A stretch of DNA of 64,000 bases, taken from the NCBI GenBank assembly GCA_951406725.2, contig OX597818.1:63922001-63986000 (forward strand), read 5' to 3'. The position numbers and the translations under genes were made by a program. The notes beneath the pieces were generated by a model, which did no database searches, was not told where the DNA came from, and saw nothing but the letters and a program-made list of their open reading frames with translations. This document shows, piece by piece, positions 1 to 64,000 of the stretch; the first letter of the stretch is position 1, and each line of letters opens with the position of its first letter. The DNA is from Octopus vulgaris. Its lineage: Eukaryota.

Positions 1-309
1 GCCCAGTACTTATTCTATCTGTCTCTTTTGCCGAACCACTAAGTGACAGGGAAGTAAACACACCAGCATCGGTTGTCAAGCAATGCTAGGGGGACAAACA
101 AAGACACACAAACATATACACACACACTCTTATATATATATACATATATACGACAGGTTTCTTTCAGTTTCCGTCTACCAAATCAACTCACAAGGCTTTG
201 GTCGGCCCGGGGCTATAGCAGAAGACACTTGCCCAAGATGCCACGCAGTGGGACTGAACCCGGAACCATGTGGTTGGTTAGCAAGCTACTTAGCACACAG
301 CCACTCCTG
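1..309 (-). mobile_element. SINE family A copy (tRNA-derived, CORE-like body), cut by the window edge
   Basis: Minus strand starts CAGGAGTGGCTGTGTGCTAAG (A-box-like), then GGTTCAGTCCC (B-box-like) and CTTGGGCAAGTGTCTT (CORE-like); matches 8 other copies in the window. Confidence 0.85.
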
Positions 310-620
310 AAACAATTTTTTTACTTGAGGGAAATAACCAAAAGTACCGATATTTCTCGTGTAACGTGGGGAGATAAGCCAATTTTTTAAAGCGGGTTAG
401 ATAACCAAAACGTACCCATATTAGTGTGGTTTTCCTTAAGTATATATCTGGTAGTTATTACGTAGGATGTGTCAAAAGTTATTGGGGATTTTATTTATTT
501 CGTGCGTGTGCGGGGGCGGGGGCCAATAAAATTATGTTTATTGTTACGAATTTTCCTGAGATGATTGGTTTTAGAAGAATTGTTTTAGAGTCCCTAGATG
601 AATAGTTTTGGTGTAATATA

Positions 621-846
621 TATTTCTTTACTACCCACAAGGGGCTAAACATAGAGGGGACAAACAAGGACAGACAAAGGGATTAAATCGATTACATCGA
701 CCCCAGTGCGAAACTGGTACTTTATTCATCGACCCCTAAAGGATGAAAGGTAAAGTCGACCTCGGTGGAATTAGAACTCAGAACGTAACGACAGACGAAA
801 TACTGCTAAGCATTTCTCCCGGCGTGCTAACGTTTCTGCCAGCTCG
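621..846 (-). mobile_element. SINE family B copy (tRNA-derived)
   Basis: Minus: GAGCTGGCAGAAACGTTAGCACGCC head, GAGTTCTAATTCC B-box-like, CCTTTCATCCTTTAGGGGTCGAT body, GTGGGTAGTAAAGAAATA tail; many homologous copies in the window. Confidence 0.85.
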
Positions 847-1328
847 AGTGAACTTCTTAATGGACCGAGGTGGCGAAGTGAGATTAAAGCGAGTAAGAGT
901 AATGACAGTAGTAGAAAGAGATAATGAGAATAATGGGGGTGGACGTGACGACGACGCCGATGCGTAAATTAGGTACAGTGACAGACAGTTTAAAAGAACG
1001 AACTTAAGCCCACAAATGATGGGATGGGGCGACATGAGGTCATGAAGGTCAGAGTAAAGTAGAGCTGGTTTCCCTTGTTGATTGTTTTGTGGCTGCTGGT
1101 TTACTGTAAAAGACAATAATAATAATAATGATAATAATTGAATGGATTTTTTCGAAATGTTTTTGGCAAGATGAATGACACTTGAAATATATTTGAGTTT
1201 GTTTTGAATTTGTCTTCCTGATTGAATATTTAAAAGCGATATCATTGAAACATGATACATCTGTATATCCTGCGTCGAAGACACTGAACCAGGAAGCGAC
1301 CCTACACTCTGTCAAGCTAATCACTCAC

Positions 1329-1440
1329 CAGTTAAGTTTATTATTGATATAGAACGACTTCACTGTGATTCAGGACTGCTGTGATAAACTGGAAGTGATC
1401 TATTGACTGAGTGATTGTTATTATTATGTGTTTTATATGC
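1329..1440 (-). other. candidate 112-nt exon
   Basis: Minus-strand acceptor TGATTTTAAACAG ending at 1441 and donor GTGAGT at 1328-1323; frame 1 reads AYKTHNNNNHSVNRSLPVYHSSPESQ*; a second acceptor TTGTCTTTTACAG ends at 1104. Motif evidence only. Confidence 0.25.
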
Positions 1441-1793
1441 CTGTTTAAAATCATTTTAGTGATGAACGAAATACGGCTTAAAACACAGACACACAGACAC
1501 ACGAATAAAACACGTAAATAAGTTACTTAGTCACTTATCATGTTATATATGTATGTGTGTGTATGTGTATGTGTGTACACGTGTTTGTGAATGTGTGCGT
1601 AAGTGTATTTGTAAATATATGTATATAATAAATATAAATTTACCAGTTATTGTTATATTTCTTCTATGGTCCCTTCTAACTGTTGATAGGATTGAATTTT
1701 CTAAAACCTCGTGTGAGAGACCGATTTGTAAAATCATCTTAAATGAATCTGTATTACTGCATTGCATAAATATTAATATATATATATATATTA

Positions 1794-2150
1794 ACACACA
1801 TATATACACACACAAACGCATGCACACACACAGATACATATACTCGCACGCAGACACGCGCGTGCACGCACATGCACACATACACACACAACCACACACA
1901 CACACAAACACACATATATACACACACAAACGCATGCACACACACAGATACATATACACGCACGCAGACACGCGCGTGCACGCACATGCACACATAAACA
2001 CACATACACACACAACCACACACACACACAAACACACATACATACACACAAACGCATGCACACACGTGTACACACACAGATACGTATAATCGCACACATC
2101 CACGAACACACACAGACGCGCGCGTGCACGCACATGCACACACATACACA
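1794..2150. repeat. CA-rich minisatellite, about 3 units of ~115-120 bp
   Basis: ACAAACGCATGCACACAC and GCGCGTGCACGCACATGCACACAT each recur three times at ~115-125 bp spacing. Confidence 0.8.
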
Positions 2151-2934
2151 CGCGCGCACACTCACCCACATGCACACACACTCACACATAAATGGGCGTG
2201 GTGGTGGTGGTGGTGGGGGGGTTGGAATTGATTTTCTTCCAGAACAAATATATTTCGCATCTTTACCTATTCGAGATTTTTCAGAAAGTTATAGAATACT
2301 TGAATATACATAGAAGCAAATTTAAAAATTTCTAAATTATATAAATCTTCCAAACAAAATAAATGCCTACCATGTATAACGTTATATACGATAAAATGAA
2401 ATTTCATTGTTACGTAGATCAGAAGAGAAGATTTCGTTTAAATTAAAATAAGTGAACCATAACCAAGGAACAATGGAAATAATGAAAACGGCGTAAATAC
2501 TTTCAAATGTAAAAAGGGACTCACTCATTGTTTTCAATTCCTAAAATCTAAATTATATTGATGCCAACTTAATATATTATTTCAAAATATCGATCTCAAA
2601 CATAGATAAAATGTTGCTATGAAACTAAAATTAGATGATGTGATAACATTAAATTCGTGTCTAATTTGCTGCGAAAACACATCTTTATTGTTCGGTTTTA
2701 TTTAGTCATAAGTAAAGAGATATAAGAAGAGAGTAACAATATGAAAGTTATTCAACAACTGAAATTCTGCATATGAATTCATAAGGAGAGGAACATACCT
2801 ATAGAAAGATATATACAAAATCAAATACGCACTGTTTTGTACATGTGTGACTGTTTATGAGTGTGTATATAGAGAGAGATGAGACGGAAAGAGAAAGACA
2901 GACAGACAAATCATATATATTTAGAAGTATCATA

Positions 2935-2981
<47 letters not shown>

Positions 2982-3037
2982 GGGTCTATATATGTTGCTC
3001 ATGTGTACGTGTGCGGTTCTGAGCGTGTACACACATA

Positions 3038-3085
<48 letters not shown>

Positions 3086-3096
3086 CATTATATATG

Positions 3097-3139
<43 letters not shown>

Positions 3140-3162
3140 TTATGCATATATATATAGATATA

Positions 3163-3202
<40 letters not shown>

Positions 3203-3959
3203 TATAAGCAACCAATGATAGTAATATATGTGTGTGTGTTGTGTGTGTGTATGCATATATAAATGCATTTATCTATGTATTCTATATCTGTGTATATATA
3301 AATCTATATATATATATATATATATATACGCACTTAGTATACATACGTCCATATATGTAGATATATAAGCATATACACAGACATATATAGTATAGATCAG
3401 TGTCCGTCATCTACATTCAAATTTAATTCAGAAGGAATCGATATATTCAAAATATTAGCCGTAATTTTTCAGCTTTAAAGCTTATCTCTCGGTTTTGTTG
3501 CGTTATTTTGATACAAATCTCGAAAGTGATGTCCATATTAATGATTTATTACTTGGAAAGGACTTGTGAATATATCTTAACAAGAAAAACTTTACGTAAT
3601 GTAGGAATACACTAAAAAGGACAAAGAGATAATCGATAAATCTGATAACATTATATGACATTAATGTAACAAAAACCTCTTAAAGATTGAGAGATTGTAA
3701 AATGATAAGCAATCAATGATTGTAATCGGCGATGGTGAGAAATGAAGTAGAAAGCAATTGATCTTGCAGAAATTTCTGACAATGAAGAAAAGAATGATGA
3801 CTGTTAATTTTTATCGTTTGACGTATTTTATATCTTCATCGTGAAGCATTACCTGTCAGTCTATTTTTTTTATAGCAAAACTGTTTGGAAATTACTGGAA
3901 AAAAAAATACTCGCTGACATCATCACTGTCTCTAACACTTCATCTCCAACATTCTACAG

Positions 3960-4078
<119 letters not shown>

Positions 4079-4214
4079 ATGCGTATGAAATGTAGATATA
4101 TTAAGTTGCATCGCACATAAAATATATAAAATATAATTAATATACACATGACTACATGCGAGCGCATATACAGTCACTCACACACATATATTATACACAC
4201 AAAGACACGGATAC

Positions 4215-4252
<38 letters not shown>

Positions 4253-4412
4253 GTATATGTGTGTGCGTGTGTGTGTTTGTGTGTGTGTGTGTGTGCATGT
4301 GTGTGTGTATGCATGTATATATATATATATATATATATATATCAAAGTATATATATATATATATCTACATATATAAATACATACATGTATCTATATGTTT
4401 AAATGGTAAGAA

Positions 4413-4458
<46 letters not shown>

Positions 4459-4629
4459 TTACTTGCAAATGGATGCGTGACTTTCAATTAAATAATAATA
4501 TAAATAATAAACATAGTGAGAATTTATGAAAAAAAAAGACAAAAGATGAAGACGGGTGTGTAAAAAAGGGTTTAGTGGCTAGCGATCTATGATGGCGTTG
4601 TATAAATACATGTGTATATATGCATATAT

Positions 4630-4795
4630 AGGTACAGGACTTCACCAACTCTGTAAACAACGTGAAGTACGAAAACAAACCAGTTGAATACGTAAACAAC
4701 GATAGAAGAAACTGGAAAACAGCATAAGTAACGCAAAGAAGGACCCTTCCTCAATTGACTGCTGTCCATCTACTCTTCATTTCGACCCGCGATTT
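4630..4795 (-). repeat. dispersed repeat family D (possibly Penelope-related), copy 1
   Basis: Shares the GTCCTGTAC end and the GAAA..GTA..(C/T)TGANGA-AGGG block with 30216-30380 and 57261-57425. Confidence 0.55.
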
Positions 4796-4798
4796 CTT

Positions 4799-4836
<38 letters not shown>

Positions 4837-4837
<1 letters not shown>

Positions 4838-5206
4838 TAGCAGTATCGCCCGGCGTTGCTCAGGTTTGTAAGGGAAATAACTATAAAGCATTTTTAGAGA
4901 GTTATAGCCCAAAAAGTAGCAAAGAAATGGAAAAAAAATGATGGTAAATTTTTTTTGAGAGTAAAAAAAGGTCGAGTTGCGTCCCCTAGACAGTCTGTGG
5001 TTTGTTTTTTTTTTATTCTCGACCCCATGTCGAATTTATCGATTTTTTTCAGAACTAGGGGAACTTTTCAAAATTTTCGCTGCGTTAGTTTTGAATTATG
5101 ACATTGGGCTATGTGTGTGTCAAGTTTCATCAGAATCGGTTGAAAGCCGTGGTCAGGGTGAGGGTACAAGCAAACAGACACACAGAAACACGCACAGACA
5201 AACTGC

Positions 5207-5225
<19 letters not shown>
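4837..5225 (-). mobile_element. non-autonomous Helitron
   Basis: Minus 3' end CCTGAGCAACGCCGGG hairpin, GATACTG, then CTAG|T (CTAG at 4837-4840), the canonical Helitron terminus; the 5' end merges into (TA)n. Confidence 0.75.
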
Positions 5226-5252
<27 letters not shown>

Positions 5253-5457
5253 TATGAGATCGCGCACCTGAGCAAACATATACGCGACTAGTTTTTTTTT
5301 TTAGTTACTATGTTTTCATTTATGCTATAATTTAATTTAGTCACCGTGATTTAGCACGAGAGACCATCACGTTTATCGGTATGTTTTGATTTCAGCATGC
5401 CGGACATGCATCAAATGCATATTTGTCTTTATCTCTCTCTCTCTCTCTCTTTCTCTA

Positions 5458-5509
<52 letters not shown>

Positions 5510-5565
5510 CTCACACAAATACACGCACATACACTCACACACAGAGAAACAGGATCACTCTCATG

Positions 5566-5674
<109 letters not shown>

Positions 5675-8332
5675 ATCACTTAGAACATCTTCAACAGATA
5701 ACGGAATAAAAATCAGGGTCTATTTTAATGAAGGTAATTTGCGTGCTTAAAATTACAGGCTAACTGGGCGCCTTGATTGCTAATTAAAACAATGGAATGT
5801 TATGAGTTGAATAAAATACGAATGCTCTCAATGTATCACCGTTATTTCCATAAACGTTGTATTTGTAATTGACTAAGCAAACTGATACAATTACAAAGCC
5901 TGGTGTTTCAATGGGTGAGAGCACTTTCAGATAGATTTGTCAGAACTTTTAGAAATGCAATTTTGCATAGTGACTTGTTGCTAGATAAGTCCTGTTTTGC
6001 TGGCTGACTGATGTATTGATCACTATTGAAGTGTAATAAACATTACATTGAATATTTCTTTGAAATATAATGAATATAATTGTTATTCAAAGAGTGAAAT
6101 CAATTCTCAACTATAAGCGTTTGAAGGTGGGTGTACGCTTGCTTATTATATATATGTGTGTCTGTGTCTGTGCGCGTGTATGTTCTATATGTCTGTGTGC
6201 GTGTGCGAGTATGAATTTATTAGATTGAAGGTGAGGTGTGCTTGTACATATTTTTGTTTTATATTGCTGTCCGTCATTCTCAGTGTAAGATATTGTTATT
6301 TTTTAAATTGAAAATCTTTCGTTTTCGGTTCTAATCAATATATTACCGCTTATATCCCCAGAAAAATTGCGTTTGCAAATTGTGTGGTGAATGTATGTTA
6401 TACAGAAATAATTAGTTGCTATAGACGCGTAATACTCAAAATGCTGTACCAGTGCCAACTTATTTGCCAGCTATACGCTTTGGCGCATGTGCAGGTCGTA
6501 TATTTGCTTTAGCTGTGATAGTATTTACTACAAATTCTTGAAATGGACAAGAATATTTATTTTATCGCATCAAGACCTTTCAAAATATATGTCCTAAAGA
6601 TAAGTATTTATGTATTTTGGAGTTTTTTGACAAAATCCGTTGATAATTACAGAATAAATATGAGATATATATAATAGCTGACGATGTTTTTCAATGAGTC
6701 TTGTTTACTTTTGTGCTCTTTTTCTGTATTTTATCGAGAAAATCCTTACCTTTCAAGATACCAGTGTAGTAACTAAAAAAGTATTTCAGAAAATTTTTAA
6801 CAATAAAATGCTTAGAATCGCCTGAGGCCCTATGCTTAACTAGAGTGTTAGATATATTATTGAATTGTTGGAGAATATATGCATCGATTGCAAAATTCAG
6901 TTTGGCGATTTCTCAATAGTATTTGGTAGTTACAAATGTTAAATGACATCGTCTTCATTGTTAATAATTTTCTGCTCAGTTCTGGAAACACTTTGCAACA
7001 CCATAAGTAGCCAGCACTATAGGGTAAATTGAATTTAGTCTTTCCAGATACATCTACAGCAATCTTATAGTTTTAGCACTTCTTAAATTTTATAACACAC
7101 ACCTACTTAACTGCTTTCTGAACTCCTCCGATTTTCTCCGCACTGATTATCTATTCCAGTAACTTGAAAGAATGGCTATACACGCACAGCTAGGTGTTAA
7201 CCAAGATAACGAAGCACATATCTTCAATATTTAACAAATTTTCATTGAATTATCATGATGACATATTTCGAGTTATTTACATGTTTGCGCCTTATAAACT
7301 GTAAATTATAGCTTCTTTCCTGTAAATTATAATTGTGTAAACTGTAAATTATAGCTAACGTACAACATCTTTAATTTTTTGTATAATTAATATTTAGAAT
7401 AAATTAAGCTAACTCTTCTTCAAATCTAATATTAAACTAAATAAAAATTAGAACGATTTCTACAGAACCTAACTCAACAATATTTACTACTCTTTCAGTA
7501 TTTAATGCCGGAAAGTTTGCAGGCTCGTTTATAATGATTTGGCGATCGCCTTAGTTCTTGGAACTGGAATCATGTTGCATGTTTATTGAAGCAAAACTTG
7601 TACTTTCATGGTTCTCTCATTTAGTCAGTTGGAAATCATAACCAGCCAATTTACTGGCCCATCTAAACTATCACATGAAGCTATCACATGATCTATGCTC
7701 TGGTTTGTCAGGTAACGAGCGCACAGAAGCTATCAATGTCTCCCGTAGACAATATAGCCATCTCAAATACGTAATGAAGCATGGTCGCCCTTACCAATTT
7801 AAAACTGGTTGCGCGTGACAGCTAAATTTTCTGGACATGTCCACGATATCTCATTAAAACAAAATATATATCTCTACTATTTTTTTCTCTTTTGTAACCT
7901 ACCGAAAGTCAATGTCGAAAAAATAATATTAACGTATAAGAAAATATTCCACAATTGAAATATATTTTTAGTTTATTTTACGCTACATAAGTATCAGAAC
8001 ATATATATCTAAATGAATACAACTAACATAATTTCGAAAAAAGGATTTTAAAACAATTTAGTATGAGTTTAATTATGTGATAAGCTTTATATAGCTAAGA
8101 AGTATACTGTCAAATATATTTGACTATATATAAGGTTGTATTTTTGTATGAATTTTGACAATATAGCCAATAGAGAGAGTATGAATAATGTTGATAGTAA
8201 ATATGTGTGCCACAAATACATGGCAATGAATTTATCGATATATATATATATATATATACGTATGTATATAACATTTTTTCGTAATGAGATAAAAACCCAT
8301 GGCTGTGTAGATTTTTGAACATTTATAAATAG

Positions 8333-8380
8333 GTCTTACACCTATTTCTAGGATATTTATTATATCCCTTCATCGGAGAC
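8333..8380 (-). ncRNA. Penelope-type hammerhead ribozyme motif (type I, degenerate)
   Basis: GUCU-CCGAUGA-A.GGGAUAU/AUAUCCU.A-GAAA-UAGGUG-UA-AGAC: 4-bp stem I, 7-bp stem II, GUA cleavage triplet. Confidence 0.55.
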
Positions 8381-10479
8381 GGTGTGGGAAGAGGTTTAAG
8401 CAAAAGTCAAATTAGATAAGATACACAACAGAGAGTGAGGTGGAGGAATGAGAATAGATGTGAGATATGCATTTGTAGATTCATTATTTAGGCAGAATGG
8501 TATACATATAAGAATCCAATACTTTATGAGTAAAATCCCACAGTATTTAAAAGTGATCATTCCAAGTTTTTATTCAAGGTTTTTATTTAAAGTGACCTAG
8601 AAGTAGGGGAATGTATTAGTAAGGTCAAATCGCAAACAGGAAGAGAGAAACAAAGAAGATAAAAAAGAGAAAAGAAAGAGAAGAAAATAAGAAAACTAAT
8701 AAAATGATAAAAAATAAAAATAAAAAAGAGGAAAAAATCTGAAATAGAGGAATAAAGAAAAGAAAGAAAAAAGGGGAAAGGAAAAACCAATAGTAAGGGA
8801 TAGTGTACCAGTTAGTGGTCAGTCGAGATAGTTTGAAAGTAGGAATGGGGAGATGTGGGTGATAGAGAGAGAAAGGTATTAGAGTGAAAAAAGATAGAAG
8901 GGAGGAGGTGTGATAGAGAGAGAGAGAGAGATATAAAAAGTAAAGGAGTGTCAATTGTGCAGAGATAGTCTAAGTGATGGTGAAGATAGAGAGGTAGTAG
9001 TATGGAATGAAGAATTTAGGAATTTGGTTGGTTTGTTTGGACAGGTCAATGTTTAGTAGTAGAAGAATATATATATTTGAAGATGTATACATTCGTATAT
9101 AGTAGTCATGTATGTATATATATATTTGTCAATATATATTTATACTGATGTTTATATTTATCAATATCTACATATACAACTTTTACTCCTATGCATATGC
9201 ACACATGCGAACCCATATATACGTGTATCTGCATGTATTATTCAAGAACCATGGAATTATGATGAAAAATGCTAGAAACATCTTAAATGTAAAATTTAAA
9301 TTTCGAAAAATTAAAAATTGATTTCCTCTGTGCTGAAAACAAACTTTTCTGAAAACACAAAATAAAACTATATTAAAAACAGTTATCAGGAGTTATATTC
9401 CCTAAGAAAAGCAGAATTTCACTGACTAGTGTAACTGATGTAACAGGTTGTTAGTTGCTACGTCATTATATTCCTTGTAATACCAGTTTTTCCATCATTA
9501 CTGTAATAAACTATACAACATATTCGTATGTTATTTTCAGCTAACACGCTATTACAGTGATCGTAGTATTGGCGTGTACTCTGTATTCGTTGAGAGAGAA
9601 AGAGAACTATGAGCTGGGCACTGGCCTTGATTCCTAATGGAATTGGCATCACCAACTGTGTCATTCTAGACTACTCCAAACATTGCTTAAATCCCAATTA
9701 TAGAGAATATGTGACTGAACTGCATGTATAAATTGTTCATATTTAAACACTTTTCTGGGAGGATAGAAAAGTGAATTACATGTGTATAAAGAGTGTTGTG
9801 TTTTGTTACTGTAATTTAATATAGTTCGTATCAATAGGCCTTCTAACAACACTGTGTTACGTCTGCTCAATGTTTTCGTCGGAACAACCGAAATGTTACG
9901 CCAGTGTTTCGTTTCTCGCTTCTGATTCTCGTCTGCGATAACTATTGATTGCTTCCTGGCTTAATGCATGCTCTATGCTAATGGCATCGATAAATGAAAG
10001 GTCAATATTTGAGGAAAACTGGCAGATATAAAGATGACAAGCAATGGTTAACGGATGGTGTTGTGGTTGTTTTGGCAATATACACTTCTAAATGTTTTTG
10101 TTTCTCAATTCCATTGTCATTTCAAATCGAAAGTTCACCTCCGGTGATGATAGCATGTTGCCATTTGAATGCTTCAGTTTCCTATATATTTATCTCATAT
10201 TGTGCTTGAAACTACAGTGAAGTATCACAGTAAATTAGTGACAATTGTTTCCGGTGTAAACATTTCACTGTAAGACCTCTTAACATAATATTACGTAACA
10301 GACAAAAACTAATACAAATTTCATTCACAAAGAAAGTTTACTTATTAGACACAATAAAAAATAAACACATTTGAATTTTGATAATAAATAGAATATGAAA
10401 TGTTATAATAATACCATAAGTAATAACAATAATTTTACCACCACCACCACCACTACTACTACTACTACTCTAAATATTA

Positions 10480-10711
10480 CTCTTTTACCCTCTCTTTTAC
10501 TCTTTTACTTGTTTCAGTCGTTTGACTGTGGCCATGCTGGAGCACCACCTTTAGTCGAGCAAATCGACCCTAGGACTTATTCTTTGTAAGCCTAGTACTT
10601 ATTCTATCGGTCTCTTTTGCCGAACCGCTAAGTTACGGGGACGTAAACACATTAGCATCGGTTCTCAAGCGATGTTGGGGGACAAACACAGACACAAAAA
10701 CATACGCGCGC

Positions 10712-10777
<66 letters not shown>

Positions 10778-10941
10778 ACGATGGGCTTCTTTCGGTTTCC
10801 GTCATCCAAATCCACTCACAAGTCTTTGGTCGGCCCGAGGCTATAGTAGAAGACACCTGCCCAAGGTGCCTTGTAGTGGGATTGAACCCGAAATCATGTG
10901 GTTGATAAGCAAGCTACTTTCCACACAGCCACTCCTGCGCC
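10480..10941 (-). mobile_element. SINE family A, full length
   Basis: GGCGCAGGAGTGGCTGTGTGG head, internal (TA)n/(TG)n tract, tail GCATGGCCACAGTCAAACGACTGAAACAAG(TAAAAGAG)n. Confidence 0.9.
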
Positions 10942-11243
10942 TTTCCTTAATTTTTGCTAGTGACAGCCCAGATTCATTAAATGAATTTATTGTCTTTCTG
11001 CAAGAAGGGATCGTATAGCTACATGAATAAAACTAATTTCAATCCATATTAACGTCTACTCTTCTCCATGTAGGAAAAATACAATTGAATTTGTTGGACT
11101 TTGTTTTATAAGGGAAATCATATACTTAATATACTTATAGAAACTTTCGTATCTACGCTAATTTACACCAATAAATTATGAAAAAGCAATGTTAGCAGTC
11201 ATTTGGAAACAACTACAATTAAAAGACGAAATCACAGTCAACC

Positions 11244-11326
<83 letters not shown>

Positions 11327-11364
11327 CTGTGTCTGCGTATGTGTGAGTGTGTGTCTATGTATTT

Positions 11365-11520
11365 ATACGACGGACGTCTTTCAGTTTCCGTCTACCACAT
11401 CCACTCACAAATCTTTGGTCGGTCCGAGGCAATAGTGGAAGAGACTTGCCTAAGGTTCCACGGGGTGAAACTGAGCCGGAATCAAGTGGTTGTGAGTCTA
11501 GCTTCTTACCACACAGTGAC
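11365..11520 (-). mobile_element. SINE family A, diverged 5' half
   Basis: TTTCAGTTTCCGTCTACC...CTTACCACACAG homology to the other copies. Confidence 0.75.
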
Positions 11521-12624
11521 GCATGCAATGAATATTGGTATACGTGTGTACAGGGAATATTTCTAGAAGTGTATATTCTGTTTATATATATTATATTACT
11601 CGTAGTGAAACCGGTATGTTCTTGAGTACATTCGAATGATTTTTTTAATTGCAATACAAATATAACTGCACTTCGACTTCATTTTATTTCCCCTTATTTC
11701 GAGTGCCTTTTGTTTAACCTTCTCTCTGACGTATTAAACGTCATGTGTCTGTGTGTGTGTGTGAGTGCGTTTTTATTTGTGTGATTGAGTTTGAATTTAT
11801 ATATATTGTATTCTTGCAATTTTGTCACTGATTTTCTCTTTGCCATTGTCAGATTTATGTCTTTGATCACTATTTTTTATGAAAGGTAATCTTTATGCAC
11901 ATTAAAAATCACGTTTTATAACTTGAACTAAATGGACGAGAACATTTTGAAATCCAAAACGTGCCTCTATGTCTGATACCATTTTGTATATTTTGCAGAA
12001 TTATGAGAAGGAATTTCACTATATATTTGATGCGGATTTGGAGACGGATTTATAGACACAGAAATTCTTACATTATTCTTCCACGATTTCTGAAGGAATT
12101 TGCTAAAATGTCTTACTAAACCTGCATTATTATAATCTAAAAAGAATAAATAGTTTTTCCAGAGCTTACACTTAAGTAAAGATGTACGGGTAGACAGAGA
12201 ATTAGAAAACCTGGTCTTATACACGTAAAGAATTATATATAAAATTAGTGTTCAAATGGATGCAAGAAATATTTTGTAGAAATACATTTTTATTCCAAAC
12301 GGGAAATATGTTTGGAAATTATGTATCATATTAAACACAAAATTTAGACACTCAGAATATTGAATCTGTTTTACTGTTGATGTTCTGCAGATGATAATGT
12401 GTACAAATACCTAACTGCCTAACTAAAATTTCTTCATTTATCTAATTTTCTTTTGAAACGTGCTTTCAACAGGGCTAAAAATCTAACGTGCTTTCACTTG
12501 TTGACTGAAAATAATTTATGTAGCAAACATGCCTTCTTGTAGTTTCAAAAAATAATTACAGTCTATAACACCTCGCTGCAACTAGAGTTGAAATCTGTTG
12601 ACACTGTCTTACAAGTTATTCCTG

Positions 12625-12912
12625 GGACCCTATCGACTACGTCGACGTCAGTTCAAGTTGAATCCGATCAACAGAACAGCTTCGTCGTGAAATTAAGGTG
12701 CATGTGGATGAGCACTGCACAGACACGTGTACTCTTAACGTAATTCCCCGGTGAGTGTGACAAGTATGGCCCTTTGAAATAAGGTACTACTCATTTTTTT
12801 CAGTGGAGAAACGTGAAGTAAATTGTCTTGTTCAAGGCCGAACGCGTTGCCGCAAATCGAACTCGTGACCTTAGGGTTGTTAATCGAATATCCTAACTAC
12901 AAACCAGGCGCT
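12625..12912 (-). mobile_element. SINE family C (tRNA-derived), diverged
   Basis: Minus: GCGCCTGGTTTGTAGTTAGG A-box-like, GAGTTCGATT B-box-like, then CCTTGAACAAGACAATTTACTTCAC (CORE/V-like); unrelated to the bodies of A and B. Single copy here. Confidence 0.6.
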
Positions 12913-13076
12913 TTCGTTATGATTCAATAAATTGGATTAATAAAACGCAACTCTTAAAGGAAAACAATTGATAAGACATTCATATAAGTGCAGCTTTTCG
13001 CATCAATTCCATGCAGTTTAATCATACAACCCATAATATTCTAAAACATGATTAATTAATAAATAATTCAGAATAA

Positions 13077-13250
13077 GCCGGCGTCGCTGCCGAATCGTTA
13101 GCGCGTCGGACAAAATGATTTGCGGAATCTGCCGAAGTCGACTTGTCTTTTTATTGTTTCGCAATGGATTTAGTAAGTTCCAGTCAGTCACCAGAGTCAA
13201 TGTAATCGACCTTCTTCGAAATTTCTGGCCTTTTACCAAAATTGGAAACC
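13077..13250 (+). mobile_element. SINE family B, old copy with internal deletion and alternative tail
   Basis: GCTGCCGAATCGTTAGCGCGTCGG head, GCCGAAGTCGACTT, GTAATCGAC, tail CCAAAATTGGAAACC. Confidence 0.6.
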
Positions 13251-13543
13251 AATAATTAAGCCTGAATAAATTTCGTTCGAAGAGAAATATGCACGTGGTT
13301 ATTAAACTTGCTAAACTTGACAGAAAATATATAAATTACACCGCACAACAATTAGTAAGAAAAATTCAAATGTAATAATAAAATCTTAGATGCTTGTAAA
13401 CGAGGATGTAACTTAAGAAATAACCGAACGAAACTTACCTCTATACATACCATATTTGGGCTAAACGTAACAATAACCTGTTTAATCATTATTGGTTTTC
13501 ATTCATCCAGATAGCCAGCAACTGTTGACCAAGTGTTACTTAC

Positions 13544-13802
13544 TAGTAGAGATTGTTTGTCAACATTACATGGCAGTCCTGGTTTAGGACGACTGTTGCT
13601 GTAATTTAGCCCCAGGAGATATCATCTGCAGCGGGCTATACGACACGATCTGTGTCTTTATATTTTCTAACAAGGAAATCTACAACCTTATTTGAAAATA
13701 TAAGGACACAGATCGTGTCGTATAGTCAGCTGGAGACGATGTCTCCTGGAGCTAAATTACAGCAACATTAGTCCATGTTATGTTGGCAAAAAATCTTTAC
13801 TA
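13544..13802. mobile_element. foldback/MITE-like palindromic element
   Basis: Arms ~13546-13672 and ~13686-13800 are reverse complements (e.g. CTATACGACACGATCTGTGTC / GACACAGATCGTGTCGTATAG); TA at both ends is consistent with a Tc1/mariner-type TSD. Confidence 0.8.
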
Positions 13803-16800
13803 CCATGTATTGTTGGTGAATATCTGTCGTTGTGAGATTTAAAAATAGTAATTTTCTAAGTGCTACTTAATACTATAGACCGTAAAGCGTGAAACAGTCT
13901 TTGTTTTCTCGTCCCTGGAAAGATGAAATGCAAAAGTGATGCTGGCGTTATATGAACACAAATTGTGATGTGCCAAATGAAATACAACAAACCATATTCT
14001 TTGGTTAACTAATGGTTCTATCATCAATGATGTGCAGACATGTTGAGAATTATGCGAATCTATACTTTTCTCGCTGTCTGACCACGAACAACTTTCGCCA
14101 AGATGTTACTAATAAATTATTCCTCTTCAGACTTTATAGCCTGCAAAATTTTCTAACAGAATGGAAAGTCCATTTCTTTAATCAATAAATAAATTCGACT
14201 TTAAAAAAAAACAATTATGGCGGGAGCTTTTTACCGACACTCACCCGCTGATACACACAGAAGATACAGAAGAATCATGCATGGCTTGATACATGTGTGT
14301 ATGTGTGTGTGTGTGTATAAGAGAATGGTTTCCAGTCCAACTTAAACGGTGATGTGCACCATCACTTTAAGGATCAGCATATTGGCTCCCTACAAAGCAG
14401 TGTCTGGCGTCCTTAAAAAAACCACCCAACATACATAATAACGCTTAGGTTCCTCTGATAGAAGCATTCACGTTCTCCTAAATTATACCTGTAAAGGGAC
14501 CAAGTCTTAGGTGGACAAAGTAGCAACGTCAGCATACGCACTCTATGGAGAAAATGTTGCTAGAAATTGCTCCAAATGAAAGGAAACATACGATTGTCTA
14601 TCGTCCCGAGAGAAAACATGTGAAATATGGGTAAGAAATGCCTGTCATTGTCCCCAATGTAAGAAACAATTAAAAGATGGATGGGCGTTGTCATGGGTAT
14701 TTTTGGGCAGTACTTAATCGAGTTCTTCGTAAAGGCACAGCGAATGTAATAAATAGGGGAACCTTACTCTAATACATCTGCGGCTGTGAATGTGTATCAG
14801 AGATCAATCTCATTAGACACCTGTGAAGCTGCAGGCGTCAGGTATGATTTTTTTGAGTAAACAATGTCCTTAATATTGAACAATTTACACGTGAATATTA
14901 TCATCGGAAAATTAAGATAGCAAACCGTAGTGTACACATGTATTACAGATTAACACGTCTCCCCATAGCACAGTCTCTGTTTTCAAATTAAATGTGTATT
15001 CAATTCATAATATTTGTGACGAGAAGAATGATTTAATTATTACTGTATTAACCTGACAGTAGAATAGCTATATTCAATGGTTTCAAGTTTACGACCGAGC
15101 TATTGCTTTCAGTCTATTAAAAAAATCTTCCACCTTAGAATAGAAAACAAAATGTGATAACAATAAGTCCATAATATTTAAGCGTGGAAGATAATAGCAA
15201 AAAAGTAACAATCTGAACATGATAATGGAAAGTAAAGTCTGGAATCCTGCAACTTATGAATTCCACATGATTAAGATGAAGACATGAAAAATATTATTGG
15301 ATGCATGTAAAAATGATTCAATATACATCGAACAAATAATTGAATATATATTTCTTACATTATATCACTTTTATTTACGTATTCACGTCAAGTGTAAGCC
15401 TAGGTTTAAAATCGTCTCTGGATCCTAAACTATAAATACTATTAAGCATGCAATGTGTTCGAATAACAGCTTGGAGTTGAAGACCCAGTTTGACTGCAGT
15501 TTACTAACTAAAACCAAAGACAAAAGAAATAGAATTATCAATTTTGGCCTTCTGAGTGTATTGTACGCATTGAAACAAAAATAAAATAACGCGAAAAAAA
15601 TCCTCATTTTTTTTTCAAAAGATCTCGTAGAATCGTTAACCAGAATATTATCAGAACAATGAAACTGAACAAAATATTAAAATGTGTATCAAGAGAGAAT
15701 GAAAAATTATCTATAGCTTCTTGAAAATTAAAGCGGGTATCAAAAAACAGATAAGTCTGTGGGTGACGCCAAGTGTCTGAGTGAAAATTACTAATTATCC
15801 ATGTTAGAAAAGCTGCTCGCGATTTACTCTGATAACTGCGAAAGTTAAAGTCAAACTGGATTCTAGTCACTTCGTAATGAAAGTAATTCGAGGAATAATT
15901 ATATTACTATAGTTAGAATATTTTATGTAGCAGTGTATATGAGCATATTAGTATTCTAATATACAGTATAATTGTTTTGTTGTCTTTTATGCTTTTTCCT
16001 CGCATCCAGTTGACATGTAGAGCAGTTATTTTCCAAGGAAAATATTTACACTGACGTTCTTGAAATATTTAATATATGTTTGTGAATGAAAGTTAAACTA
16101 TTATAACTTCTAAATAAAGTAGCGTATAGTATAAATAAAATTGATATAAATTTGAATATGAAGTGTAAAATATCTGGTGGAACTTGTTTACTTATATTGA
16201 AACTTAAAGTTCGCAACATCAGCAGTATAGTAAAAAATAAAAATTAGTTGACTGATAGCCTGATGGAAAGAGATGATATTTATGTCGCATAACATTCAAT
16301 ATGCATGCCTTAAAGATAATATAATTAGCTATTTATTTTTTTTATCAAGTGTGCGGCTGACTTAAATAAACAGAAGTGGTATCCCGGTGACATAAAATAA
16401 CGTTTTAAAATGCCCAAGGAGAAATCCTTTCGTTACATGTAGTTGAAATCTATTTGGGGCCTACGTGGCTAGAGAGAGAAATACACACGTTGAATGGTAA
16501 ATTTGGGAGTTAACAGAAAAGCAAAAAGAAAGTATAAAAAATTCATCTGCAAAACCTGAAGCGTAAACAACATATTTTTACATGAATTTTCCACAGCAAA
16601 ATATTCATACATATATACATGAAACCATATAAATATACACACATCATGCTTATATGTATAAGAGGATTAAGTAGATCTATACCCATATATACACACACAG
16701 ACGCAGACACACACTCATATACTCTCACACACTCATATACTCTCACACACGTGCGCAAACGCACGCCACAAACATTGCCACATACATACAGATATGCAAG

Positions 16801-17055
16801 GAAGATATATACACATAAAGGGACACACGAACACAAACACACTCACATACGGAAACATGTATATCATGTATGTGTGTATATATATGCAAATGTTAGTGTG
16901 AAAAATTATTTTGCATTTTTCTAATAAAAAAATATGAGTATGGATTCACATAAATGATTTTCGTACTGCAAATTTCCTTGTGCTCCCAAATGCACCGAAA
17001 CATCTTAAATCACTATGTATATATGTGTGTGTAGTGCGTTTGTGTGTGTGCGTGC

Positions 17056-17106
<51 letters not shown>

Positions 17107-17592
17107 AATTCATATATACATCGCGGCGATACGCACTTGACAAGTCAAAACACAAGCGAGAATATTTTTCAGTATGTTGGATAATTTAAATAATTAGAAT
17201 GGAAAAAGAAAAACTTTCAACTTCAGCATTTCACTTCTCTTTCCAGCTAATTAACAACGAGATGTGAACAGAACTGGATCAATTCTCTCTAACGACTGAG
17301 CTTAAAATGTAGAGAAATAACATCATGGAAATATCAATATCTACAACAAGCACAGCAACGAAAAATATGTTGTACAATAAATATTCGAACGTCTAAAGGA
17401 AGGGAGATATAAAACACGAAGTTCGAATCGTAAAATGTTTGAGAATTGTGTGACGCGATATATTAGTTTTGATAAATTACTCATCGAATTTTACATTCAA
17501 TATCCAAAGTCCTGTATTGTCATAGATTATTTTACGCGCAACTCCATATTCTCCCGAGACAAAAAGGATGCCAACAATAATATATGTATATA

Positions 17593-17972
17593 GGCGCAGG
17601 AGTGGATGTGTGGTAAGTAGCCTGCTTACCAGTCACATGGTTCCGGGATCAGTCCCACTGCGTGGCATCTCGGGCAAGTATCTTCTGCTATAGCCCCGGG
17701 CTGACCAATGACTTGTGAGTGGATTTGGTAGACGGAAACTGAAAGAAGCCTGTCGTATATATGTATATATATATATAAGTGTGTGTGAATATGTTTGTGT
17801 GTCTGTGTTTGTCCCCCTAGCATTGCTGGCGTGTTTACGTCCCCGTCACTTAGCGGTTCGGCAAAAGAGACCGATAGAATAAGTACTGCGCCGGGGTCGA
17901 TTTGCTCGACTAAAAGAGGTGCTCCAGCATGGCCGCAGTCAAATGACTGAAACAAGTAAAAGAGTAAAAGAG
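17593..17972 (+). mobile_element. SINE family A, full length
   Basis: Head GGCGCAGGAGTGG to tail AAGTAAAAGAGTAAAAGAG; candidate TSD ATATATGTATA at 17580-17590 and 17974-17984. Confidence 0.9.
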
Positions 17973-17984
17973 TATATATGTATA

Positions 17985-18182
17985 CTCTTTACTTGTTTCA
18001 GTCATTTGACTACGGCCATGCTAGAGCACCGCCTTTAATCGAGAAACTCGACCCCGGGAATTATTCTTTTGTAAGCCCAGTACTTATTCTATCGGTCTCT
18101 TTTGCCGAATCGCTAAGTAACGGGGACATAAACACACCAGCATTGGTTGTCAAGCAATGCTAGGGGACAAACACACACACGC

Positions 18183-18213
<31 letters not shown>

Positions 18214-18381
18214 TACGACGGGCTTCTTTCAGTTTCCGTCTACCAAATCCACTCACAAGGCTCAGAAGGTATTGGTCAGCCCGGGGCTATAGTAGAAGAC
18301 ACTTGCCCAAGGTGCCACGCAGTGGGACTGAACCCGGAACCATGTGGTTGATAAACAAGCTACTTACCACACAGCCACTCC
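17985..18381 (-). mobile_element. SINE family A, near full length
   Basis: Reverse-complement homologue of the preceding copy, arranged tail-to-tail. Confidence 0.9.
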
Positions 18382-19146
18382 ACATATGCAAATACATGTG
18401 TACATGAATCACGAGTTTCTAAATATATATGCGATCAAATTGTAAGACCAGAATTCCTATCCTTCGGGAAATAGAATAGTCGTCCGGGGCTTGCAATATA
18501 ACAGGGCATCATTACATCTACCAACTGCTATTCTCTGCATCTGGTAGATGGAAAGAATTCCAAGTCATGGGTTTCTTATGGGGAATCTTTGATGGTAAGC
18601 GTTTTATGAGGCTGGAATTCATATATTACTTGAGTTTCTTTGGCTGGCGTTTTATGACAGGCAGGGGAAAATTATGTTTATTGGTCCAATCATCACACTT
18701 GTAATAAATTAAGTTCTAACAATTTAGTGCCAATATCTATTCACCTCTAATTAAATTCGAATATAGTCACTTTTTTACAAAATATATTTATCTTTGGAAA
18801 GATAACGCAAAACTACTCAGGCAAAATGATTTGGGTTATTTAATTGTTTATACAATTATCTTTCAACTATTAACCGCATCAGAAAAGTAACACGATTACG
18901 AACTAATCATAAGAACACTTATTGATATACGAATCATAGTGCGGTGAAAGCAGATTAATATATGATAAGATTTGAATTTCCATTAGAAAAATAAACTGTT
19001 TATATTTAAGAATGAACTGATAATGCAAGACCATTGACAGCGCAAAAACATCATGGCAAAAAAAAATGACTAACAGAAATAGGCTTATAGTTATAAAAGG
19101 AAGAGTGGGAAAGGAGAGAAGCCTATGAAAAAATGAGACAGGGTTT

Positions 19147-19366
19147 CTCTTTACTCTTTTACTCTTTTACTTGTTTCAGTCATTTGACTGTGGCCATGCT
19201 GGAGCACCACTGGTAGTCGAGCAAATCGACCCCAGGACTTATTTTTTGTAAGCCTAGTACTTATACTATCGATCTATTTTGCTGATCTGCTAAGTTACGG
19301 GGACGTAAACACACCACCATCGGTTGTCAAGTGATGTTGGGGGGGGGGGCAAACACAGACATACAT

Positions 19367-19413
<47 letters not shown>

Positions 19414-19562
19414 TACGACGGGCTTCTTTCAGTTTCCGTCTACGAAATCCACTCGCAAGGCTTTGATCGGCCCGAGGCTATAGTAGAAGACACTTGTCCA
19501 AGGTGCCACGCAGTGGGACTGAACCCGGAACCATGCGGTTCGTAAGCAAGCTACTTACCACA
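19147..19562 (-). mobile_element. SINE family A
   Basis: Tail (CTCTTTTA)n, full body, head truncated at CTTACCAC. Confidence 0.9.
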
Positions 19563-19565
19563 TAA

Positions 19566-19762
19566 TTGGTTTCGAAATTAAAAGAAGTGGTTATGTCGGT
19601 TACATCGAACCCACTGTTCAAACTGAGAATTATTTCATCCACTTCAAAAAAGATGAAAATTAAAGTCGATCTTGTCAGAGATTTTATTCACAACACGAAG
19701 ACGGACGAAATAACGCTAAGCATTTTACCCGGCATTCTAATGATTCTGCTACAACGCAGCCT
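19566..19762 (-). mobile_element. SINE family B, highly diverged
   Basis: GATGAAAATTAAAGTCGAT and GACGAAATAACGCTAAGCATTTTACCCGGC homology to family B. Confidence 0.6.
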
Positions 19763-19865
19763 TATGTATAAATTGTCATACTGAACACAAAAATTATATA
19801 GAGTATAACATGCATGCGAACATGGACACACAGACACAATTCAATAACATGGAGTTGACAAGATA

Positions 19866-20242
19866 GCAGGAGTGATTGTGTGGTAAGTAGCTTGCTTACC
19901 ATCCACATGGTTCAGGGTTCAGCCCCACTGCGTGGCACCTTGGGTAAGTGTCTTCTACTATAACCTCGGGCCGACCAAAGCCTTCTGGGTTAATTTGGTA
20001 GACGGAAACTGAAAGAATCCCGTCGTATATATGTATATATATATATACGTCTGTGTGTCTGTGTTTGTCCCCCAACATCGCTTGACAACCAATGCTGGTC
20101 TGTTTACGTCCCCGTAAATGAGACCGATAGAATAAGTGCAAGGCTTACCAAGAATAAGTCCTGGAGTCGATTAGCTCGACTAAAGGCGGTGCTCCAGCAT
20201 GGCCACGGCCAAATAACTGAAACATGTAAAAGAGGAAAAGAG
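19866..20242 (+). mobile_element. SINE family A
   Basis: GCAGGAGTGATTGTGTGG head to GGCGGTGCTCCAGCATGGCC tail. Confidence 0.9.
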
Positions 20243-20273
20243 TAAGGGGGAGTACAGGAAAACATTTATTTGT

Positions 20274-20390
20274 AATCACTACAATTGTTTCCACGCAACT
20301 TAGCTCTACATGTTCGCAGGTATTTTGGTTATGTAACCGTCCTGTGATGTCTATGAGCTTTATACTGTACTCTACTACGTCCTCAACGGA
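20274..20390 (-). ncRNA. degenerate hammerhead-like motif, long-stem-II family, copy 1
   Basis: UUGAGGA, ~90 nt, then GCGUG-GAAA-CAAUUG-UA-GUGAU and AAUAAA; homologous to 52294-52403. Confidence 0.4.
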
Positions 20391-20400
20391 GCAAAAACCT

Positions 20401-20444
<44 letters not shown>

Positions 20445-21269
20445 GTATGTATTTAAATAATTTGGGAAACCGAATTTCCAAATCAATCAGGTACAACCCT
20501 TCAGCATTACATGTATCTGCATATCGTACTGTGGGGACTTCTTTATCACATATTTATACATCTATCTAGAAATATAGAACGTATCTAATAGAAGTCAATA
20601 ATAGTTTAGTTTTTTGGGATTAATAGATATGTTTCAGATAATACAAAAAATAGCAAAAAGGAAGTTACTTATTTGCATGTGACATTTTTATTCTGATGTA
20701 TAATTTTATATCTTATATTTTGTATTTGACATTATGTACTTGACATTACAAAATTGATATATATATATACTAATTCATATTTACAATGTATAATTTATAA
20801 GTTTTAATTTTTAATATTACAGAGTATAATTTTAATTTTCAATTTTCAATATTTTTAATGTTTAATTTATTGCTTTATTTAACACTTATTCTTAAAGGGA
20901 TCTAACATTAGATTACAATACTTTGAAAAGAGCCTGTAGTTGTGTTGGAATACTCGTAAATCTGATGGTTTACTGTCCGACGAACAAGAAAGTGAAACTC
21001 TAACAGTTTTTGTGATATTTTTGCCGCTTTTTTAATAAAGCATATTACTCTACTTCAGGTATACAACTATTGCTAAACAATCACGTTGACTTTCTTGCAA
21101 TATATTGTGGACCAGTGTAAACTGCTGCCCTGTGGCGCTTAATAAATGGTCCACTATGTGCTGTAGCCTTGATAAATCTTTGCAGGGAATTAATTTATAG
21201 CTTTATACCTTCATAGCTTTAAATTATAGCTTTTAGCTGTAGGTGAGTTTCAGAGACACACTCTTTGCT

Positions 21270-21830
21270 ATCACAAAAAAAATTATTTCCAAAATATGAT
21301 CCACAAAGATGATATTTAGCACTTAAATGAAGCGTTATGGAAATTATGTGCTGACTATGTTCAAGAATGGAGTTAAAACTGAATATAAAAGAAGCTGTTA
21401 TCCAATCAAACTCCGATAAGTCATACCTATACTGGCATCAAACTCTGGAAAACTTGTGATTAATTATACGACATTTGAAAGTTCATAAATCAATTTTTTC
21501 CAATTACCGACTCAATCAATATTGTTTGGAGAACCTCATAAATTGACCTGGGGAAATTAATATTTCTAATAGATCTAACAGATAGATTTACACAAATGAG
21601 AAAAAAACTCATTATCAATATTTAAGCTGAATATTCAAATACCAAATCTGAATTGGTTTGTGAATACGTCACACCTAAAGTACCCTCTATATATGAGGAG
21701 TGAGACATTAGCACAATGCCTCATAGAAATGCAGAAAATTTGATGACACTGTACTAACACATTACAATCTGAATACATCATGACAGAATATTTACAGCTA
21801 GTAAGAAACCTGAGAAATGTGGCGTTAGTA
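21270..21830 (+). pseudogene. highly decayed Ty3/Gypsy-like reverse transcriptase relic
   Basis: Colinear frameshifted peptides SGKLVINYTT, LPTQSILFGE, IDLTDRFTQM, KVPSIYEE and KFDDTVLT resemble Gypsy RT motifs (GKxRxCxDY, LPxxExIF, IDLxxAYxQI, APxIFQ, YLDDILI). Confidence 0.4.
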
Positions 21831-22113
21831 TGATCACAATAATTAAAACTGGACAACTATATGTCGTGTTTCTAACATGAAAAGAGATATGCTTCAGTTG
21901 TAGCTAGCGGTGTGTGCTTCATAACGTCATGCACACAAGTAAAATGCTAATAAATTTTTGTATATAAATCTGTATACGTAGATTTCGTTTTGTACAAACT
22001 GATATACAAGGCTAAAAGATCTACCATCCATTCTTCACACAGTGTAGTCAAAAGAGTAATTGTGCATTACTGAGAATTCAAATTGTAGAAATGAATTAAA
22101 CTGTTGCTATTCA

Positions 22114-22675
22114 TATTCGTTTCTACTCTAGGCACAATGCCCGAAATATTTTCGGGAAGGGTCGGGCCGATTAGATTGACCCCAGAAAGCAAGTTATACT
22201 TAATTTATCGACTAAGAAAAGATGAAAGGCAAATTCGACATCGGCGGAGTTTGAACTCAGAAATTAATGACAGATGAAATAATCATTTCTTTACTACTCA
22301 CAAAGGGCTAAACACAGAGAGGACAAACAAGGACAGACAAACGGATTAAGTCGTTTATATCGACCCTAGTGCGTTACTGATACTTATTTAATCGACCCCG
22401 AAAGGATGAAAGGCAACTGAGAACGTAACGACAAACGAAATACCTATTTCTTTATTACCCACAAGGGGCTAAACACAGAGGGGACAAACAAGGAGAAAAA
22501 AAGGAATTAAATCGATTATATAGACCCCAGCGGGTAACTGGTTCATATTTAATCGACCCCGAAAGGATGAAAGGCAAAGTCGAGTTCAGCGAAATTTGAA
22601 CTCAGAACGTAACGGCAGACGAAATACGGCTACGCATTTTGCCCTGCGTGTTAACGTTTCTGTCAGCTCACCTCC
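22114..22675 (-). mobile_element. SINE family B head-to-tail trimer
   Basis: One full copy (22445-22675) followed on minus by two headless copies (22285-22442 and 22114-22281). Confidence 0.85.
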
Positions 22676-23382
22676 TTCGTCGTTATTCATAGTGCTAACG
22701 CATTTTACTTGTTAACACTAAATGCTTTTGGTTAAAATCGCCGAGCTCTTTATAATTCTACGTAAAAGGTAAGATATATATATCACCATTCATTTGCTTA
22801 AACGTTCCGTTATATGAAGTTATCAATAACTCAGTTTAGGGAAGTGTTAAATTTTCCATGTTCATATCATGTGAAACATTTCTTTTTAAAGGGACAACGC
22901 CTGCATTTTTGTAGCACTCTAAGTAGAAGTAGTAAACGAGTAAAATAATAGAAATTAATTAATATTTGCACGGAACATAATTAAATTAGAAAGGTTACAA
23001 CGATAAAAACACTCATTCAAATTATTATCTTGAAAATCATAAACAAGGCGATAGATCTCGCAGAAACGAAACATGTAAAGCATTTTTTTTTAAATATAAA
23101 AAGAAACAACATGTTTCCAATAAAAAATATATCGATTAAAAGAATCAGAATAAAGATTAAAACAAAAATGAAGCGAAAATTTTAAAATAAATGATGTAAA
23201 GATATGCACATCTAAAGAGCAACTTTTCAATATTACATCGATGATACCGATAAATGTTTAAACCTAATAGAACTTGCTATGAGCAGGAAGTAGTGTACCC
23301 AAGATAACAGTAAACTTGATATTAAATTGACGACAATAACAATTCAAATGATGTCAACTTAAATATATTGCAAACACATAAA

Positions 23383-23841
23383 GCGGCGAGCTGGCAGAAA
23401 CGTTAGCACGCCGGGCGAAATTCGTAGCCGTATTTTGTCTACCATTACGTTCGTAGTTCAAATTCCGCCGAGGTCGACTTTGCCTTTCATTCTTTCGTGG
23501 TCGGTAAATTAAGTAAAAGTTACGCACTGGGGTCGATGTAATCGACTTAATCCTTGTTTGTCCCCTCTGTGTTTAGCCCCTTGTGGGTAGTAAAGAAGTA
23601 TGTATAGAAGGGCGGCGAGCTGGCAGAATCGTTAGCACGCCGGGCAAAATGCGTAGCCGTATGTCGGCTGCCGTTACGTTCTCTCTTCAAATTCTGCCGA
23701 GGTTGTCTTTGCCTTTCATCCTTTCGAGGTCGATAAATTAAGTACCTGTTACGCACTGTGGTCGATATAATCGACTTAATCCGTTTGTCTGTCCTTGTTT
23801 GTCCCCTCTGTGTTTGGTCCCTTGTGGGTAGTAAGGAAATA
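23383..23841 (+). mobile_element. SINE family B dimer (23383-23598 and 23611-23841)
   Basis: Two copies, each starting GCGGCGAGCTGGCAGAA and ending TTGTGGGTAGTAA. Confidence 0.9.
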
Positions 23842-24859
23842 TATATTGGAAACACATGAGAAATTAAATGACAACAAAATAATAGCATAGGTTGTGTTAC
23901 ATAGCTTCACATTTTCTTTTATGGGTATGTAAACATTAGAAAATCGCACCTAAAAAATGTCGAGGACTCAGAAAATATACGTACCATGGCTGCATTTACA
24001 ATGCAAACATGTGAATCTAATAGAGATGAACTATCTATGAAATAACTAAACAGGAAACCTACGACCAAGAAAGCAAGAGTCATTAAAATGCAGAACGATT
24101 GTTCGTCTGGAATCCAAACCGAATTAAAAAGCTGTTTTTCATTAGTTTTTTTCTTCCGAGGAATAAATCTATTTTCAACATCAGCTGATCAAATATCGTT
24201 TAAAATTAATATAGAATTGGAGAATTAATTAATAGTAAATATTTATAATGCTACAATTGCGCAGAAATCGAGACAAACGACCAACTATCAAATGTAAAAA
24301 ATACCGAAAATAAAGAAAGAAATCAAAACAGGTCTTGTATAAAATAGCGCTGCTTGAGAAGTTTCGTTTTTTTACATACAAAGCATTCGACGACATTATC
24401 ATAGACTGTTTAGAGACACTTTGAAAAACAAGCAAAGTATGGAGTATCCAGTTGGGGCAAACCGGCGCCAGAATGGCTAGGGTTTAAGATAGGAGATTCA
24501 AAAAAGAGAATGAAATCTTTATAAAAATTAGACAAATATACGTGTGAAATACGTTGTAATTAGTATTGCATGTAGAACTTTATACACTGAAGCACACACG
24601 TGCAAACACTCACACACACAAGCATGCACAAATATAACATGTATAAATATATTTATACACATATATACACATATATTTATATATATCTACACATACACTC
24701 ATATACATATGTATATATACATATACATATATATACACATAGACATACATAAATATTTGTGTGTATATATATATATATATATATGTGTGTATATATATAT
24801 AAGCATATATATATACACACACACACGTATATATACATATATATATATTGCTGTTTTAT

Positions 24860-25030
24860 ACTCATCTAATGGTTTCAATCATTTTGACTGCGGCCATGCT
24901 GGATCACCGCTTTTACTCGAACAAACCGACGCCAGTACTTATTTTTTGTAAGCCTAGTACTTATTTTTATCGATATCATTCACCGAACCGCTAAGTTTCA
25001 GGGACGTAAACACACCAAAATCTGCTGTCA
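24860..25030 (-). mobile_element. SINE family A, diverged 3' half
   Basis: TTGACTGCGGCCATGCTGG...GGGACGTAAACACACC homology. Confidence 0.75.
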
Positions 25031-25249
25031 TGTAATAGTGGAGGACGAACTTAGGCACTCAAATACGTATATATATATACATATGCACACACACACACAT
25101 ATATATATGTGTGTGTGTGCGCGTGTACATAAGCACAGACACTCAGATACACACGTACACGTTTCTACAACCCTCACACACGCACACACATACACATATA
25201 AATATTTTCCATAAAATAACATTTCTACCAGTCTGTTTCATATTACTTG

Positions 25250-25455
25250 TACGAGGTGTTTACAGTAAAGATCCTGATTTTAAGGGTATTGCGAAGGGAC
25301 TTTTTGGAGTCCCAAACTCCCGAGTTCTTTAACAGGGATTTCAAAGACTGAAGGAATGCTGTGATAAATGTGCGATATATTAAATAAAATAATTATTAGC
25401 TAATCCTTCTGTATTCGTTACTCAAAGCCAGGAAATTATCAGCATCGCCTCCTTA
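25250..25455 (+). mobile_element. mariner-derived internally deleted relic
   Basis: Degenerate TIRs TACGAGGTG..TCCTGATTTT / AAAGCCAGGAA..CGCCTCCTTA; internal frameshifted peptide FLESQTPEFFNR/GFQRLKECCDKC resembles a mariner transposase C-terminus. Confidence 0.55.
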
Positions 25456-25729
25456 TCACAAAATAATACTACATTGTGAAAATATCTATACAAATATCTC
25501 ATATATGGTCGTTAAACATTTCTGATAAATTTCTTGTAGTGCAAAGAAAGTGAGACAAATATTGCACAGAAGATGTTTTTGAGTCAAAAACAGGATAATT
25601 CAGATTCTGCATTTCTTAGTGGAACGGTATGTTAAAGAATATTGTGCACTTGCGATCTACTCAACTTCATACATCTTTACTCGCAAGTCAATGCATAATG
25701 ATACGTATGCCAATATTCATATATACCAA

Positions 25730-25935
25730 TGCGACGAGCTTACAGTAACGTTACCACGCCAGGATGTTTCGCGGTATTTTGTCTGGCGTCACGTTCTCGA
25801 TCTTTGCCTTTCATTCTTTCGGGGTCGAAACAAAATATACCAGTTATTCACTACAGTCGAAGTAACCGACTTCATCCCTTTGTCTTTCGTAGTTTGCTCC
25901 AGCTATATTTACCTCTCGGAGGGAATAGATATTTA
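25730..25935 (+). mobile_element. SINE family B, diverged
   Basis: GCGACGAGCT head; CTTTGCCTTTCATTCTTTCGGGGTCGA body. Confidence 0.7.
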
Positions 25936-25961
25936 ATCATACCAGTATATTACTATACATG

Positions 25962-26010
<49 letters not shown>

Positions 26011-26080
26011 GTTTTGTACTAGTTTGTGTAGGCGTTTATGTGCATCGATATATTTTGGTGTGCATGGGTGCAAATCAATG

Positions 26081-26127
<47 letters not shown>

Positions 26128-26447
26128 ACAGAGCTTTTGTTGAATGGTGTTTCACGATATGTATTTTGTAATATTTATCCCAAGTCAATACATTATATTC
26201 TTTGGGTTGAAATGCCAGAATTAATTTTGTGTTTCATTTTAACAACAGACAATAATTAATAAGAAAAAAAAAACAAGCAAGTATATATAAATATATAAAT
26301 ATATAAATATATAAATATATATATATAGAGAGAGATAGAGATAAAGAGAGAGAGAAAGACAGATTCAATTGAATCAATAATATAAAATCCTCTTTTTCTA
26401 TTACACACACAGAAACACACACAAAACACACACACATACACACACAC

Positions 26448-26479
<32 letters not shown>

Positions 26480-27050
26480 TCACACACATATATATAGTGT
26501 TTTCCACTCGGAATTTTTATAGTACTGAAAATAGAGGAAATATGAGAAAATTAAACCGTATATGCGTATGTTTATTGGTGCGTGTTTATGTGTCTTTGAA
26601 AATATGTATCTGCGTAAATGTAAAAAAAAACAACAAAAAAACAGAAAATTGTGATGGAGAAAGAAGTAGAGAACCTTGTAAAAACGTGGAAGGAAGAGAG
26701 AGGGAGAAAGAGAGAGAGAGATGAGGAGAGGGGAAAAAGAAGAAAGTTCAGTATTCAAGACAAGAAATCAATGACTCCTGCATCTTGAATTATTCCATAG
26801 TTCCTCGGCTTAATCCACAGACCAATATCACGTTTCAAAAATGCGATCTTAATAACGTTCTATAGAAACAGCGATTGACTTTCAAACGACATCTTAATAT
26901 TAGATCAGAAGTAAAACTGTGTCGGTCAATAGTTCAGCCAATCTAAACGATTCATTCAAATCATGCAGCAGAAATACATTTACATGACGTTCCAGCCACA
27001 ACGTTTGCCATCGCCATATCATTGTGTGCGTTTAAATACGTTCAAGCATA

Positions 27051-27111
<61 letters not shown>

Positions 27112-27143
27112 AATAAGAAGGGACATATATGTGTGTGTATACA

Positions 27144-27197
<54 letters not shown>

Positions 27198-27352
27198 CAT
27201 ATAAGGTATATTATTATATGTATTACGTATATATATGCATGTATATGTGTATCTATATATACATATGTGTGTGTACATGTACATAAATTATATATATTTA
27301 TACACATACAGACAAACGCATATAGACATTCACCATCCACACACATATATGC

Positions 27353-27402
<50 letters not shown>

Positions 27403-27480
27403 ACATACATGCATGCATACATTTTTGCATAAATATATGTATACATACATACATACACACACACGCACACACACAAACAC

Positions 27481-27569
<89 letters not shown>

Positions 27570-29493
27570 CATCTCAGATTTCAACCTACATTGTGCACAA
27601 TATTTGTGATCATGTTCATTTGTGTATATAGTTGATTTCTGCACATTTTATTATTAATGGGAGATGACTTTTGGTTCTTTCATGATGTATAGTTGTGCAT
27701 ATATTTCGAAAGATTTTAGTCATATATATATATATATATAAGTATGTGCTCATGTCTATGTCTGCGTGTTTATATATATATGTTTATACATGGAAATTCA
27801 TGTGCGTACAGAAATACGCTTTTGTGTGTGTTTCTGCATATGTAAGTGTCTCTATCTTCTCATAAACTCGCATGTTATTCGTAAATACTTTCAAGTACAA
27901 TTACGCTTGACTTAATATATTTGTGCAGTCGTCTTTATATCAGTAAGCATGTTTTGGCTTTTGGCTCTGAGACAGAATATCTATAAATATATAAGCTTGG
28001 TAGTCAATGTAATTAGATATGTTCTAAAACATTACACTCCGATGTGTCCCATTAGGCATTTTTTAAATCCAGAATTACGACAAACAACTATTATATTAGG
28101 AAAGTGAGCATTGCTTGTATGACCTATCTTAAACGGGGTTCATATATTGATTTTATATTGATATATTATAATATGTATATGGAATATATTTTTATTTCAA
28201 TAAATTCCCATATATATTTGAAGTTACGGCAATTGCTGAAAAGAAAATGTGACCAAGTAATGATTTGGAACACGATTTCCTTTAAAACTAAATCTACACT
28301 ATTTTCATAATGAGCTGATTCAATGGAATCCATTCCTTCGCAGACGTGTTATTTCTTTCATATCACATCATTTTCTATATTCGTATATTTGATTTAATTT
28401 CCATTAAAACACACAAGACGCAAGTGCTATAAGAGCAATGCTTGAAATGATAACGCTTGTGAAACCTAATGGTGAAGAAGGCTTTGACAATATTACTAAA
28501 ATAAACATTTCTCGAGAAAAGACAAAGTAAATGATGTCTATACATTTTAGGTTATCCCAAACGCAACAATATCTCTTTGTCAAGAGGTTCGCCGTTTATT
28601 AGTTTTCCATTGATAGCGCCCGAAGAGAAGAGGACGGATACGATGTCTTGAAACTGACGATTCGACTATATGTATTATAACACCGGTAACGGTACCAAGC
28701 ACAAGTTTCTAGAGTGCAACTGAGCATGTTCCAAAGTTGATTTCGATAAAATATTAGCAGAGAATGAAGGGGACCTAAACAGGCAACCTAAGCTGATACT
28801 GGCCATGACATTCTGTCTGACACTCTAAAGAATACTTTCAGCCGATGCTATATGCACTAACTTTATTTATCCCCTGTTTGAAGGCGAAATCAAATTATAA
28901 CTTGGTGAGTTTAAAATGTACCTGAGATGTTATATTAGAAAGAAAATGTACAGCATTCATTTCGTGTTGTATAGAATATGTAATCATTATAAATTACTCA
29001 TATACCTTGTTATTTATGCAAATTAAAAACATGCTGAGAAATAGTAATTTATTTGCAAAAATTGTTTGAGAATATTCACCTTGATATTTATAATAAGAGT
29101 GACTTTAAGGGAAAAGAATGTCTCCTAAATGTCTGATGCTTCGAACTGATGACAATGTGCATTAATGCGATATTATATCAAGGAAAAAATTACGAGCAGA
29201 TATTATCCAGAATGTAAGTATTTGAAAGAGAAAAAAGACACTGGCAATTTTAGTAGGAGATTTGCACTACGAAAAATATTTACAGAGAAACTTGGTACTG
29301 CAGAAAATATACATACAGGTCATAAGGGAAACGGTAACAACATGGTATGAACAACAAGAATAATAATAATAAGTTTTCATCAGGAACTAAGAAAGAAAAT
29401 CTGCGAATACAGTGAGTATACATCTCGGCCTTCGCTTATACAATGACAAAATATCCAACACAAGAGCACAGAGGGAGCAGTAAAAAATAAAAT

Positions 29494-29890
<397 letters not shown>

Positions 29891-29892
29891 TA

Positions 29893-30182
29893 GAAATGCC
29901 CTACTGCAATGCAAGGCAGTGCCTCTTATGGCTTTTGATTACAACTGATTGGTATTATTATCATGCATATGCTTTTATCTTGGTATAGCAGAGGGGTTAC
30001 AGCAAATATCTTGCTCTATACCTCCGATTTGCTTATCAGTTGTTTGACCATAACCAGTTCAGCATGTTGTTTGGTGGCTGATGAAATGAGCATCTCTGGT
30101 CACGAGCAGAAGTAGTGGAGGTGTATCATAGCCATGTCTATAGATGAATTCTATGGGGTGTGAATAATTCACCTCTGAAAAC
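29893..30182 (+). repeat. dispersed repeat family E (TAA-associated), diverged copy
   Basis: From ~29990 it aligns to 48608-48800 (TACAGCAAATAT..GATTTGCTT..TCAGTTGTTTGACC..GAATAATTCACCTCTG). Confidence 0.75.
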
Positions 30183-30215
30183 CTACATATATATGAATAT
30201 ATACATGCACATATA

Positions 30216-30380
30216 GGTACAGGACATTAAAAAAACGTGGACATAATGAGAAACGAAAACATAAAAGCAAAAACGAATTTTGTTTCGAACAACGAAAGAA
30301 ACAGAGAACCGAGGTATGCAGCATAAAGAACATTCCGTTCATCAGTTGTCCTTGTTTCCTCTACTCCGAGCTTCGTATTG
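30216..30380 (-). repeat. dispersed repeat family D, copy 2
   Basis: GGTACAGGAC end and minus-strand GAAGCTCGGAGTA..CTGATGA block shared with the other D copies. Confidence 0.55.
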
Positions 30381-32173
30381 TTCAGTCTTTACAGCACTGG
30401 CTTCAGCTGGTGGTTTGGAATATACTGAGGAAGAGTGCAATAGGCAAAATAATCGGGGTCCTATAGTTAGATGTATTCACTTAATTGATGATGCGGAGCT
30501 CTGTGTGCATATTACTAAGATGTCGACGCTGTACAGGCGAGTGGCTGGTTTGATTCTGAGGCAATTCAGAACACAGAAAATGCACGAGTGTCAGAGGGTA
30601 TATAATAAACAAGAGAAGGCACCCTCGACAAATCAAGCGTCTGATGTGAAATTGTCCTGTAAGAACGCTGTTCATTGTGTCTATTAAGATCAACGGGGAT
30701 TTGCAGGGACCCTGTCTCAGTGAACAGTTATGAAACCGGCAGGTTTTAAAACTGCTAACAATCAATCAAGGTCGATACTAACGAATGCTGGTTGTTGCAA
30801 ATACACCAACTGACAAACCCGCATTTTTGTGCTTCATAACCATTCCACCGATACAAAAAGCTAACCTCTCTCTAAAATCTTGGTCAAAAGAGTTTAAACT
30901 CTGTATTAAACCTCATTATACATTGGACCTTATCTATGACATCACAAATTTGGGCGTTCTTTTCTAGCAGCCTTGCGAACGAGATAGGTAATTACTCGTT
31001 CTGCATGCATAAACGGTTGCAAGGAGTTCGCTAAAATTCTCTGGTATGTAACTGTCAATCTGGCAATGCCGATTCATTCAAACTATGAGATCTATTTATT
31101 GCAATAACTTTAACATCTCTTCTGCTTCATCAACAATTATTGGTCAATTGTTGTATTTTGGATCTACTGTCGAGAGCCCTAGCAGGCCAGCGATGTAAAT
31201 AAAATCCTATAACTGAATCTGACATATTGCCTACACAGAAAGTTGCCGCAATATGCTCCTGGAAATCTTCATTAAAATATTTAGGACCTAGCAGCAGAGT
31301 CCCATCATAGTTAATCGAAGACCAGTTCATAGTTTTGTTTGCATGTTTCTCATCCCGCTCAACGCATTTCATTCTTCCATATTTTAATGCAGGATTGTTA
31401 TAACTGCGATGGCAACTTCAGTGTTTCTCATAACAGGAATAGTAAAGAAACATTCCTGCCGCTAGCATTTTAGTTTATCACACATAATATATGATGACAA
31501 CGTTTTAAACTGAGACGTAAGGGATCTGCAAATTGTTATATGCTAATTCAACTTTGATAGAACTCATAGACAGAGCCCCGTCTACTGGAGGTTCAACGTG
31601 TGTTCAGCGACTAAAAATGACTCTAGACTAAGGAACTATTTAAACTGCATTTTACTGAGGAAATCTGCGAGAACAGTGACAAGAAATGTTAAAGAGTAAA
31701 TTAGATACGAACCGATATCATTCTATAAAGGGCTAATATTTAAAGGGCAACGTCTATTTAGCAAGTTAGAAGAGGGGAATATAAAATGCCTTGTTTACAC
31801 ATAAACACATACACACGCACACACAAAGACACACAAATATACAAATACACAGACGGGCGTTAACATATAAAATGAGAACATATTTAAAGGATAGAAAGAA
31901 AATAGTTCTCTGGATATATGGGTGTGTATAGATATAACTGTAAATATCTCAGATGCATATGATTCTCGCGGCAAGATTATTCGAATTTAACATACGCAAT
32001 ATTATGTATGTATCAGGAATGAGAACGCAAGATTTGCAATGCAGCATAAACACTCACATACACATCACACGCACGCACACGGTCACGATTTTTACATTCT
32101 TACATTTGTATATACACTAGGTTGCTTGTATGTATGTACTTACTTATGCATGTATGTATGTATGTCATACATA

Positions 32174-32214
<41 letters not shown>

Positions 32215-32358
32215 AATATATACATGTATCTAATTATATATATATATATAGATATATATACATGAATCTAATTATATATATAATTAGATACATGTAGTAC
32301 ATGTATATATGCCTATATATGTGTGTGTATATACATGTATCTAATTATATATATATAT

Positions 32359-32392
<34 letters not shown>

Positions 32393-35038
32393 TGAGAGAG
32401 ATATTTATATATGTATATCTGTGTGTATGTGTGTATGTATAAATGTATACACGTATATAATGATACATTAGTGATGCGTCTTTCAAGAAAAAGGAATAAG
32501 ACGTTTATATAACAATGGAGAAAATAGAAATTGCATGAAACTGCGAAAATGCTGTTAGCTGAGCTAATTTCCACATATTACACTGATAATAATACTGTTG
32601 CCAATGCAAAGTACTATTAAATGATGGAATGTATTTTTTTTCTTTCATGGCAAACACATTTTCGTTTAGCTGCTTTCTTATATCGTATTATTCGATGCAT
32701 TTCAGAAATGTTGCAGTTGCTGAAGATAAAGAATTGTGTCTCTTTATCTTATGATTACAGCTTTGAATAGAAACATTTTTTTTTCTGTCTGAAAATGCGC
32801 TTTGTATAATCTGTTACACATGCAAAACAAACCAAAAAATAAACTGTTTCAATAAAATGGAGGAGGATACGTTGAGATTACTTACATCTCATATACATTG
32901 CTTTCGCATGGAAAGTAATTACATAATCGTTGTGAAATAAATAAAAAAACATCATCCACAATCAGATACAAAATAAATATGCGCAGCATTAATCAGTTAA
33001 AGCATATTTTATTACAAAATTAGTTGAAATTTTATGTTTAAATTTTATTCATTTCTTTAAATTGGTAAACTCATCGAGCTTCCTTTAAATTACGGCTCCG
33101 ATATACGACTAATTGTTGTCTTTTGTATGACATTAATAAGTTATCAAATAGCGTTTTTGGTACGTTGAAAGCAGAAAATATTTTTCGAAAATATAAGCAA
33201 TACACAAGTGATATTTAATATCTCACTGATGAGAAATTAAAATTAATACATTGATAATATCAATTCAGAACCTTTAATAGAATATGCATACTCTGTTTGG
33301 TGTAGACTATAAATGTTTTCTAAATTTTGAATGGGTTAATTGATTTCATCCCATTCATAGACAATCATGTCCAATGCCGCGTCTCTTTCAGTGCGTTACA
33401 CATCTCTCATTTCGTTATCGATTTAACATAAAGATACGAATGCATTATTGAACGTCCTTGAACGAGAAGCATATTAATTTTTTTTTATATTGAATTAGTT
33501 TATTATATGCTACTAGAAATAGTAAGAGCGTTTACGTCGAATTATTACAAGAAATATAGCAGATGATTTAATATTCAAATTATAGATAAAATTTTGAATG
33601 ACAAAGTGTATCTTGAATTATCGTGTACATCTAGCAATGGAAACGGCTACCTAAAGTGACACATTGTCCTTATGAGGTGTTCACGTTAAATCGCTATAGT
33701 AATATACACGATATATTCCGGGTTATTAAAATCGATGTATTAATATTGTTTAATATGCGATTTGTGACATTTTAAAATATAAATTGCCAGGGATAATTAA
33801 CAAAGATATAGATACATATATATCTGAAATTAAAGAAAACACGTCATATTTATCACAAAATTTAAAGAAGTGTCTAACTTTGCGCCTATATAAATGGATA
33901 TCTGAAAATAAATACCCAATTTTCGGTCTTTTAACAAAATAGAATAGTATCCCAATTCAAGTGTTGTATAATTATTCAACATGAATATGATAAGAGTCAA
34001 ACAAACGCAGTATCCATAAAGAAACCCACAATTGCGTTTCGGTTATATATTAAACCTGATTGAGTGGACCAACGATGAAAGTGACTGAAAATCTGATCAT
34101 CTTATTCGAACGTATGCTATACCCGTATCAGCATTAAATACTTGCAGTTTCTCTATTTTTAAGGCGATTTATACTGAGTTAAGTTTGATATTAACTGTGT
34201 TTGAGCAACCACTGAGACAAAAAGTAGTTTGTTTTGCAGTATCCTTATAAAAAATAAAATACACAACGTTCGAATGAATTCAATATCTACTACATTTCAA
34301 AATGTCTCTCTTTCTCGCTACAGGATTTTTTTTTTTTCATAAAATAGCATGAAACAGCGTCATGTATTTATTATTATATTGTATTTTATATGTACGGAAT
34401 TATATATAATTTGATGTAATATTTATTCTGCTAATGACAAAATATATTCATAAAATCTCCAAGCGTTGTCTTGAGTGAATTTCAACAATCTATATCACGC
34501 AGTAACTAAACTATCAACATATGTGTTCTAATATTTTTCAACGTATTTTCGTCCTAATTCCATGACAAAACCGTAATAGAGTGGAACTCATTTTATCTTT
34601 CGAAAGTAGCTTATGGTTCAATGAAAGACGAATACCCTTAACATTATCCCGTTTCCGATTACTTAAAATATTTATTTCAATTAATCGATTTCGGGTAACA
34701 GAATTGCATTACCCTTAACATGCAGCTTTCTTTTTCACTAAGTATTTATTTCAAAATATCAAATATTCTTCAACTCATCATTGTTAACTGTCAACAAGGG
34801 TATGTTAATTAATTTTCAAAAGTAAGCCTATATCACCCGGCGTAATTCTGCTCTTCTTATATTTTCAGGCATTCATTTTCTATGAGTTTCATAAGCCCAA
34901 ATACAGCTAGAAATTTCTTCCTTCCAATGAAATTACATATATTTCGAAATTACATCTGAATATATCATAATGTTTTAAAAACTTGGATTTCTCTTGGAAA
35001 TCACAGACAGAAAATGAAATCATTTATATATATGTGTT

Positions 35039-35098
<60 letters not shown>

Positions 35099-37398
35099 CG
35101 TTTGTGTGTGTGTCTATATTATATATATATAATTTTTTATTGCATTTGTTTCATATATGCTATGTGTATTCATTTTGTAGTACTGGCCTGCTTATTTTGT
35201 CTCAAGTTTATGGCAGTACAACGATTGTCTATTTATAGGATTCTCTTATTGATTTGAACTTTTCCACACACTCATATATATATATGTGAAAACACTTTAA
35301 TTTTGTGTTTGATGCATTTTCCAGCTGAGTAATGAAGAACGATAATTCTTTGGAAAGCTTCCCATCATGTAACGCAGAATGGACATAAAATAAATATCGG
35401 TAAATATATTTCAATTTATTTTCTTGCCAAATTTCCTGGCGTGCCCTTATATTGTTTTCATTTCAGAAAGAATACCAACGGAAAAAAGAAAGAAAATAAA
35501 ACTATCTCGAGAATTAACTGAAAGCCATTTTTATGAACTATTTTTCATGACTGAAAGAAAATCTAATATCAAGTGTCATACTATATTGATATTAAGATAG
35601 TGTTAAATGATTATATTAATTTTTGATTCTAAATTAGAAATACGTAATTTATTGCAAAATGAGGTTGAAAGATTTATGAACATTAATTAGGAGCGATAAA
35701 CATATTTAATATTGATTAGAATTTCACTACTCGTATTTAATTTCCGTCATCAGACAGCCTTTTTATATCATAATAATATAGCAAACGATATTTAGATATA
35801 ACTAATCTCGTTAATTATTCTTGTATAATAAGAGCTCTTTATATTCTGTGAGAAGCGATGTATGCTACGCTAATATTGTAAATTCTACAATAAACCATGC
35901 TTATTTTTATTTTTTAATATTTTATTATAATGTGTAATCGAGTTAGCATTGACTCATTTTACAGAGATATGGCTAAAAAACTTGCGTATTCAAATATTTT
36001 TAAGTATACACTTCTTTTCAGAATACTAGTTCACAACCTCCATTATATAATGTAATTAATTTGACCATGAGGTTAAAATGATATTATCTATGTTGCTGTA
36101 CAATACAAAAAAGTTAGGGTTTATATTACCAATTAATTTGAAACCTTATATATAATGAATAACATTGAAACCAACACTGCTCATGCTCATTCACGAGCTT
36201 ACATCTACTTGCTTTCTTCATAATAGGATAAACACCGGTAGACATTAAGTAATATATATTAAGTAACATATATATATATATATTTGAGCGTACTGGAACC
36301 AAATTTATAAAGAAGAGAATATAGAAAAACAAGCTAATTAATTTTACGCGCTAATACAATTAATCAGTTTAATTACCTCGTACACTAATTTTGATTATTT
36401 ATAAGTTTTGTTCTGGAAAAATTTCGATTACGGGTGCAGATTACACGAGGGCGATATTGGCTTGCTTTTGAAAATTAATTGACGTGTCGTTGTTGGTATT
36501 TAAGGATTCGAGATTGCAGTTCAACAATGACGAGATGGAAAATATTGATATTTTGTGGTAAATATGAGATAGATTTTATTCTTTTCATTATAAAGGCAAT
36601 TGACGACCAATGCAAAATTATCAACTGAAATTAGGTAATTATCTCTGCTATTGGTAAGATAATGCCATGGAATTATGAAGGGTGTGCGACTTAGTGTAAG
36701 TGAATAATGGAAAGTTTTCAAGGGATGAATAACTTGCGGTAACAAAAACAAATGAAAGTATAAAGATCATACATAGAGGTAAATGCTTCCATGCCCAACA
36801 CATTCTTACTTAGAAGTCTGGACACAAACTGACATATATAGCTTGCAATGCATAGCATAGAAATAGCGATTATGCTTATAGGATCACAGGATAAACCACA
36901 AAGTCCACAACATCGCAAATCATTCAAACTGTAACTTTCACAGTAATCCTTTGGGAAACGTATAAGTGACCAAAGATATTCAACGGATCAAATATAAAGA
37001 AAGCTTTTCCATTGAAATAGGTTATAGGTGAGGTACTGAAAGCCAAGTGCAGGTAGTATTCTTTACTGAAATCCAAGTTGGATAGTATCCTGAAATGTAC
37101 GAGAAGGTTATCCCGAGTAGTGAGCTAGACATGGCAGGATGATGAACGAAGTAAAAGCATTACTGTTGAAGCTATGAGAAATACAATTGGCATCATTCTC
37201 AAGCAGAGAACTGCTTGGCATTCTAGTTGAGATCATCAAGTGAAGAAAAGGATCACATTGCCCCGTTTAAGTAAAGTAGTGCTAAAATTAAGGAACTGTC
37301 CTACAGAATATAGTAGACTGCAACATATTTACCCTGAACAATATCAAATGGAATTACGTCTCGTTACTGATCCGCTGCAAAATATTTCACTCAGGTGT

Positions 37399-38007
37399 TT
37401 CTTTTTTATTTCATTTTTAAAAATTTCATCTAGTTTCAGCTCACGAGCTGTGGCCATGCTGGGGCACCGCCATTTGAAGTTGCTACATGATTTTACTTCA
37501 CGAATGCTTTTTAGCAATTGACAGTTGGTGCATGAGAGAGTTTGATGCAGCTGCCCTCATCTCCACCTCCTGCCGCGAAGTTGGTTCATCTGGGACACCT
37601 GACAGTAAAAGGTCTAGCTTTATTTTGAAGACACCGACATCCAACCCATGCAGGTCCTTCGGGAGGATAATAAAGAGCTGTGGACCTCTGAAGCTTAGGC
37701 TATTGCAGTATCTTGTCCTACATCTTGATGGCAAATTTTGAGATCTTGGCACCCAGTTCTAGTATTTTATAACTCTCGATGACAAAGTTTGGGATAAATC
37801 TTTCCAGGATCTTCCAAATGTATATTCTGGCATATCTTTCTCGCCTACGCTCTAAGGAATAGAGTCGCAATCTCTTGAGTATTTCCCAATAGCTTATATG
37901 CTGCATAGAGGCTATCTTTTTCGTGTAGCTTCGTTGGATTGCTTCAAGTTCTGTGATTAATTTGACACTGGTTGGTGACCATAGTTGAGAGCAATAGTCA
38001 AAGTGGT
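37399..38007 (-). mobile_element. CR1/L2-like LINE 3' fragment (ORF2 C-terminus plus 3' UTR), pseudogenised
   Basis: Peptides HFDYCSQLWSP, SYWEILKRLRLYSLERRRERY and FKIKLDLLL..VPDEP are typical of the post-RT region of CR1-group LINEs; frameshifted; short 3' UTR with a stem-loop. Confidence 0.8.
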
Positions 38008-38200
38008 ATATATATATATATATATATATAATTTATAAAAATATGGTAAAGTAAAAGAATTCACTTTACCACATTTTTATAAATTAATACTTCAAATATA
38101 CCGTAAATGGTCTTTACATACCGAATACTGCTTGGTCGAATTTATTAACAATTAATTAATTCGACCCCCTTTTTTGATAACTATATATATATATATATAC

Positions 38201-38328
38201 ACCACTTTGACTATTGCTCTCAGCTATGGTCACCAACCAGTGTCAAATTAATCTCAGAACTTGAAGCAAACCAACGAAGCTACACGAAAAAGACAGCCTC
38301 TATGCAGCATATAAGCTATTGGGAAAGA

Positions 38329-38331
<3 letters not shown>
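38201..38331 (+). mobile_element. inverted duplicate of the 5'-most 131 bp of the CR1-like fragment
   Basis: Reverse complement of 37877-38007; translates HFDYCSQLWSPTSVKLISELEANQRSYTKKTASMQHISYWERL. Confidence 0.85.
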
Positions 38332-38374
<43 letters not shown>

Positions 38375-39381
38375 ACTTTGTTTTGAGCGCATCTCCCCTG
38401 TTTGTTGATTTTTGCGATTGTTGAAACGAAGAAACAGCCTGCTTCAGTGAAAATTTGCTTTCGGCCGAAACACTTGTGACGTTTCAAAAAGTTTCTATGT
38501 GTAAAACATTTGTCACTTGAAATCCTTCCTCGTTCAGGACATTCATTCAGTCGACCTCCCGAACGAATGAAGGTATCGTGAAAATGGCGAATACTTTGAA
38601 GTCGATGTAAGTGCAAACGTTTAAAAGTAAGTGAATAAAATAATATTGCAAAATTCAGGTTTCTTTTACTTCTTATACTTACATATATATGTATGTGTGT
38701 GTGCGCAAATGTGTGTGCACATACACACACATACACATACACACGCGCACACATACATATATGTACACATGTGCGAGGACAGACGGCCTGCGAGTGTCGG
38801 TAATGTGGGAAAACTGGAGATATTTTAATTTTGATTGTATAATTCATGTTGATATTCATGAGTTACAGCTTAAAAAGAAATGATTCCCTGGCCAATAAGT
38901 TAAGCACACGGTCCAAATAAAAAATAAGTTTCTACCAAGCAAAGTTCTCAGTTTGCTGTCACTTGAAATGATACACTGTTTTTCACCAAAATATTGAATT
39001 TACGACGTATTCTAAGAAATTATCTTACCTGACGTAATTCTGTTCCTTTTAATGATATCCCAGGTCATATTTGAAGAATCAGCATGTTGTCCCCTAAAAT
39101 GTTGAACTTATCAAATCTGATCTAATCAACACATAAGTATTTTTCTGTAGAGTTACATGCAACCACGCAAAGTATATTATTACCACCACACCAGAAAGAG
39201 AACACGAAAGATCTGCAAAAGTAGCTCGCACTGTTCAAACAAGATAGGCTTCCGAAAAATCGCTTTAATTGTCACACCCACAGATACAGAAACAAAGGGC
39301 AAAACAATTAAGCCATTAGCATGACATACGGAAGAATATGCCCTATCTCATAAAGTGTTTTAACGGTACTGAAACATCTAA

Positions 39382-39856
39382 GGCGACGAGCTGGCAGAAA
39401 TGTTAGCACGCCGGGCGAAATGCGTAGCAGTATTTTGTCTACCGTTACGTTCTGAGTTCAAATTCCGCCGAGATCAACTTTGCCTTTCATCCTTTCGGGG
39501 TCGAAAAAATAAGTACCAGTTACGCACTGGATCGATGTAATCGACTTAATCCGTCTGTCTGTCCTTATTGTCCTCTCTGTGTTTAGTCTCTTGTGGGTAG
39601 TAAAGAAATAGGTACTGAAACATCTAAGGCGGCGAGCTGGCAGAAATGTTAGCACGCCGGCCAAATGCGTAGTTGTATTTTGTCTGCCGTTACGTTCTGA
39701 GTTCAAAATCCGCCGAGGTCAACTTTGCCTTTCATCCTTTCGGGGTCGAAAAAATAAGTACCAGTTACGCAATGGGGTCGATGTAATCGACTTCATCTGT
39801 TTGTCTGTCCTTACTGTCCTCTCTGTGTTTAGTCCCTTGTGGGTAGTAAAGAAATA
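39382..39856 (+). mobile_element. SINE family B tandem dimer, period 246 bp
   Basis: GGTACTGAAACATCTAA occurs at 39365, 39611 and 39857, bracketing two near-identical copies. Confidence 0.92.
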
Positions 39857-40598
39857 GGTACTGAAACATCTAAACTTTTAACTTATCTCAATTAACAATC
39901 GAAACAATTCCATATAATGGCTGAAGAGTATGATTTTTATTCATCAATATCTGCATACCACAATACTAGACAGAGAAACCATGCCCATCATCAATACATA
40001 CGAAAGAGTAACAAGTGCAGGACAGACATCTCGACACGGACAGAATTTAAGGCCTAGCTGGTGTGAACATAACTTATATGGAAATCATTTCTAATTCTGT
40101 CAAGATCTCTGACAAATGTGGCTTTCCAATTAAATCGGTGCAAGAGTTCATAGAGCGCACGACCTCCATTAAAAGATCAAAGACAATTTATCGAGCGTAG
40201 CTTTTGTAGCTTCTGTGATAATAATGAATGCCTTGCCCTTTGTGCTTGATTTCAAACGTGTGTGAAAAACACATACATAACACAATATATAAAGCCACAA
40301 ATTTAAATATATTGGAAGACAAATACCCAGTCTTCATGACAAGATGCTAACCTATATGTTCTCAAGAAGTTCCATGTTCAATAACCGACAAAATCATATG
40401 GATGTTACACAACGAATCAAGAACTGTGTATTTATAGGGAAAATATAAAGAGCATATCTGATTAAGAAATCAACCGCAAGAGTAGTACATATTTCAGGCA
40501 TGCATACAGCTGCGACATATAAGTCTGTTCCATAGTATCTTGTCATACTCGTTAAGAAAATCATCCCAAACAGGAAGAAGTCCTGCCGGGCTTTTTAC

Positions 40599-40620
40599 AC
40601 TCACCTGAAAATGAAAAATA
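40599..40620 (-). promoter_or_regulatory. candidate recursive splice site (3'ss immediately followed by 5'ss)
   Basis: Minus strand TATTTTTCATTTTCAG|GTGAGT. Confidence 0.35.
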
Positions 40621-40810
40621 TGCGATGTTCAATTTATATAAAAAGACCAGTTTTTTATTTATCACTAAGTCGACGTGGTCATCTATAGTTGTACAAACAC
40701 ACATCCACACGCATACCCACACACATACATACACAGACAACCACATATACAGAGCGAGAGACAGATATATATATATATATATATATATATTCATTCCTTT
40801 CTCTCTCTCT

Positions 40811-40851
<41 letters not shown>

Positions 40852-40930
40852 TATATATATGTATATATACTTATTCATATACACACACATATATATACAT
40901 ATATACATCTATAATATACATATATTTATT

Positions 40931-40980
<50 letters not shown>

Positions 40981-42759
40981 ACATACAAGCATACATACTC
41001 ACACACACACACACAAACACATATGAATTAGTTAGATAGACAGATATATACATACATACATAAAACACACATTTACATATATGTAGGCACGTGTGTTTGT
41101 GTATTACATATTTGCTATAACATTTTTGTTCCAAGAGCTGTAGATAGTTATATATTTCATTGAATGACATATGTAGAAAGTTGTGAATATTGAACGCCTT
41201 AATACTGCGTGTACATGAATAAAATATTAGATAATAACGCTAATCTACAGGGGCAGAAATTAATGCTAAATAGTTTCGTTTCTGTTTCATTTGATGTTCA
41301 ATGCGGCGATTTACGATAATGTAGGAGTGATATTAAGTTTCGTATTAATAGGATTAGAATCAAATAAACTGATGTCGCGGTTCTGCTGAGTATTGAATTC
41401 AAAGAATATGTTTGTTGCTTGGCTATTAAAATGCGTATTAGAATGTGTATGAGTAGATTAATGTAAGGGAGAGAAAAGACATAATTTCACTTTACAATAC
41501 TTAGGAATTCAGTATCTTATAATGTGAGGCAATAATAGCGGAATTGCTTCCAAACCCATTTTCTATTGATACAAGTTTAATGTAATATCCAGTCACATTA
41601 GGCTTCAAATTGGCCATTTCCTACATTTTATAAACATCATTGTTTATTAAGATATCTCGTTCAGAGCTCAGCTAATAAGGAATATATACATAAGAAGCTA
41701 CTCGCCAGATTTTTATATTTTCTACTGTGCTTCCACGCTTTTTCCAATAACTAAATTTTACCTGATCAATACGTCTGAGAATTTGGTTCTTGTGTGATTT
41801 ATTTAATGCGTTTCTTAATTTGTGGGAAAATCTCGAATGAATGCTCTTCAGATGTTCAGACGTAATACAACAGATACCACTTCTTATATAATTTATAAGT
41901 AAGTACATCATTAGTTGCCTATTCACCTCCAAGGGCAATAAATCAATAATTCATATATTCATTATAATTATATTTTTAAACTGATATATTTGGGCATAAC
42001 AACTGTGTAGACATAGTTCTTTATAAAGTTTCATTATTGAAATCTGCATTTTGCAGCTAATAGTTTGATTATTTTTATGTAAAGTAATCAATATATTACA
42101 AGTCCGGTGCATAATTAATGTATACACAATAAACGTATTCTGCTATAACTTTTAACAGATTGTTAATACACTTCCATGCATTGTCGAAAAGATAGCAAAT
42201 TATAAATTAAAGTAACAAATTATAGAAATACAAATAATGAATTTTTATTGATGTGCATATATCCCTTTTCTCGAAATCAGTGCCGCAGATGGAAATAATT
42301 GAAATCATTTCATAATGCACCAAAATGAAGATATGCAGCAAGGGACGATGATGAGAATTTTGGAATGGTTTTACTGAGGTAGAATATGAAGAGCATCATA
42401 ACGTGTGTATCGTTATATTACAAATAAGATGACAGCAAACAGAAACAGCCCTAATAGAAGAAGATCACTTTATAGAAGTCACATATTATTTAACAGTAAA
42501 ATCCACTCTATGGCCTGGGAAACACGTTGTCCCAAATCTCATATTATAGATAAAATTGCTTCACACATTCTATATATTATATAATCACTACATTATGACA
42601 GAATATTGAATCACATTGTATAATATCGTAGGGAGAGCAAGCATTTGATTTACGGATACCATCACAATAACAAGTGTTCGCAGTTAACCGTAAGATAGAA
42701 GCGAGCCTTTAAAAATAAGCTTGCTACAAATTCTTCTACAACAACAAAATTTATAGACT

Positions 42760-44071
42760 CATTTTTCTTTTCACCAAAAGTTGTGATATAACAAGTGTAA
42801 CAAATTATAGAGGAATTACTCTGGTCCCAACTGCAGCAAATGTTTGTAACAAACTTCTGATTAATAGGATGGTGCCAATGCTCGATCCCCTTCTTCGTAA
42901 GAATCAGGATGTATTTAAAACGGGCCGGTCAACAACTACTCAAATTCTCTCCATCCATCGCATACTGGAAGGAATGAAAATGTTTAACAATCTGCTTTGT
43001 CGACTTTAGCAAAGCATTTGATTACATCAGCTGAGGAATTCTTGCACTCCACGGTATTCCTCCCAGGATTGCTGATGCTGCCAGAGCGCTGTACATAAAC
43101 ACCACTGCCTCAGTTACATCTCCTGATGGAGAGAGTAATTTCTTTGAAGTTGAAGCAGGTGTTCTGCAGGGTGACACACTCGCTGCTCTCTTATTCATTT
43201 TTGTTTTCGGCTATGTTCTAAGCATTTCTTTAGACAGTATGGATGAAAAGGGACTCCTTTTGAACACCCATCAGAGCAGTCGGCATTGTGCACAATATTT
43301 AATTGATTTTGACTTTGCTGACGATCTTGCCTTTATATCCCATTGTATTAATGATGTAGAATATTTGTTACAAGCACTGGAAAAAGCAGCAAATCAGGTC
43401 GGCCTTTACTGTAACGAGAGTAAGATAGAATTTATCACGAGTTTATCAAGACCTCCTCCTAGTTAACTGAACATAAATGGCTCAATAATATATCAATCAA
43501 AACTTTGACGATTTTAAATATCTTGTATCACACATAGTAGACTCTGAAAAGGACTTTCGCATCAACAATGCTCTTGCTTGGGATACATGTAACAGACTTG
43601 ATAAGATCTGACATTCCATCCACGTTAAAAGTTAAAATATTTACAACACTGATTGAGCTGATCCTTATCTCTGTATCAGAGATCTGTACCTTATCGGCTC
43701 TCTTAGAAAAACAAGTTGATGTAACATATACGAACCTGCTCAGAAAGATACAATACAACATTCGGAGATCACGCCCAACACTTAGTAACAACTACGGAAT
43801 TACAATACAAATATCCCTCAAGCTGAAATCAGAAACGGCTTCAATATGCTGGCCCCTGTCATCGAACTAAGAAAGAGCTTATTTCATCTCTGATCCTATG
43901 GCATCCCTCTGTATGTTTATCTCCAGGAAACTAACATTTCCAGATACTATATCTCGGGACTCAGGGCTGGATATAAGAGATCTGAACACAGCATTGCAGA
44001 CTGTGTAGTGGGGAAAGGGATTGTCAATGGAGTTCCGACCAGTCTTAAGTTGGTTGAAGGATGATGATGAT
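42760..44071 (+). pseudogene. decayed RTE/RTEX-like LINE (RT domain to 3' tail)
   Basis: Frameshifted motifs NYRGITL, KNQ..FKTGRSTT.QI, FVDFSKAFD, AGVLQGDTLA, DFDFADDLA and FKYL; ends in (GAT)n at ~44059-44070. Confidence 0.85.
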
Positions 44072-44558
44072 AGATTCATGCCCATGTAAGCAGTATATCA
44101 AAAGCTAAAAACATTTTTCATTTTTTGTCATAGGTTGACGTCGTAAAATTTAGGAGAGGTGTTGTTCGATTACATTGACCCCAGCTCATGCTTTTTTGAC
44201 AGAGGGAAGAAAAAAAAGGGATTTAAGCACAGAATGTATAGATATATGATTAAAAGTTTCCGGTAATTTGCAATGTTTGTAACTTACGTACAAATGAAGA
44301 ACAATCTTTGGAAGGGATTAGCTGTTTAAATGAAACCATGTATGTGAGAGGCAGATTAAAACCTACAATTTTATTGAGAAAGAAATGAGGAAACTGTAAG
44401 GTAACCATTGTGAAATTTCAACTTAATATGTAGTCCAACAAAAGATATTATAAATCATATTTTTCGATGCGCTGACAATTCTCAAATCCAATATCAATAA
44501 ATGTTTCCAGTTTGGCCTATCAGTATCTAATCAGGGCAAATATATCATTTTAGAACAA

Positions 44559-44780
44559 GCTGGCAGAAACGTTAGCACACCGGAAGAAATGCGTAGCCGT
44601 ATTTCGTCTGCCGTTACGTTCTGAGTTCAAATTCCGCCGAGGTCGACTTTGCCTTTCATCCTTCCGGGGTCGATAAATTAAGTACCAGTTACGCACTGGG
44701 GTCGATGTAATCGACTTAATCTCTTTGTCTGTCCTTGTTTGTCTCCTTTGTGTTTAGCCCCTTGTGGGTAGTAAATAAAT
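44559..44780 (+). mobile_element. SINE family B with 19-bp TSD
   Basis: ATATATCATTTTAGAACAA at 44540-44558 and 44781-44799. Confidence 0.92.
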
Positions 44781-45889
44781 ATATATCATTTTAGAACAAA
44801 TGGGACATTTTAGTTTAGGTCATTTGCGTTTCAATAGTAAAACAAAAGAAGAGAAAAATAATTATATTATAATAAAATGGAAGGAAATTAAATTATGAAA
44901 AATGTATAGGTATAATATAAGATCGAATATGTATAATTGCCCGAAACGTGGCCTAAATTCCCTCGTGTAGTACTGCATCACACGTTAAGTCAGTTGATGC
45001 TGTATATCTGAAGAATTCTAGTATGTCACCTACGGTTATTACGTCTTCTCAATCCACGAGATTCGTTAAGCATTGAAACCAAATCACGCTTGCATCTGTT
45101 ACTGATCTTTTGTAACTAAATTCAGGCATATGCTTTCGCTTTTTAGATATATGCTGGCTTTCGGTTTGAACTCATTTAATTTTGTCGACCCTTAAAAGTT
45201 ACATTACATGGCATTGTCTCTCTAACAATATATTTCTTTCTGTTTTATTTCTTCGTTTTCTATTATTTTTTTATCCTACTGTTTCACACAGCGGAGCGTA
45301 GAAGAAAGGAACGTCTACTTTCTGATTTTCATTTTTCTATAAGTGAGCTTTATGTAGTTAGATTGTTTCACATTCAATATTCCCTCTGGTTGTTCTAATA
45401 TATTATACGTAATATCATTTGTGACGAATACAATTTACGGATGTTACTTGAAGCTGCATCGAAATGTCTAAAATTACAGAGGGCTCTCTAAATGTGTTTG
45501 AAGAATCATGTTTATATTAAGTGTCTACGGCCAGTAGAGTAAGCTTCAAATTTGCATGAAATGAAGAATTATGTTGATGGAAAAGTTATCGCTTGGTCAA
45601 GGTTACATACGCTGCATGTTATATGCACATCCATGATTTCCTCCAATATAAATAGCTGTGAATTCTATATTTTTGATATCCTTAGTAGAATCTATAGAAT
45701 TTCAAAATTCGAATCTGCTATGCACACGATCTTCGCAACTACTACGTAACCGAAAAAGTTCTCATTAGTCTCTCTCAGTATCATTTTTTCTTACTTTTCG
45801 AGCAGGATTATATGTTATTAACCGCGAAATGACTCACTGAAAACTTCGCTTTTGTCTTTTATGTAATCAACAAAAACTTTTAGGGCACT

Positions 45890-46050
45890 TTTTAAACATA
45901 TAGATAACATTTTATCCTGAAACATGAAGATAGCACTTTGTCTTGAAACATAAAGATAACATATTATCTTGAAACATAAATATACCACTATATTTTTAAA
46001 CATAATGTTAACCCTCATCTTGAAACAAAGATAACACCTTATCTTGAAAG
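45890..46050. repeat. ~26-bp minisatellite, about 6 degenerate units
   Basis: Recurrent TTATCTTGAAACATAAAGATAAC-like unit. Confidence 0.75.
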
Positions 46051-47011
46051 CAGCTGACAAAACACACCAAAACTGTAGCGGAATATAGCGACCGACAGTA
46101 ATGACACAAAACCACAATCTTACAATCAGAGAAACTTTATAGGAAAGAACAATGCCTAGCCATAAATATATGGAGATATAATGAAAAGCAATACCCTATA
46201 CTAGTGCGGATACTCCAGGAGGACGTTACATTTGGCTACGTCATGAACATCGTGACGACTCGTCATGAATGTGAAAGGGCCTTGTAATGGGTGTGAAAGT
46301 GAGTCGTCATGTGTGGGAGAGAAATAAATGAGGATATAGATTTTACAGACAGCATAATGGTCTGCAGTGCCATGTGCCAATAATTATACGTGGAACTGGT
46401 TGAAAGACGTGTGAAGTATAAGATACCAGTTTCTATGACAAAGTTCTTGCGATTATCATGGGATGCACGCCTCTGTGATGCAAGTATGAGAAAAGGAATC
46501 AAAACCTTCAATTACCATTTTCAAAATAACGATGAATTTGTATGATTAACATAATGGATATCGTAATTGTTTTCAGCCAAAGCCTTGCACAAAAACATCG
46601 ATAAACGTCGAAGCCCAACAACAGAACATCAGGAATCTGCAAGGTGTAGACACGGGAGGCTTCACAAAACGTCTAGACAGTTTTTTTTGTCTGCAAAACA
46701 GGATGAACCCATATCACGGCTGAAGGTAGTAAATGCGATACACCTGCTTGGCCTCAGGCTCTGACTGAAAGCCATAGAAGATAATGGATAAAGGATAATC
46801 TGATGAAATATAAGTAATTTCAAATTCAAATAGCGCAAAGTAGTTAATGAAAAATAAGAAGCTATATGCATTCTTTTGGCTGCTAATTATGGAAGAAAGG
46901 AAAATGATTTAAAGAAACACGCGTACAAACATACACACAACTACACGCAACACACAAAGAAAACACACATACGCACACATAAACAACGCACATATACACA
47001 GGGAGAGCATA

Positions 47012-47167
47012 CCGTCTAAATAGATGGGAAATGAGGTTATTATCTGGGCCCATCGTTCCACAGAGGTTAGTCCATTTGATTTCTTTTCCTGGGGTATCCT
47101 AATGTAAAATGTGCATTCAATGGAAATCATGGGAATGAACCATGTGATAGATTGCATTACCCGCGCG
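47012..47167 (+). pseudogene. Tc1/mariner-superfamily transposase relic
   Basis: PSK*MGNEVIIWAHRSTEVSPFDFFSWGILM*NVH matches the WPPRSPDLxPxDFFLWGxLK motif. Confidence 0.7.
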
Positions 47168-47482
47168 AACACACACACGCACACACACACACAGTCACAA
47201 AAACACACACACACACACTAACGCACGCACACACATACGTATGCAATCCAAATTTACAGAAAACAAAAGACAAAGACAGTTGAAGGAAAAACAAGCAAGT
47301 AGTTTAACGCTCGTGTAAAATGGGAAAGTCTTTGACGTAGAGCCTAAGCTCTTCTACAGAAACGGTTAAGAGTAAAAACGAAAGCGGAAAGAGAAAAAGA
47401 TGTGTATGGGATTCATGGTTCAACATCGATCATATACGGAGATCAGAGTTCGAATCCCACCGCTGCCAAGGTATCATTTTTA

Positions 47483-47647
47483 GGCGCAGAAGTGGCTGTG
47501 CGATAAGTAGCTTGCTTACCAAACATATGGTTCCGGGTTCAGTCCCACTGCGTGGCACCTTGGGCAAGTGTCTTCTACTAAAGCCTCGGGCCGACCAAAG
47601 CCTTGTAGGTGGATTTGGTGGACGGAAATTGAAAAATGCCCGTCGTA

Positions 47648-47704
<57 letters not shown>

Positions 47705-48012
47705 ATAATAATTTGAGGGAATATTATTCCTAACTTACATTGAAAAATTCAATTTAGAAATATTAAATCAAATTTCACAAAATATAATGTATATATAAAA
47801 ATTAGAAACAAACACCTTTTATCAATTCAAAATGAACAATTAAATTACACCATCTAGAAAATTATATATAATAGAAATATTAAAAATAAAATACCAATAA
47901 TATACCGATGATTAAGTAAATTGCAAAATAATAATAACGTATCTATGTGTGTGTGTGTGTGTGTGTGCGCATGTTTGTGCGTCTGTGTTTCTCCCCCAAA
48001 CATTACCTGACC
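47483..48012 (+). mobile_element. SINE family A, interrupted in its internal microsatellite by ~240 bp of AT-rich DNA (47701-47940) and 3'-truncated
   Basis: Head 47483-47650; body resumes at ~47941 as (TG)n..GTCTGTGTTTCTCCCCC. Confidence 0.8.
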
Positions 48013-48408
48013 ACTACGTAACTGAATGACACTAATTATTCCCTGCTCTGGGTTCTGGGGTTTTACTGCTCCGTTTTAGGGCTTCCCTTCCTCTTCCATA
48101 TCTTCGTATTTTTTCTGTTCTTATGTGTATCTCTTTCCCTGTACCGAAACACACTAACATCAGAAACTATATCTCTCCACAACATACAGCATAAATATAT
48201 CATGATAATTTGATTTCGAACAATTCTCTAGCTTATCTATTTCATGATATTTTCTCTTTCAGTTGTTACTGACTAATGCCGATTTATGGTCAAATACATT
48301 CCCTTCCATCAGATGAATTTCGGTAACAATGGTTCTACCCGTACTGGATGACCCACCACCAGTATACAACTAAAACTGTTTTCCTGCATGCAGTCCTGCC
48401 CACTGTAT

Positions 48409-48411
<3 letters not shown>

Positions 48412-48441
<30 letters not shown>

Positions 48442-48564
48442 CTTCTTCTTCTTCTTCTTCTTCTTCTTCTTCTTCTTCTTCTTCTTCTTCTTCTTCTTCT
48501 TCTTCTTCTTCTTCTTCTTCTTCTTCTTCTTCTTCTTCTTCTTCTTCTTCTTCTTCGTCTTCTA

Positions 48565-48607
<43 letters not shown>
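48412..48607. repeat. long (CTT)n tract followed by (TAA)n
   Basis: Direct reading; ~150 bp of nearly pure CTT. Confidence 0.95.
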
Positions 48608-49068
48608 GATGGGCTACAGCAAATATTCTGCTCTATACCACAGATTTGCTTGTCAGTTGTTTGACCTTAACCAGTTGAGCATGTCCCTTAGTGGCTGACG
48701 ATATGTGCATCTCTGATCACGAGCAAAAGTAGTGGGGGAGCATCATAGCCATGTGTTGAGAGTGATTCTTTGGGGTTTGAATAATTCACCTCTGGAAACA
48801 TGGGTGGTTCTTTCAACATCCTTAAACAACCCTTATTCAGGGACCTTTTGAGCGGGATGGGCTACTCAACCTGAAGAAAATTCTAACTGGGCCCCACCTG
48901 CAAGGTCATGTGCTGTTTATCTTGATATGAGATCACCATGTCGCGCACATATGGTTGTGATGCATGTGCCTGGTGTACCTTTATCAGACGGGTAGTCATG
49001 ATGGGTATATTGGGCTTCGTATATTTTACCCCAGTGTCACTTTGATGGCATGAACTGCTCTCTCACTC
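48608..49068 (+). mobile_element. dispersed repeat family E, flanked on both sides by (AAT)n
   Basis: Complex sequence between two TAA arrays; homologous to 29990-30182. Confidence 0.65.
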
Positions 49069-49128
<60 letters not shown>

Positions 49129-49129
49129 C

Positions 49130-49220
<91 letters not shown>

Positions 49221-49229
49221 CATCACCAC

Positions 49230-49286
<57 letters not shown>

Positions 49287-49312
49287 TATTATTATCATTA
49301 CTATACTATTAC

Positions 49313-49369
<57 letters not shown>

Positions 49370-49372
49370 GAT
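49069..49372. repeat. compound microsatellite (AAT)n-(TTA)n-(CAT)n-(TTA)n
   Basis: Direct reading; strand switch at ~49129. Confidence 0.95.
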
Positions 49373-52070
49373 TATATGCGGCTCTTCTTCCCGTTCACCT
49401 CCATGTACTTCACTTTCGTCTTCTCCTGATCGTTTTCCTCCCCTTCCTTCCTTTTCTCCTCCCTATTACTATACGTATTAACCCTCATGATTTCACACTC
49501 TCCGCATAATATCTAACCCAAATGCACAACCCGCATCCACCTTTTCAATCTTTTCTTTTTTTATTTCCGCCCGATATGTATGTAGACAGAAGGTCTAAAA
49601 GACGCACATTGTAATAGCACACCTTTGATGCAAGTCTAATGAAGTGCCTCTCCAATTCTCCCTGATTTTTCATTTAGAATTTTCACATAAACAGGCATTG
49701 CGAATGGAGATGATGCGGAAATATTTGTAACTTATAACCAAAGATTTCTTAAATAATTTTCTTTGTCGTCTTCTTTTTATTGGATTATACACATATGATC
49801 GATGCCCATATACGTTTTCCAATTTAATGTTCTACTGATGTGCAGAGCACCGCACCAAATTACAAGAGAATCATACGTGCGTACGATATTCATAAAATAT
49901 GTTATGAAAAGAATAATTCTAAGTAATGTAAATAGATATACACACTACAACATTGAATTTCGTTTGAAAAGATTGAAGATTTAAAACAAGAAAAACTCTT
50001 GAATTCTCTTTCCTGAAATTGCATATTCTTGGAAGGACAACAATTAAGGTTTATTATTTTAACTATCTACACAGTCAACTGCGCTAATCACATCAGTATC
50101 AAATCAGATCTGTTTAACTAACATAGCAAATTTATATTTCACTGAGAAACAATAGCACTGCTCCTGTATATATCGAAACAATTAAAGGTACGTCATCGAC
50201 AAACAATATAAATTAACTAGGCAGAGTATGACGCAAATTATGATTTAATAGTAACTCAATGAGTAAATTATTTCTATACTTTATATGTATATTCTAGCTA
50301 TTAACACGAGATAGACTTCTTTTATTAAAATTGATACTTAAACATAGTGAATGTGATTTTTCTATGTAATCGTTAAAATATCTGTTCATTCTAGTTATTG
50401 ATTTTTTGCCATGAATAAAATTTCGCATAATTACACTTTTATAATACTCGTTTAATATTTCAGTATATTACTAAACGTAATGGCAGTGTTAATGTATAAT
50501 GCGTGTAATTATTGTGATTAGTGTTAAAATACTATTTAGTAAGACGTTTAAATCAAGTGATAGGGAAAGTGAATGAAGTCTATAGATTCCTTGAGTGATG
50601 TAGTTATATTCACCTCTGTCTCTATTATTAAGAAACAGGTAATTGGTCTAAGTCTTAATAAATGCCGTGTGCTGCCAACTAAAACTACAGTATTCGAAAT
50701 CAATTATTATGTAACAAAACTGAATGGTAGTCAAAATTATTTAACTCGACAAAAATATGTGGCATAATTTTAGATAGAACGCAAACAATTATTTAATAAC
50801 AAAGCAAATTTGACTAAAATCGCATCATTGATAGCGTTTGCTGGCACAGGCGCGCAAGTTTAGATTGTATATGTTTCACTGTTTATTTTTTACGGAATCC
50901 TCTACATATTCAAATGATGAAGTATGTTTGTCAAAAACTAGTGTCCTATGAAATAGTTTAGATTGATCAAATGCATTAAAGAAGGTTTATGAGCAACATT
51001 ACCTTTGCTATTTTTATAGGTATAATTGCATCCTTAACGGTTTCTGAGCGACTGAGTGATATCCTGCAAACGATGAAGCAGAAAGATGCACGAAAACGTC
51101 TCCTAAGTTTCCATGACTCTACTCAGATCTGAAGCTAATGTGTGTATTTCCAGAAGTCTAAGAGGATAACATTGTCCTGGGACTCTTCCCTCAGCGAATG
51201 ATCTTGTCACGTCCAATTACATTTGAACGTGTTAAACATGACCTTATAGGAATATATTTTATTCATTGCTTCTCCGCGCGGTGTTAGTAATTTAAACAAT
51301 GTTACAATACACTTTTTTCGTGTATGCCTATCAGTTCAGACGAATCTGCGTGTGAAGGCCGTGAATAGGAAACTGATTATTGAACCCGTTCATTAAGTAT
51401 TCTATAATGAAATATAAAGCGAAAATTTGCAGGTTCAGTGTTGGTAATGTTTTTTAATGGTTGAAACAAATTAGCAATTACAGATAATTAATTATGCTTT
51501 CCGAACGTATTTTTATATTTTATTTTATAATTTATAGAAAACAAAATAATGTGATTATTGATAAATTTATGTTTAAACACTGCGTCAAGAATACTGATGC
51601 TTATTAATTGTTCACGGGGAACAGTATTTCACAGGTAGAAACACTGAATTTTATAATATACCTGTTTCGTTGATCGCACCAAGAAATCTTATAATTGACA
51701 CCTCGTGCAACAAAATTTTACACAAGTTTTCAAAAGTCTTAAACACTTATGGCGTGCAAATTAGAAGCTCCATATTTCTCTAACAACTAAGGTTGCTGTG
51801 CTTATAATTAGATTTGCTAATTGTTTCCGAGAGTAGGTTAAATGATGTTAAAGATCTAATGAAACCGCAATAGGGTTATTTTTTTTCTTTGCTCTACGGA
51901 ATTTTGTCTCGACGAAAATTTTGGCATTATATTACAAAAATACAATATTTACTAGAATGTAACGCTTTTCCTGTTACTGAATGGCTAATGTGCGTCTTCA
52001 GGGCTTCGATCATGCTAGTTTCAACACATAGTTTCCGATCAAAATGGTTGCAGTGAAAGTAGAACTAATC

Positions 52071-52174
<104 letters not shown>

Positions 52175-52293
52175 CCAATCTATCTAAATATTCATACATA
52201 CATGTGTGTGTATGTGTTTGTGTGCAAGTATATATATATAATAGAAAAAATTGAAGTCAACACGAAGGAGTATATTTCAATATTTATTTTTTA

Positions 52294-52403
52294 ATCTCTA
52301 CAATTGTTTCCACGCAAGGTAGTTACTTGTCCAGGTGTGTAGGTACTTGCTTATGCAAATCTTTCCCAGCATTATAAGAACTAGTGGTGTTTCCTCAGGT
52401 AAT
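52294..52403 (-). ncRNA. hammerhead-like motif, long-stem-II family, copy 2
   Basis: AUUAC-CUGAGGA, ~80 nt, then GCGUG-GAAA-CAAUUG-UA-GAGAU and AAUAAA. Confidence 0.45.
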
Positions 52404-52760
52404 ATGTAAATCTTTTATCCGTATGTTTAAAATCCTCGTCTTCAAGAACATTCGCTCGGTCTGGCCTTAATTTAGTAGTACCCTATTCTTTTGACCCCGA
52501 GTTTTTCAATTTTGTTCAAATATCTATTCACACACAGTTGCCTAAATGTAAACCTGGAAGTACGTAAAATAGCACTTCTGGATAGCACAGAGCAATTCTG
52601 AATGTAGAAGAGCATTATACCGTAATCGCCTACGTTTTTAACAAAATACAACTACGTTCTTAAAGAAAGTATACCATAACTACGTATGTATGTAAGTATG
52701 TATATGTATGTATGTATTTATGTATGTATGTATATATGTATGTATATATATGTATGTATA

Positions 52761-54139
52761 GAGACAGACCCTATACGTGGCCTTCATCGACCTGGCTAAG
52801 GCGTTCGACTCAGTCAGCAGGGAGGGGCTGTTTGCGCTCCTGGGTAGGATAGGTTGCCCTCCCAGACTGCTGAAACTCATTACCTCCTTTCACGACGGTA
52901 TGCAGGGAACAGTGCAGTTTGACGGATCGCCCTCGGAGTTGTTCCCCATCCAGAGTGGAGTGAAACAGGGTTGCGTTCTGGCGCCGACGCTCTTCGGAAT
53001 TTTCTTCTCCCTTGTCCGGTCCTATGCCTTCAGAACGTCCGACGACGGAGTGTTCCTCCACACCAGAGCTGATGGTGGATTGTTCAATCTTGCGCGCCTC
53101 AGAGCTAAGACCAAAGTCCGTCAGGTGCTGATCAGAGAGATCCTCTTTGCTGACGATGCCGCCCTAACATCACACAACCAACCGGGTCTCCAGAGACTGG
53201 TCAGCTCCCTGGCGGATGCCTGCCAAGAGTTCGGCCTTACCATCGGCCTGAAAAAGACAGAGATCATGGGCCAGGACGTCGGAGGGGTCCCCAGCATCAG
53301 TGTCGGCGACCACAGCTTGCAGGTGGTGAACGAGTTCACTTACCTGGGATCGACGGTCTCCAGCAGCCTGTCCCTCGAGCCGGAGCTGAACAGATGGATT
53401 CGGAAGGCTGCTGCTGCCATGGCTAAGCTCTCCAAGAGAGTGTGGGAAAACAACATGCTCACAATAACCACCAAGATCGCAGTGTACCGAGCCTGCGTGC
53501 TGAGCACCCTACTCTACGGCAGCGAGAGCTGGACAACATACACCCGGCAAGAATGCCGCCTCAGCGGCTTCCACATGCGGTGTCTTCGACGGATCCTTGG
53601 CATCTCCTGGAAGGACCGAGTACCAAACGGAGTCATCCTAGAACAGACTAATATGCTAAGCATGCATGCCTTCCTCGTGCGGAGACGACTGTGCTGGCTC
53701 GGACACGTCTGCCGCATGCAGGACGGTCGCATGCCTAAAGACATCCTGTACAGCGAACTCACCACGGGATCCCGACCCAAGGGACGTCCACAGCTACGAT
53801 ACAGGGATGTGTGCAAGCGCGACGTGAGGACTGCCAACATCTGTGTGGACACGTGGGAGGTAACAGCTGCTGAGCGCTCTGCCTGGTGTCGGACAGTGAG
53901 GGAAGGCATTTCCATGGCTGAGGAAAGGAGAGCACAGCTGTGGTCGGACAGGCGGGACAGGAGGAGGACAACTGCAGCAATACCCCACACGTACCCATCG
54001 AGGTTCGTGTACAGCAACTGTACCAGGGACTGCCACTCTAGAATTGGACTGTTCAGTGACAGCAGACGCTGCTCATCATCAAAGTAGGCCCCACCCTTGG
54101 CGCGACCCATTGTCTATCAAGACAGACGGGAAGAGAGAG
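52761..54139 (+). mobile_element. 5'-truncated RTE (BovB-like) LINE
   Basis: GC-rich block in AT-rich surroundings; RT ORF; 3' UTR hairpin TGTCT-ATCA-AGACA; weak candidate TSD ATATGTATGTA at 52748-52758 and 54140-54150. Confidence 0.92.
52777..54087 (+). CDS. RTE-clade LINE reverse transcriptase, C-terminal part (open frame, lacks endonuclease and N-terminus)
   Basis: AFIDLAKAFDSV, GVKQGCVLAPTLF, LFADDAAL, FTYLGS, LLYGSESWT, RL.WLGHV.RM...R.PK..LY.EL..G.R..GRP; the terminal zinc-finger-like motif is degenerate (YSNC...DSRRC). Confidence 0.9.
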   Translation: MAFIDLAKAFDSVSREGLFALLGRIGCPPRLLKLITSFHDGMQGTVQFDGSPSELFPIQSGVKQGCVLAPTLFGIFFSLVRSYAFRTSDDGVFLHTRADGGLFNLARLRAKTKVRQVLIREILFADDAALTSHNQPGLQRLVSSLADACQEFGLTIGLKKTEIMGQDVGGVPSISVGDHSLQVVNEFTYLGSTVSSSLSLEPELNRWIRKAAAAMAKLSKRVWENNMLTITTKIAVYRACVLSTLLYGSESWTTYTRQECRLSGFHMRCLRRILGISWKDRVPNGVILEQTNMLSMHAFLVRRRLCWLGHVCRMQDGRMPKDILYSELTTGSRPKGRPQLRYRDVCKRDVRTANICVDTWEVTAAERSAWCRTVREGISMAEERRAQLWSDRRDRRRTTAAIPHTYPSRFVYSNCTRDCHSRIGLFSDSRRCSSSK

Positions 54140-54148
54140 ATATGTATG

Positions 54149-54220
<72 letters not shown>

Positions 54221-55429
54221 CATGTATCCATTTCACTCTGCTCTATATATAATATTGATAAAAGTAGTATAGTTATGCAAGTGTCTTTCGCAGAGGGATA
54301 CACAGAGAGAATTTATAGCGACGTATATGTGATTGCAAATGCACCTATAGAGGGGTGGTCTTGCGTTTTGAATGTTTGTTTTACCACTTTCTTTTACTGG
54401 CGGAGTAGCAGTTATTATTCGCCTTTTTTACGGAAACCATCCTTGATGAGTGATATGCAGAGTACCAACATTTTCCAACATACTTTTCTTTAATACACAG
54501 TGATGAAATTATGTTGCATGTCGATGGTTTTCTGGTAAGAACACGTTATTCACATGACCAAAACGATAGATGCATTTGCTCAGTTCTCATTTACATGTGG
54601 ACAAATGTGATTCTATACTGCATTGATCATTAATAGATTGTCTGAAGTTCTATAGGATTATGATTTATTAAAGAAGGACATCTTATGTAGTTGTTTACTA
54701 ATTAATTATTGATATAGTTTATAAAAATAGTATTAATACAAGCCTGTGGTTGGTTATACTTCAGAGCTTCTAGATAAACAGCAGACGTTTATAGACTGAA
54801 TTGGGCGCTAGACTTATTGCATTTTTTAATCTAATACATTTTAATTAATTGAGCGTCCAAACATTATAAATGAGAACTCATTATCTGTATGACTAATTAC
54901 TGTTGAAATGGCAGATGGGGCAAACCCGAAATGCTAATAAATCCGTATTTAATTAAAACTACATTAATAAAATTTTCGTTAAAATTTCTATTCTAAAATT
55001 TCTGTCTTCTAAAAGCTGGTGAATTAGATAAAAACTCTCTCACCACAAAAAATAATTCTCATCAGATGGCCTCAGGGCATTCTGTTGCCGGTTCCATTGA
55101 TGCAAACGTTCTTTTATTCTTTTACCTGTAACAGGCTTAAGCCAGAGGGTGGGGATTTCCTGGAAGGCAGCCTGTTCAAATACTTTCGATATCTTTATAA
55201 ATATATATTTTCGAATATACATTAGATACGTCTGCGACTATTCAAAACACACAAGTACATCTCAGTACCAGCAAATATTTGTAAGCTCTCTATATGCAAT
55301 TCTCCTTGTGATCTTTTGTGCAGATCCCATAATATAATGCAAGGCCCTCCTTAATTTCACCCCTGTACTTCAATGGTAAGTGATAGTTGTCTAAACTTCT
55401 TGCAGTATTAACTATATTCCATCGCAATA

Positions 55430-55514
<85 letters not shown>

Positions 55515-56096
55515 ACACAAACACACACACACACATATATATATACACACACACGCACATATATATATATATATATATATATATTTCTATGATGGAACTG
55601 TTAATAATTTAATGCTTCAGTACGCAAAATTTCACATATCACATGACTCTTAAGACCACTGTCTGTGTTCCTAGGATGATTACAGTGTAGTCTTTATCAT
55701 TAGACGCTGATCATCATAATAGAATTGGAACTTTATTTGTATATTGAAAACGTTTCTATAAATTTCAAAGATTTGTGTATGTATATGTACATACATACAT
55801 ACATAAATATATATACAAACACAAATACAACGACCATCCCTGTAATGGTAAAGTACCAGCTGCCATAGCGACCTCCAGTGTGTGTTAGGATGATCACATT
55901 GCCAAAATTTAGGTTGTGTGACATTTTAGACTTAGTGTCTGATCGAGTTTGTATTCTGCCAAAAGTAGTTTGGTATAGTGATTCACGTAGGTTATGTGGT
56001 GGGGAAAATGTGGATACACATAGCTCTAAATACCTCCACGTCTACATACAGGCAGGCACACACACACATATGCATACACACTCAATCTCCCCCCCC

Positions 56097-56148
<52 letters not shown>

Positions 56149-56800
56149 TATGTATGTATGTTTGTATGTATATCGCGTCTGTGTATTATAGTAAACGCAT
56201 ATAGAATATTGAAAGGAATGACGTCTTGTATCTGGCTGAACGAATATCCCTTCACACATGTTAAACACAATGCGTTCAGTGGTCTCTATATAAATGTGTG
56301 TTTATGAGCATATACGCATACATATACATACATACGCAAACACATACACAGCCGCACGCACACACGCACACACATGGGTACGTACGTATGCATTCCCGAC
56401 ATTATACCGTTGTATGTATGGATCATGTGTTCCCGTTATTTTTTCACAATTCCCCCGCAATCAATTATTTCCACTAACAAAGAACTCTTTTCAATGGAAA
56501 CTACTCAACATCGACGTGAGAGTCATGTCTAGAGGAATGTATTATGCTTTTATCTTTTGACAAATCAAAGGATTTATTGTGTGTACAGCCTTCAGAAATC
56601 GTAGTTTATAGGTGAGACTATTCCTGAAACAGCATTGAAAGTGATTGATTTTACTTCGTCTGTGCATTTGACAAAAACAAATTCAAAACAAATGCCTTAC
56701 TGTCTAACCAAATTTAAATAAAAAAACATTCGATTAGTTAGTTCGATATATAACCAGTTAACTAATAAGAGAGGAGTAGAATCGAACCAGTGTTTGCGTT

Positions 56801-57014
56801 AATAATGGTTTCAAATTTTGCCACAGGGCAGATATTTTTGGGGGGGTGAAGAGTCGATTACATTAACCCCAGTCTTCAACTGGTACTTATTTCATTGATC
56901 CCGGAAAGAAGAAGAGCGAAGTCGACCCCGGCCGAATTTGAGAACGGAGCGACGAGCGAAATACCTCTAAACATATCGTCCAACGTGCTAACGATTTTGC
57001 CAGTTCACCCCCTT
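56801..57014 (-). mobile_element. SINE family B, old copy with alternative tail
   Basis: Head CTGGCAAAATCGTTAGCACG; tail GCCCTGTGGCAAAATTTGAAACCATTATT. Confidence 0.75.
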
Positions 57015-57260
57015 CTTGTGCGTGTGTAAATAACATAGACATAATGACTCTCTCTAGACACAACAAGTTACTTTTTCCTATTCCACACGAATTGGTTTCT
57101 TACTTTATTTCCGGAAGTTTATTGATGTAACGTTCAGCCACATTGTTTTGGGGTGGACGGACTAAGAATTGGAGAGGCTGACAAATTTTCTCATTAAAGT
57201 TTCTCATCATTTATTCCACAAATATTCTGCCATATTCTAAATAAATATATATATATATAT

Positions 57261-57425
57261 ATCCTTCGAAACGTTTAGTAGATGAAACTTTAGCGACTGA
57301 AGAAGGGGATTTTTCGTTGTGCTTATTGTCCTGTATCTCTCTTTTTTTTGCCTGTCTTGTTCCTTGGTTTGTGTCTATGTTTTTCGTCTCTCTATGTGTT
57401 CGACGTCTTTTTGGTGTCCTGTACA
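57261..57425 (+). repeat. dispersed repeat family D, copy 3
   Basis: CCTTCGAAACGTTTAGTA..CTGAAGAAGGGG block and GTCCTGTAC end. Confidence 0.55.
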
Positions 57426-58853
57426 CATATATGCGTGTATATGTACATGTAGAGGTAGGTACGTACATATATGTTTATATATATGCATATATTTTATTAA
57501 CATATATATATATATATATATATAAATATGTGGGTTTACAGTTACATACCCATGTGTGTATACAAATGTGCTTGGGGGCGATCTGATTTTATTTAGCGAA
57601 TTATTTCACACTAATACTGAAAAAAAGTAGCGGGTTGTTTCTACCATTTTTGCTTTTGGAACTGAATTATATCCACAAATATAGATTAGTACGAATTTAC
57701 GTTTAGATGTACGTATCCATGAATATATATTCATACACACACGAACACACAGACACAACTATATACATACACTGTACATGTGTATGTATATATTTGCGTA
57801 AGCATATGTATTCATGTATACACATACAGACCAATATGCAGCAGTAAATAAACTGTAAGTATGGATGTCATTGAATGTGTGCAGCTGTATGTTTGCATTA
57901 TGCATACGTAAACAAATGTATATTTGCGCATATATCCCAGTTTATACCCAGCTTTTCAAAGCACAAATGTAGGAGGTTGTTGTGTGCATAACACAAAGAG
58001 CATGCATTTTCTTGTAATGGTGTTCTTTACAATAACAGCTAACACGCTTTTATTTTCCTTCATATTTTGTGTCCATTATTCTCCGGTGGTATTCATGCTA
58101 TCCTTTCTACTCATGCACATTGTACTAGATACCTGAATGGCGAATTCACGTGCGCGGCAAAATTCAGAACCATCTGGAATAAAACATTTCTTTAGTGAAT
58201 ATGATTGCTTATTTCACATGGAAGCCAGTTTATGATTAATGATGGAAAGCGAAGTAATCCTACATTCGATAAATAAAACTCTTGTGATGAATGTTCTATT
58301 CTTTTCATATATTACCAGGGGCACAGGACTGTGCACGAGTGTGTTGCTGTGTGTGTATGTGTTCGCGTGTGTGTGCGTGTGCGTCAGTGTCTGTGGCTGA
58401 GATTACGTGTTTTTTTTTATTATAGATGATAAATTAATATCCATACATGCAATCTCAAAAAGAAAAAAAATGAAAATAAACATGGCGTAAAATAAGTCTC
58501 ACAACGCTCACGGCTGGAATGGTTTTCAATACATCTCTGCATGACGAGGGCTGATATCTGGCAATGTGACATCAATTCCTGTTACTGAAACAGACGAACA
58601 ATATCTTCCTCACTCGATGTTATACGTGAAGTGACGATGTAATGTGCAAGAGCATTGTATAAAACTTTTGATATCAATGATATCAATGTATAGACCATAT
58701 CATGTCAATATGCAACACATCTTATAATACATATATGCATGTATGTATATCTGCATGTGTGCGTATGCGTGGGTATATACACACACACACACACACCCAC
58801 ATATATATATATATTTGCATATTTGCACGCGGACACACACATACACAGACACG

Positions 58854-58894
<41 letters not shown>

Positions 58895-59236
58895 CTATAT
58901 ATATAACTGGATGGACTAAGTGAAGGAAGGGGACACACACGTAGAGGGAACACGTCACTGAAGAGGTTACACATGGGCGACGAAAAAATACCGGACAATG
59001 GATATGAGTTAGAATAAAAGCAGTAATGAAAGAGTGAGGAATGATATATATCGCGTCTTTATTTGCACCCCAACCACCCAAAGAAATGACCGTTCCAAAA
59101 CAGAGATATGTGTGTGTATTTGTGTGTGTGTGTACGTATCTTGTATGTATATATTTTATTAATTGGCCTTTACGGCTGATAACTCGCATGCCACATATAA
59201 GGTTATTTAAATAATATCACCACTTCTCATATATAT

Positions 59237-59305
<69 letters not shown>

Positions 59306-59390
59306 TATGTGTGTATATATAAATGAATGAAGACCCCAGATTAAGCTTCTGTTTTCTCAATAAGAATTTCAACTCACGTGAATGATGCAC

Positions 59391-59461
<71 letters not shown>

Positions 59462-59787
59462 GTATATATTATTCATCAGAATAAGGTTAAAAAGGTCTAC
59501 ACACCATCGTATATGTTGAAATCAGACACCTGTAGTTTACAACATATCTTTATGGATTTCATTATTAGCCGTCTAGAAATGAGCGCCTACAGATTTATAA
59601 TATTGATCTTCAAATATTAATAAAGTAATTGAGGTTTTTACAGATAGATATATTTTAACCTATTGGATATATAAATATAATACAGACGCTGTCTTGTTTT
59701 CATCCTTTATCAATAATAAGATATTTCGTTATTGGATTTCGTTTGCAAGATTCTTTATATGAGTTCGTGTGTTGAAGCATATTCTGC

Positions 59788-60019
59788 TGTGCCTTATAAT
59801 GTAACACACTCACCGGTAAAATTACCACTTTTTTCTTATTTTTATTTTCCTAAAGTTTTCGTTGCGTCATGCAACCTTTTCAATAGTTTTCACATAAATA
59901 TTGCAAGATACGTACATACAGATGCACACACATACATATATAATATGCATACACACATATATACATACATATACATGCAAACACACACATACATACATAC
60001 GTACATGCAGGCATGTATA

Positions 60020-60052
<33 letters not shown>

Positions 60053-60211
60053 ACCCACACACATGCGCACAAACAAACAAAAGGGAACGCAGTGTAAATA
60101 ACGGACAGAGTCAAAACTATTGAAAAGTTTGCAAGACGCATCGAAAATTTTAGGAAAATAAAAATAAGAAATGGAAATTTTACCGGTGCGTGTGTTACAT
60201 TATAAGGCACA
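59788..60211. repeat. ~100-bp inverted repeat pair around a microsatellite spacer
   Basis: 59788-59890 (TGTGCCTTATAATGTAACACAC..CAATAGTTTT) versus 60113-60211 (AAAACTATTG..GTGTGTTACATTATAAGGCACA); related sequence at 57020-57070. Confidence 0.85.
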
Positions 60212-60942
60212 AAAAGAAATGACTCTCTCCAGACACAACACAATGATAAAATGAATTCTTGAAATTGAAAAGTAGTTTGTTAAGCAACATACTCTTGTAT
60301 AGAATTAAGTATAACGTTTCTAAAATGTCTGCATATTTAGAAGTTTAAATTGCTTAGTAATTAACACGCCGTAAAATTCTACAATGACAGAGATTTCAAG
60401 TTAAACCGCTTTAACCGCCATCATTTCCTTCCGTTCAAACAATCATGACACAATCTTTAATTGTCCCTAATATACCAGCCGTGCATATTTGCATGTGTTA
60501 ATCATTAGTTCTCAGATTATTTGTGTACATAGGAGATTCTGTACGTGCACTGCCTCTTAACCTGCTGTAATCAATAGAGCGTGCATAGAAGGTCGAGACA
60601 ACATAACTTCCATTGAAATCGCTTCTGTAATCTGTCGAGCAAATAACGGATCCACTTTGCCAACGCTGTAGACTAAAGCTGGATAAATTTAAAACCTGAC
60701 ATGGTGATGAATTGCAGGTCAATTTTACATTATGCATATTAGCTAGATATCAGCAGCCAGCTGAAATGATGTACGACCATGTTTGTGTAATTTTAGTGTA
60801 CGATAATTTATAAGAGAATATTCAACAATGCCTTTAATAACATCGACAAATGACTAAACATATGTCTATACGATAAAACTACACAGACACACATACACAC
60901 ACGCATGCACATAGTAATATATAATTATAATGCTGAAAGTTA

Positions 60943-61159
60943 TATTTCTTTACTGCCCACAAGGAACTAAACATAGAGGGGACAAACAAGGACAGACAAA
61001 GGGATTAAGTCGATTACAATAACCCCAGTGCGAAACTTGTACATTATTTACCGACCACGAAAGGATAAAAGGCAAAGTCGATCTCGGCGTAATTTGAACT
61101 CAGAACGTAATGACAGACAAAATACCGCTGAACATTTTGCCCGGCGTGCTAACGTTTCT
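60943..61159 (-). mobile_element. SINE family B
   Basis: Same body and tail as 621-846. Confidence 0.85.
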
Positions 61160-61183
61160 ACACAGATTTATCTAGAAATACAG

Positions 61184-61277
<94 letters not shown>

Positions 61278-61424
61278 ATTAGTGAATGGAAGAAATGAAG
61301 TTGAACGAAGATTGTACAGAATTCCTTTTATTACATTCTTATTATTTTCTGCTGTGATTTTTGCTACCCAGGTATCGGTTAAACTTTTGAATAATCTGTA
61401 ACAAGAAAATTCATCTTTCTATTT

Positions 61425-61478
<54 letters not shown>

Positions 61479-61488
61479 ATAGATATAG

Positions 61489-61524
<36 letters not shown>

Positions 61525-61952
61525 GCAGGCATATATACGTCACTATACACACTTGCCTACATACTGACACACACAAATCCATAAACCGAAAACAATAAAT
61601 GAAAGTGTAAAATATGTTATTTGATTATTATACACGCGCACAAACACACACACACAGACACATAGATGCACAGATAAAAACATACACGCACATATCTATA
61701 GAAGACATATGTGTATGTGGTTTTTATGTCTTCCCTATATTTAAGTCTTCATTAATTAGTTTATATTTAAGTGTATAAAATGTCATGCATTTATATATAT
61801 AAACTACTGCGTATTTAAATTCGCAAACATATCCTCTGAAGAAACTCCAAAACATCGCTTTGACACCCAGGCCTGGGTGGAGGTATTTACTTAAAACGAT
61901 GTAAACTAATACATCTGATTACGGAATGATTGTTCTTTAATATATATTATTA

Positions 61953-62049
<97 letters not shown>

Positions 62050-62147
62050 GTCTGTCTGTCTGTCTACCTACCTACCTACCTACCTACCTATCTATCGATC
62101 GCTCTATCTATTTGTATATCGATGTATCTGTCTATCTATCTGTAAAT

Positions 62148-62224
<77 letters not shown>

Positions 62225-62609
62225 AGAAATATTCAATTTGTAAATGTCTCAGAGAGACATGAGTGGTTGTGGAGTGATAGAGTGGTTGTATACTGTCAAC
62301 TTAACGTGACAGTCCCGTAAAAGGAATCACTCCACCGCTATTTAACCCTAGGAAGCATCGACGCTTCCTGCCGGCTTTGACTGCAGTCTTACAAGTGAAA
62401 CGCGGAAAATAAAATATATACATACATATACATACAATATATATATATATATATATATGTACATATACATATGTATGCATACATATGTATATCTATCTAT
62501 CTGTATGTATGTATATATATATATATATATATATTTATGAGCGTCAATAATACTTTAATTGTTCCACGTCCTCGCGTTGCTGTTTTTTTCTGTGTTTTCT
62601 TGTTTGGAT

Positions 62610-62688
<79 letters not shown>

Positions 62689-62721
62689 ATATATATGTAT
62701 ATCTATCTATCTATATGTATG

Positions 62722-62752
<31 letters not shown>

Positions 62753-62787
62753 ATATATATATGTATATCTATCTTTCTATTTATCTA

Positions 62788-62857
<70 letters not shown>

Positions 62858-62977
62858 TTATATAGAAGGAGCTTCTACAGGACTAGAACTGTTTCATTCA
62901 AGAGAAATCTTCAGGAAGCACTGAAGATTTCTCTTGAATGAAACACTTCTAGTCCTGTAGAAGCTCCTTCTATATAA
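62858..62977. repeat. near-perfect palindrome (two ~57-bp arms, 6-nt loop GAAGCA)
   Basis: 62858-62914 is the reverse complement of 62921-62977 with one mismatch. Confidence 0.95.
62871..62919 (-). ncRNA. type I hammerhead ribozyme motif (Penelope-like)
   Basis: GCUUC-CUGAAGA-U.UUC(UCUU)GAA.U-GAAA-CAG(UUCUAGUC)CUG-UA-GAAGC: full conserved core, 5-bp stem I, 4-bp stem III, GUA triplet. Confidence 0.75.
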
Positions 62978-63048
62978 TAAATTAATTTTACTCTGCTATG
63001 TATTGAGTACCTTATTTACTGTGGTTAACCCCGAATCAACCCGGGACC

Positions 63049-63139
<91 letters not shown>

Positions 63140-63929
63140 CAAAATAGAGCAAGAACGCAAAACACCCGGACAGGTAGGTGATATAAAAAGGGACAACAAA
63201 GCATCCAGATAGACGAAACAAAGAAAAACAAAGAACGTGTCATTCGAATCCCTCTTTCCTCAGCCAAGCACCAGAATATCCACGCCACTACTACAAGAAC
63301 CTGTCACTACTACTAAACGAACCTAGAGAATGCATAATTTAATGCATGAAAGTACTACTTAAATTAGAATGGACATTTAATATTCCATCATTTCATTATC
63401 TTATATTATATTATTATAAGATTGTGAAAATCTTATATTATGTACAACCAAGCTTGCTTGGTAAGGAGGGTGTTTATTGGACACCCTGCGAGATGAAAAA
63501 CAAAACCCGTCAAAGGGCGGAGTAACTCTTGAGAGTCAACGGCCATCCAATAAATGTCTTAAGGCTGTACCATGCGCGGGGACATAGAAATAATTGGACT
63601 GCATACCCGATCGCGCGGTTAAACCATTGGGAGTGAAGGACTCCTTCTAGGAGAAGGTAACTCGGGTAACTGGGATAACTCCGACATAGAACCTGCGGCT
63701 CAGTGGTTACCGATGATGTTGACTTGTTCTTCTTTTCGGATTATGGCTGCTGTTGTTTAGTGAGTGGGATTGACTCAGTGCACAGCCTTTCCTCACTTTA
63801 AAAAAAACTCTTCTTGCACAGGCATTGCACAATAACAACATTGATTATGCTTCGTGCAATGGCCGTACTCGATAACGAGGGGGCAGTCACCATATATATA
63901 TATATATATATATATAAACATATATATAT

Positions 63930-63986
<57 letters not shown>

Positions 63987-64000
63987 AATATACACACGCT

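What the first reader, a model, noticed from the sequence alone, without database searches (positions are those of the whole stretch)
37433..37471. SINE-A and a CR1/L2-like LINE share a 3' tail with a covarying stem-loop
Seen: LINE 3' UTR (minus) GGCGGTGCCCCAGCATGGCCA-CAGCT-CGTG-AGCTG-AAAC versus SINE-A tail GGTGCTCCAGCATGGCCA-CAGTC-AAAT-GACTG-AAAC (e.g. minus copy ~19173-19209). Same length, a 5-bp stem kept by two compensatory pair changes, and a different 4-nt loop. Known: many tRNA-SINEs borrow the 3' stem-loop of a partner LINE for RT recognition (e.g. eel UnaL2/UnaSINE). Inference: this identifies the mobilising LINE lineage for SINE-A and suggests recognition by stem shape plus the upstream motif rather than by loop sequence.
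Basis: partly seen in the sequence, partly recalled or inferred. Interest (0 to 1): 0.7.

Follow-up and report, generated by a model that had tools for sequence, protein, structure and literature searches.

The report
Octopus SINE borrows LINE two-hairpin tail
A common short jumping element in this likely octopus DNA ends in nearly the same 39-base tail as a group of longer, enzyme-coding jumping elements, a tail predicted to fold into two hairpins, so it likely borrows their copying enzyme, which is a well-known kind of partnership.

Summary
Observation confirmed. The tail at 37433-37471 (-) matches the SINE-A majority tail at 30 of 39 bases (2e-7 expected by chance). It lies 21 nt after the ORF2 stop of a 5'-truncated CR1-type LINE whose named relatives are octopod. 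Corrections: (1) the 'upstream motif' is itself a predicted hairpin (H1, loop NCCA), nearly invariant, so loop reading is not excluded. (2) The 'covarying' hairpin H2 differs at 8 of 8 central bases, which is one block replacement and statistically weak (42/500 shuffles). (3) SINE-A's TCCA loop matches sister LINE families (one from Octopus vulgaris) rather than this copy's CCCA, so the tail identifies the lineage, not this family. Best model: stringent trans-mobilisation by this lineage's ORF2p, with H1 likely the identity element and H2 read by shape. CR1-SINE tails with compensatory stems are published for bivalves; I found no report of this octopod pair. New member of a known kind; interest 0.3.

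The parts
37493..38005 (-). 5'-truncated, decayed 3' end of ORF2 (RT thumb/C-terminal region) of a CR1-type LINE; two frameshifts and a 9-nt deletion relative to P0003; original stop TAA at 37495-37493
   Evidence: tblastn of the full-length endonuclease-RT protein P0003: 91% over 79 aa and 82% over 82 aa; all 19 amino-acid differences are single-base; P0003's terminal FVK-stop lies in another frame of the window
37472..37492 (-). 21-nt LINE-specific 3' UTR spacer, not shared with SINE-A
   Evidence: sequence; no LINE-body/SINE-body homology (282 of 500 shuffles score as well)
37452..37471 (-). Hairpin H1 of the shared tail: 3 bp, G.G mismatch, 4 bp including a G-U pair, loop CCCA (TCCA in SINE-A); predicted identity element
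   Evidence: folding; 4 of 7 pairs never vary in 7 tails; seen in antisense translations of other LINE copies
37437..37450 (-).
37398..37436 (-). AAAC followed by a degenerate A-rich terminal repeat (TGAAA/TAAAAA-type units), unlike the SINE-A 8-mer
   Evidence: sequence
10492..10941 (-). SINE-A copy, full length; tail 10511-10549, then TAAAAGAG repeats
17593..17973 (+). SINE-A copy; tail 17915-17953; flanked by an 11-nt TA-rich direct repeat (candidate target-site duplication)
17983..18385 (-). SINE-A copy, tail-to-tail with the previous one; tail 17995-18033
19151..19562 (-).
19866..20245 (+). SINE-A copy; tail 20185-20223, with H2 damaged by three changes
24864..25108 (-). Older 5'-truncated SINE-A copy (16% from majority); tail 24872-24911 with a 1-nt longer H2 loop, followed by TAGATGA as in the LINE
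38197..38332 (+). Inverted second copy of the LINE's 5'-most 135 nt, starting at the same breakpoint after a (TA)n run
   Evidence: arms 37876-38026 / 38182-38332, 96% complementary

Best explanation
SINE-A ends in a 39-nt tail shared with a CR1-type LINE lineage of likely octopod origin, and it is likely copied by that lineage's ORF2 protein, which is predicted to bind a two-hairpin tail with the near-invariant first hairpin likely carrying identity and the second likely read by shape. Steps: (1) shown: the tail is the 3' end of this LINE, 21 nt after the ORF2 stop, and its H1 part recurs in other copies and sister families with different UTR lengths. (2) predicted: the tail folds as H1 (mismatched stem, loop NCCA), one A, then H2 (5-bp stem, free loop), AAAC and short terminal repeats. 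(3) inferred: SINE-A got the tail by a template switch just after a body segment that it shares with SINE-B, which has a different tail. (4) inferred from eel and zebrafish L2 experiments: Pol III SINE RNA is bound in trans by the basic region between the endonuclease and RT and is copied by target-primed reverse transcription starting in the terminal repeats. (5) inferred: the direct partner is probably a sister family with a TCCA loop rather than this copy's family. Rough odds: tail from this lineage 0.95; mobilised by it 0.9; H1 the main determinant 0.55; sister family as direct partner 0.6.
For: Tail identity 30/39. Full-length EN-RT relative P0003 sits in a 55-row clade with SH-aLRT 100. 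Of 7 antisense LINE translations with 21 or more residues upstream, 4 carry ML[EV]HH (each at most 1% of 300 shuffles against the better-matching tail; 0 in 66,051 control residues) at 48, 69, 69 and 105 nt from the ORF core, against 79 nt in the window. P0116 matches across H1 and H2 (4 base changes over 11 codons, 0 of 200 shuffles), and P0114 is collinear but weaker. Loop base: P0114 shares C with this copy; P0118 and P0121 (O. vulgaris) share T with SINE-A; P0116 and P0122 have A. Ages are compatible: about 5% nonsynonymous decay in the LINE, 5.7-8.3% in 7 of 9 SINE-A copies, so 8 of 8 central changes are not decay (about 2e-10). The tail folds better than shuffles (z -2.3 LINE, -3.2 SINE; -2.6 for the whole UTR). 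The distant clade member L001 has two abutting hairpins before its terminal repeats. A conserved basic block IPRDRKILMR lies between EN and RT. SINE-A and SINE-B share about 50 nt just before their tails (0, 3 and 33 of 1000 shuffles for three copies).
Against: No binding or retrotransposition data. There is only one LINE tail at DNA level; the other copies are seen only as translations from spurious ORFs, and 2 of 7 (P0115, P0123) show no tail. H1 shows no compensatory change, so its fold rests on energy and conservation. H2 covariation is not significant (42/500). L001 was missed by the blind covariance model, its sequence match is at chance level (790 and 877 of 2000 shuffles), its UTR does not fold better than shuffles (z -0.27), and the descriptor that finds it was tuned after seeing it. 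In P0122 the translation implies a broken H2. No LINE with SINE-A's H2 and 8-mer repeat was seen. Target-site duplication was clear in only 1 of 5 SINE copies.
Confidence: 0.7

Rival explanations
1. An unseen sister family carries exactly SINE-A's tail (TCCA loop, CAGTC/GACTG stem with AAAT loop, TAAAAGAG repeats) and reads both loops strictly. The window pair then shows divergence between LINE families, not tolerance by one enzyme.
For: The H1 loop base, H2 and the repeat unit all differ from this copy. Sister families with TCCA exist (P0118, P0121). Zebrafish L2 proteins reject non-cognate loops (PMC4176376). Thirteen recently active CR1 families are listed for O. vulgaris (PMC13282606).
Against: The H2 of the TCCA families is not visible, because their ORFs start inside H1. 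SINE copy 24911 has a longer H2 loop. P0116 pairs an ACCA loop with an H2 about as close to the LINE (4 changes) as to the SINE (5). This rival is compatible with steps 1-4 of the best explanation and differs only on whether H2's loop matters.
Confidence: 0.4
2. One reading: this LINE family itself mobilises SINE-A, reading H2 stem shape plus an unstructured upstream motif, with no loop reading.
For: Similar ages; same length and spacing; H2 stem kept.
Against: The upstream motif folds into a hairpin with an invariant CCA loop. The diagnostic loop base separates this family (C, also in P0114) from SINE-A (T). The terminal repeats differ.
Confidence: 0.15
3. The tail in the LINE is a 5'-truncated SINE fragment that landed after ORF2.
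For: SINE-A is abundant (9 copies in 64 kb).
Against: No SINE body upstream. 8 of 8 central differences cannot be decay. Different terminal repeat. The H1 signature occurs next to the ORF end in 4-5 other LINE copies, two of them at an identical 69-nt spacing.
Confidence: 0.02
4. The tail is a relic of SINE-A's origin, and present-day mobilisation is by another LINE with relaxed recognition of the terminal repeats.
For: RTE elements are abundant in octopus (PMC9115989, PMC8967140 passages) and occur in this window (52762-54087).
Against: Both hairpins are retained in young SINE copies; the lineage has near-contemporary copies and an intact relative (P0003).
Confidence: 0.07

Closest known systems
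BivaV-SINE2 / BivaCORE-SINE1 with CR1-14_CGi (Nishihara 2016, PMC4824008); Vhc_1 SINEs (Matetovici 2016, PMC4758252); bivalve HCD SINE partners (Martelossi 2024, PMC11481361)
   Same: Mollusc tRNA-SINE sharing a short 3' tail (35-61 bp, 72-95% identity in PMC11481361) with a CR1-group LINE; predicted stem-loops with compensatory changes; tails exchanged between SINE bodies.
   Different: By eye, the tail sequence is unrelated to the BivaV-SINE2/BivaCORE-SINE1 tails in the supplement. Martelossi 2024 finds the partners to be mostly CR1-Zenon, which is reduced or absent in cephalopods (PMC10294476). Here the host is likely an octopod and the tail has two abutting hairpins.
Eel UnaL2/UnaSINE1 and zebrafish ZfL2-1/ZfL2-2 (Hayashi 2014, PMC4176376)
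   Same: Stringent-type 3' stem-loop plus short terminal repeats; a basic region between EN and RT is present in P0003 and relatives.
   Different: L2 clade, one stem-loop, with loop specificity shown by experiment. Here the LINE is CR1-type with two predicted hairpins, and nothing has been tested.
Amniote CR1 3' end (hairpin plus octamer microsatellite; Suh 2014, PMC4316615)
   Same: Hairpin followed by short repeats as the RT recognition site; SINE-A ends in an 8-nt repeat.
   Different: Invertebrate lineage forming its own clade with an extended C-terminus; I did not compare the tail sequences.
Octopus tRNA-SINEs OK/OR1/OR2 (Ohshima and Okada 1994; seen only as citations) and the tRNA-Core/tRNA-Deu classes (PMC8967140)
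   Same: Abundant octopus tRNA-headed SINEs; SINE-A may well be one of them.
   Different: The visible part of the 2013 table of SINE/LINE pairs lists no octopus pair (PMC3747384).

Membership tests
CR1-clade LINE | ORF2 with apurinic-type endonuclease and RT | tested here: met
   Met in the 86%-identical relative P0003 (PF14529 + PF00078); the window holds only the C-terminal ~165 codons, with no Pfam hit
CR1-clade LINE | RT phylogeny groups with named CR1 references, apart from L2, Crack and Zenon | tested here: inconclusive
   Own clade of 55 of 126 rows (SH-aLRT 100) nested among unlabelled CR1-looking elements; no named references were available; reading it as CR1 rather than L2 rests on a recalled C-terminal pattern
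CR1-clade LINE | 3' UTR hairpin followed by short tandem repeats; heavy 5' truncation (PMC4316615) | tested here: met
   the repeats in this copy are degenerate
CR1-clade LINE | ORF1 type and 5' UTR | not testable with these tools
   not in the window; no DNA for P0003
tRNA-derived SINE (SINEBase definition, PMC3531059) | Under 700 nt, non-coding, interspersed multicopy | tested here: met
   about 380-450 nt; 9 copies in the window
tRNA-derived SINE (SINEBase definition, PMC3531059) | Internal Pol III promoter (A and B boxes) in a tRNA-like head | tested here: inconclusive
   B-box-like and A-box-like motifs each in 3 of 4 heads (consensus recalled); ARAGORN and Rfam found nothing; transcription untested
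Stringent SINE/LINE pair | Shared 3'-terminal sequence lying in the LINE 3' UTR | tested here: met
Stringent SINE/LINE pair | Conserved stem-loop in the shared tail | tested here: met
   Predicted in both; covariation support is weak
Stringent SINE/LINE pair | Same terminal repeat unit as the direct partner | tested here: not met
   SINE-A TAAAAGAG versus degenerate TGAAA/TAAAAA units in this copy; this argues for a sister family as direct partner, not against the lineage
Stringent SINE/LINE pair | Overlapping activity ages | tested here: inconclusive
   about 5% versus 6-8%, from one LINE copy against a protein of unknown species
Stringent SINE/LINE pair | Tail-dependent trans-mobilisation | not testable with these tools
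   needs an assay
Octopus OR1/OR2 CORE-SINE | CORE domain and identity to the published consensus | not testable with these tools
   No sequence found in the supplements searched; a CORE-like look after the head is recalled only

The most novel reading that the evidence does not exclude
An unnamed, widespread CR1-type clade (extended C-terminus) uses a modular two-hairpin 3' handle with divided roles: H1's loop and mismatch are a family barcode (C/T/A-CCA among octopod families, wholly different in distant L001), while H2 is a generic shape element whose top can be swapped as a block. A major octopus SINE captured this handle. The family variants would give a natural panel for testing the bipartite stem/loop recognition model outside the L2 clade and for naming the enzyme behind the octopus SINE expansion.
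Probability: 0.3. Interest if true: 0.55.

Novelty: new member of a known kind. Interest (0 to 1): 0.3.

Why it matters
SINEs make up about 11.6% of the O. vulgaris genome (PMC13282606), and my searches found no named partner LINE for them. This pins one abundant family to a specific LINE lineage with an intact ORF2 relative, and gives concrete mutants to test (H1 loop, G.G mismatch, H2 loop). The principle itself, including compensatory stem changes in mollusc CR1/SINE tails, is already published, so a specialist would not be surprised.

Tried and rejected
Tail pattern scan of genome contigs: 0 hits. The protein scan there gave 80 loci, apparently eukaryotic contamination in prokaryotic bins (inferred); of the 75 used, only L001 and L002 fall in the clade and only L001 reaches the 3' end. 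No other UTR resembles the tail (best 14 of 24 matches). The covariance model over 26 loci gave nothing below E 3.2. Sense C-terminal query P0002: no candidates. The profile of antisense ORFs returned only 4 of its own members. Rfam, ARAGORN and Pfam on the fragments: nothing. The ESM Atlas gave only generic EN-RT clusters. Assigning antisense ORFs to families by back-translation was mostly ambiguous; P0118 and P0123 lean to the P0005 type and P0122 to the P0003 type. Motif searches in papers and supplements found no printed copy of the tail. Rejected: SINE fragment insertion; decay as the cause of H2 differences; treating the H2 covariation as independent evidence; L2 assignment (tentatively). 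No structure or complex prediction was run, because the question is RNA recognition.

Full report
Observation. The 39 nt at 37471-37433 (minus strand) are as quoted. Scanning both strands with this tail finds six SINE-A tails at 24-31 of 39 matches and a background of 23 or less. The match to the majority of five SINE tails is 30 of 39, with 2.3e-7 expected in the window. A covariance model built from the seven tails finds no eighth copy. Of nine SINE-A copies, six carry the tail, one is cut by the window start and two stop at the internal microsatellite.

The LINE. Upstream of the tail lie two frameshifted pieces without Pfam hits. A search with the first piece returned 111 longer proteins. 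The best, P0003, is a 1033-aa endonuclease-RT protein, 91% and 82% identical to the two pieces. The named hits are from Argonauta hians and Octopus sinensis and Octopus vulgaris, so the window is likely octopod (inferred). P0003's terminal residues and stop are encoded in another frame of the window, which places the original stop at 37495-37493, 21 nt before the tail. All 19 amino-acid differences from P0003 need one base change each, about 5% of nonsynonymous sites, as expected for neutral decay. Seven of nine SINE-A copies are 5.7-8.3% from their majority and two are 16-19%. In an RT tree of 126 rows (72 from 75 of the 80 loci, 53 proteins, one RTE outgroup), P0003, P0005, P0012, L001 and L002 fall in a 55-row clade with SH-aLRT 100. 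It lies among elements that look CR1-type to me (recalled pattern); no named references were available, so the clade name is provisional.

Is the tail the LINE's own? There is no SINE body upstream of it (282 of 500 shuffles score as well), and the terminal repeat differs. I therefore searched with the stop-free antisense ORF 37478-37738, because mis-called antisense genes of other copies can read on into the tail. This gave 13 hits, of which I fetched 12. P0117 and P0126 are spurious and P0119 was not fetched, leaving 10 true antisense homologues. Three of these have too little N-terminal extension. Of the other seven, four carry ML[EV]HH, the antisense reading of the tail's first half (at most 1% of 300 shuffles each against the better-matching tail; 0 occurrences in 66,051 control residues), at 48, 69, 69 and 105 nt from the ORF core, against 79 nt in the window. 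P0116 follows the whole tail (4 base changes over 11 codons, 0 of 200 shuffles). P0114 is collinear with the window in another frame but weaker (P 0.02-0.06). P0115 and P0123 show nothing.

Structure. The tail folds as two abutting hairpins in the LINE and in the isolated SINE tails (z -2.3 and -3.2; whole UTR z -2.6). In two of three longer SINE contexts H1 is out-competed by flanking pairings while H2 persists. H1 (37471-37452) has 3 bp, a G.G mismatch, 4 bp and the loop CCCA (TCCA in SINE-A). It differs from the SINE majority by that single base, and 4 of its 7 pairs never vary, but none covaries. All 8 central bases differ. That is not decay (about 2e-10) and is strongly clustered (about 5e-6), but as covariation it is one event: 42 of 500 shuffles reach it, and 1 in 9 random replacements would keep two pairs. 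It is best read as a block replacement that kept length and stem. The antisense translations show the first loop base of H1 as C in P0114 (like this copy), T in P0118 and P0121 (like SINE-A) and A in P0116 and P0122. This makes a sister family the more likely donor.

A distant relative. L001 (40% identity to P0003) has, 41 nt after its stop, a hairpin closed by TGGT/GCCA that abuts a 5-bp hairpin GAGCT/GGCTC, followed by terminal repeats. A descriptor finds it in 0 of 5000 shuffles of that UTR and only 4 times in 841 kb of loci, but its tolerances were set after seeing L001. The blind model missed it, sequence alignment is at chance level and the UTR's folding z is -0.27. It is a lead only.

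Mechanism. In zebrafish L2s the region between endonuclease and RT binds the tail; stems can be swapped but loops cannot (PMC4176376). With H1 recognised, the pair fits the known rule instead: the conserved loop is H1's. P0003 and relatives have a conserved basic block at about residues 335-350, a candidate tail-binding region (inferred). SINE-A shares about 50 nt with SINE-B immediately before their different tails (0, 3 and 33 of 1000 shuffles), consistent with tail capture by template switching. I commit to trans-mobilisation by this lineage, with H1 as identity element and H2 as shape element (0.7 overall). The main rival is an unseen exact-match sister family that reads both loops.

Comparison with the literature. 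Nishihara 2016 already reports bivalve SINEs sharing CR1 tails with compensatory stem changes, and Martelossi 2024 extends this to several LINE clades. The bivalve tails I saw are unrelated in sequence (by eye). Eight searches found no description of this octopod pair. Repbase, Dfam, Ohshima and Okada 1994 and 2005 and Albertin 2015 were not consulted, so it may be annotated there. What I saw of each paper: PMC4824008, passages, section 11 and part 3 of supplement 2 (supplement 1 could not be searched); PMC4758252, passages and a supplement search (one file not searched); PMC4176376, abstract, passages and section 19; PMC11481361, PMC10294476, PMC8967140, PMC4316615 and PMC3747384, passages; PMC3531059, passages (no supplement held); PMC13282606, first third of the text and the supplement list only; PMC9115989, passages and a search of 4 of 8 listed supplements (two more were too large); PMC5786205, passages and a supplement search; all others, search listings only. 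The unseen supplements of PMC9115989 and PMC13282606 could hold octopus repeat sequences that bear on novelty.

Verdict. Real feature; interpretation partly supported and refined; new member of a known kind; interest 0.3. The boldest reading, a two-hairpin handle with divided roles across an unnamed CR1-type clade, has probability 0.3 and interest 0.55.

Noticed in passing
window 37876-38380: The LINE's 5'-most 135 nt are repeated in inverted orientation (38197-38332, 96%), both copies starting at the same base after a (TA)n run. The same ACCACTTTG junction recurs at 38370 and an AT-rich hairpin (38029-38086) lies between the copies. Possibly a fold-back or template-switch event with microhomology at a TA-rich target; unexplained.
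   Followed up: partly
window e.g. 44548-44785, 39380-39620, 23382-23600 versus SINE-A 3' body: SINE-B shares about 50 nt with SINE-A just before their different tails, including a GTCGA-N5-TCGAC hairpin with different loops; this marks a likely tail-swap point. SINE-B's partner LINE was not found.
   Followed up: partly
window 39365-39873: Tandem SINE-B pair separated and flanked by the same 17-nt repeat, the TSD-(SINE-TSD)n layout described in bivalves (PMC11481361).
   Followed up: no
window 17593-18385: Two SINE-A copies tail-to-tail forming an about 790-nt inverted repeat with TA-rich junctions; a potential long double-stranded RNA if transcribed.
   Followed up: no
window 24864-24911: An old SINE-A copy continues with TAGATGA shortly after GAAAC, as the LINE does; it may represent an older subfamily closer to this LINE's end.
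   Followed up: partly
window 52762-54087 and 42719-43870: RTE-like LINE remnants (clade recalled): a 441-aa open RT-containing frame (Pfam RVT_1, E 2e-18) and a fragmented one.
   Followed up: no
window 62853-62982 and 13587-13774: Long palindromes (62-nt arms, 97%, 6-nt gap; 89-nt arms, 88%), MITE-like or fold-back.
   Followed up: no
SINE-A interior, e.g. window 19345-19415: Every full SINE-A copy carries an internal (TA)n/(TG)n microsatellite of variable length, and two copies end there.
   Followed up: no
P0102; L001-L080: An O. sinensis predicted protein begins with about 65 residues of this LINE's ORF2 (likely mis-annotation or exonisation). Eighty loci in prokaryotic genome bins hold animal-type LINE ORFs, likely host contamination.
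   Followed up: no

Follow-up and report, generated by a model that had tools for sequence, protein, structure and literature searches.

The published accounts of Penelope-like elements (PLEs), in the sections drawn on here, describe hammerhead ribozymes in the pLTRs, opposite-strand hammerhead pairs 100–700 bp apart, inverted truncated copies, tails and the targeting of (TA)n runs; the inverted copies, the tails, the pLTRs and the role of the hammerhead are called open in passages of PMC8557442, PMC11167929 and PMC4209133. Such a locus was found in the window (the whole 64-kb stretch of Octopus vulgaris DNA that was analysed), and by its sequence it can be classed as a minimal insertion of a young Hydra-clade PLE. 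With the Hydra clade, as presented in the parts of Craig et al. (2021, PMC8557442) used for comparison, the family (family 1) shares a protein with DKT, a CxCx5C linker, CxxC, CxH and, at its C-terminus, a putative GIY-YIG, together with a canonical hammerhead, a (TA)n target, partial tandems, an inverted 5'-truncated copy and a tail at one end. It differs from the same description in having RWR for RWK, a tail of 73 nt against 30–40 nt and a unit of 4.8 kb, the latter because of a microsatellite-rich 3' UTR; the N-terminus also differs, by eye, from that of Hydra-1_Obim in the portion of the PMC8557442 supplement consulted. A dominant class of minimal palindromes and signs of a transcription start site are features found here and not described in those parts of PMC8557442.

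The likeness extends to Poseidon PAc of Anolis (Frangieh et al. 2024, PMC11167929), whose protein, according to the sections cited, nicks and extends both target strands and starts reverse transcription (RT) at two internal sites bounding the tail on an uncleaved RNA template. Those sections contain no report of the two sites being paired within one insertion, nor any link to inversions, and the priming described there is not homologous to the target, whereas both sites found here end AT-rich and merge with (TA)n. Non-LTR retrozymes (PMC7229834; bioRxiv 10.64898/2026.07.22.740005), in the portions consulted, likewise have a type I hammerhead, and family 1 also gives rise to 271-bp and 277-bp arrays in tandem. 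Arrays L061 and L067 show what defines a retrozyme, head-to-tail units that each carry a hammerhead, while the window locus is head-to-head; it departs from the retrozymes in being inverted and in having neither promoter nor second sense ribozyme, and for this reason is unlikely to make a circle.

In LINE-1 twin priming the second target strand primes on the RNA, which results in an inversion of adjacent segments with a variable second site. The palindromes described below resemble LINE-1 in an inversion attributable to second-strand priming and differ in that one and the same stretch is copied in both arms, starting from two fixed sites. The extra G at a complete 5' end is a further likeness to LINE-1, for whose type of reverse transcriptase the part of PMC4038843 cited here describes an added G from cap copying.

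Structure of the window locus

The insertion lies between a left (TA)n target run at 62804–62853 and a right one at 63053–63136. Its left arm (62853–62919, minus strand) spans the segment between the second base of stem I and insertion site A and equals donor L074:2090-2156 with one mismatch (62856), while the right arm (62921–63055, plus strand) extends from core C3 through site A and a 73-nt tail to insertion site B and equals L074:2095-2229, also with one mismatch. The loop between them (62915–62920) contains the head-to-head junction, and its base 62920 has no template in the donor. Folding confirmed the near-perfect palindrome of about 57 bp claimed in the first-pass annotation: 57 pairs with one mismatch and a 6-nt loop, at an MFE of about -96 kcal/mol and a z of about -20.

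The minus strand of the left arm carries a type I hammerhead motif at 62919–62871, with the core CUGAAGA (consensus CUGANGA), GAAA, a UH site and three stems: a 5-bp stem I GCUUC/GAAGC, stem II UUC/GAA opened by a U.U pair, and stem III ACAG/CUGU with a CUAG loop. The GUA at 62878–62876 places the predicted cut between 62876 and 62875; self-cleavage at this position is a prediction from the sequence. The complete core reported earlier was thus recovered by an explicit descriptor, including all stems and the GUA site, and this was its single match on both strands of the 64 kb, as compared to means of 0.04 loose and 0.0 strict sites in 100 Markov shuffles. The U.U pair replaces the usual G-C at the base of stem II, a variant that is described in the cited part of PMC7229834. 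Rfam gave no hammerhead family for the locus, either among the 66 matches of one scan or among the 150 listed of the 184 matches in another, and the matches obtained were driven by microsatellites or hairpins only. Four further motifs that had been proposed as ribozymes, at 8.3, 20.3, 52.3 and 59 kb, did not survive: no hammerhead was formed under the descriptor used at 8150–8450, 20150–20450, 52150–52450 or 58850–59150. Those at 20.3 and 52.3 kb have a short motif in common which also occurs beside L074, and may be the ends of another repeat family. A decayed hammerhead with a site A region, 75% like family 2, was seen at 20972–21062 (plus strand).

The right arm carries an incomplete copy of the hammerhead (62921–62965, plus strand) lacking the 5' strand of stem I, and a private G>C at 62946, missed in the first-pass annotation, breaks its stem III. 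The arm does start at core C3 (62921) as had been noted, but this start is not fixed, being one of 25 junction types among 50 copies. The AATAAA after the incomplete hammerhead copy is present, but belongs to insertion site A, with no sign here of a role as polyA signal. Site A (62970–62982, plus), where one of the arms has its outer end in copies of the family, is read through by the right arm; it is followed at 62989–63009 by an RCUC-loop-GAGY hairpin conserved across Hydra elements, a candidate protein-binding element, and the long arm ends at site B (63040–63055, plus), which merges into the target run.

Copy number and age of the palindromes

A search of the genome (2.8 Gb, 227 contigs) with an exact pattern for the head-to-head centre found at least 1,044 palindromes, while a control pattern found none. 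The stem II core occurred exactly 4,890 times, 2,113 of them with native upstream sequence, so the palindromes, with 2,088 arms against the 4,890 exact cores (counted with different patterns), hold a large share of the family's ribozymes. The first 50 palindrome sites on C1 were all analysed as an unselected sample. Their centres fell into 25 junction types, ten being loopless perfect palindromes, and their substitutions relative to the reference copy amounted to 0.32%, in agreement with the young age that had been suggested for the insertion. Variants were confined to one arm in 34 cases and found in both arms in none, bar a subfamily marker. The variety of junction types and the absence of arm-shared variants indicate that the inversion arose anew with every insertion, or at any rate on many occasions. 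Conversion between the arms was rejected on the same 34 one-arm variants against none shared, and the impression, given by copies ranked by likeness to the window junction, that the left end is fixed and bears an added A disappeared in the unselected sample.

Perfect palindromes are a known read artefact. That those found here stem from assembly or long-read fold-back, or are one palindromic element copied whole, has nevertheless a very low probability in our estimate: such artefacts could produce perfect palindromes as such, but not readily 25 junction types in 50 copies, or, at loci unrelated to each other, ends that are fixed, asymmetric and set in (TA)n. Contigs of run X17, which may not be independent of the assembly, also break at the same three places with an inverted join.

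Parent element and related families

Sequence on the far side of the tail led to the linked reading frame for an RT and a putative GIY-YIG expected from the Penelope-derived origin that had been put forward: an unbroken ORF of 713 aa at L074:2272-4413, within a partial tandem of 4,784 bp and with the ribozyme core 177 nt above its ATG. The protein includes RWR at position 38 (RWK in family 2), DKT, YRDD, the CxCx5C linker, LVY at 586, YIG at 603, CxxC and CxH. Its predicted structure (pLDDT 88) had telomerase reverse transcriptases as the five top Foldseek matches, with E of 5e-9 to 6e-8 and low TM-scores. Pfam gave no RT match to the 713-aa protein, and its GIY-YIG model matched one of 36 aligned relatives and not the protein itself; relatives numbered 1,118 among 8,000 candidates. 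Set against the definition of the Hydra clade in the passages of PMC8557442 used, the protein has DKT for DKG, no GxKF/Y, the CxCx5C linker, CxxC and CxH, and no CX2-5CxxC, and the element inserts into (TA)n; general PLE traits were also present, namely a partial tandem (pLTR) with a hammerhead, an inverted truncated copy and a tail. By these sequence characters, the parent can be assigned to the Hydra-clade PLEs.

Many family 1 copies (L072, L073, L075 and others) have a common break of the reading frame near codon 500, and a broken donor may therefore have spread in trans. The 3' UTR (L074:4420-6640) consists of about 2.3 kb of mixed AT/GT microsatellite, therefore the element may itself spread such repeats. 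A second Hydra family has a 711-aa ORF with 48% identity over the N-terminal 200 residues; its loci (L182-L198, L201 and L202-L209, e.g. L186:1517-3649) include many unbroken ORFs of this length and their own hammerhead. A third, more decayed Hydra family was represented by L199 and L200, with no ribozyme found by the descriptor above its ATG.

Outer ends of the arms

The outer ends showed a strict pairing. In 48 of the 50 unselected copies the two arms had different outer ends, site A for one and, 73 nt further 3', site B for the other; both ends lay in (TA)n, and the remaining two copies were disturbed. Genome-wide, exact patterns found A/A pairs once and pairs with both arms past A five times (one a known jump case), while by our estimate each class would number roughly a hundred or more under random pairing. 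The inverted pairs of kilobase length behaved alike, with A+B ends in all ten that were fetched and ribozymes far apart. Family 2 has at least 170 mini-palindromes whose two ends lie 71 nt apart, and seven of eight had clean A+B ends. Arms ending at A without an inverted partner occur as well (L141). The A+B pairing in both families, combined with the two-strand, two-site biochemistry of the PLE protein in the sections of PMC11167929 cited, therefore points to twin priming.

The RCUC-loop-GAGY hairpin lies about 6 nt 3' of site A. It was present in 39 of 47 Hydra ribozyme contexts, at 30–56 nt below the cut (1.5 in shuffles, maximum 7), and a G-C to A-U swap was found in it in both families of this genome; both families also have a predicted hairpin at a similar distance below site B. 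That these hairpins position the RT is a guess. Metagenome Hydra elements (L210-L286) have an RCUC-loop-GAGY-AC hairpin below the ribozyme, and several copies there end in (TA)n just before it.

Inner end of the arms at the ribozyme

The inner boundary was sharp: none of 100 arms read into donor sequence above the A opening stem I. The donors have T at -1 (100 of 100 among those listed), while a hand count of the next cDNA base at 100 arm ends, taken from 50 listed of 125 palindromes with both arms complete and an insert, gave 78 C, 13 T, 6 A and 3 G; the other arm can serve as template for many of these Cs, but about 21 Cs are followed by unrelated letters. Where a solo arm abuts (TA)6+ directly and extends as far as the stem I A, the base at -1 was G 34, T 10, C 8 and A 5 times (57 in total, hand count), all eight Cs coming from a variant subfamily in which C seems to be the native base. 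The G at -1 is absent from both target and donor. Contigs of run X17 over the L074 stretch, with the above caution on their independence from the assembly, break at the same base with an inverted join (22 contigs) and jump back to the boundary base with a G between. The ribozyme junction is uncleaved in the copies.

Of 18 distinct native variants of the upstream sequence, 12 have a TATA box 29 nt above the first base of stem I (+1); in two others it is at 18 nt owing to a deletion, in one at 30 nt, and in three the box is changed. In metagenome Hydra loci, some of which are related to each other, TATAWA was found 30–42 nt above C3 for 10 of 49 sense ribozymes (1.6 in shuffles, none of 2,000 reaching 10), the other 39 being without an exact TATAWA match. 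The sharp boundary, the extra G and the TATA box at -29 together suggest the ribozyme's first base (L074:2089) as the start of transcription, and the 5' end of the RNA is likely capped at this first base of stem I, as read from the DNA. The donor reads YAG at the boundary, and a 3' splice site there, like that of Penelope in D. virilis, was therefore considered; it was rejected because the junctions have no common upstream exon.

The same extra G would also lengthen stem I by one pair, so that a 1-nt cDNA snap-back is a rival source of it. Priming at A and B may thus have been as proposed, with the stop set by RNA trimmed to stem I or by cDNA snapping back on the stem I complement and gaining one C. 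This would agree with a boundary at the edge of stem I in both families and with family 2, which has no TATA box at the same spacing; the inner boundary of family 2 is also blurred, a further point against a capped start. However, trimming or snap-back leaves unexplained why the 29-nt TATA spacing is kept across diverged spacers and why TATA is enriched above other Hydra ribozymes, while the CCTT expected of a longer snap-back was found in none of 100 listed ends; we consider it unlikely, with a low but real chance of being right.

Model of insertion

We favor, as probable though well short of certain, a head-to-head insertion in which both strands of (TA)n would be primed on one uncleaved, likely capped RNA at A and B, run off at the hammerhead and be joined. 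Transcription would begin at the first base of stem I; both nicked strands of the target would prime reverse transcription, from site A on one strand and site B on the other, with a single RNA molecule probably serving both primers. Both cDNAs would run off at the hammerhead's opening base, the likely capped 5' end of the RNA, where the RT may add a C opposite the cap, and their identical 3' ends could then anneal through the self-complementary AGCT and be patched by end joining. Either arm can keep the full end: among 13 junctions of the commonest type the split was 9 to 4, with the short A arm keeping it in nine. The product is probably a dead end since it has neither TATA box nor ORF.

Another route would be a single cDNA primed at B that folds back and copies itself to site A, which would account for the common subfamily markers and for one common junction type (12 of 50). 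Yet the short A arm often has junction sequence absent from the B arm, as in the window, and holds the full end in the nine of 13 junctions just mentioned; ten of the 50 centres have no loop, and there are A-ended arms, such as L141, without an inverted partner. Folding back is thus very unlikely in our judgement.

One RNA or two

The lengths of the two arms were also paired. A hand count on C1 up to 41.8 Mb gave 31 short-short and 18 long-long pairs (10 of the latter fetched, 8 from coordinates only) and no mixed ones, as against about 23 mixed pairs expected if the arms chose independently; three solo short arms and seven long arms without a traced partner were also present, and some mixed pairs may therefore be hidden among the latter. 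The subfamily marker was identical in both arms in 48 of 49 cases. The absence of mixed pairs and the agreement of the markers therefore favor one RNA, while agreement between the arms would be equally expected if one donor RNA dominates a cell. The alternative is two separate RNAs giving one arm each, perhaps as a hammerhead dimer through the CUAG loop. The stem III regions can indeed pair intermolecularly (-12.8 and -15.2 kcal/mol), dimeric action is proposed for the minimal hammerheads of PLEs in the part of PMC4209133 cited, and in array L061 a variant in unit 2 is common to both arms, whereas units 4 and 5 differ between them. However, two equal RNAs predict neither the strict A+B ends (one A/A and five past-A pairs against 1,044) nor the lack of mixed short-long pairs, and we rate this alternative as quite improbable.

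Priming of both strands on one RNA, as favored above, does not by itself cover the long copies. A ribozyme was detectable in 25 of 30 ORF-start loci, 24 of these running past +1, and long copies therefore need another template; some ORF-bearing segments do end at +1 (L068, L069, L071). The tandem arrays of 271 and 277 bp contain promoter, ribozyme, A, B and the ORF start, and the 271-bp array also forms an inversion of its own, bounded by one B end and one A end. The cited part of PMC4209133 proposes that cleavage and ligation by the ribozyme produce circles, which would explain long copies and arrays; read-through multimers would do so as well. The retrozyme-like 271-bp array L061 (G000:C8:91474500-91484400) consists of 5 antisense and 26 sense units with a 10-unit variant period, its B end on the left and A end on the right, and a separate mini-palindrome abuts it. 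The 277-bp array (L067:1313-3001) is a second, independent one from the same element. Template jumps were seen in L006, L064, L068, L069 and L071, where the copy arrives at the ribozyme start, restarts at an internal leader or ORF position and then reaches the ribozyme again. L006 had suggested that the master is a 180-nt retrozyme monomer; this was discarded because its spacer is a jump into the leader from +1 and because full elements are present.

A wider scheme can be offered tentatively, and we hold it possible but on balance doubtful: twin priming by a two-headed RT would be obligate, with start sites set by the hairpins and transcription starting at the hammerhead. The ribozyme would then determine the result: capped uncleaved RNA would give the dead-end mini-palindromes, while circles from cleaved and religated RNA would give long copies in which the upstream promoter is regained (the pLTR) and, after deletion, the retrozyme arrays.

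Is the inversion a protective device?

In a read-through transcript the palindrome hairpin does exclude the ribozyme fold, as the first-pass annotation had argued: the pairing probability of stem I fell from 0.92 in the isolated 49-mer to 0.11 in the whole arm, 0.02 in the native leader and 0.0 in read-through RNA. The further idea of a protective or switchable device found no such backing, as the inversion recurs at no fewer than the 1,044 sites with varied centres and the same A+B ends are found in the kilobase-long pairs, which the mechanics of insertion explain without selection. An inversion kept to silence the ribozyme in host transcripts, or as a releasable switch, would fit the read-through value and the 40 of 50 copies that keep at least one arm with the 5' strand of stem I. 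It is at odds with the inversion being the usual product at all lengths, with the persistence of solo arms and with changes that, at 0.32% divergence, are arm-private only and give no sign of constraint. Moreover, a local hairpin over the cut site in the native leader already disfavours the ribozyme fold without any palindrome. Taken together, a role of this kind is highly improbable.

Significance

Strict A+B pairing, minimal palindromes as a main product, a start site at the ribozyme and the site A hairpin were not found described in searches of the open-licence PMC and bioRxiv literature (subscription papers lay outside this scope); ribozymes, inverted copies and tails in PLEs were already known. 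The window locus alone is ordinary, while its family richly documents PLE insertion: the roughly one thousand young minimal products give two priming sites, the template's 5' end and a conserved hairpin at single-base resolution, and they turn the open question of insertion into a defined in vitro test with the unbroken 713-aa protein. For the host, each palindrome could be a putative source of double-stranded RNA in its transcripts. For the elements, obligate twin priming, if true, would mean one mechanism for tails, inversions, pLTRs and retrozymes.
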